Assembly: GCA_937625935.1 (NCBI GenBank) | Contig: OW569349.1 | Location: 186,001 to 250,000, forward strand | Source of the DNA: Tetramitus jugosus | Taxonomy: Eukaryota > Protista > Heterolobosea | Direction: 5' to 3' | Length of the DNA: 64,000 nt | Shown: piece after piece, positions 1-64,000 of the stretch | Position numbering within the stretch: position 1 is the stretch's first letter | Layout of the letters: the number at the start of each line of letters is the position of its first letter | Notes under the pieces: model-generated | What the model was told of the DNA's origin: nothing | What the model saw: only the letters and a program-made list of their open reading frames with translations | Database searches by the model: none | Position numbers and translations under genes: made by a program

Positions 1-1149
1 AACACGGATACGATCAATGTTGTGATTCAATCGTTGAGTCATGTCACATTGATTCGCAACTATTTTCTATTGTTGGAATGGAGTGCAGGGACATCTTCTT
101 CTTCATTATCAGCATCATCTCCACAGATGATGGTTGTGAATCGATTCGGGGAATTAGTGCGGAAGATTTGGAATGGAAGGACGTTCAAGGGTCATGTCAG
201 TCCTCATGAGCTGTTGCAGGCGATATCGATTGCGAGTGAAAAGAAGTTTGGTATTGGATTAGAGAGGGATCCAATAGAGTTTTTGACATGGTTTCTCAAC
301 ATGTTGCACATGTCATTGAGCAGTACTACCGCCACCAAGAGCAATGATACTTCTGTGTCGGTGGTTGCTGCTACTGGTAGTTCTGGTTCTTCACAGCAGG
401 TGACGGGAGGAACCTTGTCAAAAGCAGGTACGACCAATCTGAAGAGAAAGAAGAGCAGTGAGGGTCGACCGACAAAGAAGCGACGAATTGGTGATCATGA
501 GCAAAAGACAAGTATTATATCAGAAACATTTCAAGGAATGATTCGTGTCACTCAGGAAACGGTTTCGATTCAGAATAAGGATGACAAGGAAGAGGATGTG
601 ACTAAGAAGCAACAGAAGAAAAAGACGACTCGTGATGTGCCGTTCATGTATCTTACGCTGGATATACCTCCTGCTCCTCTGTTCAAGGATGAACAGGAGA
701 GGAACATTATTCCTCAGATTCCAATCTATCAGTTGTTAAACAAGTACAATGGAAAAACAGAGACGATTCAAGCAATTTCAAACAACTTGCTTGAAAAGAA
801 GACTTATTCGATCACGAAACTGCCAAAGTATTTGATTGTTCACATGAAACGATTCTCTGCCAACAACTTTTTCCATGAGAAGAATCCAACAATTGTGAGT
901 TTCCCCGTGCAAGGATTGGATCTGGCTTACTGTTGTGCTTGCCCTGAAGGCTCCAACACCAAGTACGATCTGGTGGCCAACATTTGCCATGAGGGAGACG
1001 CCAAGTCTGGATTTTTCAAGGTGCACATTCTCCACAGACCAACCGGGAAGTGGTTAGAAATGCAGGACTTGGATGTGAAGGAGATTATTCCACAAATCGT
1101 AAGTGTTTCCGAAGCCTATATTCAAATTTATGAGCAACAAAAGGAGTAA
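1..1149 (+). CDS. USP39: U4/U6.U5 tri-snRNP-associated protein 2 (USP39/Sad1), 5'-truncated by the window
   Basis: Frame is open from base 1: NTDTINVVIQSLSHV..RNYFL, with Asp at the catalytic Cys position as in USP39. Also HVSPHELLQA, DPIEFLTWFLN, LTLDIPPAPLFKDE, EKNPTIVSFP, YDLVANICH. Confidence 0.92.
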   Translation, partial: NTDTINVVIQSLSHVTLIRNYFLLLEWSAGTSSSSLSASSPQMMVVNRFGELVRKIWNGRTFKGHVSPHELLQAISIASEKKFGIGLERDPIEFLTWFLNMLHMSLSSTTATKSNDTSVSVVAATGSSGSSQQVTGGTLSKAGTTNLKRKKSSEGRPTKKRRIGDHEQKTSIISETFQGMIRVTQETVSIQNKDDKEEDVTKKQQKKKTTRDVPFMYLTLDIPPAPLFKDEQERNIIPQIPIYQLLNKYNGKTETIQAISNNLLEKKTYSITKLPKYLIVHMKRFSANNFFHEKNPTIVSFPVQGLDLAYCCACPEGSNTKYDLVANICHEGDAKSGFFKVHILHRPTGKWLEMQDLDVKEIIPQIVSVSEAYIQIYEQQKE

Positions 1150-1184
1150 ACACGTATCGATTTATGTAATAATTTAAGTTTTGT

Positions 1185-4085
1185 TTATTGTACATTTTCG
1201 GTAATGGATGTTTGATAATCATAAAGTGTCTCTCGCATGCTGGAGATTCGAGATCTTTGTTCTCTTGTCTCGGTTGACAAAGTGAAGCATTTCACCGCGT
1301 TGTCAAGGTCTCCTTCCATCTCAAAATACACTCCCAGTCTCTCTGTCTCTTGAGCACTCCAGTCTGAAACGGAGGCAGAGAGATAGCGGGCGACAAGGTC
1401 TTCAATTGGTTCCATCTGTTTGCTATGGTCTACACCCGTCTCATCGCTAATGGTTTGGGATCCCTGCTTCACGAGTTGCTTAAGGCGCCTCATGTGTTTC
1501 TTGAACGGTTCACTCGATTTCATGAACGACAAGTAACTCATTTCATAGTATTGCGACTCTCTCGTGGCGTGATAAATTTGCTGGAACATGTCCTCATCAC
1601 TCAAAGTCGCTGCAATCTGGAACGCTTTCTCATAGTATCCATGTCTCAGCGTATAAATAAAGTATCTTCGGTAGAGGTTGTGCAGCTGTGACAGTCTAGA
1701 CGTATTATCTTGCGAGTAGGCATCCAACATGGAGTGTGAGGTCTCTTTGAATAGATTCGCGTATTTGTCTAGGATTATATCCAAATATGCCCTCGCTCTC
1801 ACACCATTGAAATCCACATCCACTTGCCTCAATAAATAATTAACAAATATACAGAGAGCGCAGTACAACTCAGAAGGATTGGATATGTTCCTAATAAGCG
1901 TTCGACTCTCTTCCATACAATTATTATGAATGTGCATTGTTAAGAGGTGAATACTACTCAATGGCTTAATATCGTACATTGAGTGACACAGTGTCAAATC
2001 AATTCGAACGAGAACGATTGGACCTTGTTCAAAAACGAACGATACTAACTGATGGGAAACAGATTTCGCAAATTGCGACAATGAATGTGTTTCAAACGAT
2101 GAGTCTTGATGCTCAGTCATCATGTTTTGCGAATCCAAGAATGTAACATTCTTGATTCTCTTTCGCTTGCCAATTAGATTTTGAGAGTGCAGCACATTTG
2201 TCATCATTCCATTCGACAAATACAGTGACAAGATATTCAATCCCAAGTCAAGCATATGAAACTCTTGTTTGGTTGAGTTCTCTGTATTGAAACCAACCAG
2301 CAGTAAGCCGCCAGATGAGTGCCAACGAATCAAGAATGGATTTTGTTTTCCCTGAATCTTCTGTATCGTTAATCTGAGCTTGTTTGTTTGATAGCTCTTT
2401 GCTACACTGGTAATTGTGCTATCTGATGCCCACAACAGTATCGTTCCATCGGCACAACCGATACATATGTGTGTCTCGCTCGGACTCATGGCGCAACACG
2501 TGACCGGTGATGTTGCTCTAATCTTGTGAGCTTGAATCTTTTGGAAATCCCTGCTCATCACCCGTTCATACACATTCCAGTACACATTCGTCATTCCAAC
2601 AACTTCCAACGTAATTAACGTGTACGGTTTCTTGTTGCTGAACGCAAAGTACATGATATCGACTGCATTCTGTGATCTGGACCACTGAATATGCTCTTGT
2701 TGATTCTTTGGTGATATTGGGCATCGATAAATGCATGCAACAGGTGCAATCCTTTGATCATTCAACGACAGCACAATCAATGTTCCATTGTGATACTTGA
2801 CACACAGGAGACTATTGTTATGATTCGTCTTCATCTCCACCGGATTCATATACAATAGAGTCTCAATCGACAAATCATTAAAGGTGCATGACGAGAGAGA
2901 AGAAGTATGTGCAGTACTGCTGCTACTCATGGTTCCATATGTCGAAGCATGACTATTCACACTCATAAAATAGAAATTAATGTCATTTTGCTGTGCCAAC
3001 ACGCAACAGTGTTCATTCTGATGATGATGAGCAGTATTCGACATGCTACCATGATTGGAACTGCTGTGCTCATGACGATAATTCTGAGGCAGTATCATAC
3101 CACACGCCAAATAGCTTCCATTACCCTGACTATTACCACCACCACCACCACCACTCACACCACCTCCCATCATTCCACCACTGTTGCCACCACCACTATT
3201 CAACAAATTGTTCATACTACCATTTATACCACCACCACTATTGTTCAGCACTCCAGACGACGGCATCATAAACGGATGATTATTCCTCCTATTACTATTA
3301 CTACTATTGTTATTATTATTGTTATTCAACGAGAGTCGATCCAAGTTGACCACTTCCACATCACTCGTCAAGCTATGAATCGAAAAATGACACATGGTCC
3401 CATTGTCCAACAACATGTGCAATTTGCTGTCTTCTTCATTGTACGTCACATGAATCACACTGTACATTTCCAACAATTGTTCCCATTCGTTCATTACGCT
3501 CTTATTCTTCTTGTTTTGAGCGAAATTGGACCAGTTGGATCCCTGTAGTGTTTGACTCTGTTTCAAGAATCGATCATAGTTGCCATTGGTCCACTGATGA
3601 AGATTGGTTGCATTCGCTAATGATGATGATGATGATATTGTTGTTGTTGTTGTGACATTGTTGCTAGTGTTATTGTTGCTGTAGAGTGTCATTTGATTGG
3701 ATATGGCCATTGTAGAACTACTATTACTATGACTACTATGATTATTGTTGGTTTGTGATGGTGATGGTGATGATGATGATGAGAGAGGAACAACAGTGTT
3801 GGAGTGAGGATGAGAAGGACCGGGTATGCCAACCGATATGAGACCGAATCCATGCTGAGAGTGATGACCACCACTGTTGGCATGATGATTGTTGCTGTTT
3901 GGACTATTGTTGTTGTACAGGGGAAACATGCTGTTGATGTTGTTGTTGTTGCTTGTTGAGTCATAGTAGTTTGTCTGTATTAAATGAGAGGATTGTTGTG
4001 CTTTGACGGTGGCAATGTCAGTGGGAGGTGCACATGAGATGAGTATGACTCTGCATGACAAGCCTGTTTTTTTGCTTGTTGGCAT
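1185..4085 (-). CDS. WDPCP: WD repeat-containing planar cell polarity effector Fritz (CPLANE subunit), with Asn/Gly/Ser low-complexity inserts
   Basis: Motifs resemble WDPCP: LDLGLNIL, FEQGPIVLV, CIFVNYLLRQ, RRYFIYTLRHGYYEKAFQIA..DMFQQIY. WD-like segment VTCCAMSPSETHICIGCADGTILLW. Confidence 0.8.
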   Translation of the reverse strand: MPTSKKTGLSCRVILISCAPPTDIATVKAQQSSHLIQTNYYDSTSNNNNINSMFPLYNNNSPNSNNHHANSGGHHSQHGFGLISVGIPGPSHPHSNTVVPLSSSSSPSPSQTNNNHSSHSNSSSTMAISNQMTLYSNNNTSNNVTTTTTISSSSSLANATNLHQWTNGNYDRFLKQSQTLQGSNWSNFAQNKKNKSVMNEWEQLLEMYSVIHVTYNEEDSKLHMLLDNGTMCHFSIHSLTSDVEVVNLDRLSLNNNNNNNSSNSNRRNNHPFMMPSSGVLNNSGGGINGSMNNLLNSGGGNSGGMMGGGVSGGGGGGNSQGNGSYLACGMILPQNYRHEHSSSNHGSMSNTAHHHQNEHCCVLAQQNDINFYFMSVNSHASTYGTMSSSSTAHTSSLSSCTFNDLSIETLLYMNPVEMKTNHNNSLLCVKYHNGTLIVLSLNDQRIAPVACIYRCPISPKNQQEHIQWSRSQNAVDIMYFAFSNKKPYTLITLEVVGMTNVYWNVYERVMSRDFQKIQAHKIRATSPVTCCAMSPSETHICIGCADGTILLWASDSTITSVAKSYQTNKLRLTIQKIQGKQNPFLIRWHSSGGLLLVGFNTENSTKQEFHMLDLGLNILSLYLSNGMMTNVLHSQNLIGKRKRIKNVTFLDSQNMMTEHQDSSFETHSLSQFAKSVSHQLVSFVFEQGPIVLVRIDLTLCHSMYDIKPLSSIHLLTMHIHNNCMEESRTLIRNISNPSELYCALCIFVNYLLRQVDVDFNGVRARAYLDIILDKYANLFKETSHSMLDAYSQDNTSRLSQLHNLYRRYFIYTLRHGYYEKAFQIAATLSDEDMFQQIYHATRESQYYEMSYLSFMKSSEPFKKHMRRLKQLVKQGSQTISDETGVDHSKQMEPIEDLVARYLSASVSDWSAQETERLGVYFEMEGDLDNAVKCFTLSTETREQRSRISSMRETLYDYQTSITENVQ

Positions 4086-4181
4086 GGTGTGTTTGGGGTG
4101 AAGATTTTATGATGGTTTCGTGCGTTTTGTTTGGGAACAAACACAAAAACAAGAGTTTTCACATTGCGGAGGAGAACTTTG

Positions 4182-5930
4182 TCACAAGTGCTCGTCAACC
4201 GCTCTGATCGTCTTCAAAAGTTCACTCTCATAACTGGGAGTGTAGAATTTGACGGCCTCTGCTGGAAAAGAGTTGTTAATCGTGGTGATACTCTGTTGCA
4301 TTGTCGAGGTTTTCGTTAGCAGCGTTGCATCGACTTGTTGCAACAGCTCTAGCTTCTTCAGCTTAATGAATGGCAGTCTCTGAGTTGCGTCATATGGTAA
4401 TATTTCTGCGAATTGTGCCAATATGGCTTCCAACACATGCATGTCCGTATTTCTTTCGAACAAGGTGTACAATTCTGTGGTGTCATTGCTGTGGGATATC
4501 ACCCCTCTGAGTGCCTCCAAGCACACTTGTTTCAATTCTAGGGACTTTGTTGTGGAGAAGAGCCCATAGAGCGTACGTAGAGAGTTGGAGCCAACTGCTT
4601 TCGCCAGTGCTGCAGATTGAGAGCCAATAACTCCTAGGCACCGAGCAGCTTCAACGATGATGTGACTTGGTGATGATGAATTGGAAAGAATAGAGAGTAG
4701 TGCAGGTATGACTCCCTCGTTCTTAATTTTGTCTCCAAATTCTTCTCCACAAGCTGCAATCTTACCCATGGCAAAGCATGCAGCATATTGTGATCTTAAT
4801 CGCTGGTCTATAATACATTTCGTCAGTAGTTCGAGGACGCCATTTGCTTGCACCAAATGGTTTGCATACACTTTACCATGACTTGCAATAGTACCAACGA
4901 ATGTTGCAGAGTTCATTAACACATAGGAGTCCAAAATTTTCAAAAATTCCGAGATTTTGGGTATCACTTGTATAGTCTGGTTGGCAGTATCCTTTGAATG
5001 CTTGGCAATCTGTGCAAAGAAGCAAGTTATCTGCCTTTTTAATAGAATATCAGTCGTGTCGACTAACTCCATCACATACTTGACACCACCAGCTTCAATA
5101 ACTCTTTGAGCTAAGTCTGGTGTATGTTTTGCAATATCCGCCAGAGAACATACTGCTATTCGCTTGACGACCATATCTGGTTCCTGAACACACTGTACCA
5201 AGTATGGTAGAGCTCCATAATCAATAATGGATTGGGAAAGCTCTTCAAATGGAAATAATGTTAGGAATGAACTTGCAATTTGAATACTAAAATGAGCATC
5301 TTACCTGTGTTGTGCCGCGATATATAGTTCAGTCCCCATGCTCCTGCCTCTTTAATCGAAGGATCAAAAACTGTCAAGAATGTTACAAACATATCCACTG
5401 CTCCAGCTTCGATCACTGTAGCCGCCAGAGATGGATTGTGTTTGGCGATCGATCTGATGATGAATGATCCAGCCTTCTTGAACTTTTTATCATTCTATGG
5501 ACGACTGTGTGAGCAAATGATGATCAAGAGTTCAGTTCAGATTCGAATAAAAAACGCTTACTGTTTCTTGCATTGTGAAGATCAATTGATTCAGAGTATC
5601 TCCCTTGGCAAGCTCCTCTGCATGAGTGACATGAGATGATGCGAGTTGTCCGAGAGATATTGCCGCATTCATACGAATGGTACCCACAGGATCCAATAAC
5701 AACGGAATCAAAAGCTCAGATGCACCACCTGCGCTCAACAAGTGAGCAGTTTTTGCTTCCTGTGAGTATATTGCTGTTTGTCTGACAAAAGCTGATCGAC
5801 ACTGCTGGAAGTTTTCGAGAATTTTGACCATTTCTCTTGTTATCCTCGATGTTTGACCGTCATTGACACTGTATTGAGTGTGATTTAAATCTTCCTCGGT
5901 ATCATCCAAAGTATCGTTCATTGCTGCCAT
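4182..5930 (-). CDS. SPAG6/PF16-like armadillo-repeat axonemal protein (divergent), 3 exons
   Basis: Exons 5930-5562, 5494-5305 and 5242-4182; GTAAG introns at 5561-5495 and 5304-5243 keep the frame. Spliced protein follows PF16 (FQQCRSAFV, LLLDPV, FKKAGSFIIRSIAKHNP, CVQEPDMVVKRIAVCSLADIAKHTPDLAQ). Confidence 0.85.
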
Positions 5931-5962
5931 CCTCTGATACTTGAATCGTAATTTGCCAGTTG

Positions 5963-5974
5963 TTTCGCGCCAAA
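5963..5974. promoter_or_regulatory. Double E2F-consensus site TTTCGCGCCAAA in the ~100-bp divergent spacer between the SPAG6-like and Pol lambda genes
   Basis: Matches TTTSSCGC on both strands, about 60 bp upstream of the Pol lambda ATG. Function is inferred. Confidence 0.45.
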
Positions 5975-6034
5975 AATTTTCCAGTCAGAAATGGAAGAGA
6001 TAAATCGAAAAAACAACCAACGTGATCTTTGGCA

Positions 6035-8106
6035 ATGGATTGGTTCAAAGACACGGAAGATTTGCTGCAGAGACTGGATAGCGAAGACTCGAGTCTGAAA
6101 GAGACACAATCCTTTATGGAAGAACCACTGGATGACGATCTCCTGAGTCTTCAAGAATGGGACAGAAGGGTGAAACGAAGGATCGATGCTACTTCTTCCC
6201 TATTTGACAAGAGAGCTCAAAAAGCCCAATCCACTATTCAGCACAAAATCAATGTGAATAGGAAGAGAGATATGTGGGGCTTGGATCATAGTGGTGGTGA
6301 TGGCACTACAGAGTTTCCCGTTGGAGTCGTTTGTCCTTCACATTCGAACACATCAGACCTCAAAGAACGGCCAGAACCAATAGTTACAAATGCGAATGTA
6401 CCTTTGAGTATTCAATTGGAAAATCGTGATGAAAGTGTTGTTGTTGATGTCGCTCTCTCAAGTACTACGATTTCAAGCGAGAAAAGACCGATAGATCACA
6501 GCACCACGACCAAAACAACTAGCTCTATTGAGCACAAACAGAAGCCTTCTCGATCAAACGTGATGTTGTTTGAAGGGATTGTATTCTTTTTCTTGAATTT
6601 TTCTTCCTTGTGTCGAGATAGAATTAAGATAATGGCAGGCATTGTTTCTAACAAGGGTGGCACTGTGCTAAGCAGCTTATCTGACCAAGTAACGCATATA
6701 ATAACTGCTGAGAATTTATCAATTTTAAAAATCAAGGATGTTTTATCCCGCACAACCGATTACAACATAGATCATCATCTCGATCGAGGAGTACGCGTTC
6801 ATACTACGGAATGGATTTCAAAGAGTGTGAACAATCACCAATTGTGCGACGAGTACATGTATCGCATTTTCCCTATTGACTTTGACTCTCAGAGTTCATC
6901 ACTGAACTCTCAATCCTTGCAAGTGGCCGAGCCCGTTCAAAAGCCAAAAATCAAATGGGAATCCAGATTTGCATGTCAGAAACCTGGTCCGGATAAAGCA
7001 AGTCCGCATCCCAACAAAGGTTTGTAACTTTTACTCAGTTGTTCTTCAGAGCTAGGTTTGAGCTTTCTTACTTACTCCCACTTGTAGATATCACAGATGA
7101 GCTTCAAAGACTTCTCGTCATTTATCAACAGACAGGAGAAGCCTGGAGGACCGTAGCTTACAGGAAAGCTATTGCGGCAATACAAAGATATCCGAAACGG
7201 ATTCAGAATGGAGAAGAAGCCATCAAGATTCATGGAATAGGTAAAGGTATTGCAGACAAAATTAATGACTTTCTTCTCCACGGTAATATAAACAAACTAT
7301 CAAACCTACAAGAGAATAAGAAGATCCAGGCAATTCAACAATTTTGTAAGATATGGGGTGTAGGGTTAAGTACAGCAGAAAAGTGGTATGCTCAGGGACT
7401 TCGCACATTGGAAGACGTGAAACAGAAAGCCCAATTAAACTCTCAGCAATTGATTGGAATGCGATACTATGAGGACTTTCAACACCGAATTCCACGATCA
7501 GAAGTAGAGAAGATTGTGTCTGTTGTGGCCAATGTGGCGCTATCTATCCGCTCAAGTCTAGAGATAATACCATGTGGATCCTATCGAAGAGGTAAGTCAG
7601 ATAGCGGAGATGTCGATATTCTCATAACTGATCGAGCAAATGATGACGTGGAGCTAGATTGGCTTGGTTTGTTGCCAGAGATATGTGATCGACTTACAAA
7701 ACATGACTCAAATATGAATCCCGTAGATGAAGAGAATAGCAACCCATTCCTATCGGCTCACCTGTCTACGGCCAAGAGAGAGGGTAGTGGAGAGATGGCG
7801 AATTACATGGGAGTTTGTAAACTTGTTGAGTCGCAGTACCACCGACGAATTGATATCAAGATTTACAAACCAGAGCATTTTCCTTTTGCAGTACTTTACT
7901 TTACAGGATCAGATCACTTCAATCGGTCTATGAGACTGCTTGCAAGTAAGAAGGGTTTGAGTTTGAGCGACAAGTGTCTTCGGCATGTGATCAGGTGCAA
8001 CAGGGTCAAGGTTCATGAAGGCAAAGAGATACCTTGCTACACAGAACAAGCTATATTTGCAGCTCTAAATCTAGAGTATCGAGAACCACATGAACGGGAC
8101 ATTTGA
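6035..8106 (+). CDS. POLL: DNA polymerase lambda (family X; BRCT + 8-kDa lyase + polymerase), 2 exons
   Basis: Intron 7020-7087 joins the two ORFs (HPNK-DITDEL). BRCT: GGTV..VTHII..EWISKS. HhH motifs GIGKGIA and GVGLSTA; GSYRRGKSDSGDVDILIT; RRIDIK; YFTGSDHFNRSMR. Confidence 0.92.
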
Positions 8107-8114
8107 TGTTGGTT

Positions 8115-9635
8115 TTATTGTATGATAATATCAATATCTGATAGTGATCCGTTTAGAGCCGATACGAATTGAAACTTTGAATCTGGAGGGTGAAGAACAG
8201 TCTTCAAAAACTCATGTACAGTCTCTCTAGATGTACGACAATCATGATTGTTATCTGTAATGAACTTGTGACGCAGCAACTGCTCTGCCGATGGCCTCTC
8301 ATCTGGATTACTGTTCAAACATTGAACGATAAAATCTTTGAGGAAAACTGAATATCCGCGAGTTGATAATCCATCCAGCATACTCAAGTGCTCGTTATTG
8401 AACACTGCTCGAGCAAAATTCATGATTTTGGAAAAGGCGTATATACCGTGGAAAGTTATTGGAAACTCACCTAAACAACACTCTGTTAATATGACTCCAA
8501 TGCTCCATATGTCATGCTGCCATCGAATTCGGCTCCCCTTCATATCATCTGGTGCCAGATATCCATACTCATTCTGAAAATACAAGTAATGGTTGCCGGA
8601 TTTGTGAGTTGTATGCTGGTTGATATCAAAGAGGTTTCTAATGATCCTTGCGCCAGAGTCCTGCATTTTTGCCCAACCATCTAAACTCAATAATATGTTC
8701 GATGTTTTCAAGTTTCCATGACAGTAGACTGGTGGCACAGCAGATTGATCATCCTCGTAAATATTTTCTGGTGTGACTTCAGATCCACTTCTCTGTGGAA
8801 AGTCGCAAGTGACGCCGTGAATATATCGAAGACCAAGCAAGATTTGATACGTGATGGCACTCAGTACTCTCTCAGGTATTGTTGTACTACTCCGATGCAA
8901 TGTTTGTACAAGGTTCAACAATGACCCAGCAGTCATATGATCTAACACTGCGTACACAGACCCATTTTTTAATACCAGTTTGTGCAGTCTCACAAAATGA
9001 TCCATCGATGCTCGATCATCATCGCTAAGATCATCGACTGACGTACCAACTGAATGTGGCAGCTCTGTTCCTCCACACATTGGAAGCGAACTGATAGCTG
9101 TATCACCATCGCTGCGAGTCGATTTTGCCAATTTGGATGTCGGAAGCTTGTTGTAAGTCTCCTTAAAGATTGCAAGAACTTCCTCTGGCGAATACATTTT
9201 GCTTTTCTTCACGACATCAATCTTTTTCACAGCGAATTCTGAATCCAAGTGGGTTGCATAGTACACTTGTCCAGTCAACCCACTACTGCCTATCGCCGTT
9301 TCATGATATCCGTCATCTCTTGATTTACATTGTGACTCTGCGTCATGATTTCGATTCATTCCACTCGCACCTGGCGAAACCAGGTGGTCATTCGAACATG
9401 AACTACAGGTTTCGCAGCTCAAGTAGCAACTGATTGGCTCTTCAGAGAATTTAAGGTTTTTGAACTGTATTTTGCGATCCGGTACAAATTCTTCGTCTCT
9501 GGACTGTCCATTTGTATGTGCTGACACTGTTGTAGTTTTGTTAGGGTCCTCTGACTTTTTTGTAGGGATTTGTAAATTCAAATGTATGCTTTTCCGTGAA
9601 GTTATCATCTTTTCTATGTCATTCCAGACTTCCAC
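8115..9635 (-). CDS. MAP2K/STE7-like protein kinase, probably a pseudokinase; start uncertain (first in-frame ATG at 9608)
   Basis: FAVKKI, LDHMTAGSL, IPERVLSAITYQILLGLRYIH, HGNLKTSNILL, DIWSIGV..ECCLGEFP, ERPSAEQLLRHKFI. Confidence 0.8.
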   Translation of the reverse strand: MEVWNDIEKMITSRKSIHLNLQIPTKKSEDPNKTTTVSAHTNGQSRDEEFVPDRKIQFKNLKFSEEPISCYLSCETCSSCSNDHLVSPGASGMNRNHDAESQCKSRDDGYHETAIGSSGLTGQVYYATHLDSEFAVKKIDVVKKSKMYSPEEVLAIFKETYNKLPTSKLAKSTRSDGDTAISSLPMCGGTELPHSVGTSVDDLSDDDRASMDHFVRLHKLVLKNGSVYAVLDHMTAGSLLNLVQTLHRSSTTIPERVLSAITYQILLGLRYIHGVTCDFPQRSGSEVTPENIYEDDQSAVPPVYCHGNLKTSNILLSLDGWAKMQDSGARIIRNLFDINQHTTHKSGNHYLYFQNEYGYLAPDDMKGSRIRWQHDIWSIGVILTECCLGEFPITFHGIYAFSKIMNFARAVFNNEHLSMLDGLSTRGYSVFLKDFIVQCLNSNPDERPSAEQLLRHKFITDNNHDCRTSRETVHEFLKTVLHPPDSKFQFVSALNGSLSDIDIIIQ

Positions 9636-9789
9636 TAAACAATTGGTAAAAGGTGCTGTGAGAGATTAACTTTGTTTTTACCATTGTCCAAAACAAAATG
9701 GATCAACCATTGATAGAAACTCCAAACCACACTCCAATTATTGGCACCTTTGTATTTATAGTTGATTGCCAAAAAAAGATATGACAGAA

Positions 9790-9801
9790 TTTGGCGCCAA
9801 A
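9790..9801. promoter_or_regulatory. Palindromic E2F-like site TTTGGCGCCAAA just upstream of APC6
   Basis: Perfect 12-bp palindrome in the divergent spacer, ending 15 bp before the ATG at 9816. Confidence 0.45.
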
Positions 9802-9815
9802 AAACAAACAACAAA

Positions 9816-11589
9816 ATGCAAGGAATGAGTTCGTTACACCAACAAAAAAGTACCACCACTGCTCCACATCTACAATCCATAAAACAACATGTAGAGGATC
9901 ACTTGAATCAACACAATTATGAAACTGCTGTATTTTTAGCTGATAAGCTTTTGACCATGACAAAAAATATTTACAAGTCAACAAAATCGACTGAAGTGTT
10001 AGATTGTGTGTTCCTTCTTGCCAAATGCTTCTGGAAAAAGGGTGAGAGAAGAAGAGCTTGCTGGCTCATTCGTATGCAAGGCAATCCCAATGGACTTCGT
10101 GAACGATTCATGGCAGCCAAGTGCATGGAAGAAGTGGGTGATTGGAACGAATGTTTGAATATTTTGGGAGTGAGTGACGATGAATTTTCACAGTTTATTG
10201 TGTTGGCCAATCCTAGCACACCTGATTATCAAATGGTAGCAATCTGTTTTTTGTGTGTTGGTGGTGATTGTGTGTCTGTTTCTTTTGTTTTTAACACCAT
10301 TCTTACATTGTACTTGTTTTTGTTTGGCGATATAGCATGTGGCAAGCTTGTGTTTTATTCGTGCAAGGTGCCTCGAAGTGTTGGAAAAGAAACAACAAGC
10401 TGCATTCTGGTACAAGGAAACTTTGATGAAAGATCCATCGTTTGTTCAGGCTTATGACAAATTAATTGATGGCAACATGTTGACACATGAGGATGAGGAA
10501 CAACTATTGAAGGATATTCAATTCTCTGCATGTGACGAATGGCTACGTAACTTTTACGAGATCAAATTAGAAAAGTTTGAGAAGCAGCATCACAAACAAA
10601 AGGAAGAGAAAATTGCTCTGTTGACCAATGAATTCAATCTGATGAATAATGCAGATGTGATGACGCAGATTGCCCTGTTGCACTTCAATAAGCGAAATTA
10701 TCAGAAAGTGTACAATATCACGAATATGATCATGGAGCAGGACCCTTATCACCTACCTCTACTGCCGATTCATTTATTGACTCTGTTGTTTTTGAAGAAG
10801 AAGACTGAACTATTTTATCATGCTCACAAGCTGTCAGAGGATGGATCATTTGGAACTAAAACTGCAGCACTTGCAAACTTTGCATCAGCATGCTACTATT
10901 TTGCATGTGGTCAATGGGAACAAGCCAAAAAATTCTTTGCAAAGAGTAGTTCGTTGGACGGTAGGTTCTTGCCAGCTCTATTGGGCATTGGTCATTCCCT
11001 ATCGAATTCAAATGATACGGAATTGGCATTGGCGTGCTATCGATCAACCTCGAGGCACTTTCCCAACTCTCCTTTCCCTCTGTTGTATATGGCCATGGAG
11101 TACCTGAAGACAAATGAGCTGCACTTTGCTGAGCCTCTCGTGCTCAGTTCGCTCCAAAAGAAGAGTTGTGTAGAGGGCTGGAACGAATTCGGAGTCATTT
11201 TGCTCAAAAAGGGTGACATAGCCAAGAGTATCGACGTGTTTAATCAAGCAGTTCAAATGTGTCCTACTGGGGAATATGACAATGACATTGATGCATCTTA
11301 TGAATACATCATGTACAACTTGGCAACAGCGTACCGGAAAGCACGGAAATACAGGAATGCCTACGATTTGTACCTCCGGTGCATGAAGCTCAATGGTGAA
11401 GAACCTTCCATCTATGGCGCACTAGGTTTAACGTGTCATTTGAGTGGATCACTGCACGAGGCAATCGAATGGTATCACAAGGCCATGGCATGCACGAATG
11501 ATGGTATAGATAGCTTTGTAGCCACTATGCTGGCGAAATGTCTGAATCAACTCTCCGAGCAATCACTCGAATATGTTTTCGGTCATTGA
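9816..11589 (+). CDS. CDC16: Anaphase-promoting complex subunit 6 (Cdc16), TPR protein, 2 exons
   Basis: Intron 10236-10335 joins the ORFs in frame. YETAVFLADKL, SLCFIRARC..FWYKETL..AYDKLIDGNMLT, ELFYHAHKL, multiple TPRs. Confidence 0.85.
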
Positions 11590-11983
11590 GGCTTCGCGTG
11601 GAAGCAGTGGGCAGCATCTTCACATCCCCTCGTCTGGTCATTTTCGGCTAATTGGCCGCTGTTTTTTAGCTAGCGGTGCAAAAATAGCTCGGACGGTTTT
11701 AGTCTCATCCCCTGTGCGTTGCCATCTTGATGAGATGCAGCAGCAACAGTCACACAAGAGCAGCTACAACAATAACAACCACATCAACAACAGCAATACC
11801 AGCAACCAAGGATTGATTGACTTCTGTCTTTTTTTGCATCCCAGATATCATACCTCATACCTGAGAGTGCATCACCCAACCTCATCCAATCTACTACCAT
11901 ACTCGTAGTTATCTGTATATAACCGTTCACACAAACTTCCTGTACATAGTTCACACATACACACACGTTGCACATAGAAGAAC

Positions 11984-13501
11984 ATGATTCCTGTTTCCAA
12001 CTTTTTCCAAAGCTTTGGTGTTTCCTCTCACTTCCATGACCCCTATCACAACTCTCCCTCATATGGCGGTTGCGATCACTGTTACTTTACCCGGAGCTTG
12101 TTTGGCAGACGACAGCAAAACAACAACAACAACAAAAGTTTGAAGGTCAACACTGGTTACAACAATACCAATAACAACAACATTAACAATACCCTCGTCC
12201 GAAAGAATAGTTTTTGCGCTTCGTGCGGCCATTCTCGCAACTCTGCTCTCACCATGCTCGGTGCCATGATGATGGATGTGGAAGGTGACAATGAATACTA
12301 TTATGAGGACGATGAATTGATGACCATTGATTATTTGAGTCTGTCAGAGGACGTTCAAGTGCTCATATTGACCTATCTGGACATTATTGACCTGTACAAG
12401 TTTTCACTCAGTTGCAAGCACGGTGCCTTCTTGGTTCTGAGCAATGAGACGGATGATTTTCTGTGGAAACAAGTCGCGAGTCGATTCAGTATCCAAGAGG
12501 GCGAAGAAGACGATAATTCTGGCTTTTTGGATCCCATGTCCTCCGTAGCTCCATCACCATCGACTCCTGTTGAGTCATCTTCTCTGCGTGCAAAGCTCTT
12601 TAACCTTTTCTCAACATATGTGAACATGAGTTCGATTACGAGTGGCGTTGCGAATTTTGCCATTGGAGGCGGCACAAACGAAGCAACAACAGCTGACACT
12701 AGCGATACCACGTCGAGTTCAGAAAACAGTGGCACGAGTGCAGGTGGCACAAGCAGAGTCAAACAAAGAAGAACATCTGTCATTGTCGAAAGAGACCAAT
12801 GCTTCCAAACCATGGTTGTATTGAAGACGTCAGAAGAGTTGTCCGGATTGGAGAATTTGTGGCGACGAAGAGTGAGACAAGGAGCAAGACTGTTCTGGGA
12901 TAGTAACTCTCGACCATCTGACAGTTCACTCACACTTGGCAACAATAACAAGACGGTGTCTGATAATAGGACATCGAAATGGGATACGATAAGAACCAAT
13001 TGTCCACTGAAGAAGGGAGTAGTCTACTCATGGGAGTACACTCTAGACTATCATGACAATTCTGATTTCAACTCGTATCGTGTGTTTGTTGGAGTAGAGA
13101 GATCAACATATGCTTTTGCAAGTGTAGGATTTGATAAGATTATTGGATTCAATAGTTATGGTGTAGGATACAATTTGGGAGAACAGTGCATCCATCGCAA
13201 TTACATTCATACGTTGACCAACAAGTCCATCTTGCATCAGGATCCAGATGGAAAGTTCAAAACAGGAGATGTCATTACGGTGAAGTTTGATCTCAAGAAT
13301 CTGAATGACAACCAGTGTGCTAGCATGGAGCTCTTCAAGAATGGCAGATGGTTTACCACAATCGACAATATCCCCACAGTGGACGAAATCAAGATGCCTA
13401 TTGTGTACTATCCTGCTATATCTATGATTGGAAAACAAACAGTTTCGATTCGAAGGGGCACCTCGTACAAAGAGTTACTCTATCCTCAATCCAAAAGTTA
13501 A
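11984..13501 (+). CDS. F-box and SPRY-domain protein
   Basis: F-box: LSLSEDVQVLILTYLDIIDLYKFSLSCK..LWK. SPRY: GVVYSWEY, VFVGV, FKTGDVITVKFDL, FKNG, YYPAISM. Confidence 0.8.
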   Translation: MIPVSNFFQSFGVSSHFHDPYHNSPSYGGCDHCYFTRSLFGRRQQNNNNNKSLKVNTGYNNTNNNNINNTLVRKNSFCASCGHSRNSALTMLGAMMMDVEGDNEYYYEDDELMTIDYLSLSEDVQVLILTYLDIIDLYKFSLSCKHGAFLVLSNETDDFLWKQVASRFSIQEGEEDDNSGFLDPMSSVAPSPSTPVESSSLRAKLFNLFSTYVNMSSITSGVANFAIGGGTNEATTADTSDTTSSSENSGTSAGGTSRVKQRRTSVIVERDQCFQTMVVLKTSEELSGLENLWRRRVRQGARLFWDSNSRPSDSSLTLGNNNKTVSDNRTSKWDTIRTNCPLKKGVVYSWEYTLDYHDNSDFNSYRVFVGVERSTYAFASVGFDKIIGFNSYGVGYNLGEQCIHRNYIHTLTNKSILHQDPDGKFKTGDVITVKFDLKNLNDNQCASMELFKNGRWFTTIDNIPTVDEIKMPIVYYPAISMIGKQTVSIRRGTSYKELLYPQSKS

Positions 13502-13529
13502 TAAACCAGATCAAAAGAAGTTAAAACTG

Positions 13530-13611
13530 TGCATGCGGTGAGATTTGAACTCACGCATCCGGAGATATCCGAACTTGAGTCGGACGCCTTAGACCACTCG
13601 GCCACGCATGC
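13530..13611 (-). tRNA. tRNA-Leu(CAA), intronless
   Basis: Reverse complement GCATGCGTGGCCGAGTGGTCTAAGGCGTCCGACTCAAGTTCGGATATCTCCGGATGCGTGAGTTCAAATCTCACCGCATGCA. Acceptor stem GCATGCG/CGCATGC, anticodon arm TCCGA-CTCAAGT-TCGGA, long variable arm, GTTCAAAT T-loop. Confidence 0.97.
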
Positions 13612-13650
13612 TGCATGTTTAATTGACCGACTATAATAATATTATTAAAT

Positions 13651-13783
13651 TATTCGGAGAAATCCCTAAACCCTTAGAGAGGCAAGCCTGCTCTCACGCA
13701 AAAGAAAAATAAAAGTTCCGCAACGTGGTGCGTGAGCACCATTTGTTGTATTAAAAAAAAAAAAAAAAAAATATTCGGAGAAA
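13651..13783 (+). mobile_element. Putative short retroposed insertion (SINE or 5'-truncated non-LTR element) with poly(A) tail and 12-bp target-site duplication
   Basis: TATTCGGAGAAA at 13651-13662 and 13772-13783 flanks a 90-bp body (13663-13752) plus A19 (13753-13771). Confidence 0.65.
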
Positions 13784-14344
13784 ATCAACCAGTTTGACTG
13801 ACATGGTTTGGGGTTTCGAGCAGGTTATGGAGTTTCTTGTCCAAGTTGATCATTTGAACACATCAGTGATCGCTTGTGTGAAAATCGGTAGGTATTTGAA
13901 ATCAGTTTGAAAGGAGAACCCATAAGATAAAAATGTACGAATCCACAAAAAAATTTTCGTGGTTCGCCATAAAGAGAAAAGGATTTGTAGGAGAAGGGTT
14001 GTATTCACCAGATTATTTTTTCTCTTCCATCTCATTTGCATACAACAATTTAGCCCCAACAGAGCATCCCAATTACCAACAGATCAGCTCAAACCACTTT
14101 TTGCTACCAAACAAACTCCCTCTGCTTCAAAAAAAGCCCTGCCTCTCGCTTTCTCCTATCGCGAAGGAAACACCAAAAATTGTTGAAGATCTTCCCGACA
14201 ACATTCTGGAGTCGACCACCATTCAAGACCCACCAAGACAACGAATTCACGCGTTTGAAAAATAACAACAACACGACCATAATTGTGACGTCGATCATTC
14301 CTACCACCATACATACCCCACAACCGGTCCACCAGAACAACCAC

Positions 14345-15490
14345 ATGAGCTTTACACAAAACAAACACGTGTTGCTCGTTTACTCTACCAACAATAACCA
14401 GCATAATAGCACGAGTGGTAGCAGTAACGATCGCCAAAGGTCTCCAACCACTCTATCCAACAACAAGGTGGACAATAGCTTACAAAAGCTTGCCCCTTCT
14501 CTTCACAGTCCAAAGTCCATTGTTCGTTTCAATCGACACCACCAACACCTTGTTTTCTCTTGTGGCGGCGGAAAAATTTCAAACCGCCAAAGACAAGGCA
14601 GCTCTTTGTCATCTACAGCGGCCCAAGCAACCACCACAAATAGCTGTATTAGAGTCAACCGATTCAACAGCAGCAACATTAGACAGAAAAAGTCAAGAAG
14701 GGCCTCTCCTAGCTCTGCTTCACACCAAGGAATACACAAGGAAAGAAAAAGTTTAGCCAAAAGCTCCAACACAAGAAGAAAAAACTGGAGCAGCACAGCT
14801 ACAACTACAAGCCATAGCAGACAACCACCAGCAGAGCAGCAAAACTTTATGGAAGAGAGTTGTCTCGTTCTGCTCTCTGAAATGAACATTGCGTCACCTG
14901 TAAAGACCATGACTGGCTACAATCATTGCTATCATGAATATGATGATGCCAATGATGACTGTGATCATCTTGTTGATGAAGCTAACAATCACCATCATCA
15001 CAGTGATACTGCCATGAATGAAGACTGTGCTTCTCCTTCCAGTCTCTCTTCAGCACCAGTGGCAGCTGGTTCTCTGACAAGCCAACTTCAGTTTTCATCA
15101 GTTGTGTTTGATCCGTTTGCAAGAGCTCATCATCACCATCATCATGTCTCATCAGCTTTGAGCTCGCCAGAGACAAACATGTGGGTTGCTCCCATGCACT
15201 CCAATTTGATCACATCTGACTTCTTGATGGATCAATACAATTGCAACTATCATTATCATCGTCCTTGTGTCGATGGTGGTGATATTGAGGAAGCAATTGA
15301 GTTTTTTGGTAGTGGAAGTATGTTTCCCATACTTTTGAGCCCCTCCAACACACCAACAACAACAGCAGAAGAAGAAGAAGAGGATTTGAATATGGAATCG
15401 TTGATACGGTCCTCATCTTTGAGTAGAAGTGCGACTTCAACTGAATCCTCTCATTTTTATCATTCTTCATCCTCTGCTGCCTTGGTGTGA
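14345..15490 (+). CDS. Hypothetical low-complexity (S/N/H-rich), probably disordered protein
   Basis: Long ORF (open from 14180; first ATG at 14345) with a basic patch (RQKKSRR..RRKN) and an acidic C-terminus. No recognisable domain. Confidence 0.5.
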   Translation: MSFTQNKHVLLVYSTNNNQHNSTSGSSNDRQRSPTTLSNNKVDNSLQKLAPSLHSPKSIVRFNRHHQHLVFSCGGGKISNRQRQGSSLSSTAAQATTTNSCIRVNRFNSSNIRQKKSRRASPSSASHQGIHKERKSLAKSSNTRRKNWSSTATTTSHSRQPPAEQQNFMEESCLVLLSEMNIASPVKTMTGYNHCYHEYDDANDDCDHLVDEANNHHHHSDTAMNEDCASPSSLSSAPVAAGSLTSQLQFSSVVFDPFARAHHHHHHVSSALSSPETNMWVAPMHSNLITSDFLMDQYNCNYHYHRPCVDGGDIEEAIEFFGSGSMFPILLSPSNTPTTTAEEEEEDLNMESLIRSSSLSRSATSTESSHFYHSSSSAALV

Positions 15491-15934
15491 ATAATTGAGT
15501 GCATATAGTGTTGTTGTAGCACAAGCTTCTTCTTCCTTGTGAAGTCGCAGTGTACAACACTCACTCTAGGCATTCAGATCAATGTATATGCGGTAACAGT
15601 GCAGGCCTTTACACACCAAAGAGTCTTTTTTGGTGTTTTTCTTTTCCACGCTGTTGTTTGTTCCTCCTGAGGTAGTGATACCTACATCAAGCAGTTTTAC
15701 AATTGATGTAGTTGAACAAAGAACCAATATTGGTTTTGTTCTTTGAGAAATACAGCAATATGGAACTGAGAATCAAGCCGTCAACTGATGCTAATGGTTC
15801 GATTTATTGTTCACCAGTTTATGGCGACGATAAGAAATCATCCAGTTATTGGATCTATTCAATAAACTTCTAATTCGACAATGCAAGAATAGTAGTAAGA
15901 ATAAAAGCAAATTTATACAAGTCCATATCAACGA

Positions 15935-16228
15935 TTACAAGTGTCTCCAGTTTTGTTGAGGATTTCTCTCAATGCCCCTCACTGCCCTTCTGACGAAGCC
16001 ACTTTCGGCAGGTAATTCCTCATCTCTATCGTCATGAGTTATCTGTTTTTCTTCTTTCTCATTGATTTGCACATCTTCTAACTTTGCTTGTTTGGAGTCA
16101 TCAGGTATGTCTGCAGGTAGAATACGATCTTGGGTCTTCTCTTTCTCCTTCGGCAGTTGTGCATCTGAACGTTCGACAGTTCTTTTGGTGTCCAAGTAAT
16201 CTCTAATCATATGAGTAATGTCTGGCAT
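15935..16228 (-). CDS. Small charged hypothetical protein (97 aa)
   Basis: ATG preceded by the AC-rich leader typical of genes here; hydrophilic K/E/D-rich ORF; no recognised homology. Confidence 0.45.
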   Translation of the reverse strand: MPDITHMIRDYLDTKRTVERSDAQLPKEKEKTQDRILPADIPDDSKQAKLEDVQINEKEEKQITHDDRDEELPAESGFVRRAVRGIERNPQQNWRHL

Positions 16229-16417
16229 TGTTCGTGTTTTTGTGGTATGGTTGTATTTGTCTTTTTCTTTCAGTTTTTGAACTTGTGAAAAGATATTCCA
16301 TGTTCCAAGCCATTTCCAAACTGATATTTTGAGTTCTTGGATCTATTCAAAAATAAAATTTCAAGGAATACCGTAAATAAGTATTTACTTGTCTGGCAGT
16401 TGACTGCTTCCAATTGT

Positions 16418-19400
16418 TTACAAAACTTGTTGTTTCTTGAATGATCGAAGGAATTTGTGAAACAAGGCCTCCGAGTCAATTCTGGAGCAAGAAACATCAG
16501 ATCCATTGAGTCCCTCTAACAGATTGTGGCAACTCGTGACTTCTCTCGATTCAGGGAAATCCGAATAGTCGAACATTGACACGATGGGCAGTACTGAGTT
16601 CTCAGGATTTGTCACGGCAGTTTGCTTGACAAACGAAACCCATGCACCATAAGGCAACTGTTCAATCTCATAGCCATATGATTTCATATGTTGGGTCATC
16701 TGGTTGACAGATACTGAAGAGCCAATGGAATTCGTGTTAATCAAATGATAGGACTTGTGTTTTGTGAGAGCAGTGAAAAGCTTGTCTGCTGAAGTTGTTG
16801 TGATTGATACAATAGCTTGTGCAACAAAATCGACTGGAACCATATGTACAAGAGCATTGGATTCTGGAGCAACCTTCAACTGGACAACACCACAAATGTA
16901 TCTTGATATCCATTCTGTGATATTTGAATGACCGGTCTGCGAGTGACCACATATCAATGTTGGACGGAATATACTAATTGGTACTCTACGTTCGTTTCTG
17001 GCAATAGTCAAGATACCTTCTGCAATGTACTTTGACTGACTGTATCCTTGCAATTGTTGGAATGCTGATTCAGGAACGATGGACCTCAAGTCCATATCTT
17101 CTGTCACGTCGTGGTAGAATGGGACACTACCGAGTACTCCTATCGATGAAACAAAGTGCAGTGGTTTCAAATGACTACCTGTGGTGCACAACTTCAACAA
17201 TTCAACGACACTCAAAACGTTTGATTTCTTCAATTCCCAGTAAGATAGCACAAAGTTGACATGTGCTCCATTGTGGTAAACAGCATCGATCGTATCACAT
17301 AAATTAGACCAAGTGTTATCCGATAGACCTAACTTTGCTTGATTCAGATCGCCGCAATAGGCAACAATATTTTCACGCATCTTGGCAGAGAGTGGAGAGA
17401 CATCCATTGTTTCTAAATTTCGAATAATTCTATCATATGCCTCCTTGTCATTGTTCGCTCTCACGATACAGTGTACCTTTAAATCTTGGGAACAGTTGAG
17501 CAGTTCATGCAGGAGAGCTCCTCCCAGAAATCCGGTTGCACCAGTGAGCAGAACGTGGCGAATGGCGTCAGGGGACTTCATTGTGTTCAACAGATTATCT
17601 GGAGTAAATATTGAGTCATCAAGTGTGATTTCCTCTTCCAGGCTGATAGTTTTTGCTGAAGTAAAACAGTTTTTACCACCTGACTTGATCATTTCCAATA
17701 CTTCAGAGAGTGGAACATTTTGTAATAGATCCTTTGCCGATATTTTGATATCGAGTTGTTGTTCTATCAATACAGATAGTTTAGCTGCTGAAATAGAGTC
17801 TCCTCCAACTTCAGCAAAGCTAGCATCAGAGTCAATCGTGTGGCCAATGCCCAATACATTAGTAATGGTGGCAAGGAGATCACTCTCATGCGTTTTCTTC
17901 TCCAGATCATTATACAACTTATCCAATTGTTGCTTATAGACTTTGCTCAAGAATGGACGACAAGACTTTTCAGGTCCTGTGAGCTTTCCATTATCAACAG
18001 TGAATTTTTCCAGTTCGAAGATGAAGCCCTTTGGAATCTCATAGCTGGCAACCTTGGCTCTCTTTCCTATTGCTACAATATCTTGCATGATCATTCGATA
18101 AATCAATGTGCCTTCTTGGCACAGATCTTGAATGGCGCCCTGCAAATTGTTCTCCTTGGCTGCTTTCTCAATGACTTCAACATTTGGAACAATGACAGCC
18201 ACAAGGAACGTTTTCATAGAGTCACCTGAAATAAATATCTGATTAATAAACTCACTGGATAAATAGAAGTTTTCCAGAGGTTCTGGAGCCACGAATTCTC
18301 CTTGACTTAACTTGAAAATATTTTTCAATCGATCAATGATAGTGAGCTTGTTATTCTCACCTATCACTCCAATATCACCAGTATGATAGAAACCATCTTT
18401 GTCGATGAGTTCAGATGTTTTCTCCTCGTCTCTATAATAACCTGGAATAGCTGTAGGTGATTTGACAACGATTTCTCCACGAGGATAGGGCTTATCAGTT
18501 GAGTAGTATCCAAGTTCTGGTACATCAACGAGTTTGATATCAACACCCTCAAATTTTAGTTCTGCTCCTTTATCTTCTCCAACATCAATCCATGATATCG
18601 CTCCAAGTTCTGTACTCGCGTATCCATTGTAAACGCGACACTTGAAACACTTTCTTAAAAAGTCAATGACTTCTTGGCTAGTTGCAGCTCCTCCAGACGT
18701 CATTGCTTGCATTCTACCACCAAGGATGCCACTGAATTGCTTCATTAAATCGACTTCGTTGATCGATTTTTCTGATGTTTTGAGCAAAACGTTCATCTTT
18801 TGGTACTCAGAGTATAGAGAGTTGTACAATCGAGGAGTGGAACTCAATATAGTGGGTTGTAGAGCTCTAAAATCATCGAAAATTTGTGACATGTCACCCG
18901 AAAACATTCCAGTTCTTCCTCCGTTGATCATACCGTTTAGTACATTCAATCGATCTGACATGTGAGATAGTGGACTGAAGCTCAGATTTACAAGCGGATG
19001 AAAAGAGTACATTCCTCGAACCAGTTGATTGTTGAGATTGGAATCAGTGATGATAGCTCCCTTACTCCTGCCAGTCGATCCACTCGTGTAGACAATTGTG
19101 GCTAGGTCATTCGGCTGGATATCCGTGTTAATTGCGAGTCTATTTTCACTACCCGCTCCGATGCGCTCTACATCACTTAATGAAAACAACTGAATCTGAC
19201 ATTCGCGAGCCAAGGCAAACTTTTCGTTATCTTGTTGACTCGTAGTTAGGTCCTCGATCTGAATAATTACCTTTACAGTTGGGCAGAAGCAGGAATCAGC
19301 TTTTCTAGCCTCATTCGCCATACTGATACATTGCATTGTGTACTTGCTCTCACAAACAATTACATCGAGTTCTCCATTGTTAATAATGTGAGCCATATCA

Positions 19401-20275
19401 ACGAGATCCTCTGTGTCAAACTTGGACTTGGGCAAACCAACTGTGACCATTCCTTTCAACAAACATCCAACATCAGTTGTGAACCATTCAACACGATTAA
19501 TAGAGCATATCCCAATGAATCCTCTCTTCTTCCCTCTCGATGGATTCATGTCGTTGATTTTCTGAACAAGCATTTCCAATCCAGTTCCAATACTCAGTGC
19601 CTTCTCATACACTTCATCATACGTTAGCCATGAATACCTTGGTTCCAAAACAACCTTGTTGTTTTCAGATACAATGGGCTTACGATAACCAAGACAAGGT
19701 CTTTCTTTGAAACAAAGAAAAGCTCGACTCAATGATTCAGCTGCACAACGACCAGTGATCAACCACAAGTTCTCAGCTGCATGTCTCCTCGTCTTCATAA
19801 ACAATGGTTCACCGACGAGTGGAAACTCCATTCGTTTTTTTGCCTCCTGACTCCAATGTTCCTCGTCTTTGCTCTCATAGCACCTCATGCAAACAATGAA
19901 CTGATTCTCAAATGTTCCACAATCCAAACAAATCATTTTCTCGTCTCGGGCCTTGATACGCGTACCACAGCTCTCACATCCAAACGACAATTGCCTATAG
20001 TACTGCTCATACTTGTGATCACCTGTCACTTCCAATTCATTGTTGTTACTACTGCTCTTCTTCACTTTGACATATTTCATAAAAGTTGTGGGAACGAATC
20101 CCTTTTCAACGTTGCCATTCTTGGTGGTGACCTTCTCACAATAGGACCACCCGTTGGTTGGATGTTCATTCTCCACCAGAACAAGCTCATTAATTTCACA
20201 TGACATCTCCTGGAAGGTTGTTGTTTCAGGATGGTAGGGCTCTACCAATTCAGCATAATGAGGGAAAAAAGACAT
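16418..20275 (-). CDS. NRPS-like carboxylic acid reductase (adenylation-carrier-thioester reductase) with N-terminal SH3 and ZZ/C1-like zinc finger
   Basis: A domain: YTSGSTGRSKG, GYASTE, KLVDVPELGYYSTDKPYPRGE, FYHTGD, FKLSQGEFVAPE. Carrier: FAEVGGDSISA. R domain: VLLTGATGFLG, HNGAHVN, GYSQSK, VPVDFVA. SH3: PYHP..EMS..GWSY..KGFVPTTFM. Zn finger: CESC..CLDC..CMRC..H. First ATG at 20275. Confidence 0.88.
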   Translation of the reverse strand: MSFFPHYAELVEPYHPETTTFQEMSCEINELVLVENEHPTNGWSYCEKVTTKNGNVEKGFVPTTFMKYVKVKKSSSNNNELEVTGDHKYEQYYRQLSFGCESCGTRIKARDEKMICLDCGTFENQFIVCMRCYESKDEEHWSQEAKKRMEFPLVGEPLFMKTRRHAAENLWLITGRCAAESLSRAFLCFKERPCLGYRKPIVSENNKVVLEPRYSWLTYDEVYEKALSIGTGLEMLVQKINDMNPSRGKKRGFIGICSINRVEWFTTDVGCLLKGMVTVGLPKSKFDTEDLVDMAHIINNGELDVIVCESKYTMQCISMANEARKADSCFCPTVKVIIQIEDLTTSQQDNEKFALARECQIQLFSLSDVERIGAGSENRLAINTDIQPNDLATIVYTSGSTGRSKGAIITDSNLNNQLVRGMYSFHPLVNLSFSPLSHMSDRLNVLNGMINGGRTGMFSGDMSQIFDDFRALQPTILSSTPRLYNSLYSEYQKMNVLLKTSEKSINEVDLMKQFSGILGGRMQAMTSGGAATSQEVIDFLRKCFKCRVYNGYASTELGAISWIDVGEDKGAELKFEGVDIKLVDVPELGYYSTDKPYPRGEIVVKSPTAIPGYYRDEEKTSELIDKDGFYHTGDIGVIGENNKLTIIDRLKNIFKLSQGEFVAPEPLENFYLSSEFINQIFISGDSMKTFLVAVIVPNVEVIEKAAKENNLQGAIQDLCQEGTLIYRMIMQDIVAIGKRAKVASYEIPKGFIFELEKFTVDNGKLTGPEKSCRPFLSKVYKQQLDKLYNDLEKKTHESDLLATITNVLGIGHTIDSDASFAEVGGDSISAAKLSVLIEQQLDIKISAKDLLQNVPLSEVLEMIKSGGKNCFTSAKTISLEEEITLDDSIFTPDNLLNTMKSPDAIRHVLLTGATGFLGGALLHELLNCSQDLKVHCIVRANNDKEAYDRIIRNLETMDVSPLSAKMRENIVAYCGDLNQAKLGLSDNTWSNLCDTIDAVYHNGAHVNFVLSYWELKKSNVLSVVELLKLCTTGSHLKPLHFVSSIGVLGSVPFYHDVTEDMDLRSIVPESAFQQLQGYSQSKYIAEGILTIARNERRVPISIFRPTLICGHSQTGHSNITEWISRYICGVVQLKVAPESNALVHMVPVDFVAQAIVSITTTSADKLFTALTKHKSYHLINTNSIGSSVSVNQMTQHMKSYGYEIEQLPYGAWVSFVKQTAVTNPENSVLPIVSMFDYSDFPESREVTSCHNLLEGLNGSDVSCSRIDSEALFHKFLRSFKKQQVL

Positions 20276-20483
20276 GATAAATAGTGGTTTGTAAGAGTTC
20301 TTTTGTTTTTCGTTGTGTGGAGAGAACTGTGAATTGTTGCTGAAGATAGGCCAGCTGTTTGTTCCAGGGACTTGTTCCAAAAGAGAACTAGAACGGAGTA
20401 ATGTGCTTCAAAGAAAAAACACTTTTCGCCGCTCCAGCAAAAACAAAATTGCGCAACACACAAAAAAACACTAGTTTGAAGAC

Positions 20484-21875
20484 ATGTCTTGCTGCAACAA
20501 CAATAACAACGACAACGACAGTAGCAACTCATCATGCTGCAACAACAACAACACCAACAGTGATCCCAACAACAACTCCACCTGTTGCAACAACAATCAA
20601 CAAATTGTGGTCAAAGAAACTCCGACTCCGACTGCCACCACCACATCCTCTTCTTCTGCTTCTTCTTCTAGTGCAACAACCACTCAAATACCAGACGAGA
20701 TCCTAAACAACACCACACTCAACGAAATTATTGCTCAATCCCTTCCCAGCAACTACAGCTTTGAAATTCACAAAACCATTTGGCGAATTCAACAGTCGTC
20801 AGCCAAGACTGTAGCTCTCCAATTTCCAGAAGGTCTACTGCTGTATGCATGTGTCATCTCTGATATTATTGAAAGATTTTGTAATGTGGCAACGGTGATC
20901 ATGGCTGATGTGACGTATGGTGCATGTTGTATCGATGATTATACAGCACGGGCACTTGGGTGTGATTTTATGGTGCATTATGCGCACAGTTGTCTCATTC
21001 CAGTCAATCAGTGTCTCATGAACATTCTGTACGTGTTTGTCGACATTGGTATCGACATGCGGCATTTTGTGGAGAGCGTAAAAAATAATTTTTCGCGCGA
21101 TCGGAAAATTGCGCTCGTGTCTACGATTCAGTTTGTGGCTTCGTTGAGAGCGGCGAAACCACAGTTTGAAGAGTATTTTTCTGATGTGATTATTCCACAG
21201 GTGAAACCATTGTCTCCTGGTGAAATTCTTGGTTGCACTTCTCCCATGCTTGAATCCAGAGACGTGGTCATCTATGTGGGAGATGGAAGGTTCCATCTCG
21301 AGTCTGTCATGATTCAGAACCCACAATTGGAGGCGTTCAAGTATGATCCCTATTCCAAGAAGTTGACCATTGAAAAGTATGATCATGCAAAGATGCATGG
21401 CTTGAGAAAGACTTCGATTGAACGTGCACAATCGGCTAAAAAGTTTGGTATTATTTTGGGAACGTTGGGCAGACAGGGCAGCCCTCGTATTTTGACTCAT
21501 TTGGAACAATTGTTGAACGAGAAGAATATTCCGTTTATTGTTGTGTTGTTGTCTGAGATTTTCCCTGCAAAATTGGCAATGTTCAACGATGTGGATGCCT
21601 GGGTGCAAATTGCTTGTCCTCGTCTCTCCATTGATTGGGGTTATGCGTTTGATAAGCCATTGTTGTCTCCCTATGAAGCAGAGGTGGCACTGAAGGCAGT
21701 AGAGTGGAAGGAGGTGTACCCAATGGATTTCTATTCGGCAGACGGTGGTGCATGGACTGTGAAGCATGGCGAGAAGCGCGTTGGCAACAAGAATCCAGTC
21801 AACTCTGCAGCCAATAAGAAAATGTTGAGAGAAAAGTTGAGACAGATGAAGAACAAGAAATTACAAATCGAATAA
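20484..21875 (+). CDS. DPH1: 2-(3-amino-3-carboxypropyl)histidine synthase subunit 1 (diphthamide biosynthesis)
   Basis: [79 protein letters not shown]. Confidence 0.96.
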
Positions 21876-21907
21876 ATAATAATATATTGAAAAATATGAT
21901 GCAGCTA

Positions 21908-24900
21908 TTATTGCATCGAATAGTTCTTGAAGAGATCTTCGTCCTTTGGTCTGAATGTTGCTTCGATTCCAGACAGGACATTGGAAGCAGCAGAAGTGAT
22001 TCCAGCAAATGGACTCAATATCACACGAGGAACTGCTCGTAGAGCTCCCACGGTTGCTCCATTGTCATCATGAGGAATCGCAAGGACCGCAAACTTGGCG
22101 TCTTCGTAGTTTCCGCTCAGATCGCTATAAGCTCTCTGTAAACCTTCGGTCAAATTGGCAGCTGGAGCAGAGCTAATGTTTTGTTGGGTACTAGGCGTAG
22201 ACGAGCCAGACAAAAAGTTAGTGGCAGCTTCAATCACATAGTTGATGCCTGACATTGTGGTCGCACCGAGAGACACTGATTCAACAGACGCATTCGTAAC
22301 AAAAGAGGTAATTCCTTGTCGAATACCGCGCAACACGCGACCATCCTTTTGATATTGTTGGATGGGAAGAATGAACAAATCAACAGCGCCAGAGCCCACA
22401 TTGTACAGTGATCGTACAGGCATCAAACCAAGCAGGAATCTGAAAGCTTGTGTACCATAGATGTCACTAATGATCTGCTCTGTTATCCTTTCTGACAGTT
22501 GATTGAATCCTTGGACAGCTCTTAGATCAATGTTCGACAAATTAATCTCCACACCACTCAAAGGAATAAAGTTAACAAATTCGATCACTTGCTTCTCTGC
22601 CAATCGTCCATAGTTCACCTCTGTAGGTTGATAATCGACACACAATGAAATTTCGCTGAGTTTAAACGACTGGAAATACATATCAGGGGCTTTGCTAGGT
22701 GATGCCTCAGTCTTTGGAGTTGATGAACTAGCTGGTGACGGATCAGGTTCGGTATACAGACTCACTTCGAAGAACAACAAGAGGAACATGAGTGTGTTTT
22801 GATGGAAGTTGAGTCGAATTGGGAGTAGAGATAGATTCAATCTCATCTCTTGTCGGGACGATGGACGCAAGCACTCAAGAACCAAATCTAACATTCGAGA
22901 TCCAGTTTCTCTGGGCATGCTTGGATTCTTCCAATGGCATATCACTTTGTTACGATTGGATGATTGTAACTTATCTAGAACTTCGATATCTCCAAGTGAG
23001 ACTCGCAATCTCCATTCGTGATCGCTCTCTTGATCAAAGAGATGGAATTGAAGGAAGCAATCCAAAAGATTCACAGACACACTTTGCTTCTGATTTCTGC
23101 GCTTTTGTGTGTGATCTGGCCAATCTTGTCCCTCGTAGAGATAGACAACGACATTGACATCCTTTCGAACCAGTAATTCGAATTGTGCAATTGGATACTG
23201 TGGAGACAGGATTCGGTTGATGCTATAGTCTTCATGTTGCGGTGTTGGGAAGTAGTCCTTCATCAAATCAATGTTGAAATTAGTGAACAATTTGATCGAG
23301 TCATCTGCTTCAGGATCTTCTAATCCATAGCCCGATCCGATTTGCACCTTATTCTGAGCTTGACTGGAAGGAGCAGAAGCGCTTGGATAGAGAGATGAAC
23401 GATTGCTGCTAGCCGAAAACGCATTCTCATCAATATTTAAGATAAAGTTGTTGTCGTGGATATGAACAGAGAAGTCATCCAACATGTTTTGTTCATCCTC
23501 AACATGCTCTGTCTCGTTCGAAGCCGGTGTAGTGACTGGTAAATCTCCTTGATTTCCAATATAGGTCAGCATCTCTTGCAAGGTTTTGAAAGAGTCTGAA
23601 CAGAAACTGAGCGTAAGCGTACCGTTAGATACTTCAACGAGTACAGCAGGTCTTTCACGAGAGGGCTGAGTGTTCGAGTTGAGTGCTTTGATAGATATAT
23701 CAATGTTGTTGACAGATAGTAGATAAGCGAACTTTAGAGCTTTTAGATCACTCATAAATCCGAGTTCACTCTTCACATTGTGTGTCTTCAAGTAGTGTAT
23801 GACATCGTACTTGAAATTGTTATGGATGAGAACCGATACACCAACAATGTCTACACTGACATTCGTTTCCTCAGCGCTCTGGATCATTTGGGCTGTTGCA
23901 CCAATTCGGTCAACCAAAACGAGAAGTCGCGAAGGAAGACCCACCGGGGAGTAATCAATGATTGTGTTTTGTGCCAATACATCGAGAGATATTATCATCT
24001 CTCCATCGTACACTTCGTCTGATTGGAAAAAGTCTGAAACAAGAGCAATCCAATCCTGATCTTTTGGATAAAAGTGATGCTTGTGATACAATCCATTCGT
24101 TTGTAGTTTTAGCGCAATCTTTTGAATCTTTGGTTCTGGTGTACTCATTTTCAAATTCATGGCCAGGGCATACATATTTTCTCGGTAGTTTTTGATAACT
24201 CGTTCCGATTTCGACAGGATGGAAAGCTGTTTGTCCAACAGGTTATGTGTCACACTCAGATTTTTCACATTCAGGTTCAATCCAATGCGAGAATGAGGAT
24301 ACAACATCGCAAAGGCTGAAACATCATGGAGACTCGCACGGAAGCTATTTGTTTCTGATTTCTTCATCAAAAAGTTGAGTTGACCAGCAATTAGCTTAAT
24401 GGCAGTATTTGGACGTTCGTTTGGCTCGTCACTCTCAGTCAAGATGTGCAAAACACTGCGCGATTTAGATGACGATAGCATGTCATTTTCTACATGGTCA
24501 TTGATCAACTCATTCAACTTATCTAAAGGCGCTGTGAGTTGTTGTCCAAAGAATTGAGGTAATTTCTGGAGCATTATAAACTCTTCCTTTGATAATGAAA
24601 TGTTGATGATTGGCATCGTAAGTTGAATTCCCAATGCAGCTGATCTAAAAATCTTCTCATCACTGACAATAACTTCGATTGCTGCAGGAGGAGTTACCGG
24701 CTCATCAGAAAACTCAGAATCGGACTCAGTGTCCAAGTCTACGTTTGATTCTTCAAGCTCATTTTCTGAATCGTCATCCTTGGAATCCGTTTGAGTTGTT
24801 TTGTTGTAAATGGTTGCATTCACCTTTGAGGCATTGACAACAGGTTGAAGGGATTCTGATGGAATCTTAGAGTTGCACAAGTAGACAGCCAACTGTGCGA

Positions 24901-27400
24901 TTTTGGCATTGAGAGACAAGAGATCAGAGCCTAATATTACTTTGTTCATGTTCCAATCCATCTGATGCAAATCAACACGAATTGAATGGTTCGTGTATTG
25001 ATGATTGGTTTCATCCTCGGGGAAGAATATTTCAATCTGAACGTGATCCATCTTCAATTCATAATCTGACGTGAATGGATTATCTTCATAGTCGGTATCA
25101 TCTGAATAAACATCTGAATCCAACTTGTTCTTATCTTTCTGTTGAATCACAATTTGTTTCTGTATTTTTCTCGAGCGTTTGATATCTTTGAAGAGAGACA
25201 CTAAGCGCTCCACGATTCCAGCCTCTATACTTAACTGTAAAGCATCTAATCTCGTTTTACAACTCATTCGATTGTCCTGTCGATTAAATTGAACCAACAC
25301 AGCGATCCTAGGTGCATCAGTTTTGTTGGAGGGTAAGAATTGCAAAATTCTTCTCTCGCAGAACTCAACAATCTTCTCCTCCTTCTTTTCTGATGAGAAC
25401 TCTTGCTTCATATAATTTGCAATTAAACTACTAAGACTCTTCGATTCCTGCGCTTGAGGTTTCTTTAATCGCTCAAAGATTGAAAAATCTCCAATTCCTA
25501 CTTCGATCGAATTTGTATCATTATTATTCACAGACTTGACTACTAAATCCGCACACCGTAACACTAGATGATTCACAGAAATGTTCGGACCCTCTGAGTG
25601 CTTCAAACTTTGATTGGCTCGGAACCTTCTCCACATATCGCCCAAATCAGAATCCTCATAGAGCAGATTGATGGTGGCTCCTTGAAGTTTGATGATAATT
25701 TGTAAGCTTACAGGTGATGATTCAATTGGCGGGAAGTCAGAATTGTCTCTGAATCTGTGCAACCGCACGTCATCTTGATTATTCTTACGCTGTACAGGTT
25801 TCTTCGTTATTTTTGGTGCTTCCTTCTTCTCACTCATTATTGAGTGGAATAGATCCTCATCATCATCAGAGTCAATCTCAACAGGCTTGAAGCCATGATC
25901 TCCTTCATGCATAGACTCCTCTAGATTTGCAAATTCATATCCGTGCTCCATAATGGATGTCTTGTACATTGATTCATGAATTGATTCATACATGGATTCG
26001 TGTATTGATTCCTGCATCGCCTCAGTTGCATACGCACTCTTTGAATAGAAATCTTCGTATGAAGTCGGTTGAAACGAATCATGCAGGTCTTCTCCATCTT
26101 CTTCCTCTTCCTCTGTTGTGCTCATTGTCTTCGTCATTCGTTCCATAATTTCAATCATAATTTTCATTTGTGATGGCGTAAACACAGCATGTATCGACGA
26201 GATGTTAAACTGTATTTCAATTTTGCTTTTCGATTGATCGTGCAACCCTGAATCGCCACTACCGAAACTCACCAAACTATTGTTATCAGCAGTGATCAAC
26301 TTGATTCTAATCTTGTTATTCTCTGCTCGACCAAATATAATGGTATTCGCCACATCCAAATGTCTCTCCTTTATATCGGGTGAACGGGGTGATTGTTGTT
26401 GATCATCTACATGTACACTACCGGTCGGATTATTATTCGTCTGTTCTTCCTCGTCTTCTGTCGCATCCTCATCAAATATCTGTACAAAGAATCCTTCAAA
26501 CAGGAACGAGTAGATGAACAGCGATGGAAACCAGGCATCATTCCCCGTTGGCACAGGTGTTTCATCTGCATACTCCAATTTCGGAAAGTGTAGTAATAGT
26601 ACATTGTTTTTCTTTAGTTTCAATTCCGATGGGAATTCAAATCGTATTGTTACATTGTTCACTGAAGCTTTCAAACTAGACACAACTTTTTGAATGAGAC
26701 GAGCAATCGTTCCTTCTGCATCATCCAACTCCTTATCATCATTCTGTTGTTGTCTGTCCATATCTTCCAACTCACTCCGCAAATCTGATTTTCTCACTTC
26801 TCCGACAAGTATCGACGATGCCAGAACATTTGGGTCCACATTTTCATGAATGAAACTTTCGGCGTACATGGACAGTGTCGTCCGATCAATTGAGACCTTG
26901 TCCATTGATTCTTAATAAACATTGATGTCAACACACAATCATCACTATCAACGCACAAACAACAACACATAAAAACAACATACCTCTCACTTTGAAATTC
27001 AACTCGACACCACTCACATGTATCGACAAATCTTCCGACAGTATATTATAGGGAATGTGAATCTTAATTTCTTCAATATAACCACTCTTCAACACAAATG
27101 GCACATCCTTCAAGTGTTCATTAATTCCCTTGACATTGATCATGACATTGCTCAGCATGAAACATCCCTTTGTGAGCTCAACTTCCAATTGAGACAAATC
27201 TGGTTCGTGAATAAACCGACCCAGTGCCTTTTTTATAATGAATTTTAATACTGTACATGTGTGCATGGGTTGTTAGTGTTGTTATTCAGTTGTGTGGAAG
27301 CTTTCACAAAAAAGAGCGCGAAAAAAGCTAGATGACGCATACCTCGTTTTTTTAATCCTTCGGTTAAACGGTTCGTTATCCAATTATTGAAAATGTTCAT
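21908..27400 (-). CDS. ATG2: Autophagy-related protein 2 (bridge-like lipid transfer protein), 3 exons
   Basis: Exons 27400-27343, 27250-26984 and 26910-21908; introns 27342-27251 and 26983-26911 keep the frame. Chorein-N start (LKKRVLKFIIKKALGRFI), LYEGQDW, LLPIRLNFHQNTLMFL, VDYQP, ATG_C region QYQKDGRVLRGIRQG. Confidence 0.9.
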
Positions 27401-27657
27401 CTTTGCTGTGTTCGTTGTTTGGATGAACGTTTGTGTGTTTTTCTTCTTATTCGGAGTTTGATGTTTGTTCGTTTTGTTTTCTGGCCAGAGGAGCTGAATT
27501 TTTTGTGCTTCAGAAACCCAACTTCGCGAAGCTGTGATTGATGCTATTTATTTTTCTGCTGCCCGAAACGCTGAGAATTCTCCATTTTCATTCCTCCGTT
27601 TTGAGAGAGGTGCAAGACAAAAAACAACACGCAGCAACAAACGACCAAAGAAACAAC

Positions 27658-28647
27658 ATGCATCGATTACGGATATTGGCCAATCATATTCATCCAAACA
27701 ATGATACACGCGAATCAAACCATCATAATGACAACCACCATTCAATCATCCAACAATCTCCCACACGAAGCACGATCTCTCCTCATTTTTCCGATCCACA
27801 ATTTTCCGCCGTAGAGACAATCTGCGATAATGATCCTTACCGACGTCAATACCAACAGCACCGCATCAAGCAAATCATACGTTACGTGTTGCCTCAGTTG
27901 AAACGTCTCTCCCTCACCTCACCATCATCACCACAACAACAACAAAAATGGCTACTCCAAAAAATGATGCAAAAACAACACAATTTCAACATGATTGAAA
28001 TTCTAATTGCCATCTCCATTATCGTCACCTTTTCTGGTCTCACAGGCACAGTATTCGCTCAAAAATATGAAGAAACAAGAGTGAGTAATGCTCAATTGGA
28101 TCTCGCTCGTATTCAAGAGGGATTAGTCATGTATTATACGCGAAAAGCAACGTATCCATTGGATTTGGAAGAGTTGTTGGAGAATGGTGATTTGAATAAA
28201 GTACCAAAAGATCCATGGGGAACAGATTATCTCTATGTTCCTCATTTGGACTGGGCGAGATTTGTTCGGTTATTGGGCACTTCAAGTAGTAGTGGGAGTA
28301 GTTCTAATGCAGGTGGTGGTGGTCAAAGTGGTCAAACACAAAAAAGGACGAGTGCATCAATGAATAGCAACATGATTTATTACAAGGAAGCATTGAAGAG
28401 AATGAGAAACAGTTTGATGAATCTGCCAGAGAGCATTGAGAAGATTCAAGTGTTGGCCATGGCAATGGATCAACCGTTTTGTATCTGTGTGGGCACTAAA
28501 TTGCCCAGATTTCCACCAAAGATTGATACGAATGTGACGCGAGAGAAGATCAAGTATGTGGCACAGTTGATGAAGATGGCACGGGAGCGGAGTGAAGGTG
28601 AGTTGAATGAGTTGGTGACAGAGGTGTTGAACATTGCAAAGGAATAG
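27658..28647 (+). CDS. gspG: Eukaryotic GspG-like major pseudopilin (type II secretion system-derived, mitochondrial system); start uncertain (27541/27658/27964)
   Basis: Pilin-like N-helix NFNMIEILIAISIIVTFSGLTGTVF (from 27982), then AQLDLARIQEGLVMYY..YP..LEELL..VPKDPWGTDYLY, the T2SS GspG core with DPWG. Confidence 0.85.
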   Translation: MHRLRILANHIHPNNDTRESNHHNDNHHSIIQQSPTRSTISPHFSDPQFSAVETICDNDPYRRQYQQHRIKQIIRYVLPQLKRLSLTSPSSPQQQQKWLLQKMMQKQHNFNMIEILIAISIIVTFSGLTGTVFAQKYEETRVSNAQLDLARIQEGLVMYYTRKATYPLDLEELLENGDLNKVPKDPWGTDYLYVPHLDWARFVRLLGTSSSSGSSSNAGGGGQSGQTQKRTSASMNSNMIYYKEALKRMRNSLMNLPESIEKIQVLAMAMDQPFCICVGTKLPRFPPKIDTNVTREKIKYVAQLMKMARERSEGELNELVTEVLNIAKE

Positions 28648-28739
28648 TAAAGACTCTGAGTTTAATTTATTTGTGTGTGTTCGAATGTGGAAATAATAAA
28701 AGTTTACAGTTGGAAACACATTGAAAAGTTTAAGGTGTT

Positions 28740-31700
28740 TTATTTGGCATGTAAACGAACGAGTTTTGTTCTCAGTCGTTGCGTGAGTGTTCTTGCTGAT
28801 ATTGGTCCGTGATTGCTGCCTTCATCCACTTCAACACGATTGATCGAATTGGTAATGTCTTTGAGCCAGGCAATCTTGGTTTCGAACGAATTGAAGGAAA
28901 TGTCGAATATTTTGGCCTTCAATTTCGCCGAGGACAGACAATTGGCCTGCAAGGTAACTGAAACTTGACTGCCACCCATGATCACTGCATCGATAAGTGA
29001 GTAGATGCGCACCGTTGGTGACAAACTCAATTTCTTCTTCTCTCGCAGGATGAGCATATCATTGAAGAGATAAGCCTTTTGTTTTCCTTCCTTGAAAACG
29101 CATTGACCTTCTCTGACGAGTCGTCTCGAATCAGTTGCCAGCTTATCTACGCGAAGCATGCGACCAATTTGCTGTACTTTAATCTTGTTGTTCGCCTCAC
29201 GAATTCTCTCATTGTGAACCTTTGCACATTCTGTAATCATTTCAATGGCAGTCTGTAAATTGTCATAGTCACCGTGATCTGGAGGTGTCTGTTTCAACAG
29301 ATTCTTCAACAAGATCTCATATCGAGGGATTCTTTGAACAGGCATAATAAACAGTGATCCCATATCCAGACCACAACTTCGCTTGTTCTTCTTTGTCTTG
29401 TTGGCCCAAACTTCAAACTCCTTGTGCTTGGCTCTGTATTGTCGAATTGCTCCCATTGCTGGATCATACATGGTCAAATAGGAAATATACACATCGAGGA
29501 AAGGAATAGTCTTGATAAAGAGATCAGCAATCATCATAAAGTAGATGGAAACCGGATCCTTTCCTTGATACAATCCAAAACGCTCCTCGACCTTTCGTAG
29601 GAAATTGTTATTGACTGCAATGATTGCCTTCAGATTGAAGGGAAACATTTGCTTGGCTACCTTCTCGGGCACAAAACGTTTAGCGAAGAGACCAGTTTTT
29701 ACACCGGTATTCTTATTCAGCATAATTGGCTCATAGTACAAATCTTGCAACACTTGTAAGAATTTGAGGTACTTTCGCTCACTTTCCAAGATCTCGAACA
29801 ATAGATTAATTCTCTCCTTGTAATCAATCTGCTGCTCCTTCCTCAGACTATTTAGCTCTCTCAGAGTTTGTTTGTCAATCTTATTCACATCAAATATCAT
29901 ACTCTGACGATATGATTGATGAGATGGACGAGCAGGTGTTTGTTCCTTGACGACTGTGGTAGTTTCCTGAGAAATTTCAATACTTGGAATCGAATCTGTA
30001 GTGTTTCCAGCCATTGTTCCTCTGTTGTTCATCCTATTATACATTTGAATCGTTTCATGAATGAAATCTTGCACGATACAGATAATGTTGTTCAATATAA
30101 AGAGTGAAGGGCCATTGGATTCACTCTGTGGCAATCCATGCTTATGCTGATATAGCTCTTCTTCGATTTGTGATGTCAGCAAATCAATAGACTTAATAGG
30201 GACACTGACTTTCTTGTCGGATACTGAGCTTAGGTATGTGTAATAGAGTTCAGCAATCTTTGTCTTTCTAGCTTGGTCATTGCTTTCTGTCTTATATTGG
30301 AAAGCACCTTCCCAAAACTCGATGGCATTCAAGCAATCAGTTAGAGTTTGAGCAACACAAAATTGCTTAAGTTGGATGCGAAACTCGATATCGCTTAAGA
30401 ATTGATACACTACTGAGCTCTCTGGCTTTTGATCGACAATAAATCTTCGTGGAGTACTCATAGCCCTTAATCGGAAAGAAGTGGACGACGATCTCGCAGT
30501 GTCTACAGGAGAATCAAAAGTAAGCGAACCTTCTTCGTCTGTGCTCTCGACATTAGGTGTTAGATTAAGCGAGGGTATCCGAATTCTATTAGCTGGTGTT
30601 CTGGGAGAGGATGTGAAAGAGAGAGATGACGAGCTACTATCGCTATCATATGCGCTATCAGTGGCATCATCCTCTTCACCGGTCACTTGAAGGGCAGGTG
30701 GTGGTGATAACTGTCTGTCAATATTTTCTCTTCCATGTAAAATGAATCCTGGAGAGGTTGATGTGTCATCACTGTCGTCATCCAAGTTAAAACCTAGATC
30801 AAACAATTCAGTTAGCTCATTGAGATCAGTATAATCTTCCGTCGCTGTCGCTGGGGATGATATAGATCGATCTCCAGAGCCCGATCTGGCTCGAGAGGTA
30901 TGAGTATATCCTAGTTGACTATTACATCTCATCAAATCGACGAGGGCTCGCTTGTCCTTGTGCGTCCTAAGCAGTGGAGTAAATACTTTGACTACATTGG
31001 CGATTTCGGATTGAAGGAATCTGTTGTTCTCCACTCCAAGCGCTCGCAACTTTTTCAGCTTTAAGAATTCTTCTGGTAGTGTCATCAGTTGATTATTAGA
31101 AACATCTAAGTGAGTCAACTCTGTCATTGTTTCAATGTCACTAGGAATGAACAGTAGAGAATTGTTATTGAGACTGAGTGTTTCAATCTTCGAGTCGAAG
31201 AACTCGCTCGGGAAGTATTCAAATTTGTTGTGACTCATGTCCACATGCTTCAACTTTCTCAATTGTTCAAAGCCCTCAGGCAGTTCGAACAATCTATTGT
31301 TTGACAAATCTAAACTTGTCACATTTTTGAAACTCTCGGAGAACCAGTAAGGCAATACAGATATCTCATTATTATTCAAACACAAAGTCTTCACGTGCTT
31401 ACATAACGCCAACTCTGGTGGTAGGGTCGATAGATTGAGTCCAGATAAATCCAACTTTTCTTGCTTCTTTTCAATGCACTCCGTGATGATTACCGTGGCA
31501 GTATTAAAGGAATGTCGATTAGTGTCTATTCCACGACTCGTATCGAATCCATTCAGCTGATCCAAACGACTAATGTACAGCTTTTGTAGCATGCCTTTAG
31601 TAGAAATCATATTGTCTTCTTGTGCCTTTTTCTCAGGGATGGTAAGTGTATGTGTAAGTGCATCCTCACTCGTGATAATCATATTCAACACAGCTTGGAT

Positions 31701-34700
31701 TGTGATACTCGCAGTACAGGTAGCCCTGGACATTTCTTTGAACCTCATAGCAACTTTGGACGACCTCGTAGCAGCTTGAATAGTGTTAACACTTCGCACA
31801 TTGTCAGTATTGGTCAGAGAAATATTCACGGACGATTGAAGCTTTCCAATCTCGACAAAACTATCGTCGATGTTGTCATATCGACACTCAACAATGTGAC
31901 ATAACTCATTTGTAGTTTCTATGGAATCGAAGAGAGTATGTGCAAGGCCTATTGAACGCACACAGGATTGAATGGATCCGTTATGGCTCGCACCAGATTC
32001 AGCAAGGGGTACCCTCACGCAAGATTGGAGGATACCAATATCAACACGAGGTGTTAACATTGTTCTAGCAACGGATTGGACCATTCTCGCATCAAACATG
32101 TGTCCTTGTAATTGATCGAGGTCAATATTTCGTCTCATGCAAGTTTGTGAAGCAACACACATGTCAGTTGTCCGATCTAACTGTGTGATTTGTAATGATG
32201 AACACATAACACGTTGAAGAGTAGTTACTTGCTCATCTCTCAGATCCTTTTCGCCCAAAACAGCTTGCAAGCTTGAAACAATGTCACTTTCGCTGACACA
32301 GGCTGCTGCCATTGCACTTGATCGAATACAGCTCTGAGTTCTCGTTGTATCAGATATCCAGGAGTTGTTGAGACAGTGAGCACATCTGATCGATGCCTGT
32401 AGAATAATTAACTTTTGATAATAGACATGATGTTGGCTATGATGATCAACTCCGAGCAAAGTGGTTGAAATATTAGTTTCAATCTTCTCCAGATTTTGGC
32501 GTCTTACTGTTGATTGGATTAGAGGAATGGGTGATAGCAAGCACGAGAATTGCGACTTCTTGATCGTAGCTTCTACACATAATAAGTGATCAATGTCTGT
32601 ATTCACATATCGATCGGCTCGGAATCGATTCAAGGTGTGGAAAATATTGGTCTGAAGTTTTGGAACATTCGAGAGAGCAGTGTCTCCTTGTGCAATCAAT
32701 GATTTTGTTAAAGCATGAAGCGGATCAATCGGTGCGATATTACACCTTGTCTGTTGCAACTTTGATGTCGTACTTTGGCACTTGTACAATGCATCAAACA
32801 AGTGGTCAGACTCCAGTTTGGTCTTAATGCTGCTCGCTAATATCGTATGACAGACAATCGAGGATGGGAATAATTTCTGGTGTAGTGCTCGACGAACCAC
32901 TGCATATACTGTCAAATCTACTGCATCAAATGTATGATAAGTTGATCTGATTTGTGATTGTAGCTCAGCAATATATTGCTCCCTCCTTCCTATGTCATCT
33001 GATAAATATGACCGAACTATTGACTCGATCACAGGAATAGTATCCATATTCATCAAATTCATTGTTCTCCGCAAAATACACGATTGTAAATGTTCGACAC
33101 TCAATCTACAGGTGATGCGACGCCGCGAAACAAGTTTGCTTCTTGTTGCAGCATTCACTTGATCAATCGAATCAACATAGATCAGTTCTCCATAAGCCTT
33201 CAAAACATTTTGAATGATGGCTAGGTTATGAATCATCCATTTGTTGCGAATCAGACAGGATAGGACAGAACGGTCTGATATCTGATGCCCGCGCGTGAGT
33301 GCACTTTGTGACACTGAGGATATAATTCGAATATCCTGTGCATAATCCGTTGGAAAGATGGACCTACAAACTGCTTGTAACCGTGCCAACCGTATCTGTT
33401 GACTCCGCATGCTATCCTCACTCAAAACTCGCAACTTTTCTCTCTTGATGAAGGAAGATGAATTCTCCATTGCTAGCTTTTCTCTGACAATATCACTGTT
33501 CACAACAGCACCCATGCGTTGTACCATATGTAAATTAAAGGAATGCTTCATTTGTTCAATAAAGCCTTTTGATGAAAAACATAGTCGATCAACCATCGAA
33601 CAATAATACGTGTGAATGCAGTGAACCAAACGCTGCCTCACCAATCCTTGCAGCATTGTAGCTTTGCTCATGTCGAACCATGCTTCCACTCTTCTGGAAC
33701 TAGTCGTAATACAGCTGCAAGATATTTCCCTATTCTGATTCTCTAGACTTGCGTTTGCAAGAGATATTGTTGACTGTATCGCAGTGATACTCTTCAACTG
33801 GTCCTGAATGTGCTCTAGATAGAAAAATGGAGCCAAATCCAAGGTCATCAATTCTTGTTCGGTACTACTCTCATCACTCCCACGATCATCGCTCGTATCA
33901 TCCACCATATCATCAACGACAACTACTGTTGGTTCATTCACATCTTCTTTTTGAACAATTTTCTCTGAATCTACCCTTTCCTCACTGCTTGCATCAGCAG
34001 TCTCCTGAATCGCAACTTCTCTCTTCGCGTCCATCGTTTCTTCACTATTGTTCTCATCACATGGCGAAACAGTTTGTTGTTGTTCCTCTACATCATCGAT
34101 GACAACTTTGTCACTAAAAGATAATCTTCTGGCACAATTTACCACATCTCCATCGTCATCACCGTGCTTATTCTCCTCTGTGTTCTTTTCTGTTTCTAAT
34201 AGTGAGTCCAATGATAACTGTGGTGACATTGGTGTCACAAATAATTGATCATCCATCTCTGTTCGATGATCTGGAGTCAATGGTGTCACTGGTATTGCAA
34301 TGATAGGGCGATTGGACTCTTCTCCTTCGTCGTTGGGTATTTCCCCGACTCCCCTCTCTTCAGGAATTGGGGTATCCATTTCACTTATCTTTTCTTGCTT
34401 CTCATTGCCATCTTCATCTTTCAATGGATGCTGTTGAGATGTGCTCGTACTGGATTGATCCTCAACAACGTTGATGTCATCCTGATGGTTGTTGTTGTCA
34501 ACTTCACTCACATCAGTATTGCTCGATTCATCAACAACACTTGGTAACTGTTGCTTGTCATCATCGGATTCAATGTGGTCAACCACCTCCTGATGAGTTG
34601 TTGTTGATTTCTGTTGTTGTTCGTCCTGTTGTTTCTTAGCTACTGATGGTGGTGCCGTTCGTGATTTGAGAAGCACCCACACCAAGAATATGACAAACAA

Positions 34701-34721
34701 CGTCGCAATGATGCTTGGCAT
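28740..34721 (-). CDS. Multidomain RhoGEF: N-terminal signal-anchor, acidic region, IQ-like repeats, LRRs, RGS-like domain, DH-PH
   Basis: Hydrophobic N-terminus IIATLFVIFLVWVLL. LRRs: LDLSNNRLFELP, LSLNNNSLLFIP. RGS-like: LKQFC..IEFW..IAELYYTYL. DH: EILESERKYL..FIMPVQRIPRYEILLKNLLK. PH: LVREG..AYLFNDMLI..KIAWLKDI. Confidence 0.85.
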   Translation of the reverse strand: MPSIIATLFVIFLVWVLLKSRTAPPSVAKKQQDEQQQKSTTTHQEVVDHIESDDDKQQLPSVVDESSNTDVSEVDNNNHQDDINVVEDQSSTSTSQQHPLKDEDGNEKQEKISEMDTPIPEERGVGEIPNDEGEESNRPIIAIPVTPLTPDHRTEMDDQLFVTPMSPQLSLDSLLETEKNTEENKHGDDDGDVVNCARRLSFSDKVVIDDVEEQQQTVSPCDENNSEETMDAKREVAIQETADASSEERVDSEKIVQKEDVNEPTVVVVDDMVDDTSDDRGSDESSTEQELMTLDLAPFFYLEHIQDQLKSITAIQSTISLANASLENQNREISCSCITTSSRRVEAWFDMSKATMLQGLVRQRLVHCIHTYYCSMVDRLCFSSKGFIEQMKHSFNLHMVQRMGAVVNSDIVREKLAMENSSSFIKREKLRVLSEDSMRSQQIRLARLQAVCRSIFPTDYAQDIRIISSVSQSALTRGHQISDRSVLSCLIRNKWMIHNLAIIQNVLKAYGELIYVDSIDQVNAATRSKLVSRRRITCRLSVEHLQSCILRRTMNLMNMDTIPVIESIVRSYLSDDIGRREQYIAELQSQIRSTYHTFDAVDLTVYAVVRRALHQKLFPSSIVCHTILASSIKTKLESDHLFDALYKCQSTTSKLQQTRCNIAPIDPLHALTKSLIAQGDTALSNVPKLQTNIFHTLNRFRADRYVNTDIDHLLCVEATIKKSQFSCLLSPIPLIQSTVRRQNLEKIETNISTTLLGVDHHSQHHVYYQKLIILQASIRCAHCLNNSWISDTTRTQSCIRSSAMAAACVSESDIVSSLQAVLGEKDLRDEQVTTLQRVMCSSLQITQLDRTTDMCVASQTCMRRNIDLDQLQGHMFDARMVQSVARTMLTPRVDIGILQSCVRVPLAESGASHNGSIQSCVRSIGLAHTLFDSIETTNELCHIVECRYDNIDDSFVEIGKLQSSVNISLTNTDNVRSVNTIQAATRSSKVAMRFKEMSRATCTASITIQAVLNMIITSEDALTHTLTIPEKKAQEDNMISTKGMLQKLYISRLDQLNGFDTSRGIDTNRHSFNTATVIITECIEKKQEKLDLSGLNLSTLPPELALCKHVKTLCLNNNEISVLPYWFSESFKNVTSLDLSNNRLFELPEGFEQLRKLKHVDMSHNKFEYFPSEFFDSKIETLSLNNNSLLFIPSDIETMTELTHLDVSNNQLMTLPEEFLKLKKLRALGVENNRFLQSEIANVVKVFTPLLRTHKDKRALVDLMRCNSQLGYTHTSRARSGSGDRSISSPATATEDYTDLNELTELFDLGFNLDDDSDDTSTSPGFILHGRENIDRQLSPPPALQVTGEEDDATDSAYDSDSSSSSLSFTSSPRTPANRIRIPSLNLTPNVESTDEEGSLTFDSPVDTARSSSTSFRLRAMSTPRRFIVDQKPESSVVYQFLSDIEFRIQLKQFCVAQTLTDCLNAIEFWEGAFQYKTESNDQARKTKIAELYYTYLSSVSDKKVSVPIKSIDLLTSQIEEELYQHKHGLPQSESNGPSLFILNNIICIVQDFIHETIQMYNRMNNRGTMAGNTTDSIPSIEISQETTTVVKEQTPARPSHQSYRQSMIFDVNKIDKQTLRELNSLRKEQQIDYKERINLLFEILESERKYLKFLQVLQDLYYEPIMLNKNTGVKTGLFAKRFVPEKVAKQMFPFNLKAIIAVNNNFLRKVEERFGLYQGKDPVSIYFMMIADLFIKTIPFLDVYISYLTMYDPAMGAIRQYRAKHKEFEVWANKTKKNKRSCGLDMGSLFIMPVQRIPRYEILLKNLLKQTPPDHGDYDNLQTAIEMITECAKVHNERIREANNKIKVQQIGRMLRVDKLATDSRRLVREGQCVFKEGKQKAYLFNDMLILREKKKLSLSPTVRIYSLIDAVIMGGSQVSVTLQANCLSSAKLKAKIFDISFNSFETKIAWLKDITNSINRVEVDEGSNHGPISARTLTQRLRTKLVRLHAK

Positions 34722-35014
34722 GGTTGAAAAGTGCGTCAGTTGTTGAATGCTTGGTCTTTCTATCCCTGGTTCAAAAGAAGTCTAGTTGTTCCACAGTTGG
34801 TGCTGAAGTCGGATTGGATATTTCCGGTCCTCACTCGAATCGCATCTCATCTGTCAATCAAACTTTACAATAGGGCACACAAATAAAAAAAGATGTGAGC
34901 GCAGAAATAAGTGAAACAAAACGAACAAGTCGGATCAGATCAAAACCTTCAGGAGATTGGTTGTTGAATACAACGACCTTACTTGATAATTCAACTACCA
35001 ACTGATCGTACATA

Positions 35015-35494
35015 ATGGAAGATATTCTAAAGTTTGTTTTCGACCGGGAGAATGTGGTCATGTTGCTGAACACTGCTAGTAATCTAGCATTTGCTTGGAA
35101 ATATGGAATGAGACCTGGAGAAACCATAATGGAGAGCACTACGCTCAGACCACCCAACGTAATATCTGTTGATGCCTTGTCCATGTTGGGAGGTACTCAT
35201 CTGGCTCTGGCATTGCTCTCGTTAGGGAAACTCATCCGAAACCATCAAATATCTGTGAGTACAGAGAAGAAGGCCAAGGAAAAGTTTATCATCAAGCCTA
35301 AAAAGCGAAAGGTGGATTCCTTAATATTGCTCGTACTTGGTGTGGCCAACTTAACTCAATTGTGGATCCGCGCAAAATTGTTGAAATCACCCGGAGGTTG
35401 GACGAACTCTAATCTTAAGAAAACTACGGTGATCAATGCTGTATTGACTCTGTTGAACTTTGCCCTCATGTTCTTTTGTAAGATAAAGAATTGA
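35015..35494 (+). CDS. Small multi-pass membrane hypothetical protein
   Basis: 159-aa ORF with about 4 hydrophobic segments; no recognised family. Confidence 0.55.
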   Translation: MEDILKFVFDRENVVMLLNTASNLAFAWKYGMRPGETIMESTTLRPPNVISVDALSMLGGTHLALALLSLGKLIRNHQISVSTEKKAKEKFIIKPKKRKVDSLILLVLGVANLTQLWIRAKLLKSPGGWTNSNLKKTTVINAVLTLLNFALMFFCKIKN

Positions 35495-35546
35495 GCTCTC
35501 GTCATCGTTTATGGGATAATGTTTTTATTCTAGAACTTCTTCTCAT

Positions 35547-36716
35547 CTAATTCGCTCCTTGGACCACTTCGCTCGTTGGTGCATGCAACTCAAACAGACC
35601 CTTCTTCAATAGGATGGAATCCGAATGATCTAACCAACTATTCAAATATCGCAAATATCGTACCCAGAACACAAGATATTTCGTTTCAATGTAAACAGCC
35701 TGCTTCACCACATTTGGCGTATCACTCTCTGCAACAATCGATCCAGCAACAGCGTTCGAGCGATTCACAGTGCCTTGCTTCATCATTAGCATTTTAAACA
35801 CATTCTTCCTGTCTTTCTCCTCACCAATATACACCTCTTCGAATCCAGCAGCATACAAATTCTTCCAAACTACTTCGGCCATCAATAAATCACCGTCCTC
35901 GTCCAACAACAGAGCTTCATCCAACGCGATACAAACACCATAGTGTTGCTGCTGTAGGACTCTTAAATCATCTGGGAATAGGCCTCCGACTTCCTTGACC
36001 TTAATCTCACACAGTGCCCAGAATTTGTTACACAGACTGGCACTAATGTATTCACCCTCCTTGCCCTCAAATCTCATTCTTCTATAGAATGCCCACAAAT
36101 GAAAAGTGTAGGTATAAAACTCTGAGTTTAACCAATTTTTGGCGGGAGTAGAAACATTGAGAGAATCGTAGAGCTTTGCGGGGAAATAGGTGTTAATGTG
36201 CTTGGTTAAAATCTCCCAAATGAGTTCCACACCAGGATCCAAAATTTTCTTTCGATTGTACGCGCCAAACATTCTCGTGAAATACGAGTGTTCATTGTAG
36301 AGCGGAACAGGGTCATTCATGTTGATCACTTCCTTGTCCTCTTTTGACATGGATGATGAAGATGCAGATTTGTTTTTCTTCATCTCCATTGCCATCTCTC
36401 TCACAACAGCATAGTGATCCATCACTTGACTCGCATCACGGTTCAACACACGAGTCACGAGTTGAGAGATGGGACTCATGGACTTCATGAGTTCAGAGTC
36501 AGATGGTTTTGGATGATTGACCAACACCCAATTCAATAGATTCTCCTTGCTCTTTGCTGCCAATTTGGCAATGTCGTGCTTGGGTCTCAATGATGCATGT
36601 GTTGTGGTTGTTGTTGGATCGGTTGCGTAGCTCCTATAGATGATGTGATGAAAAGTGTTGAGAGTGTTGTGGGAGCATGCATGTCTTGATCGTATCATTG
36701 CGGTTGCAGAACGCAT
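35547..36716 (-). CDS. UQCC1: Ubiquinol-cytochrome c reductase assembly factor 1 (Cbp3), mitochondrial
   Basis: Presequence-like N-terminus (..YRSYAT); FHLWAFYRRMRFEGKEG..FW; YGVCIALDEAL..LMAEVVWKNLY; WVRYLR. Confidence 0.8.
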   Translation of the reverse strand: MRSATAMIRSRHACSHNTLNTFHHIIYRSYATDPTTTTTHASLRPKHDIAKLAAKSKENLLNWVLVNHPKPSDSELMKSMSPISQLVTRVLNRDASQVMDHYAVVREMAMEMKKNKSASSSSMSKEDKEVINMNDPVPLYNEHSYFTRMFGAYNRKKILDPGVELIWEILTKHINTYFPAKLYDSLNVSTPAKNWLNSEFYTYTFHLWAFYRRMRFEGKEGEYISASLCNKFWALCEIKVKEVGGLFPDDLRVLQQQHYGVCIALDEALLLDEDGDLLMAEVVWKNLYAAGFEEVYIGEEKDRKNVFKMLMMKQGTVNRSNAVAGSIVAESDTPNVVKQAVYIETKYLVFWVRYLRYLNSWLDHSDSILLKKGLFELHAPTSEVVQGAN

Positions 36717-37017
36717 GTTTTATCTGTCGTTGTCGCTTTCTTGTTATTTTTTTTGTTGTTTGTGTTTCCGACAATTCGGGAAAAAGAAGATAACCCGCCC
36801 CATGCGATCATTCGAAGCATCCAAGAAGAGAATTCGGAGATTCGGGAGTCGAGCATCATTTTTGCTCCAGGGAACCTCGCATCCCAAAAAAAAAAGAAGG
36901 TCACAACAAAAGAACAAATCACAACAGCAATAATAACTCCCAACAACCTCAACCAAAAAGCGCAAACTTTTTTTTTTGGTGTAACACTATCATCCTAATT
37001 ATTTAAAAAATCACATC

Positions 37018-39419
37018 ATGTCAGACAAGGTCACATTCAGTGTGACAGAGTTCAACACGATCCAACAAGAACTCGTCAGTCTCAAACAATCCAAGTACGA
37101 ACTGACAGAACAAGTCAAAAAATGTCAAGCAGAAATTACAAAGTATAAACTCATGGAAAAGGAGTATCAAAAGGTTCAGACCGTCATCAACAAGAGCAAA
37201 GAAAAGGGAGTCGTTCAAAAGTTGACAAATGATGTTGAAAATCTTCAAAAAACGATTGAAATGATCAATGTAGAACATAGAGAACAGAGTGAAGCACTGA
37301 GAAACAATGTTCAATTAATGTTGTTGAAGAATAAGGAGATGAATGAGGAGAAGGATGATCTCTCAAAGGAGAGAACGCGATTGGAGGGACGTATTGTAGA
37401 TATGAAGAAGCAAGGTAAGGCGGCACTTTTTTATATATTCGTGCTCTGTTTTGTTTGCGCAAAAGTTGAAAGATGACTCACCACTTTGTTTTTTTGGGAC
37501 AATTGTTGAATTTTTTTTTCTGCGATTGAAACTCATTAGAGATGCTACACAATGAATTCCGGAGACGCGTACAACAAGCGCTCGAGGACAATCAAGCACT
37601 CTACAGTCAAATTTTTGGAAGTGGAGATGGTGATGAACAATCGGAACAATCATCAACTACCACTACTACTGATGCTGATGCTGAGAGTCATGATGGCACA
37701 AATGACGAGAGTCAATCCACAGCTTCATCGGAAGCAACAAGCTCATCCACCAATAATGACACGTTGACCAAGCGCAACACGACTGCTGATCATCAATCTG
37801 CTGATCAAGACTTGTTGAACAATATTTCTCGATTGGAAACAGAATTGGCCAGTCAAAAGAAGCACTATGAAAAGGAAATTCATAATTTGGAACAGCAAAT
37901 TGAAGTTTGGAAGGAGAAGCATAAGAAGCGGTTAGAAATTGAGCAAGAGTTGGCCACAAGCCATGAAAACATTGCCAAATTGAATTCTCAATTGTCTGAT
38001 CAGCAACTATTGGTGACTCAATTGTTGGATGAGCGTGAGAAGGCCAATAGAGACAATCAGGAGATTATTTCTCGAATGTCTGCCGTACAGGAAGAGAGAG
38101 CCAACTTGCTGACATCGAATGATTCACTGAATCAACGCTTGCAGAATCTTCAGAAACAACTCACAACTGCCAATCAAATGAGAGACAAGATGAGAAAGGA
38201 CTCGATCGATTTGAGTAAAAAGATTTCCGACATGGAAAAAACGGAAGAAAGTCTCAAGAGCACGTTAGAACAGTACAAGCGATACAAGGATGATTTGGAT
38301 TCTGTGACGGAGAACTTTAGTACACTACAACAGAATCACAAATCCTCTTTGTCACAATTGGCAGCTGCTCAGAATGAGAACACTCGTCTCAAGGACACTT
38401 GCAGAGAATTGGACATTATTAAGCAAAAGTTGGAGCAAGCAGAGAAGAAGGTTGCGAGACTGACTCAGACTCACAGCGAAAACACGAAACAGCTGAAGAA
38501 ATTAATGGAGAATAACAAATTGTATCACTATCAATTGGAGGAAACTTCAAAGACATTGATTCATCACTTTGTTGAATCAACGATCGCTTCCTGGTCAACA
38601 AAGGTGTTGATGAATGATTATGAATCGTTGCAACATGAAGCATCCAAGGTTCCTGGTCTCATTGCTCGCGCTGAAACAGCAGAAGCTGATTCATCCAAGT
38701 GGCAATTGAAGGTCAAGGACACGAAGACTGAATACTTGTTGGAGCTCAAGAAGAACAAGAATTTGGTGAAGGAATTAAGATCGCAACTTCAAAGTATTCA
38801 GAGTGAACAGCAAAAGGGTATGGACAAGGGATCGCCTCGGCGTGTGCAGAGCTTCCAAGATACACCATCATCAGGCTTCGATTCACCTCGTGCTATGATT
38901 CGAACTGCACATTTGGGAGCACATAGCAGAACCAGCTCGAACACGTCGATTGGATCTCCAATGTCAGCCATGGACCCATCATCGGCATTCAACTCACCAA
39001 GCGCTACCAGCCAGCAAGCTACTCTTGAGCAACTGCAGAAGGACAACAACATACTTTTAACAAAGATTGGTGAGTTGCAACAAAACAAGTGGAATCTGAC
39101 TGAGAGAGTGCGTCACTTGGAAGAGTCAGTCATGCTCATGCAGGAAGACATGGAGAAGAAGCAAACAATTATCCAACATTACACGGAAAGAGAACGAACA
39201 GGTAGGATTGCTCCAGAACAGGAGAGATTTGCTCAAAACATGAAGAGGAAACAAGAACAAAAGACAGGTACTTCTACTGCTGCCGTCAATCCAGATGCCT
39301 ACAAACACATGCAACAAGTCATGCAAGAAACCTTGCTTCACAATATTCAGCTGCAAAGGGACATAAGAACACTGGGCACTGAGATTGCCAGGCTTCAAGA
39401 AAAGGTTCAATCCACATAA
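37018..39419 (+). CDS. GRIPAP1: GRIP1-associated protein 1 (GRASP-1)-like long coiled-coil protein, 2 exons
   Basis: Intron 37415-37539 is in frame. The N-terminal EFNTIQQELVSLKQSKYEL and C-terminal ELQQNKWNLTERVRHLE..EDMEKKQTIIQHY..LLHNIQLQRDIRTLGTEIARL resemble GRIPAP1 termini. Confidence 0.65.
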
Positions 39420-40019
39420 AGTATAGCCCTTCGAAACTAGTTTACTTTTGTTTGTCGTGTTCAGATATTGATAACCACTGTCTCCATGTACTGTCAGATC
39501 ATGCAAGTTGTAGCAGGTGTGAGTTACCCAGCCATGCAAGAGCTCTCTTACTTCTTGCAAGAAAAGTCCAACACCGAAATGTAATATTCTGTCACAAAGT
39601 GCGGTTGTTGATTTATGAGGTCCTCGTTCCGATGGTGCTTCCGTTTGCGTCTCAACCACTTCTGAGCACGACCACCACAATCAGCGAATTGAATTTGCTG
39701 CTCGCACAATTCCCCACACACCGCATTACTTGTTTCTGTAAATGACTTCCTGGAATATTCCGCTTCCAAAGAGCGATATCCTAACGTCATCTCCCAACAT
39801 GTCCAATGTCACCAAACGCGTCGGCTATCAAAAACCCTTTATCCAAAACCACATTTCGTAGGTGCAAGGTGTAATACCAACAGCCACCAATAAAATCTCT
39901 CACACAAAACCAACTCACCTCCTTGTTCCTCGTCAAAAAATTTGTTTGTAGTTCATTCTCACCCAAACAATTCAACATATTAAGCTAAACAACACTGCAC
40001 TGCGCAACAACGAACAACA

Positions 40020-41786
40020 ATGAGCGACGACTTCAAAAACAGATTAAGTGCACGGTTGAGTGTTGGCATGGGTATGCACTCGACCATGGCACACAAGGAT
40101 CTCGTGAATCAAATCAACAGCCAACTTCACCAAAACACGAACAACAACAGTCAGAGTCGTGTGAACAATAACAACAACGATGACCTCTTTTCTGATTTTT
40201 CGTCAACGACCAAGCAAGCACGAACGTCTTCAGTCACACCAACAACACCCACATCAACCACACCCACTTCACTAACATCATCTAGCAACAGCAGCAACAA
40301 TAAAAATCCATTGTTGAATGTGGAGTCACCCAACGTGTTTGATAAGCCGTTAGAGCTTCTCATGCAACGCAAGGATCACGTCGACGACAATGAAGCCGTT
40401 CCCAAAATTGTCCGCATGGCCGCCAACAGCCTTTACAATCAAACTTTTACAGCGCGCCTCCCCAAAAATTTCGTCAATCACACCAATGACGACCAAAGCA
40501 ACAGCACCAAAAACGCTCTCAACGGAGAAGAGAGATGGTTGGGTCTACGAGTGGACGGAATCTTCAGAGAGAGTGGTAACACACTTCGTATCCAAGAGCT
40601 AAAGGATTTGTTTGATCGTGACTTGATCTCCAGTCTCTGTCGTGTTCAATTCGTGAACAACTTGTTTGATTTGGAGGACCCTCACGTCACAACCAACATT
40701 CTCAAGCTCTACCTGAGACAATTGCCTGAACCAGTCACTACATTTGCATTGTATGAACCAGTGGTTCGATTGGTCATCCACATTAACAACAACAATACGC
40801 CAACAGAGTTGACCAAGCAAAATAAGCAAATGTTTGTCAATGAGATGAAACAGCTGTTGAGTCAGATTCCTTCTCAAAATCAAAAACTGTTGAATGCCGT
40901 GTTGTTCTTGTTGCACGAGTGTCACTTGTTGAATGATCGAATGAAGGCTGCCAATCTTGGTATTGTTTTTGGCGGGAATTTGTTCCGTGGTCAACCCAGT
41001 GCCAATGACCAGTCGTCCATGGATGCTCTGAATCAGTTGCAGTACGTTAATCGTGCAACACAGTGGCTCGTTGAGTTCTATTATGACTTTTTCACTGGTG
41101 AAGAGTCGTACTTGTATCCGATTTTTGAGCCTGCACTCAAACAGCGCAGAGATTTGGAGAGATGTGTGCGAGAGTTGGAAAAGGAGTCTCGCAATCCAAT
41201 TATGGCTCACAAGGCCAACACAGAATTGATTACAATTCGAAATCCATTGTGTGATGATCCAGATAAGAAGGAGCAGACGGAGCAAAAGGAACCTAGAGCA
41301 CAAACGGTGCAGAAGGTACAGAGAGAGCAGAAGGAGAAACAGGAGCTTAGAGAGCAGAAAGAGCAGATAGCTAAGAAGGAGTATAGAGAGCCAGAGAAGA
41401 AGAAGAAGGAAGAAGGACTGCAACCCCTGAAGTGGACAGTCAATGCGGGTGCAATTGACGATGCTGTGGTAGACTTTAGAGGTATTGTGGATGAGGTGAA
41501 AGACCCTAGTCTGAAGAAGAAACTGGAGGATGTATATGCACGAATCTTCTATAGCATTTACTACTGTGACAATAGTAGCAGTGGTACAACAGGTGGCGAT
41601 GATGACGACGATGAAGACTTCCAGCTCGGACCACAAGCATATGCAGTCATGTTACAAGAGAAGGAAGACTTGTGGCTGAGAGAGAAGAAGAGGATGACAA
41701 CAGAACTAGAAACACTTCGAAATGAGCCGAACAATAAGTTAGCTCAGACAAAACGAGCATTGCAGCGATTACTGGACGATTTGTAA
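40020..41786 (+). CDS. RhoGAP-domain protein with C-terminal coiled coil
   Basis: VFDKPLE, VPKIV, arginine finger GIFRESG, LKLYLRQLPEP, MKAANLGIVFGGNL. Confidence 0.9.
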   Translation: MSDDFKNRLSARLSVGMGMHSTMAHKDLVNQINSQLHQNTNNNSQSRVNNNNNDDLFSDFSSTTKQARTSSVTPTTPTSTTPTSLTSSSNSSNNKNPLLNVESPNVFDKPLELLMQRKDHVDDNEAVPKIVRMAANSLYNQTFTARLPKNFVNHTNDDQSNSTKNALNGEERWLGLRVDGIFRESGNTLRIQELKDLFDRDLISSLCRVQFVNNLFDLEDPHVTTNILKLYLRQLPEPVTTFALYEPVVRLVIHINNNNTPTELTKQNKQMFVNEMKQLLSQIPSQNQKLLNAVLFLLHECHLLNDRMKAANLGIVFGGNLFRGQPSANDQSSMDALNQLQYVNRATQWLVEFYYDFFTGEESYLYPIFEPALKQRRDLERCVRELEKESRNPIMAHKANTELITIRNPLCDDPDKKEQTEQKEPRAQTVQKVQREQKEKQELREQKEQIAKKEYREPEKKKKEEGLQPLKWTVNAGAIDDAVVDFRGIVDEVKDPSLKKKLEDVYARIFYSIYYCDNSSSGTTGGDDDDDEDFQLGPQAYAVMLQEKEDLWLREKKRMTTELETLRNEPNNKLAQTKRALQRLLDDL

Positions 41787-41919
41787 TTTCATCAAGTTTA
41801 TTCTCACTTTCGGTCGATATTCTAATATTTCTGTGAAAATCTGTGGGGATACGCCTGTTTTACAAATAAATAGAAATGGTTGTGTGCTGGATCATTGTGA
41901 TCCTTCACGACGTGTAATT

Positions 41920-43206
41920 TTATGACAAAACTTTACGCCATACTACACTTGGGCCACATTCGTTATAATCCTTCTTTCTGATCCACAACTCCTTCATCTG
42001 AGGCAGACCAGCCAATATTGATCCACCACACCATACGGTCTCGTCTCTCGCTTTACTCGAATTGCTTGGCAGGTTCACACTCAACAGCGTACTAGGAGGC
42101 GCGATTTGCTCCAATTCTCTCTTCAATCTCGCTTGCATGCCACTCATGTTACTCACACCACCACTTAGCAAAACATTAGACATGAGTTCTTTACGAATGT
42201 CATACTCACACTCCTGAACACAATTGAACAATGTTTGAGCGATATTAGGAATTGGTTTGCCACATGTGTGATATGGATCGAACAACATTTCAGCAGCCTT
42301 CTTTCGCAACGTATCTGAAATTACAATCGTGGTTCCATCGGGTAACGTAAAGCTCTTGTCATAGGAACCAATTACATTTGTGTCTTTCCTCTTGTCCTTG
42401 CCGGCAGAGGATTTTGTAGGAGTGGATCCACCATTGGCCACCGATTCTCCGTTGGCAGTTTGACCACTGGATGATGATCCTGAAGGCAAAAATGGATTCG
42501 AGGACACAAAACACACTTCATGCTTCACATGATTCACGAGACTCACATCTGAAAAGACATGAGAATCACCACCAGAACTACTACTGATTGCACTTCCATC
42601 CATCTCAACATCTCCATCAACCGTAGTCGACGACTGTGGAGCAATGAACTGAATTTGTTTCGTTTTTTCTGCCTCCAACAAAATTTCTTGCAAATATTTT
42701 GTCATTTCACTTCCACTGACAAATGGTTCACGTTCACAAGCATGTGTCAACGCAAATCCATCATACACTGGACAGACAAAGCTCCGTGAATGACCCATAT
42801 CCAAAACAACACCATTGACCTTACCAGAGCAATACATGGCAAGAACACCTTGATTTGCAATGAAAAAACCAGGAACAGAGTACGTTTCAAAAAAATGTTG
42901 AGTCAATTGTTCAGAGTGTGACTTTGGAGCGAGTGGTGACTCTGCAATGAGCACTGGATGATCAGCAACTGATTCAGTCGTTAGTCTCATGTGTCCAAAC
43001 AGACCTTCTTTCAAGCTCTGATCCATTTTTTCAATGTTGACAATGTAACCGTTTTGGATGGCTTCTGGATGGGTGGAGAACTTTGTGAGTGGCACGTCGT
43101 CTGCATATTGATATTCTTCCTTGTCTGGGTGGTTGTTGCCAGCATAGCCAATTTTGGTGTTGTAGGCACCACAGTCGATGACGATTGGTCTCTCTAGATC
43201 AGACAT
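41920..43206 (-). CDS. Actin-related protein (divergent, ARP4-like with inserts)
   Basis: IVIDCGAYNTKIGYAG, HPVLIAE, FFETYSVPG, GVVLDMG, PVYDG, FTLPDG, DIRKELMSNVLLSGG, VWCGGSILA. Confidence 0.85.
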   Translation of the reverse strand: MSDLERPIVIDCGAYNTKIGYAGNNHPDKEEYQYADDVPLTKFSTHPEAIQNGYIVNIEKMDQSLKEGLFGHMRLTTESVADHPVLIAESPLAPKSHSEQLTQHFFETYSVPGFFIANQGVLAMYCSGKVNGVVLDMGHSRSFVCPVYDGFALTHACEREPFVSGSEMTKYLQEILLEAEKTKQIQFIAPQSSTTVDGDVEMDGSAISSSSGGDSHVFSDVSLVNHVKHEVCFVSSNPFLPSGSSSSGQTANGESVANGGSTPTKSSAGKDKRKDTNVIGSYDKSFTLPDGTTIVISDTLRKKAAEMLFDPYHTCGKPIPNIAQTLFNCVQECEYDIRKELMSNVLLSGGVSNMSGMQARLKRELEQIAPPSTLLSVNLPSNSSKARDETVWCGGSILAGLPQMKELWIRKKDYNECGPSVVWRKVLS

Positions 43207-43403
43207 TGTGTTGATTTGTTGATTTGTTGCTGAGTAAAAAGCTTTTTCAGATCTCAAAGTTCTGTTTGTGTTTGATTTACTGTGCGTTTTCTCTTGTTTT
43301 TTGGCGCCAGACAGATTTTTTGCTTTTTTTCAGTGTTTCAGTTCATCGTGCGAGAAACTCCGGTTACTACGGGTGGTCGATAGCAAAGCAAGAACTCTGT
43401 GGA

Positions 43404-44119
43404 ATGAGTAGGAAATCAGTTAGAATAAGTGAAGTGAATAACCTTGATGAGTTTGGAGGCAGTTCACCCAAGCTTTCCGTTTATAAGATATCGAGCAATC
43501 CTCCTTATGCAACGAGCAACAATAGTACAGACATTGGGCATGTGATTAGTGAACCAGTGTTCACAAAAGGAACTCCATGCGTGTACACCGAAACCTCAAC
43601 CGAAGGATTAGAATCCTATCATGATGACGATGTGGCAGGAAGTAGAATGAAAATAATGTAAGTACAATTGAGTTGACTCTTGCGATACTATCTAATAAAT
43701 GGAAGCTAAACCTCTCATTGTCCAGATTCTTTTTGGGACTATTTTTTCCATTCTGCTGGTTTCTTGCAGTGTATTATAGGCATTCTAAGAGTAAGGTGGT
43801 GTCCAGGTGGAAAAGATATTGCTACATTGGTTTAATCATATACATTGCTCTGATTCTTTGCATAATTTGGTTGGGACTGGTGATTGCATTTAATCTGTCC
43901 CGAATAGAAGCTGTTCCATTCTCTGGCAGGATGAGAGTTTACTACGTGAACGATGCTTTTGTTAAAAGTGTGAAGATGGAATTTGGAGAGTTTTTGTGCT
44001 TGTTAATCGGACCGATATTATTCATTGTTGTGTTGTATGATCCCATCGCAAGTGCTGTCAGATACATAACATCAGGAGCAGCACTGCGAGACATCAAGAG
44101 ATTGGTTCAAAGGGATTGA
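43404..44119 (+). CDS. Hypothetical membrane protein, 2 exons
   Basis: GTAAGT intron 43658-43725 joins ORFs 43224-43661 and 43673-44119 in frame; three hydrophobic helices. Confidence 0.6.
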
Positions 44120-44154
44120 CTGACATCAATAGCACTTGGATCTAAACAAACCAT

Positions 44155-47100
44155 TTATAAAATTTCCTTAATCAAAGATCTGAATGTGATGAGATTACCT
44201 GTAAACTTGTCACGATTTCTTGCTTCCAAGTCCATTTCAACACCACTCATTAATTTTTCGAATGAATCTCTCACCTTTTGCTGTCTTTCCTCATTTCCAC
44301 CAATATTTGATGATATCTGTTGCTTTAGTTGTTCAAAGAATGCAGGGTTGATCACAATCAAACTCAACATTGTTCGGGACAAACTCCATTGATTACCACA
44401 TTCCTGGAACATTATCATATTGAAGAATAAGGCTAGAGTTCTTGGGAACAAATCAGGGCTCTGCTTCAAATGATTCTGAAGCATTTGAGCCTGTGGAGAA
44501 TTTTTCTTTGCTTGAACATAATAGTAGGTGCACAAATGATCCAATGCAGCACAGATTTGAGAAGATAGACTCATATCATCCAATTTGATTCCCTCTTCCA
44601 ATGAGGTGACCAATTGCAAAAAGGTAGGTGTATCAAAAGCAATAACCATCTCAGTGTGACTGTTAAATAGTATCTCCAACAAACCAAAATAGGCTTTGCA
44701 GATTTTAGGATATGCCACAATATCCTTGAGTGGAATTGACAGTGCCAATCTTATCACAATGTCCAGCGCCTTAATCAATGAGTTGTCATTGTAAAGTTTA
44801 AACACACCAAAATTACAGAAGTTTCCAGAAAGACTTCTAGCCAACACGGTCATCGCAACATGAATTCCTTTGTATCGTTCATCATATACATCTCTTTGAA
44901 CAGCAACATTGGCAATTCTTGTACCATATGTGCAGAGGAGATCGCTAGTTTCCTTAAACAATAGAATACCATTGGGTGAGTTGCTTCCAAAAGTAATACG
45001 GGAACTCTTGCTAGATACGAATTCTGCCAAGAACTTTAGCATACAATTCATCACTTCTGGATTGTTGAACCAAACTTCTGCTGCTCGATTCAAGATCTTA
45101 ATGTGGTTCGGATAGAGCCAATCAAACAAATATGAATAATTTTTCTTGTTGGCACAACCAGTACACACACCACGCAGATCTCTCAACCAACCAACAAGCA
45201 CTTGCTTGACGTCATCCCTTCTAAACATTTCTGGGTTATTAATGGCTTCAAGTTGCAAGCACACAGCTTCGAGTGGCCGCATAAAGTCGATAAAGTCTTC
45301 CTCTGTGTAATCAGACAAAAACAAGAACTTGCACAATGTGTGATAGAATGAGGTTCTGTAGCGATGATTGTCTGATACACCCAAGAATGGGAAGGTTTGA
45401 ACACCATGATTCTTGAGAATAAATTTAGTAGAATCAAGCTTTACAGCTAGTTTGGCACTCGAGTATCCTGTTGCAATATCATCAAACAAGGCAAGAGTTA
45501 GCTTCACTACATTCTCAGAGTTTGCCCATATCTTCAGATTTGTCGCAATTTTGTTAATGAACAAGTTAAGTATCTGCAATTGATCTGATAATTGAGGCAA
45601 CAATTCGCCTAATCGAACATAAACCTTGGAATGTGTCACCATAGTATCTCCCAAATAAACTCGTTTAAAATGCTTCATGAAGTACATCATTGAACTCTCC
45701 AAATATTGGACTGAATCCTCATCATGTGCGTCAGGGTCGAATTGAACTCTCGCAGTAATCAATGGAATAATATCGAACACTCTAGCACTTAAATTAGCAT
45801 CTATAATTTCGGAGTCCTCTGAGTGACCAGAGCTTACATATCTCTTTCCAATAACTGCACCAAACATATAAATGAGCCAAGTGAGTTGAGCTTCCAACTC
45901 TTCGAATGACGAAGAATTCTTTGTTTGCAATCCTTCTCTGTATTTGAGAACCAATGGATCAAACAGCGCAGTGAACACTTGTCCAATTTTTTCATACGAA
46001 GAATGAACCAACTGTGGCAAAGCTTCTAATTGCTCATCTAAGCTCTCCTTATGTTCAAGTGGATTCTCAATAGTATCATCGTGTACACATCCTCTCGCAT
46101 ATTCCAGTCTCGAGACAATATATTGTTCACAAATGGTCGGCACATGGGTATCCAAATGACTGTCCATATCGGATTTAAGATAAGGCTTGGATGCAACCAA
46201 GCGAGACCATAGATTTAAAATATAAAACACGCTAGGACCAGCATACTAATACAATGTTTCATGTTAGAACGTACCATGATAAGAGATGATAAACAAAAAG
46301 ACAACATACTCTCCACATTCTGAAGCTTTCCGTAGAAAACTTTGCGCATAATTCAATCCATTTTGTGTATCCTGTGCAAGACACAAATTCGTTCAATTGG
46401 AAATTTGATTTGATACGTGCCAATAGTCTGCAAAACTCGTGATAATTCTCCTGATCTGTCAATCCATTATTGTTCTCCAATACTGCGATCATTCCATCAA
46501 TAAATTTGTTCAAATAAACCTTTCTCTCTTCATCTCCTGTAAAGAGAGATCGACGAATGCTGGACAACATAACCAGAATTTGCAATACCTTTGCCTTGCC
46601 ATACTGAGTAGGAAGTTGAATATACAACATCCAGAATAATTGAATAGTATCGGATTCCTCAAACAAAGGCTTCCATGGTGCAGGTATCTGGATGGTTCCA
46701 ATATCCTCTGTTGATTCATCAGGGAAAATACCAACAAAATCAAACTTTAATGCATTCACACAAAGCTCCAATGCCTCTAATGACAATTTTTGTTGTGGTG
46801 AATTGAGAGGTTTGTCTGTTACAATCAAAGAAAAGCAAGATTAGTGAACTGTGTTTTCAATCAAAATATCATCAAAACGAGTGAATTCGCATACCTTCTT
46901 TCAAGATCTCTCTCAATGTGAATATACCTGTTTCAAAAATTCCTCTCAAGGCCAAGTCTCTAAAAGACACTGCAATTTTTCTGTGTTGTGTCAAACTCTT
47001 TCTTGTGGACAACGTGTTCATCTCCACAATAATGTTATTCAATAGTTGGATACCAATGGTTGAAGACACTGTACGCCCCGATTGAATGAAATATTTTTTG

Positions 47101-47584
47101 ATTTCTTCTGGAAGGTCCTTACTTGCCTGATCTTCTAACCATCCGAGCTTTGTGATTCGACCCAACAACTGCATAATAATTTGTAAAACAAAGGGAGGTT
47201 GACTAGCACCAGCCTGACCCAGAAAAGCACACAAAAAGTTTCCTATTCGTTCATGCAAGAACAGATAATTTGTGTTAATACACTTACACACGATACAAAA
47301 AATGATACTTGTTATTTTTGAAAAGCAAACCACATACGAATTTCACTCTTTTGAGTGCTTGAAAACGAGTTCCAATTATTGGTGAATAGCTTTAGCATTT
47401 GTGATGCTGAAAAGAAGAGAGCAAATGGATTCTTTGATTTCTCAATCAACATTTTAAGATCTCCTATACTTTCAACTCTACCAAATCCTGATAGCTGTTG
47501 TTCAGCCAAGTTACGCTCATTCGTAGGAGCATTGTATACTTGTTCGCATGCTAGTTCAATTTTCCGCAATATGTCCTCATTCAT
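44155..47584 (-). CDS. XPO7: Exportin-7 (RanBP16), 4 exons
   Basis: Introns 47337-47243, 46894-46816 and 46309-46246 all keep the frame. GRITKLGW, HRKIAVSFRD, FDFVGIFPDES, NYHEFCRLLARIKSNFQL, LRDLRG, SPNGILLFKE, NQWSLSR, NRDKFT. Confidence 0.95.
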
Positions 47585-48053
47585 GGTTTTTGTGTAAAAG
47601 TGATTGTTCGCTTTTAAGTTCTTCTAATTTTGATAAAAAAAATGGGGAGATTTGCTGCTGTGGGAGTACTGGGGATCGTATGATAATTCAAGTTCAATTT
47701 GAGCTGCTTGTTTATTGACGATACTTGTGAAAAAATAAGGAAAGTTGAATGGTGTTGGATCTCAGAGTATGTACAAGTGCGTTTGTTTTCTGTTTTTCGA
47801 GGGAAAAAAATTGCGCCAACAGGTCAACCTGATCGCCAAAGAAAATAACAATTCACCGACCAAGTTCTCTCTTCTTTTGAACACGTGCTGATTGCACCAC
47901 CTTCAAATAACACGAGTCGTCAAATAGTTTGAAATATTCATGTAGTTCAACAATGTTGTTGTTGGGTATGTCATACCTACTTTCCACAAATCTCTGTAAC
48001 AGCAATTTTGGGCGGCAAAAAATCTCATGATCTCCGATCCCTCATAAACAAAA

Positions 48054-48571
48054 ATGCGACAACAACCCCACAATCAGATGGCCCAAGAATCAGACTTTGC
48101 CAGCTCTGCCATTCACTTTTTGTTCCCTACACCCGAGATGGTTCAGAGGTAAGCTTCACCTGACCACCAACCAACCAATCAACATAAAAACACAAAGACT
48201 AATATTTTTTTCATGTGCATAGAAATGTTGTCAGAAGATTGTCAACACTCATCTATCAGATCAATCCATCTTCACAACATCAATCAACAACATCTACTTC
48301 TCGGTCAGCAAGCACTAATCACAACAACAAATCATATCGAAATGCAATGCATTCGTCACAACAACAGAAGTCTTCTCCGATTCTGATACACAAGGACAAT
48401 GAGAGCCGATTACGCCATTTAAATGCCTCAAGAAGAAACAATTCGCATCAGTTGTCTCATTATAGGGGAACGAATCAAGAGTTTGTAGAGTCCATTGCAC
48501 AGCATTATTTTTTGCATCATGGTCACAACAGTAGTAGAGTTTTTGTAAATAAAAGAGAAAGCATGTGGTAG
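48054..48571 (+). CDS. Small hypothetical protein (147 aa), 2 exons
   Basis: Exon 1 48054-48148, GTAAGC intron 48149-48222 with ACTAAT branch-like site and TAG acceptor, in frame with ORF 48215-48571. Confidence 0.55.
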
Positions 48572-48851
48572 TTCAATTGGCACCCAAACAAGTGGAACTG
48601 TTGCTCTCCCGGTTGTCGCACCAATATTTTTTTCGCATTTCGTCTCAAATGTCATTTCAACTTGATGGTCAACTCCAATCCCGACAAAAGTGAAGCGAAT
48701 CCGCTGAGACGATGACACTGTTGATCAATCATCACTGTTGAAATTACCACAAAACAAAAAAAAACCAACTACTACTTCCTGTACAAAACAACAAACAACA
48801 ACCCCCAAAACAACCCCTGTATCTTTACTTTACCCTTCTATTTATTTGATC

Positions 48852-50735
48852 ATGTCCATCAAGAACGGTACGTATTCTTCTTCACTTTTTTTTTTTCGCT
48901 CAAGCAAATTTGCTAACAACAATCATCAATTATCAACAACAGTTCAATTGTACGCAGGTGCTCCAAACACCGAAAGAGGTCGACCAACCAACGTCAAGGC
49001 TGCTCCAGTCAAGAATGGCAAAAAATTGATTTACGGAAGTGGAACAAATGTTGTGATTCGTGACTTGAACAATCCAATGGTCTCTGAACTCTACACTGGT
49101 CACTCTCAAAGAGTCACTGCTGCTGCGTTCAGTCCAAGTGGATACTATGTGTGCTCTGGTGACGAAGGTGGTATGATCAGAATTTGGGCCACTGACAATG
49201 TTGACAGAACATTGAAGCTCGAGATTCAACCATTGAGCGGTGCCATCAGAGATATCGCATGGACCCCTGACAGTCAAAGAGTTGTTGTTGTTGGTGAAGG
49301 CAAGGGAACTTATGCTCATGTCTTCTTGTGGGACTCTGGTTCTCCAGTTGGTGAGATCTCTGGTCACAGCAAGGGTATCTTGTCATGTGATGTGAGACAG
49401 GACAGACCATTCAGAATTGCTACTGGTGCTGAAGACATGTCTGTCAACTTTTACAAGGGGCCTCCATTCAAGTTCTCTCATTCGTTGAACGATGTTCACA
49501 CAAACTTTGTCAATTGTGTTCGTTTCTCACCAAACAATGAAAAGATTGTCTCTGTTTCCAGTGACAAGACTGGATTTGTTTTCGAGGCAAAGGAAGGTAC
49601 CAAGATTGGTGCTTTGGCAGATGGTCACAAGATGTCAATCTATGGAGCCACATGGACCCATGATTCTTCAAAGATTATTACTGCTTCATCCGATAAGACT
49701 GTCAAGGTTTGGGATGCTGAGTCAAGAACTGTTGTCTCTACCATTACTGTCGGTGCCAATATCGAAGATCAACAAGTCGGTGCTGTTCGTGTTGACGACG
49801 CTGTTTGCTCCATCTCCTTGAGTGGTGATGTGAACGTGTTGGACATTGCAAATGCAAAGGTCAGCCAAGTGATCTCTGGTCACAACAACAAGATTTACAG
49901 ATTGGTGTACAATGCTAACTCCAAGACTTTCTATACTTCTGGTGCTGATGGTGTTATCATCGCATGGGACTATGGCAAGGGAAGCAAGGCTAGAGTCAGT
50001 GGCAAGGGTCACACCGCTGCTGTCAACTGTCTTGAATTGTATGGCGATAATGAACTTGTTACCGCTTCTATTCAAAACAATGTCAGATTTGTGCCGTTGG
50101 ACACCTTTGAGTATCCAAAGGAGGAAATTAAGCTCAGCGGATGCCCAAGTGACTTGGCTGTCTCTGGTGATGTTGTGTTTGTGGCTACACACAAGGGTGT
50201 ATCCATCATTAAGAACAAGCAGTTGATCAATGAACAATCTGACTTTGGATTCGATGTATTGTCAATTGATGTTTCAAAGGACGGAAGCAAGGTTGTTATT
50301 GGTGGTGCTGACAAGAAGGCTAGATTGTTCGACTTTGATGGTTCCAAATTGGTCAAGAAGGCTGATTTTGAAGCTCAACGTGGTAGAATCACCAAGGTTT
50401 CCTTCTCCCCTGATGCATCTCTTGTTGCTGTTGGTGACTCTAACCGTGAAATTGTTGTGTACAATACTGATAGCCAATCTGTTGCATACAGCAACCTCGT
50501 GTTCCACACTTCCCAAATCAATGATTTGTCATGGAGTCCAAGTGGCGAATATTTGGCCAGTGCTGCTGTCGAAAAGAACATTATCATCTGGAACTTGAAG
50601 GAGAACAAGAGAGCAATTACCGACATTGCTCACTTGGGTGGTGTTTCTGCTATCACCTTTGTGTCTGATGAAGAGAACACTGTTTTGACTGCTGGTGGTG
50701 ATCTGTGCATCAAATCTTGGCAATTCCAATTCTAA
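48852..50735 (+). CDS. WDR1: Actin-interacting protein 1 (WDR1/AIP1), double WD40 propeller, 2 exons
   Basis: In-frame 75-bp intron 48868-48942 (GTACGT..GCTAAC..CAG). PNTERG, SPSGYYVCSGD, RPFRIATG, GPPFKF, FVNCVRFSP. Confidence 0.93.
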   Translation: MSIKNGTYSSSLFFFRSSKFANNNHQLSTTVQLYAGAPNTERGRPTNVKAAPVKNGKKLIYGSGTNVVIRDLNNPMVSELYTGHSQRVTAAAFSPSGYYVCSGDEGGMIRIWATDNVDRTLKLEIQPLSGAIRDIAWTPDSQRVVVVGEGKGTYAHVFLWDSGSPVGEISGHSKGILSCDVRQDRPFRIATGAEDMSVNFYKGPPFKFSHSLNDVHTNFVNCVRFSPNNEKIVSVSSDKTGFVFEAKEGTKIGALADGHKMSIYGATWTHDSSKIITASSDKTVKVWDAESRTVVSTITVGANIEDQQVGAVRVDDAVCSISLSGDVNVLDIANAKVSQVISGHNNKIYRLVYNANSKTFYTSGADGVIIAWDYGKGSKARVSGKGHTAAVNCLELYGDNELVTASIQNNVRFVPLDTFEYPKEEIKLSGCPSDLAVSGDVVFVATHKGVSIIKNKQLINEQSDFGFDVLSIDVSKDGSKVVIGGADKKARLFDFDGSKLVKKADFEAQRGRITKVSFSPDASLVAVGDSNREIVVYNTDSQSVAYSNLVFHTSQINDLSWSPSGEYLASAAVEKNIIIWNLKENKRAITDIAHLGGVSAITFVSDEENTVLTAGGDLCIKSWQFQF

Positions 50736-51162
50736 ATGAATTATTGAAGAAAGGGAAAACTTCTTTCCTCTCTATTTGATTGTTCGTGCTGCCTTCCTTG
50801 TTTGCACTTGTTTGTTGATTTCATTATTCCAACCTTACTCGAATGGGAATGCTTTCTAAAAAAGGTGTCGGGTGTTTCCCTAAATTTTACAAACACCAGA
50901 TTTTGACATGGGAATGCGAGAGATAGCGAACACCTTGAAGCCCTGATCGGGGCTTTCAATTACACACGAATAGCAGAGAGCAAGGTTGATTGAAGTTCAA
51001 TCGTGTACCCAGCCTCCCATTCTCATTGGCGAGTCTTGAGGGTTGCCCACACTGGCAGACAACACAACAACACACTCAACAAGTTCTCTGCAACTACTAA
51101 CACCAACATCAATACTTCTTAGTTTCACCAACTCTCACCTATTCCTCCTCTTTCCATCTAAG

Positions 51163-52110
51163 ATGTCAAAAAAAATGCTAGTAGTCCGTGATATCCCTTC
51201 AAACAAGGTTTTTGCTCTTGCCCCCAACCAAACACCATTGGATGACAGTAACAAAGAGAATGAGGCCCCCATAAACTTTGAGTGTAATCCAAGACAAGAT
51301 GAGACAAACGCAAAAATCCGTACCAACTTGTCCAATAATTCCTGTTTTATAACAGGAGGTCGTGTACCACTGAGGGAGCTGGGAAATAATACCATCAATC
51401 GCCCAACTAAGACCAAATTGAATGATGTAAGATCTTCAGAGGATGTTGAATTCACTTTCCACATGAGTCAAGAAATCCCAAAAGAGCCAGAGGCCTATTA
51501 TAATCTGAAGATTCGATTAAAGCAGGATTATCTCACATTTTTGTTCGAGCTCGACATCAATGATATCAAAGCCTATCACATCACATATAGAGCGATAATG
51601 TTGTTGGATATATGTTGGGCAAATTATTTGAGCCGAGCAAGGGTAACTGTCTCAGATGTCGTGAACTGGGCTCATGTTTGCACGTTGTCCGTGCTATCAC
51701 TGGAAAATACCTACGGAGAGGTGAGTAATCTGTTCAGTGACGTGTTCATGGTTCGTAATATCCCTGCAACTCAAATGAGTATTTTGGAGATTACTAGTAA
51801 TTGTGGTATTCCTACTGTCACACCCTTTGCTGTCTTGGATTGGTATTTAGAGGGACAACCACGAAGCATAAACACTCAAGATATGATTGAGAAAGTTCTA
51901 GACATCATTCATGAGTCTAATATTGATTACTACAAACCAAGCATTGTTACAGCAAGTGCTCTCTCCGTCTATACCGGCGGACCCGGTTTACCTGTTTGGA
52001 CCAGAGATTTTGAAGCAATAGCCCCATTCTCGCAAGATTTGAGTAATTGTATCATGGAGATGAGGAGACGTCTTGTGCAAACCGTGAGTCTTGAGCAAGA
52101 AAATGCTTAA
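51163..52110 (+). CDS. Divergent A/B-type cyclin-like protein with KEN box and D-box
   Basis: KEN at 51253, RVPLRELGN at 51361; cyclin-fold-like helices (YRAIMLLD, PTVTPFAVL, YKPSIVTASAL, WT..DLSNCI). Confidence 0.65.
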   Translation: MSKKMLVVRDIPSNKVFALAPNQTPLDDSNKENEAPINFECNPRQDETNAKIRTNLSNNSCFITGGRVPLRELGNNTINRPTKTKLNDVRSSEDVEFTFHMSQEIPKEPEAYYNLKIRLKQDYLTFLFELDINDIKAYHITYRAIMLLDICWANYLSRARVTVSDVVNWAHVCTLSVLSLENTYGEVSNLFSDVFMVRNIPATQMSILEITSNCGIPTVTPFAVLDWYLEGQPRSINTQDMIEKVLDIIHESNIDYYKPSIVTASALSVYTGGPGLPVWTRDFEAIAPFSQDLSNCIMEMRRRLVQTVSLEQENA

Positions 52111-52722
52111 GCTTCAGTCAACCTGCTCCCAGATTTTTTTTGAATGTACGAGTCAGCGATGACAGCTTATTGAGAGGATCAACGGCAGATCATTACCTAA
52201 TTAAATTATTGATTCATAACTTTGTATTCCCACAACAAGATCACATTTTTTCACACGCCAAATGTCAACCTGTCAAATATTACAAAATTATCCACAACGT
52301 CACACGTCAAATAAATGTGACAATTTCAAATTCCTGTGCCGGTCGGTGGAATGGATCAAGCTCCGACGACCAACACCACACAGAGATTGTTGTGACTGAT
52401 GGACGGTCCCACACAAGGATGTGCCAACCATTTCCAGATTTCGTCTATCATCACTCAAACAACAACTTCCATTCCAACAACAACCACAAAAACAAACCAT
52501 CAAAAAAAGCTCAACTCGGGAGGTGCAGTGTGTGATTGTGTGAAATTAACAACAACAGTAACAACTGAAAAACAAACAACAACTAGACTTCCATTTTTTT
52601 GTAAAGTTTTCCTCTTGTGCCCAAAATCAACAACAACAACAAAAAAATCATCACCAGAGCCATCTCCAAAGCACCCCTTTTTTTCGTAAAGTCGACGAAC
52701 AAACAATAACAACAACAATAGC

Positions 52723-55700
52723 ATGAGTGACTCTTCAAACAATCAAGGGTTGGTCTTACAGGACGAGAACACAAAACTCAAAAGAGAATTGTCATTTTTA
52801 AAAGTTCAGCTCCAACAGTTCCAACAACAACTGAACAGTAACAATAATAACAGTAATAGTCCTAGATTATCTTCGGCAACAACAACAACAACAACATCAA
52901 CATCATCAACATCATCAGCAACAACTACAACAAGAAGTCGAAGCTCAGCACTTCATCACTCACCACTTCCTCTTCACAACAGACAATCATTATCACAACA
53001 ACAACAATCATTATCTCAGCAACAACAAGCAAATCAAAATAATGACTCATCAGACGACGATGATGACATGATATTCGATGACGATGACGATGATGATGAT
53101 GATGCAGGTGGTGGTGGTGGTGGTGAAGACAACAACAACAACAATACTGATTCTTCCTATCAGAACGATGATGAAACCATTGCAACCAATCACAATGACG
53201 ATGATGGTCTATCGGACAATGATGATGAAAATTCCGAATTGGCCACTGTGATTGTCATGGGCAGAAGACGAAAGAGCGGTGGTGGTGTTGCACTGTCTCC
53301 TCCTCACTCTGGTTCACCCTTGTCGTCATCATCTGCGCCACCACCACAATTAACAAACAAGAGAACGAGAGGATCATCGTTGACATTGACTACAACCAGG
53401 CGAAGAAGGTCTAGTTCTCGATCCTCTAGTCTCACAAACGATATGAACAATAATAATAATAATAACAATAAGGCACAATCAGAGCGAACTCAGAGTGGAG
53501 ATTTGGACTCTGATCGATTTCAAGACATTTTCGATTGCATGGATCAAGTCACTACGGTTCAACAATTGTCGTCAGTCGATGGCTCCACTCCAGTCACATC
53601 GATTACAGAAGATCAGAGACGACTCAAGCTCGAAAATGTCATTCACAGTTTCAACAAGAGAAAATGGAATTATTTGAGAACACCGACGCATCCAGACGAC
53701 AACAATTATACGCCATTGCATGTTGCTTTCATTTGTGCCAACGAGAATATTGCCACGTTTTTGCTAACAAAGTGTATCGCACATGAAAAGTGGTACTTGT
53801 TGACTGGTCAGTGCACTGGTAACAATCATCGATTATTGATCAAGAAATCGCCCTTTGATATGGCGTTTGAGGCAGGGCACGTGGATTTTGTGCGCGACAT
53901 GATTACTTTTACGCGTCAACAATTGTTGATTTTGGAGAGAAGAAGAGCGTTGAGTGCCGGTGTAGGTAATAATAGTGGTGGAAATGGAAGTGGACGAGTA
54001 CCATTGCTCGGTTCAGGTTCATTGAGTGTCAATTTGAATGACTTGCAATCATCACCTGCCAATTCATCATTGTCACCCACGTCAGTCACTTCACCTCCAG
54101 TGTCCAAGACGGTCAATGCTTTTATTACGAGTAGGACAAGGTCTTCAATGAGATCCATGTCCAAGGACGATTTTGATGTTATGTCTGCTCGATCCGATCT
54201 CTCTTCCTCCTCGCATTCGCCAAACACGAGCCGAACTTCATCGAATCGTGCCTCCTCTCGCATGAGCAGCAGGAGTTATACTGTGATTGCAAACTCAACG
54301 AGCAAGACAATGACAAAGGATATGTTGAATGAGGGATCAGACACATCGACCGATACTGTGTTCGAGGAACTTGAGCAAGACCAGACGATTGCGGATGATG
54401 GTTCGGACTCTGAACTCGATGAGAACGAAATGAAGGACAACAGAGAGACCGCAAGTGATGTGACGAGCTCCGTAAGAGACATGCTCAGGTTTGATGAGAA
54501 CCAATACAATCTCGGAAGATACAGTGAGCTCATACAGTCGGACAAGATTCGAACTGATCCACTGTTCATGAACGCCATGTCTCCTCGACCCATGTCTGCA
54601 GATATATCAAACGGTCCATCTTCTGTGATTGAGAAATCATATTTGACGCGATGCAAAATCGTGAGAAGTGCAAACGTGTTCAAACCAGGTCAATACTTTA
54701 CTCAGTCATCACCAGTCGACGACTCTGACGATGATAAAATTCTGTACGCAGGATTGTTGGAGGATGATCCAGCTGATGTGCCTCATCATATCAAGCAGTG
54801 CATACAGTCCGTATCTGAGGAATTTGTCGTCCTGGAGTCTTCATCTGCCGAAAATGTAGAACTTGTTGATCGATCTTCTTCATTGCGCAAGAGATTGCCC
54901 GAGCTTGTTTATGAGATTGACTTAAAGGAGTGCGGTCTAAAGGAGAGAAGACTGATCACCCAAGCGATAAAGACCAAGAATCCATTTGCGTCACCGGATC
55001 AAGCTCCAGAGATTACGGTAAATCCTCTATCCTGTGACCGAACAATATCAGACAAGTATATCCAACAGGAATACAATGCCGAAGAACGGAAAGGATTTTT
55101 GATGGATGCAATGGATGAGTTGTATCCAGTTGATGAGGCGAAACGTGCACTAGGAATGGACTTTGATTCACCAGACTTGCTATTGAGCGATTTTGGGCTC
55201 AAGGATGAATATCTGTAAGTTTTTTGTGTTGTCTATTTTCTTTGTTTTTGATGATTCAACATCAACAAAACTAACTCGAGTACCACCATTTTCATTCATT
55301 ATTCTAGAACGACAACGACTGATGTACTCATTTGTCCAAAGAGTCTCAAGCTAAAGGTGTTCGAATATATTGGTGAACCGTTGGAAAATCTTCTGTGCAC
55401 CATAACGTTGTACGATACTTTTGATAATGTTGAATTTACGAGATTGACAGAGTCATTCACATTTCCTGCTACTGACCGTGACCTTGAGAAATACAAGGCA
55501 CTGTTCAACGTGGACGTCATTGGTGATAACTTGATTGCGATGGTCAAATTAGCAAGAAAGTTCCGCGGAGAGCACACAGATGCTCTCAATGATTTGTACA
55601 TTAAGGGTGATAAGGCGAAGGAGAAGGAAGTCACAACTGTCAAGTCAAAGTTCACAAAGCACTTTGATTATTCAGAGGATGTATATTCCTATTTTGCTTG

Positions 55701-58700
55701 GGGTGCATTCAATGTGAATGAAGCTAGAGCTGACAGCAATGAGCCAACATCTGTGTCAATGTTCATGCTTCCAAACAAGCCTGGCAACATGCATGACAAA
55801 TTTTTATTGCAAATGTACGCTAATCCTGAATTGAGAAAGCACAGACAGATACCGGGATCGCTCAATCTGGCCGTTCGGGAACTCAAGATTAGTCCCGTAC
55901 CTCGTCACATTGTGGCTGCTACTGGTCATTTAGTTCTCAATCTTGAGGGTGTTCACACACCATTATCTAGAATACGATCTCTCGAGTACATTGATTCACG
56001 AATGATGGAGATTGAGAATTCCCTAACAGTTCATCCAATCAATTTGAATATGGCCTCCCGAAAAGAGGCCAAGAATCTACTAATATCTGTATCAATGCGA
56101 GACAATGATGCGGATTTTGATAGTGAAGGATTACCAGCCTGTTATCCTATCATTAACAACAGCGAACCTCTGATGCGAGACAGTGGTCTTTCATTTGTAT
56201 CGCAATCAAATCCAACACCTGATTTTACTGAGGAAATTAAGTGCAAGATACCAAGCAAGGTTCAACCAAACCATCACTTGCTGTTCAAAATTTATTCAGT
56301 GTCTCATAAGGATTCAATCATGATGAAAAGTGGAGTTAAAACACTAGTAGCTTACGCTTATTGCTATCTGTTGAATGATGGAAGATTGTTCCATGGAACC
56401 AGTGAGATTCCAGTGTATGCTGTGAAGCCTGGAGTGAAGTTGACTCATTACTTTAAGCTGATAGATGGAAAGATTGAAGGTGCATCACTGAAGTATAAGA
56501 TTTTTGCTAATTCAATCAGTCATCCGAACGATTCTGAGAGAACATTACGTAGTTTCTTTACAATGATCAATCGGAGTCCGGATTATAGCACACTGACGGC
56601 AGAGCAGATGGAGAAGTCTCTCAGTTCGCTATCATCGATTCCTGCTCATTTAGGTGCGTTTGCACCTATGATGTTTACTGAGTTGTTTAGCATTATGGAG
56701 CAGAATGCGAGCGAAGAAGCATTTGAGATCAGATACTCGGCATTCAAGACATTAATGCGTATGATCAATACCTACAAAGCTCAAAATCCTGCCATTGTGT
56801 TGACCTATGTGAAATACATGTTCAAACACACAAATGTTTGTGAGGTTATGATAAAACCAATGCAGACTCTATTAGAGACAGAGTCTCAAGCGCAGTTGGT
56901 TGCTCTCATACCGCGTTGCATATGGTTCATGTTCTCTATATTGTTAAAGTCCATTGTACTTCATTTGGACCAAAAGAGAAACAAGGAAATGGAACATGAC
57001 TATAAATTCTCTGACTCATTCAAGGACGGTCTATCGAATTTGATATCTGTCTCGCTATTCAAGTATATCAAGAAAGCTAACGAGAAGGACGCCACAGTTT
57101 TAACTCATCTATCGGCAGGTATCGGATCATTCTTGATGCATCTTCTTTCTATACTTGACAAGGACTATGTGATGACAATTGCAGCCAAATATGTGCGTAA
57201 TCTCTCGCACTTGGCATCTAAGCAAGTCGATTCCGGTCAAATCAACGCTCTGGATATGCAACTGGTGTTTTTCAAGGAGTTCTTTGCCTACAAGGATTAC
57301 ATTCTCCTGTTCTTGCCACAAACAATTGAGGATTCTTTGCAGATTGTTGAAGATGAAGCTTTGCTAGAGGAGAATCTATCGATCAATATCTATAATCATT
57401 TTATCTACTCATCGTTCGTTGATACAGTATTGAGAAGCTTGTACAATCCTTCTCGAAATATTAGAATGAAAGCGATTACCTATCTGCGTGAGCTTGTCAT
57501 GACGACAAACAATGATGCTCGATATCAGAGTACTGAGTTCAAACAGAGAATCAACCAAGTGCACTTTGAATTTGTTATCAAGTTCTTAGATATTTTTGAG
57601 GAATGGATGAGAGTGTGCAGTGAGAAGAAGAAGAAGGCAAGTTCTGAGTTGGCTGCCCTGAGGAAAAAGAAAATCGCTGTAGAAAGCAGTCAACAGTCCA
57701 AGATGCTCTCCTTGGCGAACATCAAGCAACACAAGGTAAAATCTGAACTACAATCAAAGGTGGAAGCTGAATTGACTGAGTTGGGTGTGTTGCTGAAACA
57801 GATTGACTCATTAACTACTAAGCTTGAGGGAGAGATTCAAGCTGAAAAACCAAAGGTTGTTGAGGAAAAACGTCATCTCCTTCTAGTGGTGTTCCACATT
57901 ATCCAAAACATGAATTCAGAGGTATTGATGAAGTGGTTTGCCTATGAGGGTATCAATTCCTCACGTCAATTGGTATTCTTGTGCATATTACAGAATGTAG
58001 CCTCTGCATTCGAGTATTCTGGAAAAATGAGTTTGGATAGACCTTTTAGATTGATTGCCACAAGAAGACTCGAAACTCCACAAACACCAAACAAGAAGAA
58101 CCGAAACAAAAAGCCTGGTTGGGGTATTGAGGAGTGGAATGATCCACAAAAGTCTATTCTCTTGCTGAAACAACACAGACAGGAGATTCGTGCTCAGTTG
58201 GCAGACGTGAAACAAACAGATGAGAAAACCAAGAAAAATATGTTGAGTTACTTCAAGCAGCCAAGAAGCATGAGCATCTTCTCTCCAATATTTGGTACGA
58301 CGGCCGATCGGTCATCGGCGAAACAAGTCAAAAAACCTGATGAAGCTTCTCCAACAACGAGTAATCGATCTCTTCCAACGAGTCCAAAGGGTAACGACAC
58401 TGAAGCTTTCAAGGAGGCTTTCGTTGAGGTTAGAACACTCAGAGAGAAGCACATGTGTGCCACCTCGAGCTTCTATATTCTATCATCCATTGTCCAATTA
58501 TTGGAGCATTGCAAGTTGGCCACAAAGCGAGAATTCAATGTTGATGGACCTGGCTCCTTTGCTAATGAAAGACCTTTGCTGGAGCAGTTCGTCCGAACGA
58601 TGATCTATTTCCTTCACTTGAACCAGAGTGAAAAGTTTTTGATTGCTTTGCACTCCTATCTCAGGTGGTTCTTTGTGACCTATGGTGACATTTTATTCCA

Positions 58701-60864
58701 TGCTTCCTCGGACTTTGGAATTATGTTTTGTGAGTCGTTGATGGCTTTGTGCAACAGTACTGTTGAAGCAATCAGAGAGCAAGCCGCTGCTACGATGTAC
58801 GTCCTGATCCGAAGTTCCTTCATGGTGAACAAGGGATTAACCAAGCCCTATATTCTTTCGACTGTTGCATTGTCTCGAACATTGCAGAGAACAACACCAG
58901 AGGACGATCACTTGTTGAAATCATTGCAAGGACTCGGTCAGTTGGCAAAGGAAGATCCTGATAATCCACGAAATCATAAGGACACAATTGCCTCATCTGT
59001 GAGCCTCGTATCTGACAATAGATCTATCGCAGAGTTGCTGAGATCGTTGGAGGAGAAACTGAAACAAATTGATTCAGAGAGAATGGAGAGATTCACTTTC
59101 AATATCGAACAATTGTCGGAGCAGCTGCAAAAGTTGATGTATGATACCATTTCGGTGAATCAGACTCTATTGGGCAAGGATGTACAAAAGGCTGAAGATT
59201 TATTGTTCAGAATTTCTGCCTTCTATGAGCGCATACCTGAACTCAGATTCCTATGGCTCAAGAAACTTGCAAAGTTCCACAAGCACCAAGGTCATTATGA
59301 TGAAGCTGTTCAGTGTTACTACCGAATCGCTGCTGTGGTGTTCAATCAACTCAGAAATGCAAAGAGCCCAATCGTCGAAGGACTTCCGTTGGACAACTTT
59401 TACAATTTGACACCATATCTCAGAAGAATGAAGAATGCCAATGATCTCGTCCAGAGTCATCTCCCATACAGTAACGAATTCACAGAAAAGGGTGTCATTG
59501 CTATGATACGAAACATTATCGAAGCACAAACCTTGGCTGAGCAGTACGAACATGCCATTCCTCTGCTCAAGATTCTGATTCCATTGTTTGAAAAAACTGA
59601 GGATTATGTCAATCTATCTTCGACTCATGGCTCCATTAGGGACATGTTTGAACTGATTAACATATCAATCAAGGAGAACAATAGATTGTACAGCACCTAT
59701 TATCGAATCAGATTCTTTGGAGATGGTTGGGGACCAGAGCTTGAAGGCAAACATTTCATCTACAAGATGGAGAAGCTTTTCAAATTGTTCAAGATGAAGA
59801 CCAAGATGATGGAGCTATTTGGAAATGATGTTGAATTCATTACTAGTTTAAAGATTGATCCTTCGACGTTTGTTTCAGGAAAGAAGTACCTGCAGTACAC
59901 TAGTGTGAAACCACTGTTGGAGGATGACGACGATGAAGATGTCAATGACTACGACTCTATGGAATATGGATCCAGCACAAGCAGAAACAGCTCAAGTTCG
60001 GTCTCTGCTACCAGAAAACGAACCAAGTTTGAAAGCAATATCAACATTAGCAAATTCTACTATGAGACTGCATTCACCAGAAATGCAAAGAAATTGTCTG
60101 ATAAGGTCACTGCGATCTACAAGCGAAAGATTGTTCTCGTTGTGCAGAATTCGTTCCCTGATACGAAGACCCGTTTACCAGTCATTGATGATTATGAACG
60201 AATCCTCACACCTATTGAGTCAGCTGTTGAGAACATGCAGGCACAAATTCGTAAATTGGAAGAAGCAGTCGATGCTATTCCAACTGACTTGTCTCAGCTT
60301 CAACTTGTTCTCCAGGGTTCGGTCAGAGCCGGAGTCAATGGTGGTCCAAAGGACATTGTAGAGAGCTTCCTTCCAAGATCCGAACGATTCAAGTACCCTC
60401 GCGAACATGTGGCAAAACTGAATACCAAGTGTCAGTACTTCTTGTTCCTGTGTGAACAAGCATTGAAGCTTCATCAAAAGATGGCACGAAGCAATGAAAG
60501 AGCACTGCACATGGAACTCGAGAAGGGATTCACAGAAACAAAGACTCTGTTCCAGAAGCACATTGAAGACAGCACAAAGGGTCAAACACTCATTAGCGAC
60601 TACCTGCGCAAGGTACACAAAACAGCGGGCGCCAGTGACTTGCTCTTCTCAGAGAATGTCGAGGATATTGACCTGGGTGAAGACAGACAACAAACGGAAG
60701 ATGAACTCGACGAATTGTTGCCTGTTCCCTACAATAGAAACTACAAGCTTTCAGCCAAGCAGGCACACAAAGTTGTGTCTCTGTACGAATTTTTGGCCAA
60801 TGGTCTCACCAATGACAACGACAGCCCAAGTCCTAGTCCAAGAAGCACGAGTGCACCACAGTAA
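52723..60864 (+). CDS. DOCK-family (DOCK-C/D-like) GEF with N-terminal ankyrin-like repeats, about 2680 aa, 2 exons
   Basis: GTAAGT intron 55215-55307 (CTAAC branch) joins the 831-aa and 1835-aa ORFs in frame. DHR1/C2: PDFTEEIK..HHLLFKIYSVS. DHR2: PELRFLWL, YYRIRFFG, LQLVLQGSVRAGVNGGP. Confidence 0.9.
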
Positions 60865-61060
60865 AAACTAAACAGACACACATTTGCATGTTCAATCATT
60901 CCAATGCAACCAAACATTTTATGATTCGCTGTCTGTGCTCTGATCAAACAAACAAAAAAGCTTTCCAATCTGACGCCCAAAAAAAAACAAAACAAAACAA
61001 CAAAATCAACAAATTGTGTGGGTTGAAACGAACGAACGAACAACACAACGATAAAAAAAA

Positions 61061-63589
61061 ATGATTTCCTCACCCATCACAAGCAACAACACCACGACCA
61101 CACCAACAACAACATCAACAACAACAACCGTCACATCACCCTCCACGACTCTACTCGAACTATTGGACGAGTATGCCTCACAAGGAGTCACATGGGATCA
61201 ACTGCCATCCGACATTAGAGAATCCGTGTCGAACAATGCAGATCTCTATCATCAATCCGTCAAAAAATACCTCATTGAGCATCAGTTGCCCTATGAGAGA
61301 CAAGTCGCCTCACCCATCCATCAATTCATGACCAAGAAGGAATATTACTCAGAAATGGTTCAATACTTGAAAACAAATTTGTACTTGTTTCCCTACCAAT
61401 TCTCCAGTGTAGTTGTCAATGAGTTGGGCATCCTTCCATTTCACTACTACTCTGACATGTTGTTCACAATCATGAAGAATGAGAAATCGTATGATATATT
61501 GCCCAATTTTACAGCTGCTGATGTGAATCGATTGATGGGTATTGGTCGTAATCAGTACATTGATATCATGAATAAGGTCAGATCAAAAAAATGGACATGG
61601 AAGTTCAATAAGAGCATTGTCAAGGATCTGTTGCCATCGCACCCAATCAAGACGATGAATATTGATTATTGGTGGATTGTGGAGCCCTATCCGATTCCAC
61701 AACAAGAGTTTGTTCGAGTGTACAGTCAGTTGGAGAAGGAGGATGAGACAAAGACGTTGTGCTCTGCGATTGCTTCTGTTAGAAAGGAGGGCAGAATTTT
61801 GGCGTGTCGATTACCGAATCGAGCTCTGTTGAGTCTGTATCGTAGAGGCCTCGTTCATTTCCAAGTGCCTGTCAACAGTGATGACTATATTGTGGTGCCA
61901 CCGTTGAAGGGATTTATTATGAATCGAACTCCGAATGATCATTTTGAGAAGCTATTGTACGATATTCTCGTCATTTTGGATGAGAGAAGAACAGTCAAGG
62001 AGTTGGCTGATACTCTGGGCGCCGATGAGGATTTGGTGAAGACTGCGGTTTCTATTTGCTGTCGATTGGGATTCGCAAAGAAAAAGATTCCAAAGCCTCA
62101 GAACTTGGATGAGAGATCAGAGGATCAATTCCACAATAGTTGGCAAGACAAGATTGATGCCTATTATGAGGAGATGAAGAGCAGTGCAACCACTGGTGAC
62201 TCTAATTTCCTGAGCCCTGCAGAGACTGGAAAACAGAAACGTATTGGTTTCTTGTTTGACAGTTCACTCACTGCTTATTTGATGATGGGTAATCTGGCCG
62301 AGGGATTGAAGAATCATGCCGTCACTCTGTTCGAGGTTGGTAAGATGCCGGATGAGTCCATGAACGAATTTTTGTTTGAATTGGACCAGATCAAGAGTTC
62401 AGGAGAAGGTGAAGGAGAGGCACAGAGATACTATGAACATGCAATCGCATTGAGATCAACCATTAGATTTTTGAGACACAATTCTCAGTTTGGGCTCAAC
62501 TCTGCTGAAGAGTTCGATTGTGATGGTGGCCTCGATATGATCAGAGCTGAATCCTTGGACAACTTGGACAATGGAACAAAGATGAGAATCATTGAACAAA
62601 ATTATGCTGTTTTAATTGCTATGGCTCCGATTGCACCTGGTTCCTTGACTCTCACTTCATGTATCCCTCGCTATTATGGACCACCTATCCCACAAGTATC
62701 GACATTCTGGTTCAAGCTCTATACATATGTGTGTTGCCAGTATGGTCCACCCTCTATTTTGTTTAAAAAGGGCCAAAGGGTGAGAAGACTTCCAAAGCTT
62801 CTTCAATCTGACTGCAAAGTGACACTCGCAGGTTGGGAACAAGAGCCAAACCAAATCAATGGTCGCATCCTCTTACAAGTGCTTAATGAATCACTGATCA
62901 ACTCTCCTAACATCCTCCAGGTGTTTGGTGAATACGAGGAAAGTCAAATGTTTGAAGTACCTTTCCCATTCTCTCCAGATGTCTTCGATGTTGTAGAGAA
63001 GGAGACTAAAGAGGAACAAAACCAGAGTCCATTCTCGCTGGGAGATGACGAAGATATTGTTGATCTTGATGGAGAGGGAATATTGCAAAGTGACGCACAG
63101 GAACAAGAAGATCGTCCAGTCTCTCAGAGATTCATGGGAAGTACATTGACAGAGGAACCAGAGATTGATGTGTTTGAAACATTAACCAGCGACGAGAAAC
63201 AACAAATTGCAGAGATTATGGATCGTTTATCAAGCAAGTTGCACTTGAGTAGTTCGTTTGGTTGTGTAAAGATGCTCAGATCGAAGCCTCATGACGATCC
63301 AACCAAAACCATCATCTATCCAATGGATATTCACTTTGGAATTCCCCTATCTAACTCTAGAATCAACGACCAAGTTTGTAACATCATTGTCAAGAACGAC
63401 ATGCTAAGTGCCACCCGCATCCATGAGCACTCTGACAACATGCAAACAATGTGCTCCGAATTCTTGGAGTTTATTGCCCAACAACTCGGCTCCGAAGTCA
63501 GCGGCGTTGAACAAATGTCACATGCGATCTATCCAAACCAAAACGTGTATTTTGACGGACATGGGCTCAGTCCATATTCGAGTGTATAA
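61061..63589 (+). CDS. FAM91A1: FAM91A1
   Basis: LYLFPYQ, EKSYDILPNFTAAD..GIGRNQYID, VPPLKGFIMNR..FEKLLY, CRLGFA, FLFDSSLTAYLMMGNL..LKNHAVTLFEVGK, EGEAQRYYEHA. Confidence 0.95.
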   Translation: MISSPITSNNTTTTPTTTSTTTTVTSPSTTLLELLDEYASQGVTWDQLPSDIRESVSNNADLYHQSVKKYLIEHQLPYERQVASPIHQFMTKKEYYSEMVQYLKTNLYLFPYQFSSVVVNELGILPFHYYSDMLFTIMKNEKSYDILPNFTAADVNRLMGIGRNQYIDIMNKVRSKKWTWKFNKSIVKDLLPSHPIKTMNIDYWWIVEPYPIPQQEFVRVYSQLEKEDETKTLCSAIASVRKEGRILACRLPNRALLSLYRRGLVHFQVPVNSDDYIVVPPLKGFIMNRTPNDHFEKLLYDILVILDERRTVKELADTLGADEDLVKTAVSICCRLGFAKKKIPKPQNLDERSEDQFHNSWQDKIDAYYEEMKSSATTGDSNFLSPAETGKQKRIGFLFDSSLTAYLMMGNLAEGLKNHAVTLFEVGKMPDESMNEFLFELDQIKSSGEGEGEAQRYYEHAIALRSTIRFLRHNSQFGLNSAEEFDCDGGLDMIRAESLDNLDNGTKMRIIEQNYAVLIAMAPIAPGSLTLTSCIPRYYGPPIPQVSTFWFKLYTYVCCQYGPPSILFKKGQRVRRLPKLLQSDCKVTLAGWEQEPNQINGRILLQVLNESLINSPNILQVFGEYEESQMFEVPFPFSPDVFDVVEKETKEEQNQSPFSLGDDEDIVDLDGEGILQSDAQEQEDRPVSQRFMGSTLTEEPEIDVFETLTSDEKQQIAEIMDRLSSKLHLSSSFGCVKMLRSKPHDDPTKTIIYPMDIHFGIPLSNSRINDQVCNIIVKNDMLSATRIHEHSDNMQTMCSEFLEFIAQQLGSEVSGVEQMSHAIYPNQNVYFDGHGLSPYSSV

Positions 63590-63785
63590 TCAATCTATTT
63601 ATCCATCAGTTTAATCATTTTTATAAATGCTGTTCCAATGCACTCTAATTGCGAATTTTATGTATCCAAAGATTCCGAACGGTTAACTCGCTTCCTCAAT
63701 GGCCAATGAGTCGTGGGATTCATATTTTCAGGCTTCCTGCAAGATTGAAATTTGGTAAACAAAATTTATCATATATTACAATTCC

Positions 63786-64000
63786 TTACTTTGGTTGTGG
63801 GGATTGAGGTTGGGCAGGGGCTGCTATTTTGGCTGCAGCGGCCGCACCGAAGTCCATTTGTTTTCTTGCCAGGCGAGCATAGTAACCATCTGGGATCTGA
63901 ATTAGTTCTCTGTGAGTACCCTTCTCCTTCATTTCTCCCTTGTGCATAACCACAATCAGGTCAGAGTTAACAATTGTGGCCAATCTGTGAGCAATGACAA
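63786..64000 (-). CDS. C-terminal end of an ABCB-type ABC transporter (starts beyond the window)
   Basis: H-loop VIAHRLATI, then DLIVVMHKG..EKGTHRELI..GYYARL. Confidence 0.85.
   Translation of the reverse strand, partial: VIAHRLATIVNSDLIVVMHKGEMKEKGTHRELIQIPDGYYARLARKQMDFGAAAAAKIAAPAQPQSPQPK

What the first reader, a model, noticed from the sequence alone, without database searches (positions are those of the whole stretch)
16418..20275. Carboxylic acid reductase (A-T-R) fused to SH3 and ZZ/C1-like zinc-finger signalling modules
Seen: one intronless ORF reading SH3 (~20260-20075), a Cys/His finger (H-x12-CxxC-x12-CxxC-x9-CxxC-x7-H, ~20020-19855), an acyl-adenylating domain, a carrier domain with intact GGDS serine (codon 17795-17797) and an NAD(P)H thioester reductase with TGATGFLG and YxxxK. 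Known: A-T-R enzymes (actinobacterial and fungal CARs, Lys2) reduce acids to aldehydes and need phosphopantetheinylation. The KLVDVPELGY..TDKPYPRGE and KLSQGEFV motifs are shared with long-chain acyl-CoA synthetases and actinobacterial CARs. I know of no CAR with SH3 and Zn-finger docking modules. Inference: a fatty-aldehyde/alcohol-producing enzyme recruited by protein interactions (e.g. to cortex, phagosome or peroxisome), i.e. a localised or regulated lipid-signal synthase.
Basis: partly seen in the sequence, partly recalled or inferred. Interest (0 to 1): 0.82.

Follow-up and report, generated by a model that had tools for sequence, protein, structure and literature searches.

The report
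SH3–ZZ-tagged carboxylic acid reductase-like enzyme
A soil amoeba (probably a heterolobosean) carries an expressed, intron-free gene that joins a carboxylic-acid-reducing enzyme to two protein-docking modules (an SH3 domain and a worn ZZ zinc finger); the combination is real, rare and unstudied, but it belongs to a wider family of ZZ-tagged reductases in amoebae.

Summary
Window 16418-20275 (minus strand) is one 1285-aa ORF with the order SH3, ZZ-like Cys/His finger, adenylation (A), carrier (T), thioester reductase (R). Pfam and NCBIfam confirm A, T and R, and all the catalytic motifs checked are intact.

- **SH3:** below Pfam's threshold, but supported by profile searches and by an AlphaFold model (VIA Z 9.2; the top 50 hits are all SH3).
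- **Finger:** a divergent ZZ domain, not C1. hhalign gives 94.5% against the ZZ domains of paralogues.
- **Expression:** soil metatranscriptome contigs cover the whole ORF without joints. One ends 82 nt upstream of the first ATG, and the intergenic spacer is absent from all three RNA runs laid. Of 40 listed strain variants, 31 are synonymous.
- **Distribution:** not unique. The genome has three paralogues (two ZZ-A-T-R, one jr-ZPR1-A-T-R). SH3-ZZ-A-T-R also occurs in Rhizamoeba saxonica, one NCBI assembly and two metagenome or sequencing-run contigs, and these form one clade (99/99). Only about 8 such proteins turned up among 1.84 billion representatives. I found no paper on them.
- **Family:** it works like a CAR but is not an equivalog (538 vs 1300 bits). 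Its R domain is nearer NRPS/PKS terminal reductases.

Substrate, product and the role of SH3-ZZ are inferred, not shown. I rate it a new variant of a known kind, of moderate interest.

The parts
16418..20275 (-). Complete intron-free coding sequence (1285 aa plus stop) of the SH3-ZZ-A-T-R protein
   Evidence: ORF list and translation. One RNA contig spans 16300-20357 with no joints. 31 of 40 listed strain variants are synonymous.
20060..20275 (-). SH3 domain (aa 1-72). It keeps Y14, W43, P62 and F65 at hallmark ligand-groove positions.
   Evidence: SH3_9 23.2 bits, below GA. In a profile search of the PDB, 40 of 42 hits are SH3. The profile also hits 9-SH3 proteins at E 5e-15. AF2 model: Foldseek target-normalised TM-score (TMt) 0.86, VIA Z 9.2, rmsd 1.7 A over 62 aa.
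19985..20059 (-). Linker with a beta-hairpin and a conserved Y-E-x-Y-Y-R helix (aa 73-97) that marks the SH3-ZZ clade
   Evidence: Alignments A2 and A7: Y89, E90, Y93 and R94 are invariant among the three closest orthologues, and Y93 is invariant in all seven sequences. The model places a helix at 88-95.
19826..19984 (-). Divergent ZZ-type zinc finger (aa 98-150). It has three CxxC pairs (100-103, 116-119, 129-132) plus H140, and a 4-residue insertion relative to the paralogue ZZ domains in the alignment.
   Evidence: hhalign of the orthologue finger profile against paralogue ZZ domains: 94.5%, E 8e-8. The joint profile hits solved ZZ domains of BIG, PRT1, HERC2, KCMF1 and p62 at E 4e-9 to 2e-7. 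ZZ passes GA in P0072, L003 and L005. The window finger alone gets no ZZ hit. Model pLDDT is 78-95 here.
17906..19738 (-). Adenylation domain of the ACSL/CAR type (aa 180-790), with P-loop 396-406, YHTGD 630-634, an acyl-CoA-synthetase-like signature block around 620-665, and the invariant A10 lysine
   Evidence: Pfam AMP-binding E 3e-50. NF041592 aligns over aa 184-1246. PDB CAR A domain 6OZ1 scores 244 bits. Tree: all A-T-R proteins are separated from ACSLs at 99/97. Invariant columns in A8.
17690..17878 (-). Carrier (T/PCP) domain (aa 800-862); the phosphopantetheine serine S827 is at codon 17797-17795
   Evidence: Pfam PP-binding 41.6 bits, above GA 20.8. GGDS at 824-827. G-D-S is invariant in A8. 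Two PPTase genes (PF01648) are present in the same genome.
16424..17557 (-). NAD(P)H-dependent thioester reductase domain (aa 907-1284), with TGATGFLG 911-918 and YSQSK 1078-1082
   Evidence: TIGR01746 277 bits, above its 213 cut-off; NAD_binding_4 E 1.6e-63. Best solved match is MxaA 4U7W at 204 bits, ahead of CAR 5MSO at 120 bits. The R tree places it outside the CAR reductase clade.
20276..20483 (-). 5' leader (to about 20357) and a 208-bp divergent intergenic/promoter region shared with the Dph1 gene (20484-21875, plus strand)
   Evidence: The X1 RNA contig ends at 20357. The three RNA runs have no contig between 20358 and 20549, whereas the organism's own run X16 covers that stretch. There is no ATG between 20357 and 20275. 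Dph1 is identified by Pfam.

Best explanation
This is a genuine, transcribed, single-exon gene of a soil heterolobosean-like amoeba.

**Enzyme core.** Residues 180-1285 are a carboxylic-acid-reductase-like A-T-R machine.
- The ACSL/CAR-type adenylation domain activates a carboxylic acid with ATP. The acid is most likely a medium- or long-chain fatty acid.
- The acyl group is passed to the phosphopantetheine arm on Ser827 of the carrier domain.
- The C-terminal short-chain-dehydrogenase-type reductase releases it with NAD(P)H as an aldehyde. It may reduce it further to the alcohol, because this R domain resembles four-electron NRPS/PKS terminal reductases more than CAR reductases.

**N-terminal module.** Residues 1-150 are a compact SH3 plus degenerate ZZ module, inherited as a unit within a small eukaryotic clade. 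The most likely role is protein-protein docking: SH3 onto a proline-rich partner, with the ZZ-derived finger as a second contact or scaffold. That would place or gate the reductase at a particular site or complex.

**Shown:** the architecture, intact catalytic motifs, RNA covering the whole ORF, purifying selection, and conservation of the fusion.
**Inferred:** the substrate class, the product, and the docking role.
For: **Architecture and motifs:**

**Homology to solved CARs over A-T-R:** 373 bits, E 3e-110.

**A-domain tree (careful):** A-T-R proteins are separated from ACSLs at 99/97, and the SH3-ZZ clade is supported at 99/99.

**SH3:**
- 40 of 42 hits of the profile in the PDB are SH3 domains.
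- The profile hits true multi-SH3 proteins at E 5e-15.
- The AF2 model has mean pLDDT 76; all top 50 Foldseek and VIA matches are SH3, with Z 9.2 and rmsd 1.7 A.

**ZZ:**
- hhalign 94.5% against paralogue ZZ domains.
- The joint profile hits solved ZZ domains.
- ZZ passes Pfam GA in P0072, L003 and L005.

**Expression and gene model:**
- One 4454-nt metatranscriptome contig spans 16300-20357 at 99% identity without joints.
- Contigs in two more RNA runs bridge the N-terminal module to the A domain: X3 covers SH3, the finger and the A start; X2 begins just downstream of the SH3 coding region.
- All three RNA runs skip the intergenic spacer that the organism's own run covers.
- No upstream ATG lies in the leader.
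- 31 of 40 listed variants are synonymous, including 6 of 9 in aa 1-170.

**Fusion conserved:** in Rhizamoeba saxonica, P0001, P0072 and P0076.

**Priming:** PPTase genes are present in the genome.

**Fatty-acid inference:** the A domain's nearest non-A-T-R relatives are long-chain acyl-CoA synthetases. It also carries the acyl-CoA synthetase signature block (my own knowledge of the FACS motif).
Against: - No biochemical data exist for any member of this eukaryotic family.
- The protein falls far short of the CAR equivalog cut-off (538 vs 1300 bits), and its R domain lies outside the CAR reductase clade. Substrate and product therefore cannot be transferred from CARs.
- SH3 is below Pfam's threshold, and the first aromatic residue of the ALYDY-type motif is missing.
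- The finger is decaying within the clade. Rhizamoeba has lost the second CxxC pair. P0075 and P0076 have lost most of the cysteines. In this clade the position after the first Cys is not the Asp seen in most of the paralogue ZZ domains, a residue that solved ZZ domains use to bind peptide N-termini (my recollection). A canonical ZZ function is therefore doubtful.
- The RNA evidence comes from assembled metatranscriptome contigs. These cannot show strand, true ends or abundance, and they may contain DNA.
- No partner is known. The alcohol acetyltransferase gene that sits next to the P0001 orthologue is unlinked in this genome.
Confidence: 0.6

Rival explanations
1. The SH3-ZZ module acts within the enzyme or between its subunits. 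It would act as an autoinhibitory latch, a dimerisation element, or a dock for the mobile T or R domain, rather than as a localisation tag for outside partners.
For: The ZZ-derived finger sits directly against the A domain in every family member. It is kept as a fold even where its zinc ligands are lost, which fits a structural role. The stretch from the finger into the A-domain start is conserved, with H165 and W171 invariant. CARs are known to depend on large domain movements (titles of the 5MSO-family structures; my own knowledge).
Against: The model gives low confidence after residue 170 and says nothing about contacts with the A domain. SH3 keeps most residues of the ligand groove. The only PxxP in the protein (aa 13-16) lies inside the SH3 domain itself; no other candidate intramolecular ligand was seen.
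Confidence: 0.22
2. The enzyme belongs to secondary or specialised metabolism. It would reduce a non-fatty acid (aromatic, polyketide-derived or other) to an aldehyde or alcohol building block, as fungal NRPS-like A-T-R enzymes do.
For: The R domain is closest to NRPS/PKS terminal reductases: MxaA at 204 bits, a type I PKS reductase at 165 bits, and cyanobacterial NRPS reductases at 32-35% identity. Actinobacterial CARs themselves accept aromatic acids (my own knowledge). Four paralogues in one genome suggest diversified substrates.
Against: The A domain is of the ACSL/CAR type, not the amino-acid or aryl-acid NRPS type. It has no AMP-binding_C hit, and its nearest non-fused relatives are long-chain acyl-CoA synthetases. 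The neighbouring genes are housekeeping genes (Dph1, ATG2, a TPR protein), not a biosynthetic cluster.
Confidence: 0.18
3. The fusion is a gene-model artefact. On this view the SH3 and finger codons are untranslated leader or a separate small gene, and the enzyme starts at an internal methionine.
For: SH3 and the finger are weak in Pfam. Contigs cannot prove transcript ends.
Against: There is one open frame with no stop or intron. The first ATG of the RNA contig is codon 1. Variants in aa 1-170 are mostly synonymous. The same N-terminal module is fused in frame in at least four other proteins, including a transcriptome-derived one. Only 208 bp separate the start codon from the divergent Dph1 gene.
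Confidence: 0.03
4. It is a Lys2-type alpha-aminoadipate reductase or another amino-acid-activating NRPS-like enzyme.
For: It has the same A-T-R order. TIGR03443 matches at 227 bits.
Against: That match covers only the T-R part (aa 689-1242) and lies far below the 1030-bit cut-off. The A domain groups with CAR and ACSL enzymes.
Confidence: 0.02

Closest known systems
Actinobacterial type I carboxylic acid reductases (CAR/FadD9; NCBIfam NF041592; structures 5MSO, 5MSC, 5MSP)
   Same: Same A-T-R order, and alignable over almost the full CAR model (positions 40-1118). They are the best full-length solved matches (E 3e-110). P-loop, A10 lysine, Ppant serine, Rossmann motif and Y/K catalytic pair are all conserved. 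The A domain falls on the CAR side of the ACSL/A-T-R split.
   Different: The window protein scores 538 bits against a 1300-bit equivalog cut-off. It lies outside the bacterial CAR clade in both the A and R trees, whereas a paralogue in the same genome, L005, is sister to that clade. The R domain lacks CAR-type affinity. It also has a 170-residue SH3-ZZ extension that none of the bacterial homologues recovered here carries at that position.
NRPS/PKS terminal thioester reductases (TIGR01746; MxaA 4U7W, type I PKS reductase 8V1X)
   Same: The R domain passes the TIGR01746 cut-off. Its best solved match is MxaA (204 bits, aligned end to end), and in the tree it mixes with cyanobacterial and myxobacterial reductases.
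   Different: Those reductases terminate multimodular assembly lines. Here the R domain follows a single fatty-acyl-type A-T pair.
ZZ-A-T-R proteins of amoebae (paralogues L003 and L005 in this genome; Balamuthia mandrillaris 'long chain acyl-CoA synthetase 7' P0006; the 2xZZ protein P0020)
   Same: A ZZ finger sits immediately N-terminal to the same A-T(-R) core, and the proteins belong to the same gene family.
   Different: These proteins lack the SH3 domain. Their ZZ domains pass Pfam GA and mostly keep the Cys-Asp start of the finger. The window's finger is more diverged and carries a 4-residue insertion.
SH3-ZZ-A-T-R orthologues (P0001 from a JGI metagenome, 54% identity; Rhizamoeba saxonica EP01130_P001682, 37%; P0072; P0076 from GCA_041937235.1)
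   Same: Identical domain order, including the conserved Y-E-x-Y-Y-R helix between SH3 and the finger. They form a monophyletic A-domain clade at 99/99.
   Different: Zinc ligands are progressively lost in Rhizamoeba and in P0075/P0076. All of these proteins are uncharacterised.
Eukaryotic long-chain acyl-CoA synthetases (ACSL/LACS)
   Same: The A domain shares the fatty-acyl-CoA-synthetase-type motifs, and this genome's own ACSLs are 29-34% identical to it.
   Different: ACSLs are a separate clade (99/97). They have no carrier or reductase domain and hand the acyl group to free CoA.

Membership tests
Type I carboxylic acid reductase (NF041592 equivalog) | Whole-protein score above the curated cut-off (1300 bits) | tested here: not met
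   538 bits. All four paralogues in this genome score 519-709 bits.
Type I carboxylic acid reductase (NF041592 equivalog) | A-T-R domain order with an ANL adenylation domain, a Ppant serine, and an NADPH Rossmann motif plus Y/K pair | tested here: met
   Pfam and NCBIfam domains. Motif positions. Invariant columns in A8.
Type I carboxylic acid reductase (NF041592 equivalog) | A and R domains fall inside the bacterial CAR clades | tested here: not met
   A tree: the bacterial CARs plus paralogue L005 form a 100/99 clade that excludes the window protein. R tree: the CAR reductases plus L005 are separated at 99, with the window protein among NRPS/PKS reductases (quick tree).
Type I carboxylic acid reductase (NF041592 equivalog) | ATP- and NADPH-dependent reduction of free acids to aldehydes after phosphopantetheinylation | not testable with these tools
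   This needs an enzyme assay. PPTase genes are present in the genome.
Thioester reductase domain (TIGR01746) | Score above the curated cut-off (213 bits) | tested here: met
   277 bits over aa 907-1284.
SH3 domain | Pfam SH3 model above its gathering score | tested here: not met
   SH3_9 23.2 vs 30 bits; SH3_2 15.2 vs 21.8 bits. The orthologues are also sub-threshold.
SH3 domain | Sequence-profile homology to bona fide SH3 domains | tested here: met
   40 of 42 PDB hits are SH3 domains, the best at E 8.6e-4. 9-SH3 proteins are hit at E 5e-15 and 4e-14, and a single SH3 protein at E 6e-4, in a library of 1.84 billion proteins.
SH3 domain | Five-stranded SH3 beta-barrel fold | tested here: met
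   The AF2 model was built from 7 family sequences only, and pLDDT is about 62-85 over aa 1-80. All top 50 Foldseek hits are SH3-fold, with target-normalised TM-score (TMt) up to 0.88. VIA gives Z 9.2, rmsd 1.7 A over 62 of 63 residues.
SH3 domain | Ligand-groove residues (ALYDY aromatics, conserved Trp, Pro-x-x-Tyr) | tested here: inconclusive
   Y14, W43, P62 and F65 are kept and are invariant among the orthologues. The first ALYDY aromatic is replaced. Binding itself was not tested.
ZZ-type zinc finger (PF00569) | Pfam ZZ model above its gathering score (21.4 bits) | tested here: not met
   The window finger gets no ZZ hit. P0001 scores 20.3 bits. P0072 (23.6), L003 (22.5), L005 (25.6) and Balamuthia (34.4) all pass.
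ZZ-type zinc finger (PF00569) | Profile-level homology and the same position as recognised ZZ domains | tested here: met
   hhalign 94.5%, E 8e-8, against paralogue ZZ domains at the same position before the A domain. The joint profile hits solved ZZ domains at E 4e-9.
ZZ-type zinc finger (PF00569) | Two cross-braced zinc sites (pairs 1+3; pair 2 plus His/His) | tested here: inconclusive
   The site 1 cysteines (100, 103, 129, 132) are present and conserved in most members. Site 2 has C116 and C119 but only one His (H140), and it is lost in relatives. Metal content was not tested.
C1 (phorbol-ester/DAG-type) domain | Pfam C1 match or an H-x12-C...C-x2-C...H...C C1 ligand pattern | tested here: not met
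   The window finger gets no C1 hit at E up to 10. H87 is not conserved in the orthologues.
Lys2 / alpha-aminoadipate reductase (TIGR03443) | Score above the 1030-bit cut-off with a matching A domain | tested here: not met
   227 bits, covering only the T-R part at aa 689-1242.

The most novel reading that the evidence does not exclude
A small clade of amoebae, spanning Discoba and Amoebozoa, has turned a free-standing carboxylic acid reductase into a spatially addressed lipid-aldehyde or lipid-alcohol synthase by fusing it to an SH3-ZZ adaptor. Reduced fatty-acid products would then be made only where a proline-rich partner sits, for example at the cortex, a phagosome or a trafficking complex. 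In addition, the eukaryotic ZZ-CAR family, one of whose members is sister to all the bacterial CARs sampled here, may record an inter-domain gene transfer linked to the origin of bacterial CARs.
Probability: 0.15. Interest if true: 0.8.

Novelty: new variant of a known kind. Interest (0 to 1): 0.55.

Why it matters
CAR-type A-T-R enzymes are known as soluble, stand-alone bacterial and fungal enzymes and are widely used as biocatalysts. To my knowledge none has been described with signalling-type docking domains. My literature searches found no paper on amoebal CARs or on a CAR carrying a ZZ domain.

A conserved, expressed SH3-ZZ-reductase would be a first handle on localised or regulated production of fatty aldehydes or alcohols in free-living amoebae. 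Those products feed ether lipids, waxes and possibly signals.

The wider ZZ-A-T-R family also matters:
- it supplies new, sequence-distant eukaryotic CAR-like enzymes for biocatalysis;
- one paralogue is sister to all the bacterial CARs sampled here, which raises a testable question about transfer between eukaryotes and bacteria.

The limits are plain. Substrate, product and partner are all unknown.

Tried and rejected
- **Word search on the N-terminus:** restricted to residues 1-200 it found nothing. The ESM Atlas feature search on residues 1-165 gave no usable hit. Both blanks were uninformative, because the exhaustive profile search later found relatives.
- **First AF2 run:** with 3 sequences the model was too poor to use (pLDDT 48). 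It was repeated with 7 sequences.
- **Finger alone or with 3 orthologues against the PDB:** only generic zinc-ribbon noise came back, with PRT1 ZZ at E 0.14. The ZZ call therefore rests on the paralogue comparison.
- **ZZ fold:** the Foldseek and VIA lists were filled by SH3 hits, so the fold of the ZZ part was not tested independently.
- **C1 domain:** rejected.
- **Lys2:** rejected.
- **Peroxisomal targeting by a C-terminal tripeptide:** the protein ends in ...QQVL, so no PTS1-type tripeptide is present.
- **Linkage to an alcohol acetyltransferase:** the orthologue P0001 has an AATase-family gene just downstream. In this genome the only homologue lies on another contig, so no conserved operon-like pairing exists.
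- **Control genomes:** the search for NF041592 yielded no true CAR for comparison. Actinobacterial CARs were taken from genome contigs instead.
- **Literature:** four searches found no relevant paper; one further broad query was unspecific and one attempt failed on a term-length error.

Full report
**1. The observation**

The minus strand of the window carries one open frame from an in-frame stop at 20381-20383 down to the stop at 16418-16420. Its first ATG is at 20275, which gives 1285 residues.

Pfam finds three domains:
- AMP-binding at aa 206-614 (E 3e-50);
- PP-binding at aa 800-862 (41.6 bits);
- NAD_binding_4 at aa 910-1155 (E 1.6e-63).

NCBIfam adds two matches. The thioester-reductase domain TIGR01746 scores 277 bits, above its cut-off. 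The carboxylic acid reductase model NF041592 aligns almost end to end at 538 bits, far below its 1300-bit equivalog cut-off.

These are the P-loop at 396-406, YHTGD at 630-634, GGDS at 824-827 (serine codon 17797-17795), TGATGFLG at 911-918 and YSQSK at 1078-1082. The script also confirmed the exact Cys/His spacing of the finger.

**2. The N-terminal modules**

*SH3.* Taken alone, residues 1-75 reach only 23.2 bits with SH3_9 (GA 30). Three further lines of evidence settle the matter.
- A profile of the window plus two orthologues, searched against PDB sequences, returned 42 hits. Forty are SH3 domains; the best are Nbp2 and Pex13 at E 8.6e-4.
- The exhaustive profile search of 1.84 billion representatives found, apart from relatives of this protein, genuine nine-SH3 proteins at E 5e-15 and 4e-14.
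- An AlphaFold model built from seven family members only has mean pLDDT 76. All top 50 matches in both structure searches are SH3 domains. Foldseek gives TM-scores normalised to the target of up to 0.88. VIA gives Z 9.2 at rmsd 1.7 A over 62 of 63 residues.

Y14, W43, P62 and F65 occupy hallmark groove positions and are invariant among the orthologues. The first aromatic of the ALYDY-type motif is not kept.

*The finger.* On its own it matches neither ZZ nor C1. It does align with ZZ domains that stand at the same place in paralogues and relatives.
- A profile-profile comparison of the orthologue fingers against those ZZ domains gives 94.5% probability, E 8e-8.
- The ZZ model passes Pfam's threshold in P0072, L003, L005 and the Balamuthia protein. 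It scores 20.3 bits, just under, in the closest orthologue.
- The joint profile hits solved ZZ domains of BIG, PRT1, HERC2, KCMF1 and p62.

The finger is therefore a diverged ZZ. It has a four-residue insertion, only one candidate His for the second zinc site, and Glu where most of the paralogue ZZ domains have the Asp that follows the first Cys. Within the clade the finger is decaying: Rhizamoeba has lost the second CxxC pair, and P0075 and P0076 have lost most cysteines.

**3. Is the fusion expressed?**

The gene lies 208 bp from a divergently oriented Dph1 gene. Three soil metatranscriptomes from different studies hold the locus at about 99% identity.
- In X1 a single 4454-nt contig runs from 20357 through the whole ORF and past 16300, with no joints.
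- In X2 and X3 contigs bridge the N-terminal module into the A domain (18732-20042 and 19136-20287). The X3 contig spans SH3 and the finger. The X2 contig begins just downstream of the SH3 coding region.
- No contig in any of the three RNA runs covers 20358-20549, the intergenic spacer and the first bases of Dph1. The organism's own run X16 does cover it. That pattern is what RNA rather than contaminating DNA would give.

There is no ATG between 20357 and 20275, so codon 1 is the first AUG of that RNA.

Of the 40 strain differences listed, 31 are synonymous, including 6 of the 9 in residues 1-170.

Caveats: these are assembled contigs. They cannot show strand, true ends or abundance. The X1 contig also continues over a small downstream ORF.

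**4. Organism and family**

The neighbouring Dph1 protein is most like that of Acrasis kona (69%), then Naegleria (61-63%), among named organisms. A GspG-like gene nearby passes the Pfam T2SSG threshold. A heterolobosean is the likely source. The genome is 26.35 Mb in 56 contigs.

The genome has three more full-length A-T-R paralogues:
- L003, with a ZZ domain;
- L005, with a ZZ domain;
- L004, with a ZPR1 jelly-roll domain in place of the ZZ.

ZZ-A-T(-R) also occurs in Balamuthia mandrillaris and in an unnamed ENA metagenome contig.

The full SH3-ZZ-A-T-R order is found in four other full-length proteins, plus fragments:
- P0001, from a JGI metagenome contig of 147 kb (54% identity);
- Rhizamoeba saxonica (Amoebozoa, 37%);
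- P0072, from an assembled contig of a public sequencing run (Logan);
- P0076, from assembly GCA_041937235.1.

Beyond these, the N-terminal profile found only SH3-repeat proteins and weak hits among 1.84 billion representatives. The architecture is rare but not unique.

**5. Trees**

A careful maximum-likelihood tree of the A domain (27 rows, 576 columns) gives three well-supported results:
- all A-T-R proteins are separated from ACSLs (99/97);
- the five SH3-ZZ proteins form one clade (99/99);
- paralogue L005 is sister to the bacterial CARs (100/99).

I left out NRPS-type A domains, because they did not align at E 1e-5 or better.

A quick tree of the R domain again joins L005 with the bacterial CAR reductases (99). 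It leaves the window's R domain among NRPS/PKS terminal reductases, unresolved. This agrees with the PDB ranking for the R domain alone, where MxaA scores 204 bits and CAR 120 bits.

The window protein therefore works like a CAR but fails the membership tests for the type I CAR equivalog.

**6. Mechanism**

*Shown:* intact adenylation, carrier and reductase motifs, and two PPTase genes in the genome.

*Inferred from family knowledge:* the enzyme forms an acyl-adenylate, loads the acyl group on the Ppant arm of Ser827, and releases it by NAD(P)H-dependent reduction.

*Substrate.* A fatty-acid substrate is the best guess. The A domain's nearest unfused relatives are long-chain acyl-CoA synthetases, and it carries their signature block (my own knowledge).

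*Product.* The choice between aldehyde and alcohol is open. MxaA-type reductases carry out four-electron reduction (my own knowledge).

*Role of SH3-ZZ.* No partner or site is known, and there is no C-terminal PTS1-type tripeptide. Solved ZZ domains are mostly readers of peptide N-termini (entry titles). The window's finger lacks the usual acidic residue and is degenerating in relatives. A scaffold role, or a second contact beside the SH3, therefore seems more likely than canonical N-terminus reading.

**7. Novelty**

Four literature searches found nothing on amoebal CARs or on a CAR with a ZZ domain. The searched library omits most subscription-journal papers.

I rate this a new variant of a known kind: a real, expressed, conserved but rare fusion of a CAR-like reductase with an SH3-ZZ module, embedded in a broader and equally unstudied eukaryotic ZZ-CAR family.

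Noticed in passing
L004:1273-5088 (-) = G000 contig C7, about 587.7-591.5 kb: A paralogue of the reductase carries a ZPR1 jelly-roll domain (PF22794, 60 bits) instead of a ZZ finger in front of the same A-T-R core. This is another unusual N-terminal module on this enzyme family.
   Followed up: partly
L005:1204-5004 (+) = G000 contig C7, about 331.3-335.1 kb: The ZZ-A-T-R paralogue L005 is sister to all the bacterial CARs sampled here in both the A tree (100/99) and the R tree (99). It also has the highest NF041592 score in the genome (709 bits). This suggests gene transfer between bacteria and eukaryotes in one direction or the other.
   Followed up: partly
window 15935-16228 (-): A 97-aa acidic/lysine-rich ORF lies 190 nt downstream of the reductase stop. 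It sits on the same 4454-nt metatranscriptome contig, which ends about 30 nt after it. It could be a long 3' UTR, an overlapping transcript or a small gene.
   Followed up: no
L001:6635-7693 (+): In the metagenome contig that carries the closest orthologue (P0001), an alcohol-acetyltransferase-family gene (PF07247, 38 bits) lies just downstream of the reductase. In the window's genome the only homologue is on contig C46, so the pairing is not conserved.
   Followed up: yes
window 27538-28647 (+): An ORF with a T2SS pseudopilin GspG domain passes the Pfam threshold (24.5 bits vs 21). This fits the mitochondrial T2SS-derived system reported from heteroloboseans, jakobids and malawimonads (my own knowledge). 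I used it here only as a clue to the lineage.
   Followed up: partly
window 20320: The soil strain in run X1 has a 2-nt deletion in the 5' leader. Within the ORF its differences are substitutions, mostly synonymous. This is consistent with the leader being non-coding.
   Followed up: no
window 14180-15490 (+) and 11984-13501 (+): Two long ORFs (436 and 505 aa) are rich in low-complexity Asn, Ser, Thr and His runs and have no Pfam match.
   Followed up: no
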